A DNA stretch of 6,847 nucleotides from Nitrosomonas europaea (GCF_900167395.1 NZ_FUWK01000065.1:1-6847), one strand, 5' to 3'. Positions 1-6,847 are shown, numbered from the stretch's first letter. The notes: generated by a model not told the origin, from the letters alone. Numbers and translations are program-made.

Positions 1-350
1 CCAGTTCACCCACCGCAAAACAGACAGGCATGCTTTCTTGCATATCTTCGACCGTGTCTGCCTGGAAAATGGTACGGAACATCGCCTGACCCAGCCAAAT
101 CACCCCTGGACCAATGGTCAAGTCGAACGCATGAACCGCACCCTCAAGGAAGCAACCGTCAAACGCTATCATTATGAAAATCATCAACAGTTGCGAGAGC
201 ATCTTTACAGCTTCCTGAATGCCTACAACTTCGCCAGGCGACTCAAAACCTTACGAGGACTCACACCTTACGAATACATCATCAAATGCTGGCAAAACGA
301 ACCTGAACGTTTTATCATCAATCCATACCATCACAAAGTGGGACTAAACA
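1..350 (+). mobile_element. 3' terminal portion of an IS481-family insertion sequence; the rest lies left of the window and the inner boundary is approximate (somewhere in ~340-356)
   Basis: Transposase-like translation runs from the window edge to about ...INPYHHKVGLN (nt ~349). Family members typically end with a ...GLNT-type C-terminus a few nt from the element tip. ...GGACTAAACA at 341-350 would give a TGT... terminal inverted repeat on the other strand. The other end is not in the window, so the IR cannot be confirmed. Confidence 0.65.
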
Positions 351-718
351 TCTACCGGGCGCAGCAGGATCATTTCCAGCTTGTCGGAACGGATCGGCTT
401 GAAATCATGCGCGGGCACGGCATTCAACGACATGCCTCGAAACAGCGTTGGCACATCAGCGATAAAACTACCCAGCTTGCCGCCCAGCGCTTCCACGTAA
501 AGCGTCCAGAAACGCTTCACGAAATAGGCATGCCGGTCACCCTGCATGATACTGTCACTGCCGTAACCGACATGAGCAACGATATTTTTGAGCAACCCTG
601 CCTGACCGGCTGCGCCGAACGGCGTTTTGCCCTGGGAAGCGAACAGATGCCCATCGGACGGAAAGCGGCCACCCGTCATCGAAAAGGCAGGCTCCTTCGG
701 ATCGTCGTAGAATGGTGA
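2..718 (+). CDS. IS481-family DDE (rve/integrase-core) transposase, 5'-partial C-terminal fragment; only 2..~349 looks like transposase, and ~350..718 is stop-free read-through into the flanking gene's antisense strand
   Basis: The frame is open from nt 2: QFTHRKTDRHAFLHIFDRVCLENGTEHRLTQPNHPWTNGQVERMNRTLKEATVKRYHYENHQQLREHLYSFLNAYNFARRLKTLRGLTPYEYI... The HPWTNGQVERMNRT block carries the third catalytic acidic residue (E) of the DDE triad. The YN..R.H..L.G.TP block is the canonical rve C-terminus. The tail after GLNI (YRAQQDHFQLVGTDRLEIMRGHG...) is R/H/Q-rich and antisense-like, and it overlaps a well-formed minus-strand gene. Confidence 0.8.
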   Translation, partial: QFTHRKTDRHAFLHIFDRVCLENGTEHRLTQPNHPWTNGQVERMNRTLKEATVKRYHYENHQQLREHLYSFLNAYNFARRLKTLRGLTPYEYIIKCWQNEPERFIINPYHHKVGLNIYRAQQDHFQLVGTDRLEIMRGHGIQRHASKQRWHISDKTTQLAAQRFHVKRPETLHEIGMPVTLHDTVTAVTDMSNDIFEQPCLTGCAERRFALGSEQMPIGRKAATRHRKGRLLRIVVEW

Positions 719-1156
719 GCCCAGCACGATCACATCCAACCGCTTTCCCTGTGCAAAATGATGAGCTGCATAGCGTAAAAGCTGTGGCAGCCGGACTGCA
801 CCGGGTACGGACGGATGACCTGCCCCGCCAGGCATAACCGATTTATCCGCAAAGCGTTTAAGAGCTGCCACTGCGTCACGATTCAGGCCAAGCCGTGCTT
901 TAGGATTGTTGTAAGCCGGATTGTCGGGAATAATAAATTCGCCGATGATCGAGAGGTGATAACCATCGATCAAGGTTACATGGCTGCCTTGATCCAGTTG
1001 CGTCAACTGCTTCAGTAACGCCACGGAATGCCGCTTGGCGTCATCCAGCGCATAATACGGCGAAACCGCCACGACCAAATCGCGGGCAAACGCCACTGGC
1101 GCAACCATCAGCGTCATGCACAATAAGCCCAGCAATAACAAAGTATTTTTATTCAT
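344..1156 (-). CDS. Secreted/periplasmic hypothetical protein (270 aa) with a Sec signal peptide; its 3' end may be altered by the IS insertion
   Basis: ATG at 1156 is preceded by GGAGG (complement of 1162-1166) with a 5-nt spacer. The N-terminus MNKNTLLLLGLLCMTLMVAPVAFA|RD has the n/h/c regions and an AxA-type cleavage site of a SPase I signal peptide; it is not a lipobox. It starts 15 nt after the upstream gene's stop, which indicates an operon. I recognise no family. Confidence 0.7.
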   Translation of the reverse strand: MNKNTLLLLGLLCMTLMVAPVAFARDLVVAVSPYYALDDAKRHSVALLKQLTQLDQGSHVTLIDGYHLSIIGEFIIPDNPAYNNPKARLGLNRDAVAALKRFADKSVMPGGAGHPSVPGAVRLPQLLRYAAHHFAQGKRLDVIVLGSPFYDDPKEPAFSMTGGRFPSDGHLFASQGKTPFGAAGQAGLLKNIVAHVGYGSDSIMQGDRHAYFVKRFWTLYVEALGGKLGSFIADVPTLFRGMSLNAVPAHDFKPIRSDKLEMILLRPVDV

Positions 1157-1171
1157 GTGAGCCTCCAGAGA

Positions 1172-2227
1172 TTAGTGGTCGGTATGGGCATTCATCGTGG
1201 CCACATGGCGAGCACGCAAACTGACGAATTCCATGACTTTGTCGTTGATGAACGCTTCGCGCCGGGCTTCCAATTCAACCAGACGCCCATGCAACTCGCC
1301 CCGCTTCTCACGCAAGGCTTCATGAACGGTGCGTTGCTCCTTCAAGGCTTTTTCAAGTTCGAGGTATTCCAGATTTTCGATATAGACATCAGGGGAATAG
1401 CGCATGTAGATGTCTTCTGCGGCTAGAAACAGGGCGCTGGCCATGAGCAATTCAACCAACAACTGTGACCAGACAAAGGCAAACCCATAGTCGGTGCTTT
1501 CACCGAAGGAATCCCAATCAATCGAGCTGGCCACCCCGGAATAAGTCAGGCCAAAAAGGCCGCCCCAAAAGAGAAAAGCCATACCGGTTGCCGCGTAAAT
1601 GCACTTGGCATATAACCTGCGTGAGCTATCGTAAATCATGAAGTTGGTCACGTACTTAACTGAAACCGAGGCAATCGGCATCAATGCCGAGATCATCGTC
1701 GCCAGCCAGGGTTTTTCGATAAAAACAGCATTACCGGATGAAACCAGGTTGGCGTAGACATTTCCCATTCCCAGCCCTGCGGCAATGGTCAGGCAGAAAA
1801 CTAGAACGCATAACAGGATCTGATCTTTTCTACGCCAGTCAGTCCAACCGACATTCTCAACGCTTTTCCCGCCAATGCTGTGCAGTGTGCCGCTTTTGAT
1901 GTAACGCCGGGTATTCGCCAGCTTCACTTCCAAATCACTCAGAAATTTGAGTGAAACTTTAAAGGCGACATCGATATCCTCACTATCCAGTCGCAGCTTC
2001 GTCAGCTCAGCACCGAATTGTTGATCGGCCTGATGAGTCGCTTGCTCGGTGGCCATTGAGCCAGCGATTTCAGCATCGTTGTGATGAACGAGTCTGCGGA
2101 AAAAAACATCTGCTCCAGTGTTCTCCGTATCCGGCGGTTTCCTGGCTGAATCTGCCGTGCCGCTCTCAACCAGTTGTAACGCCAGTGGTTGTTTCTTGTC
2201 CTTGATTTTCGTTTTGGCTGTTGCCAT
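1172..2227 (-). CDS. Integral membrane protein (351 aa): ~150-aa cytoplasmic N-terminus, four predicted TM helices, C-terminal coiled coil; function unknown
   Basis: I place the start at ATG 2227 (MATAKTKIKDKK...) rather than the ORF-track start at 2350, because AAGGAG (complement of 2234-2239) sits 6 nt upstream of it. Hydrophobic segments are ILLCVLVFCLTIAAGLGMGNVYANLV, WLATMISALMPIASVSV, IYAATGMAFLFWGGLFGLTY and FAFVWSQLLVELLMASALFLAA. The C-terminus is heptad-like and charged (LEYLELEKALKEQRTVHEALREKRGELHGRLVELEARREAF). The stop is TAA at 1172-1174. Confidence 0.7.
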   Translation of the reverse strand: MATAKTKIKDKKQPLALQLVESGTADSARKPPDTENTGADVFFRRLVHHNDAEIAGSMATEQATHQADQQFGAELTKLRLDSEDIDVAFKVSLKFLSDLEVKLANTRRYIKSGTLHSIGGKSVENVGWTDWRRKDQILLCVLVFCLTIAAGLGMGNVYANLVSSGNAVFIEKPWLATMISALMPIASVSVKYVTNFMIYDSSRRLYAKCIYAATGMAFLFWGGLFGLTYSGVASSIDWDSFGESTDYGFAFVWSQLLVELLMASALFLAAEDIYMRYSPDVYIENLEYLELEKALKEQRTVHEALREKRGELHGRLVELEARREAFINDKVMEFVSLRARHVATMNAHTDH

Positions 2228-2310
2228 GACAGTCTCCTTGTAAAGATGAAACAGGTAAACCGTCTGGCATGGTAATGATGGCGCTCGTGAAGTTTGGGAA
2301 ATGGAAGTTA

Positions 2311-2354
2311 TAAAGAAAAGCAGGTGTCCCAGAAGAATAATCCGGAACACCCGC
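2311..2354 (-). terminator. Rho-independent terminator downstream of the 120-aa gene (A-tract / hairpin / U-tract, so possibly bidirectional)
   Basis: The minus-strand RNA reads UAG-CAAAAA-GCGGGUGUUCC-(13-nt loop GGAUUAUUCUUCU)-GGGACACCUGC-UUUUCUUUAU. The stem is 11 bp (arms 2344-2354 and 2320-2330) with two G.U pairs, followed by a U-rich tract. It begins 6 nt after the stop at 2361-2363. On the plus strand the same stem is followed by TTTTT (2355-2359). Confidence 0.6.
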
Positions 2355-2360
2355 TTTTTG

Positions 2361-2723
2361 CTACTTACTGAAATGCCTGGCTATCTCAGGATGTTTAATT
2401 TTAAAAAAGAGATCAATCAACCGAAGACGCTCAAGCATGATCACGTCACGATGCGGATCACCTTTCTCATCTTCCTCAAAATAATAGGAAAACCAGCGAG
2501 GATCACCAAGTACTTTATCCACATCAGGGATAGGCCACCGGATACCGTTCGAAAGGAGAATAATGCCATCAAAATTGTAGATGGCATCGGCGATGACATT
2601 TGGCCATTCTCGCCGCGAAATATTCATGTTTCGCGCCGCGAGCCAAAGTCTCTTCTTATAGACCGGATTATTCAATACACCGATGGTTACTATAAAAACT
2701 ATTAACTTTTCATCGTATTTCAT
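2361..2723 (-). CDS. Hypothetical cytoplasmic protein, 120 aa, no recognisable family
   Basis: The ORF is intact. AAGGAG (complement of 2735-2740) lies upstream of ATG 2723, with a rather long 11-nt spacer. It has its own terminator. The sequence MKYDEKLIVFIVTIGVLNN...EEDEKGDPHRDVIMLERLRLIDLFFKIKHPEIARHFSK has no signal peptide or TM segment. GC is intermediate (43-45% in two sampled 60-nt lines). Confidence 0.65.
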   Translation of the reverse strand: MKYDEKLIVFIVTIGVLNNPVYKKRLWLAARNMNISRREWPNVIADAIYNFDGIILLSNGIRWPIPDVDKVLGDPRWFSYYFEEDEKGDPHRDVIMLERLRLIDLFFKIKHPEIARHFSK

Positions 2724-2742
2724 AATTGAGACTTCTCCTTAA

Positions 2743-3258
<516 letters not shown>

Positions 3259-3419
3259 AAACTGCGTATGTGATTTTGTACCAGTTAAATGCCAGGATAA
3301 ATGTCAACATACCATTGATTTTTAGTACAATCCTGTTTTTGTAATTATTTTCCCAATACTCTAACCGTATTCGTTTTGAAGGACTGCGCAAACAAATATA
3401 TCAAAGAATCCTGTTATCC

Positions 3420-6400
3420 ATGACAGGGGCAGTCCGTCGAAATGTCCGAAAAAGGCTCAATAAAAATCAGAAGCAATTAAGGCAGAACTGGGAAGGTTAT
3501 CACCTTTTGGAATTTGCCAAGACTATCCGGCCAGTCAAACAGGATACAAAAAGAAGAAAAGAGCTTGATGATCATCTCGTTAGCAATGGTATCGGCGGAT
3601 TTGAAACACTTCAGAAACTGCCAGCTGACAACAAGACTGCTTTTACTACTGAAAAATCAGATGGTGTTTTTGAAAGCTTGGCAGAATTTCAAGACATACC
3701 CACTTTTGTTTGCTTTTTAAACTTTCTGGAATTCTGTCGGAATTCCATTCCCCGCAGGCCGTTGGATGTGTTTGATGGCAATGACACATTATCAATCGAA
3801 ATTGACGGAAAACGCAAAGCCGTAACGCTGGATTATGCAATCGATGATTTCAAGAGGCACGCCAAGACTGTTGAAGAAAGACTTAAACTTGAATCTTCCC
3901 AGAGCAGCACTGGACAGGCAGACCCAATCCAGCCACGCCTAACCATACCTCAAGCAAGAGAGAACAATCCCAATTACTTTGCCAATGCTGTTTTGGATGT
4001 GATTGGTCGTGACGAGCAAAAATCTCGTTTAAAAGCGTTTTTGGAATGCGATAAAAATGTTGCATGGTTTCAGCTTGCAGGTGTTGCCGGACAAGGCAAA
4101 AGTCGCTTGGCATTTGATTTAATCAAAGTTGCCGAAGAGTTAGGTTTTCGAGCCGGTTTTCTTACAGAAAATGACATCAAGTTTTTCAAAGATCAGTGGA
4201 AGGACTGGCAACCCGACAAGCCCTATTTGCTGATATTCGATTATGTGATTGGGCGCGAAGAACAAATCAAACCCATTTTTCAAACTCTAATTTCCAATCA
4301 AGATGGTTATTGTCACAATATCCGTATTCTCTTGGTTGAAAGGCAGCGATGGGATCAGGGAAACGTAATAGAAACACAAGATCAAATCAACAAAGATGCA
4401 CCACGGCAATTAATAGCTATCAGCAATAAAGCGCCATGGTTTCTCAAGCTGTGTGAAGAAGGTGACTCTGAAGGTGAACGTCTCGCCCCCTTTCGTTTTG
4501 ATAACGGTGTTGAAGAACTTAAAGAACTTGGTCAAGATAATCTGGCTTCAATAGTTAAGCAGTTATTATCCGGCAAAACCCTCACCCTATCCGATGATGT
4601 GTTAGAAGAAACATTGGAACGGATCGATAATACTGGCCGTCCATTGTATGCTTATTTACTAGCACAACAATTAAGCGAAAGTGAGGAAGGTTTTCGAAGC
4701 TGGACAAAGATCGATTTGCTGAATGGTCAGCTGAAGCGAGATAAAAGACGCTGGGAGCAGGCTTTTAACGATAAAGCGCCAACTTGGGGGGATTCTCATG
4801 AAGCTATGAAGCTAGCTGTACTTGCAACCATTGTTCGCCAGATAAATTTTGAGGATGAAATAATTAAATCAAATTTTGGCCATATCGATTCATCTCTTGG
4901 AAAAGAAGCCTTAGCTATTACGAACAGCTATCTTGTTAATAATGATAATCGTCCTCATAAAATTCATGCATTAGAACCTGACTTATTGGGTGAATGGTTT
5001 GTTTTGTATTGTTTTTACCAAGGCCTTAATTTCGAAGAATTATTAAACATTGCCTGGGAATATTCACCAAATGATACAGCAATGTTTCTAATAAGAGTTA
5101 TGCAAGATTTTATTGATTTAACAAAAACATATAATGACTGGAACTTAACCGAAAAACTGTTAGCGCATAAACCCCCGCATGAAAACCATTATCTAGTTTT
5201 AGCCAGAGTTGCAGTCTTTATCTCTTATGAACTAGGTCGTAGAAATTTAACAATACCTCATAACATTATCATTGCATTAGAACATGCTGCAAATTTGTCT
5301 AATGTTATTGCTATGGATTACCTTGGTTTCTTTTACCAACAAGGCCTAGGAGTTGTAAGAAATCCTGAAAAAGCTATTTATTGGTTTCAAATGGCTGTTA
5401 ATAAAAAAAGCGATACAGCCATGGTTAATCTAGGAATTTGCTATCAAAAAGGCGAAGGGGTTAAACAGAATCTAAATGCAGCATTCAAACTGTTTCAACG
5501 AGCAGTTAAGCTAGATAACAGCACAGCCATGTTCTATCTTGGCCTTTGCTATCAAAGAAGTGAAGGAGTTAAGGAGGACTTAAATGAAGCTTTTGCTCTA
5601 TATCAGCAGGCGGCTGATAAAGGTAACAGTACGGCTACAGCATATCTTGGTCTTTGTTATCAGTATGAAGTGGGAGTTAAGCAGGATTTAGACAAAGCCA
5701 TTTCTCAATATCAACGGGCAGTTGATGAAGGCAATAGTTTGGCTATGGTATTTCTTGGACGCTGCTATCAATATGGCGAAGGAGTCAACCAGAACATAAA
5801 TAAGGCTATTGCACTGTATCAGAAGGCGACTGATAAAGGTGACAGTACGGCTATGACATGTCTTGCACTTTGTTACCAAGATGGCAAAGGAGTTGATCAA
5901 GACTGGAATAAGGCTATTAACTTGTATCAGCAAGCAGTTAAAAAAAATGATTGTACAGCCATGTACTATCTTGGCGCTTGCTATGAAAATGGTTATGGAG
6001 TTAAACAAAATCGGAGTAGTGCTATCGAATTGTATCGGATGGCTGCAAATCAAGGTAATAGTAACGCGATGGTTAATCTTGGCTTTTATTATCGAAATGG
6101 CATAGGAGTGAAGCAGAATCGGAAAGAGGCAGTTAAGTTATTTCAACGCGCCGCTAAAGTAGGTGATTACAGAGCAATGTGCAATCTTGGTGTCTGCTAT
6201 GAAAATGGTGAAGGAGTTGATCAAGATTGGAATAAAGCTATTAGCTTGTATCAGCAAGCAACTAAGGCTGGTGAGATTAGAGCCATTAGTAATATTCAAA
6301 ATATACTCTTACGAAATTTTCTAGGTGAAGGTAATTACAAAAGTCGAAAAACTAATGGTTGTACAAGAAATAAGCTTTCACACTTAGTCGAGAAACTTGC

Positions 6401-6518
6401 ATTTGACCCTCCCATTCTTGGAGGAGATTGGAAGCCACTTCTCACTGAAGAAATAAAAGCTTGTATCGATAAAGTTATTGTACCTTTTGAAATTTTAGAT
6501 GTAGTAGTTGAGATCTGA
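3420..6518 (+). CDS. 1032-aa STAND-class P-loop NTPase with an unknown N-terminal domain, nine C-terminal Sel1-like (SLR) repeats and a short unique tail; NLR/Avs-like architecture
   Basis: This is a 3.1-kb uninterrupted ORF. ATG 3420 is the first canonical start after the in-frame TAA at 3342-3344, and no SD is visible. Motifs: pre-P-loop VIGRDEQKSRLKAFL (aa 193-207); Walker A GVAGQGKS (aa 221-228, nt 4080-4103); Walker B YLLIFDYV (aa 269-276, nt 4224-4247); ILLVERQR (aa 302-309, sensor-1-like Arg); GxP motif TGRPLYAYLLAQ (aa 405-416); nine 36-aa repeats of the form xxxAMxxLGxCYQxGxGVxQ(D/N)xxKAIxLYQxAxxxG (aa 628-951). There is no signal peptide or TM segment. Confidence 0.9.
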   Translation: MTGAVRRNVRKRLNKNQKQLRQNWEGYHLLEFAKTIRPVKQDTKRRKELDDHLVSNGIGGFETLQKLPADNKTAFTTEKSDGVFESLAEFQDIPTFVCFLNFLEFCRNSIPRRPLDVFDGNDTLSIEIDGKRKAVTLDYAIDDFKRHAKTVEERLKLESSQSSTGQADPIQPRLTIPQARENNPNYFANAVLDVIGRDEQKSRLKAFLECDKNVAWFQLAGVAGQGKSRLAFDLIKVAEELGFRAGFLTENDIKFFKDQWKDWQPDKPYLLIFDYVIGREEQIKPIFQTLISNQDGYCHNIRILLVERQRWDQGNVIETQDQINKDAPRQLIAISNKAPWFLKLCEEGDSEGERLAPFRFDNGVEELKELGQDNLASIVKQLLSGKTLTLSDDVLEETLERIDNTGRPLYAYLLAQQLSESEEGFRSWTKIDLLNGQLKRDKRRWEQAFNDKAPTWGDSHEAMKLAVLATIVRQINFEDEIIKSNFGHIDSSLGKEALAITNSYLVNNDNRPHKIHALEPDLLGEWFVLYCFYQGLNFEELLNIAWEYSPNDTAMFLIRVMQDFIDLTKTYNDWNLTEKLLAHKPPHENHYLVLARVAVFISYELGRRNLTIPHNIIIALEHAANLSNVIAMDYLGFFYQQGLGVVRNPEKAIYWFQMAVNKKSDTAMVNLGICYQKGEGVKQNLNAAFKLFQRAVKLDNSTAMFYLGLCYQRSEGVKEDLNEAFALYQQAADKGNSTATAYLGLCYQYEVGVKQDLDKAISQYQRAVDEGNSLAMVFLGRCYQYGEGVNQNINKAIALYQKATDKGDSTAMTCLALCYQDGKGVDQDWNKAINLYQQAVKKNDCTAMYYLGACYENGYGVKQNRSSAIELYRMAANQGNSNAMVNLGFYYRNGIGVKQNRKEAVKLFQRAAKVGDYRAMCNLGVCYENGEGVDQDWNKAISLYQQATKAGEIRAISNIQNILLRNFLGEGNYKSRKTNGCTRNKLSHLVEKLAFDPPILGGDWKPLLTEEIKACIDKVIVPFEILDVVVEI
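3987..4679 (+). other. NTPase (NOD-like) module of the 1032-aa protein, aa ~190-420
   Basis: The order hGR(D/E)xE...L - GxxGxGKS - hhhhD - hhh(T/V)xR - GxP(L) matches AAA_16/NACHT/NB-ARC-type STAND ATPases. Subfamily assignment needs an HMM or structure search. Domain borders are approximate. Confidence 0.7.
5301..6272 (+). repeat. Nine in-frame tandem 108-nt units encoding Sel1-like repeats (unit starts 5301, 5409, 5517, 5625, 5733, 5841, 5949, 6057, 6165)
   Basis: The 36-aa periodicity is visible in the translation. Conserved positions are A-M, L-G, C-Y, G-x-G-V and A-x-x-L-(Y/F)-Q, as in the Sel1/SLR family. Nucleotide identity between units is mostly modest, except units 6 and 9 (see findings). 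Confidence 0.85.
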
Positions 6519-6560
6519 TCTGACAGTTACCCGATTTGACGAGTGCCTGTTAGATCAGAT
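6513..6560. repeat. 14-bp inverted repeat (ATCTGATCTGACAG-N20-CTGTTAGATCAGAT) filling the gap between the two convergent stop codons; either a shared terminator hairpin or IS terminal sequence
   Basis: The arms are at 6513-6526 and 6547-6560, with 13/14 complementary positions (one G.T). The left arm contains the STAND gene's TGA (6516-6518). The right arm ends 1 nt before the transposase stop (complement of 6561-6563). There is no clear U-tract on either side, so a terminator call is weak. Confidence 0.4.
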
Positions 6561-6847
6561 TCAGTTATTCAATTCGGTAATTTTATCGTCCCATATCTCC
6601 TTAGCGTCAATTAAAGTTTGCATCGGGGTGCGTCCACAGCACATTTTTCCCTGGTGAGTCCGCACACTGTTGTAGTACGCCATCCAATCATCCAGATCGT
6701 GTTGTAACTCTTCAATGGACTGGTAAATCTTGCGCCGGAATGTCACCTGGTAGAACTCCTGCAAGATGGTTTTGTGAAAGCGTTCGCAAATACCGTTGGT
6801 CTGCGGATGATTGGCTTTCGTTTTGGAATGTTCGATGTCATTGAGTG
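6521..6847 (-). mobile_element. 3' terminal portion of a second insertion sequence (rve-type DDE transposase; IS481/IS3-superfamily-like); inner boundary uncertain (6519-6560)
   Basis: The transposase fragment reads inward and stops at 6561. The element tip must therefore lie in the 42 nt between that stop and the STAND gene's stop. TGACAG... at 6521 would give a TG...CA-type terminus, but this is a guess. Confidence 0.55.
6561..6847 (-). CDS. DDE (rve/integrase-core) transposase, 5'-partial C-terminal fragment, unrelated in sequence to the left-hand IS
   Basis: The minus-strand frame is open to the window edge: ..LNDIEHSKTKANHPQTNGICERFHKTILQEFYQVTFRRKIYQSIEELQHDLDDWMAYYNSVRTHQGKMCCGRTPMQTLIDAKEIWDDKITELNN*. 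HPQTNGICERFH carries the catalytic E. YN..R.HQG....TP is the rve C-terminal signature. The ORF-track M at 6764 is actually an internal TTG (Leu). Confidence 0.85.
   Translation of the reverse strand, partial: LNDIEHSKTKANHPQTNGICERFHKTILQEFYQVTFRRKIYQSIEELQHDLDDWMAYYNSVRTHQGKMCCGRTPMQTLIDAKEIWDDKITELNN

Follow-up and report, generated by a model that had tools for sequence, protein, structure and literature searches.

We find it fairly probable that the 6,847-nt stretch of Nitrosomonas europaea DNA analysed here (the window, whose first letter is the origin of all coordinates) carries a remnant of a mobile element that recurs in Proteobacteria, and that an AT-rich two-gene module of this element encodes an NLR-like STAND NTPase acting, most likely, as an element-borne conflict or defence sensor. 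The gene for this protein, an open reading frame at 3420..6518 (+), has the coordinates given in a first-pass annotation made from the sequence alone. It encodes 1032 amino acids laid out as an N-terminal helical domain, a P-loop NTPase and nine Sel1 repeats (Table 1), an architecture shared by approximately 80 relatives. As the first-pass annotation had noted, the start codon is not preceded by a Shine-Dalgarno sequence, whereas a GGAG-type site precedes each of g270, gTM351, g120 and g98; the lack of this site is conserved in homologs. An Rfam search of the window gave no match, and a scan of 2300-3500 for promoters and terminators gave nothing above shuffled expectation.

Table 1. Features of the window, in order of position.
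Feature	Position (nt)	Strand	Remarks
Left IS481-family element, inner end	1..350	+	NCBIfam transpos_IS481, E=8.8e-28, profile positions 206-283 of 284
Left IS transposase, C-terminal part	~44 to 280	+	
g270, signal-peptide protein, family F5	344..1156	-	First 270 aa of a 420-450-aa family, cut by left IS
gTM351, membrane protein, family F4	1172..2227	-	ATG at 2227 with AGGAGA Shine-Dalgarno
g120, small cytoplasmic protein, family F6	2361..2723	-	First gene of the minus-strand operon
Inverted repeat, 19-nt arms, 89% complementary	2812..2864		Divergent intergenic region
g98, small AT-rich gene upstream of STAND gene	2962..3258	+	Own Shine-Dalgarno
STAND N-terminal domain (aa 1-165)	3420..3914	+	Mostly helical with one beta-hairpin (model)
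STAND NTPase module (aa 166-625)	3915..5294	+	P-loop domain, helical domain with GRP motif, winged-helix-like domain, helical linker
Walker A	4080-4103	+	GVAGQGKS, aa 221-228, contains K227
Walker B D274	4239-4241	+	Within LLIFDY
E307/R308			Within LLVERQRW
G406-P408 (GRP motif)	4635-4643	+	Within GRPLYA
Nine 36-aa Sel1 repeats (aa 626-949)	5295..6266	+	Pfam Sel1 PF08238; register read in sequence
Capping helix and first ~77 aa of conserved C-terminal domain	6267..6498	+	Alignment to homologs
Second IS481-family element, inner end	6499..6847	-	NCBIfam transpos_IS481, E=7.3e-10; distinct from left IS
Hairpin (inverted repeat) in right IS	6513-6560		
Right IS transposase, C-terminus	6561..6764	-	NCBIfam transpos_IS481

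The central module is a STAND-type NTPase

The first-pass annotation had placed the nucleotide-binding motifs correctly (K227 and D274). The P-loop signature GxxGxGK[ST] and the Walker B motif are both present (GVAGQGKS and LLIFD274), and across 33-40 homologs these two motifs, E307/R308 and GRP vary little or not at all. Because this invariance extends over relatives that are only 24-57% identical overall, it argues for a selected, nucleotide-dependent function.

Structure prediction gave a pLDDT of 83.6 for the full-length protein and 83.9 for aa 1-625. In the model, G406-R407-P408 opens a helix (408-420), and the pattern of helices and strands in aa 461-516 appears to be winged-helix-like (pLDDT ~90). 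With aa 1-625 as the query, the best Foldseek matches were NB-ARC proteins aligned over 520-600 columns, and the matches included NRC3 (E=1.6e-6), ZAR1 (3.5e-6), NRC4, EfAvs5 (5e-5) and CED-4; the full-length model matched the STAND-TPR protein 6mfv (2.8e-7), SAMD9 and EfAvs5 (1.5e-6). The best PDB matches are NLRs and Avs5, in agreement with the NLR/Avs-like identity first proposed. These are moderate E-values, with ORC/Cdc6, DnaA, FtsH and RFC scoring only a little below the NLRs, so the fold alone indicates AAA+/STAND and not STAND specifically.

Sequence profiles place the family near, and below the thresholds of, existing models. Among 33 homologs, Pfam nSTAND5 was matched by 11, nSTAND3 by nine and AAA_16 by three, all below the curated cut-offs (best scores of 33.9 bits against 34, 25.3 against 27.2 and 26.6 against 32.6, respectively). 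The sole STAND-model match to the NTPase of the window protein itself was to NB-ARC (E=0.21, 39 residues), and there was none to the nSTAND models or to NACHT PF05729 at E<=1. In PADLOC-DB 2.0, no Avs model matched the window protein at E<=1, and none matched nine relatives except at the SIR2 part of one of them (P0081). A profile of the NTPase region found nothing among PDB sequences at E<=10. Of the family memberships implied by the first-pass annotation, Sel1 was recovered at threshold, and NACHT, NB-ARC and Avs were not. The STAND-type central module stands, given the motifs, a confident model closest to NLRs and Avs5, and the sub-threshold nSTAND5 and nSTAND3 matches of homologs. Together these results support assignment of the protein to an unmodelled clade of STAND (NLR-like) NTPases near Pfam nSTAND5 and nSTAND3.

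A Sel1 array follows the NTPase and a rare domain precedes it

The nine Sel1 repeats reported after the NTPase were confirmed both by Pfam (PF08238, E=5.5e-81, 264.6 bits against a cut-off of 30.7, nine stretches) and by reading the register, which gives nine exact 36-aa repeats. Pfam TPR-S was also matched (34.5 bits against a cut-off of 27.6). Five of the nine units are still visible in the DNA as 108-nt repeats at 5457-5996. The array is modelled as helical pairs with pLDDT >90, and the top Foldseek matches are Sel1 proteins (6ok3, 4bwr, LceB, LpnE and HcpC).

The model of the N-terminal domain has a pLDDT of 80-92 in two segments (aa 21-70 and 81-120) and a lower one outside them. A Pfam search with aa 1-165 had no match at E<=1, and thus no recognisable effector such as a nuclease, Sir2, protease or TIR domain; Pfam likewise found no recognisable effector domain in the C-terminal part, and no known effector is similar to the N-terminal domain. 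The domain is rare, with matches in only 24 cluster representatives among 1.84 billion, N-terminal in every case. It is shuffled, being found also on NACHT/NPHP3_N, AAA_16 and TPR-only proteins, and the N-terminal region differs among the STAND homologs. We also considered the domain as an adaptor that pairs with a protein encoded by a neighbouring gene, and rejected this: BLAST of 30 N-termini against all open reading frames of 48 loci returned only other STAND N-termini, and this dissimilarity to neighbour proteins leaves no sign of homotypic adaptor pairing.

The window copy is cut at both ends by insertion sequences

The IS remnants that the first-pass annotation saw at both ends of the window are C-terminal parts of IS481-family transposases. 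On the left, DNA homology of the cassette to the related loci L006, L082 and L003 starts at 351-357, and an open reading frame at 38..718 runs across the IS junction and past ~280 does not represent a genuine gene. On the right, DNA homology to L003, L004 and L089 stops at approximately 6498, where IS sequence starts, and the IS supplies the last six codons and the stop (6516-6518) of the STAND open reading frame. What had been described as an ~80-aa unique tail corresponds to the beginning of a ~270-aa C-terminal domain that is conserved in close homologs; it aligns inside P0003, P0004 and P0006-P0010, each of which then runs ~190 aa further. Since homology to intact relatives ends at the IS, ~190 aa of this domain are missing from the window protein. 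A composite transposon made by the two ISs was rejected, since their transposase fragments are not alike and no long inverted repeat links the ends.

The left IS has removed the end of the element that encodes a coupling protein (see below), and the right IS the final ~190 aa of the STAND protein together with the recombinase end. With these losses, the element in the window is a remnant and its STAND copy probably impaired or inactive. The truncated protein is seen on four contigs, and some activity may remain despite the truncation.

The STAND gene recurs beside a coupling-protein operon

The neighbouring genes are conserved in relatives of the window locus. The g270 protein, which has a hydrophobic N-terminus (aa 3-32), is 65-80% identical to proteins of 432-449 aa, ~165 aa longer, in L003, L006 and L031. 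The gTM351 protein has hydrophobic segments at aa 134-159 and 249-274 and is 59-80% identical to the products of genes in the same position in these three loci; its open reading frame reaches a GTG at 2350, and the 351-aa gene on contig L001 starts at the ATG at 2227. A g120 gene adjoins the STAND gene in L002, L003, L006, L010, L011, L031 and L032. The g98 protein is 55% identical to the 96-aa product of its positional counterpart in L002, and genes of 97-112 aa take this position in L089, L090, L003 and L031. None of the four genes had a PADLOC or NCBIfam match, and their Pfam matches were noise only; a variant membrane protein of L002 had a sub-threshold match to Pfam NACHT_N (26.1 bits against a cut-off of 30).

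In relatives, the order of the divergent upstream operon is g120, membrane protein, signal-peptide protein and a VirD4/TraG-like coupling protein, the last confirmed by Pfam T4SS-DNA_transf, TraG-D_C and TrwB_AAD_bind. The neighbours are kept in L002, L003, L006, L010, L011 and L031, and the cassette order is intact in L003, L085 and L089. The window holds a cut-down copy from which the coupling protein and recombinase are both absent. Counting the 32 relatives' loci with at least 6 kb of upstream sequence, the coupling protein is present in 16 and a serine recombinase in 13. The operon of membrane and secreted proteins accompanies the window-type N-terminal domain at all seven loci that have it, and this domain is found only with the operon. 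Linkage persists down to ~24% NTPase identity, in loci of Henriciella, Ponticaulis and Hyphomonadaceae. The element would usually be bounded by serine recombinases, with the operon forming its other arm; a relaxase, T4SS channel genes and attachment sites were not found. A megablast search with the complete window gave no match in E. coli genomes or plasmids, the NTPase had a single weak, partial tblastn match among plasmids, and a metagenome scan with a five-sequence alignment of the g270 family found seven loci only, too few to make a reciprocal test firm. Both the 3' truncation and this coupling-protein and serine-recombinase setting had been overlooked in the first reading of the sequence.

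Base composition divides the cassette. The STAND gene has 39.2% GC and the two left-hand genes 51-54%, a contrast that the first-pass annotation had observed in sampled lines (32-38% against 52-55% for the left flank). Its AT-rich block reaching from IS to IS did not hold up: the AT-rich part is the two-gene module of g98 and the STAND gene, and the supposed flank, genes of 50-57% GC, belongs to the same conserved cassette. Every nitrosomonad copy shows this AT-rich module set in an operon of 50-57% GC.

The linkage raises the possibility, which we regard as doubtful, that the STAND-Sel1 gene is no independent defence gene and that its product serves the divergent operon as sensor or regulator, sensing a signal and controlling or acting through the coupling protein and its membrane partners, with transfer control, DNA exclusion or a membrane-acting abortive response as the outcome. 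The head-to-head genes share an intergenic region with an inverted repeat, which is a candidate operator, and the persistence of the linkage, the frequency of the coupling protein and the constant association of the window-type N-terminal domain with the operon all fit such a role. However, in L082 the same operon (75-88% identical proteins) has unrelated genes in the STAND slot, and half of the STAND relatives lack such an operon. Pfam detected no DNA-binding domain in the STAND protein, the N-terminal domain is unlike any neighbour protein, and the GC contrast suggests that module and operon have different histories. We make the related proposal only tentatively that the g98-type gene, the STAND-Sel1 gene and the divergent operon form one system kept across Alpha-, Beta- and Gammaproteobacteria, in which an NLR-like sensor would control or act through a membrane coupling-protein ATPase to exclude incoming DNA, abort infection or trigger escape of the element.

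Comparison with known systems and the case for a conflict role

Genes of known defence systems occur near the relatives. DruA and a DEAD/MZB helicase adjoin L002; matches to GajA, LmuB, MADS and AriA were found among 119 sampled neighbours, a sample without a background control; and the L082 element also carries ankyrin-like, caspase, SMEK and SIR2-HerA genes. The presence of Gabija, Lamassu, Druantia and SIR2-HerA genes makes a role of the STAND-Sel1 family in phage defence plausible. The shuffling of the N-terminal domain among NACHT, AAA_16 and TPR-only proteins also fits a conflict setting. Against such a role, half of the relatives are solitary and have ordinary chromosomal surroundings, for instance beside ABC transporter or Tol-Pal genes.

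The families closest in sequence to the P-loop domain of the relatives are Pfam nSTAND_NTPase5 (PF25199) and nSTAND3 (PF20720). The nSTAND families are 'novel STAND' NTPases that belong to prokaryotic conflict systems and frequently come with TPR-S sensors, and TPR-S is matched here too; however, no homolog match reaches the curated cut-off, and existing models do not capture the clade. The plant NLRs ZAR1 (6j5t), NRC3 (9ria) and NRC4 (9cc8) and CED-4 are the best structural matches of aa 1-625 and share the modelled order of P-loop domain, helical domain with GxP and winged helix, but at 11-14% sequence identity, with LRRs in place of Sel1 repeats and with other N-terminal domains. The archaeal STAND-TPR protein 6mfv (842 columns aligned) and MalT-type regulators likewise have a P-loop STAND module followed by TPR-class repeats; unlike MalT-type regulators, the window protein has no detected DNA-binding domain and lies on a mobile element, not in a regulon. 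It also differs from bNACHT proteins in having no NACHT match, NACHT/NPHP3_N occurring only in other proteins that share its N-terminal domain.

The nearest defence system is AVAST type 5. Avs5 combines Sir2 and nSTAND3 with TPR and Sel1-like repeats, the latter reported in PaAvs5-1 and PaAvs5-2 (PMC12931631), and a Sel1 sensor is therefore not the departure from known Avs-like proteins that the first-pass annotation took it to be. Like the window protein, Avs5 has a STAND NTPase between an N-terminal module and a C-terminus of helical repeats, EfAvs5 (9jap) aligns with the window protein over 600-765 columns, and the distant relative P0081 has an N-terminal SIR2_2 domain. In contrast to Avs5, the window protein has the rare helical module in place of Sir2 and a long, regular array, and its intact relatives have the extra ~270-aa C-terminal domain and the coupling-protein element setting.

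These likenesses bear on a further alternative, that the protein is, as first proposed, a stand-alone, Avs-type antiviral sensor, and is active in this genome, its Sel1 array recognising a phage protein and its N-terminal domain a toxic effector. The tripartite architecture and motifs, the resemblance to EfAvs5, the nSTAND3 NTPase and Sel1-like repeats of Avs5, the nearby defence genes and the conserved start without a Shine-Dalgarno, which is consistent with low expression, would all suit it. We nonetheless consider it unlikely, as no Avs HMM is matched, the N-terminal domain is similar to no known effector and the window copy lacks ~190 aa, when deleting even the last C-terminal helices abolishes the function of PaAvs5-1 (PMC12931631). 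It is very improbable that the protein is an ordinary Sel1/TPR scaffold with a P-loop region without switch function, as the database names of relatives ('tetratricopeptide repeat protein' or 'SEL1-like repeat protein') and the Tyr after D274, where STAND ATPases usually have a second acidic residue, might suggest, because the motifs are invariant across divergent relatives and the modelled fold matches NLRs.

For the element-borne conflict sensor that we favour, intact relatives join a rare helical N-module, a nucleotide-binding oligomerisation module, a Sel1 solenoid and the ~270-aa C-terminal domain. By analogy with STAND proteins already characterised, the repeats and C-terminal part would hold the ATPase closed and ADP-bound, binding of a ligand would permit nucleotide exchange and oligomerisation, and the resulting clustering of N-terminal modules would be the output.

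Implications

The truncated copy in the window carries a cautionary message, and intact relatives, such as the locus of Nitrosospira sp. Nsp11 (NZ_FRBV01000004) or the L089 type, are better suited for experiments. Should the family prove to be a sensor for defence or conflict, it would add an NLR-like clade that is unrecognised by Pfam, PADLOC and NCBIfam models and that databases label only as TPR or Sel1 proteins. A more unusual observation is that this gene is repeatedly linked to the operon of an orphan type IV coupling protein, on elements with serine recombinases. We found nothing relevant in the literature on the combination of STAND, Sel1 and coupling protein, and to our knowledge no coupling protein has been described that works outside a conjugation machine and under a STAND sensor. 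The linkage could reveal a new kind of mobilizable element that has its own sensor, or a coupling ATPase put to a new use.

Truncation by insertion sequences

The window contains five genes flanked by two IS ends (table). As the first-pass annotation had proposed, there are IS remnants at both ends, and each is the C-terminal part of an IS481-family transposase. The two fragments differ in sequence and therefore do not form a composite transposon of one IS. Two different IS481-family elements adjoin the cassette, at ~350 and ~6498.

Features of the window, in positional order
Feature	Position	Strand	Remark
IS481-family transposase C-terminal part, left end	38..~280	+	NCBIfam E=8.8e-28
ORF	38..718		read-through artefact spanning left IS junction
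g270	344..1156	-	signal-peptide-like N-terminus
gTM351	1172..2227	-	hydrophobic segments
g120	2361..2723	-	minus-strand gene
Inverted repeat	2812-2830 / 2846-2864		19-nt arms, 89% complementary, 15-nt spacer; between g120 and g98
g98	2962..3258	+	plus-strand gene upstream of STAND ORF
STAND ORF	3420..6518	+	1032 aa
Hairpin	6513-6560		21-nt arms; overlaps truncated STAND ORF stop codon, within IS-derived sequence
IS481-family transposase C-terminal part, right end	6561..6764	-	NCBIfam E=7.3e-10

DNA homology to loci carrying relatives begins at 351-357 on the left (L006, L082, L003) and ends at ~6498 on the right (L003, L004, L089), so the window holds a remnant cut on both sides. Past ~6498 the STAND ORF runs six codons into IS-derived sequence before its stop. 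The stop codon of g270 also lies in IS-derived sequence, and this gene keeps the 270 N-terminal aa of a protein that is otherwise 420-450 aa long, ~165 aa having been lost to the left IS. The hairpin at the end of the STAND ORF probably belongs to the IS end and is unlikely to be a gene terminator.

The ~80-aa tail of the STAND protein had been described as unique. We found that its last 83 aa align to internal positions of close homologs (P0003, P0004, P0006-P0010, P0015, P0019, P0022), within a conserved C-terminal domain, at 39-58% identity. The full-length proteins among these homologs have ~190 more residues beyond the tail (...LDGYLGQYARLLPLKFY...LPILQRQY.G.FRTPLR). Judged from these alignments, the tail is the start of a truncated domain of which ~190 aa have been lost. 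The identical truncated protein was present on four short contigs, indicating a remnant that persists stably in its population. The homolog P0011 (L003 12811-13183) stops directly after the Sel1 repeats; beyond it, 60 aa that match the C-terminal domain are encoded in a different frame, and this copy too seems to be disrupted at the boundary between repeats and domain.

Assignment of the NTPase and properties of the protein

Sequence models by themselves do not settle the STAND identity of the protein. The sole NTPase-domain match of the window protein in Pfam was NB-ARC (E=0.21), NCBIfam gave Sel1-type matches only, PADLOC gave none to Avs, and a profile of the NTPase region found nothing among PDB sequences. 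There are ~80 homologs, and the 33 scanned against Pfam included matches to nSTAND_NTPase5 (11), nSTAND3 (9) and AAA_16 (3), every one under the curated cut-off (best 33.9 bits versus 34). The clade is captured by no curated model.

The AlphaFold2 models were confident, both over the full length (pLDDT 83.6) and for aa 1-625 (83.9). They contain a P-loop domain, a helical domain whose start is marked by the GRP motif, and a unit resembling a winged helix. Using the aa 1-625 model, Foldseek ranked the NLRs NRC3, ZAR1 and NRC4 first (1.6e-6 to 2e-5), next ORC/Cdc6, DnaA, FtsH and RFC, and then EfAvs5 (5e-5) and CED-4. The full-length model matched the STAND-TPR protein 6mfv, SAMD9 and EfAvs5 across 765-1037 columns. 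Taken with the motifs, the domain order and the near-threshold nSTAND matches, these structural matches make STAND the best-supported assignment. The proposal of an NLR-like STAND NTPase was supported by motifs, domain order and structure, but not by any curated model at threshold.

The motifs named in the first-pass annotation (Walker A/B, sensor Arg and GxP) are present and conserved. G221 and G224-S228 (Walker A), D274 (Walker B), E307/R308, G406/R407/P408 and the PDLLGEW block at 520-526 are invariant or nearly so across the two homolog alignments (33 and 40 sequences). A nearly invariant Tyr, not a second acidic residue, follows Asp274 (window 4239-4244, aa 274-275), and an invariant Glu307 lies just before the sensor-like Arg308 in the next strand (window 4338-4343, aa 307-308). 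With these residues, catalysis may be arranged unusually or hydrolysis may be slow. The Sel1 array was recovered as nine stretches (Pfam, 264.6 bits); read in register, aa 626-949 are nine exact 36-aa repeats, five of which are still visible as 108-nt DNA repeats. The gene is AT-rich, with 39% GC compared to 51-54% for g270 and gTM351 on its left. Its ATG lacks a Shine-Dalgarno, as had been noted, and GGAG-type sites are found at all four neighbours; the Shine-Dalgarno-less start is kept in L002, L089, L090 and L003. Overall, the original observation was confirmed and its interpretation partly supported.

The N-terminal domain is rare, matching 24 cluster representatives among 1.84 billion, always in an N-terminal position. 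It had no match in Pfam and no similarity to the neighbour proteins. It also heads NACHT/NPHP3_N-type NTPases, AAA_16 NTPases and TPR-only proteins (P0087, P0097, P0092, P0099, P0103, P0104), some passing straight into TPR/TPR-S repeats with no recognised NTPase. Such shuffling is typical of the output modules of NLR-like proteins.

A recurring cassette with a coupling-protein operon

The head-to-head layout of STAND gene and operon is repeated in homolog loci. In L003, L006, L011 and L031, homologs of g120, gTM351 and g270 were found upstream of the STAND gene; L039 and L048 had partial sets, and g120 was additionally present in L002, L010 and L032. The operon runs on into a 545-600-aa type IV coupling protein (Pfam T4SS-DNA_transf 1e-31 to 1e-42, TraG-D_C, TrwB_AAD_bind). 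In a second version, seen in L002, L004, L010, L024 and L047, another membrane/coiled-coil protein and a 287-aa protein precede the coupling protein (the L002 contig ends before that position). The two versions are distinguished by their middle genes, of families F4/F5 (those of gTM351 and g270) or F9/F8. The window carries a cut-down copy of this conserved divergent operon at 344..2723 (-), ending before the coupling protein. The operon, in which g120 is followed by genes for a membrane protein, a signal-peptide protein and the VirD4/TraG-like coupling protein, is also in L003, L004, L006, L010, L011, L031, L039, L047 and L048. Pfam, NCBIfam and PADLOC gave no match for any non-coupling operon protein, and no relaxase or secretion-channel (T4SS) genes were recognised near the operon loci.

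The intact order, read from L003, L085 and L089, is coupling protein, secreted protein, membrane protein and g120, followed divergently by the small gene, STAND gene, F11 and a large serine recombinase. Among 32 genome loci having at least 6 kb upstream, 16 had the coupling protein upstream and 13 a serine recombinase. The operon was present in all seven loci whose STAND protein bears the window-type N-terminal domain, and the linkage reaches relatives at ~24% NTPase identity (Hyphomonadaceae and related Alphaproteobacteria).

Two variations adjoin the STAND gene. Just upstream, a 110-227-aa family (F3) takes the place of the small gene in alphaproteobacterial loci (L016, L019, L023, L024, L026, L027, L030, L032, L033, L035, L039, L047, L048); its repeated motifs resemble MORN/YwqK-type repeats by eye, and the one member searched had no Pfam match. 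Downstream, a gene pair recurs in variant elements (L002 7019-8276, L004 13079-14349, L039 13980-15466), consisting of a 265-279-aa coiled-coil protein and an opposite-strand 152-216-aa signal-peptide protein, with a small resolvase next.

Defence context and relation to the operon

DruA and a large DEAD/MZB helicase adjoin the L002 STAND locus. A resolvase separates the STAND homolog from this Druantia-like set (L002 10780-16710), 4 kb downstream, in which DruA precedes a >1800-aa protein with DEAD/Helicase_C/MZB domains. Neighbour ORFs, of which a random 119 of 275 from 35 loci were sampled, had strong matches to GajA (2e-268, two proteins), a match to LmuB (1e-127), and matches to MADS and AriA; lacking a background control, these are supportive only. 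A defence role for the STAND-Sel1 protein is plausible.

We consider it more likely that the STAND gene is cargo, the element's resident conflict sensor, than that it forms one system with the divergent operon. In L082 the same operon (75-88% protein identity) has ankyrin-like and uncharacterised genes filling the STAND slot, half the STAND relatives stand alone, and the small gene and STAND gene of each nitrosomonad copy have 38-41% GC inside an operon of 50-57%. The main rival is the one-system reading, supported by the depth and frequency of the linkage, by the correlation of the window-type N-terminal domain with operon presence, and by the intergenic region that the two modules share and that bears the 19-nt inverted repeat. 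This repeat is a candidate operator at which the small g98 protein might act. The L082 element has the same backbone and different cargo (4175-8232 and 13774-20070). Besides the ankyrin-like protein, this cargo comprises a SIR2 + HerA pair, a protein with a SMEK domain, and a caspase-like C14 peptidase accompanied by a membrane protein; the caspase, SMEK and SIR2-HerA genes lie outside the STAND slot. Its coupling-protein gene appears disrupted (328-aa fragment).

Comparison with Avs5

The closest characterised system is Avs5, with Sir2, an nSTAND3 NTPase and TPR/Sel1-like repeats. Sel1-like repeats were already reported in PaAvs5-1 and PaAvs5-2 (PMC12931631), so a Sel1-type sensor is no new principle. 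Removal of C-terminal helices abolishes the function of PaAvs5-1 (PMC12931631); by analogy, the truncated window allele is likely impaired. The STAND-Sel1 protein differs from Avs5 in its long regular Sel1 array, in its uncharacterised N- and C-terminal domains, in the absence of a curated model reaching threshold, and in the location of its gene in a coupling-protein element. We conclude that the ORF encodes an NLR-like STAND-Sel1 protein from a clade that existing models do not cover, and that it is present in the window as part of what the insertion sequences left of a mobile-element cassette. Its interest lies mainly in the conserved, unexplained linkage to an orphan coupling-protein operon.
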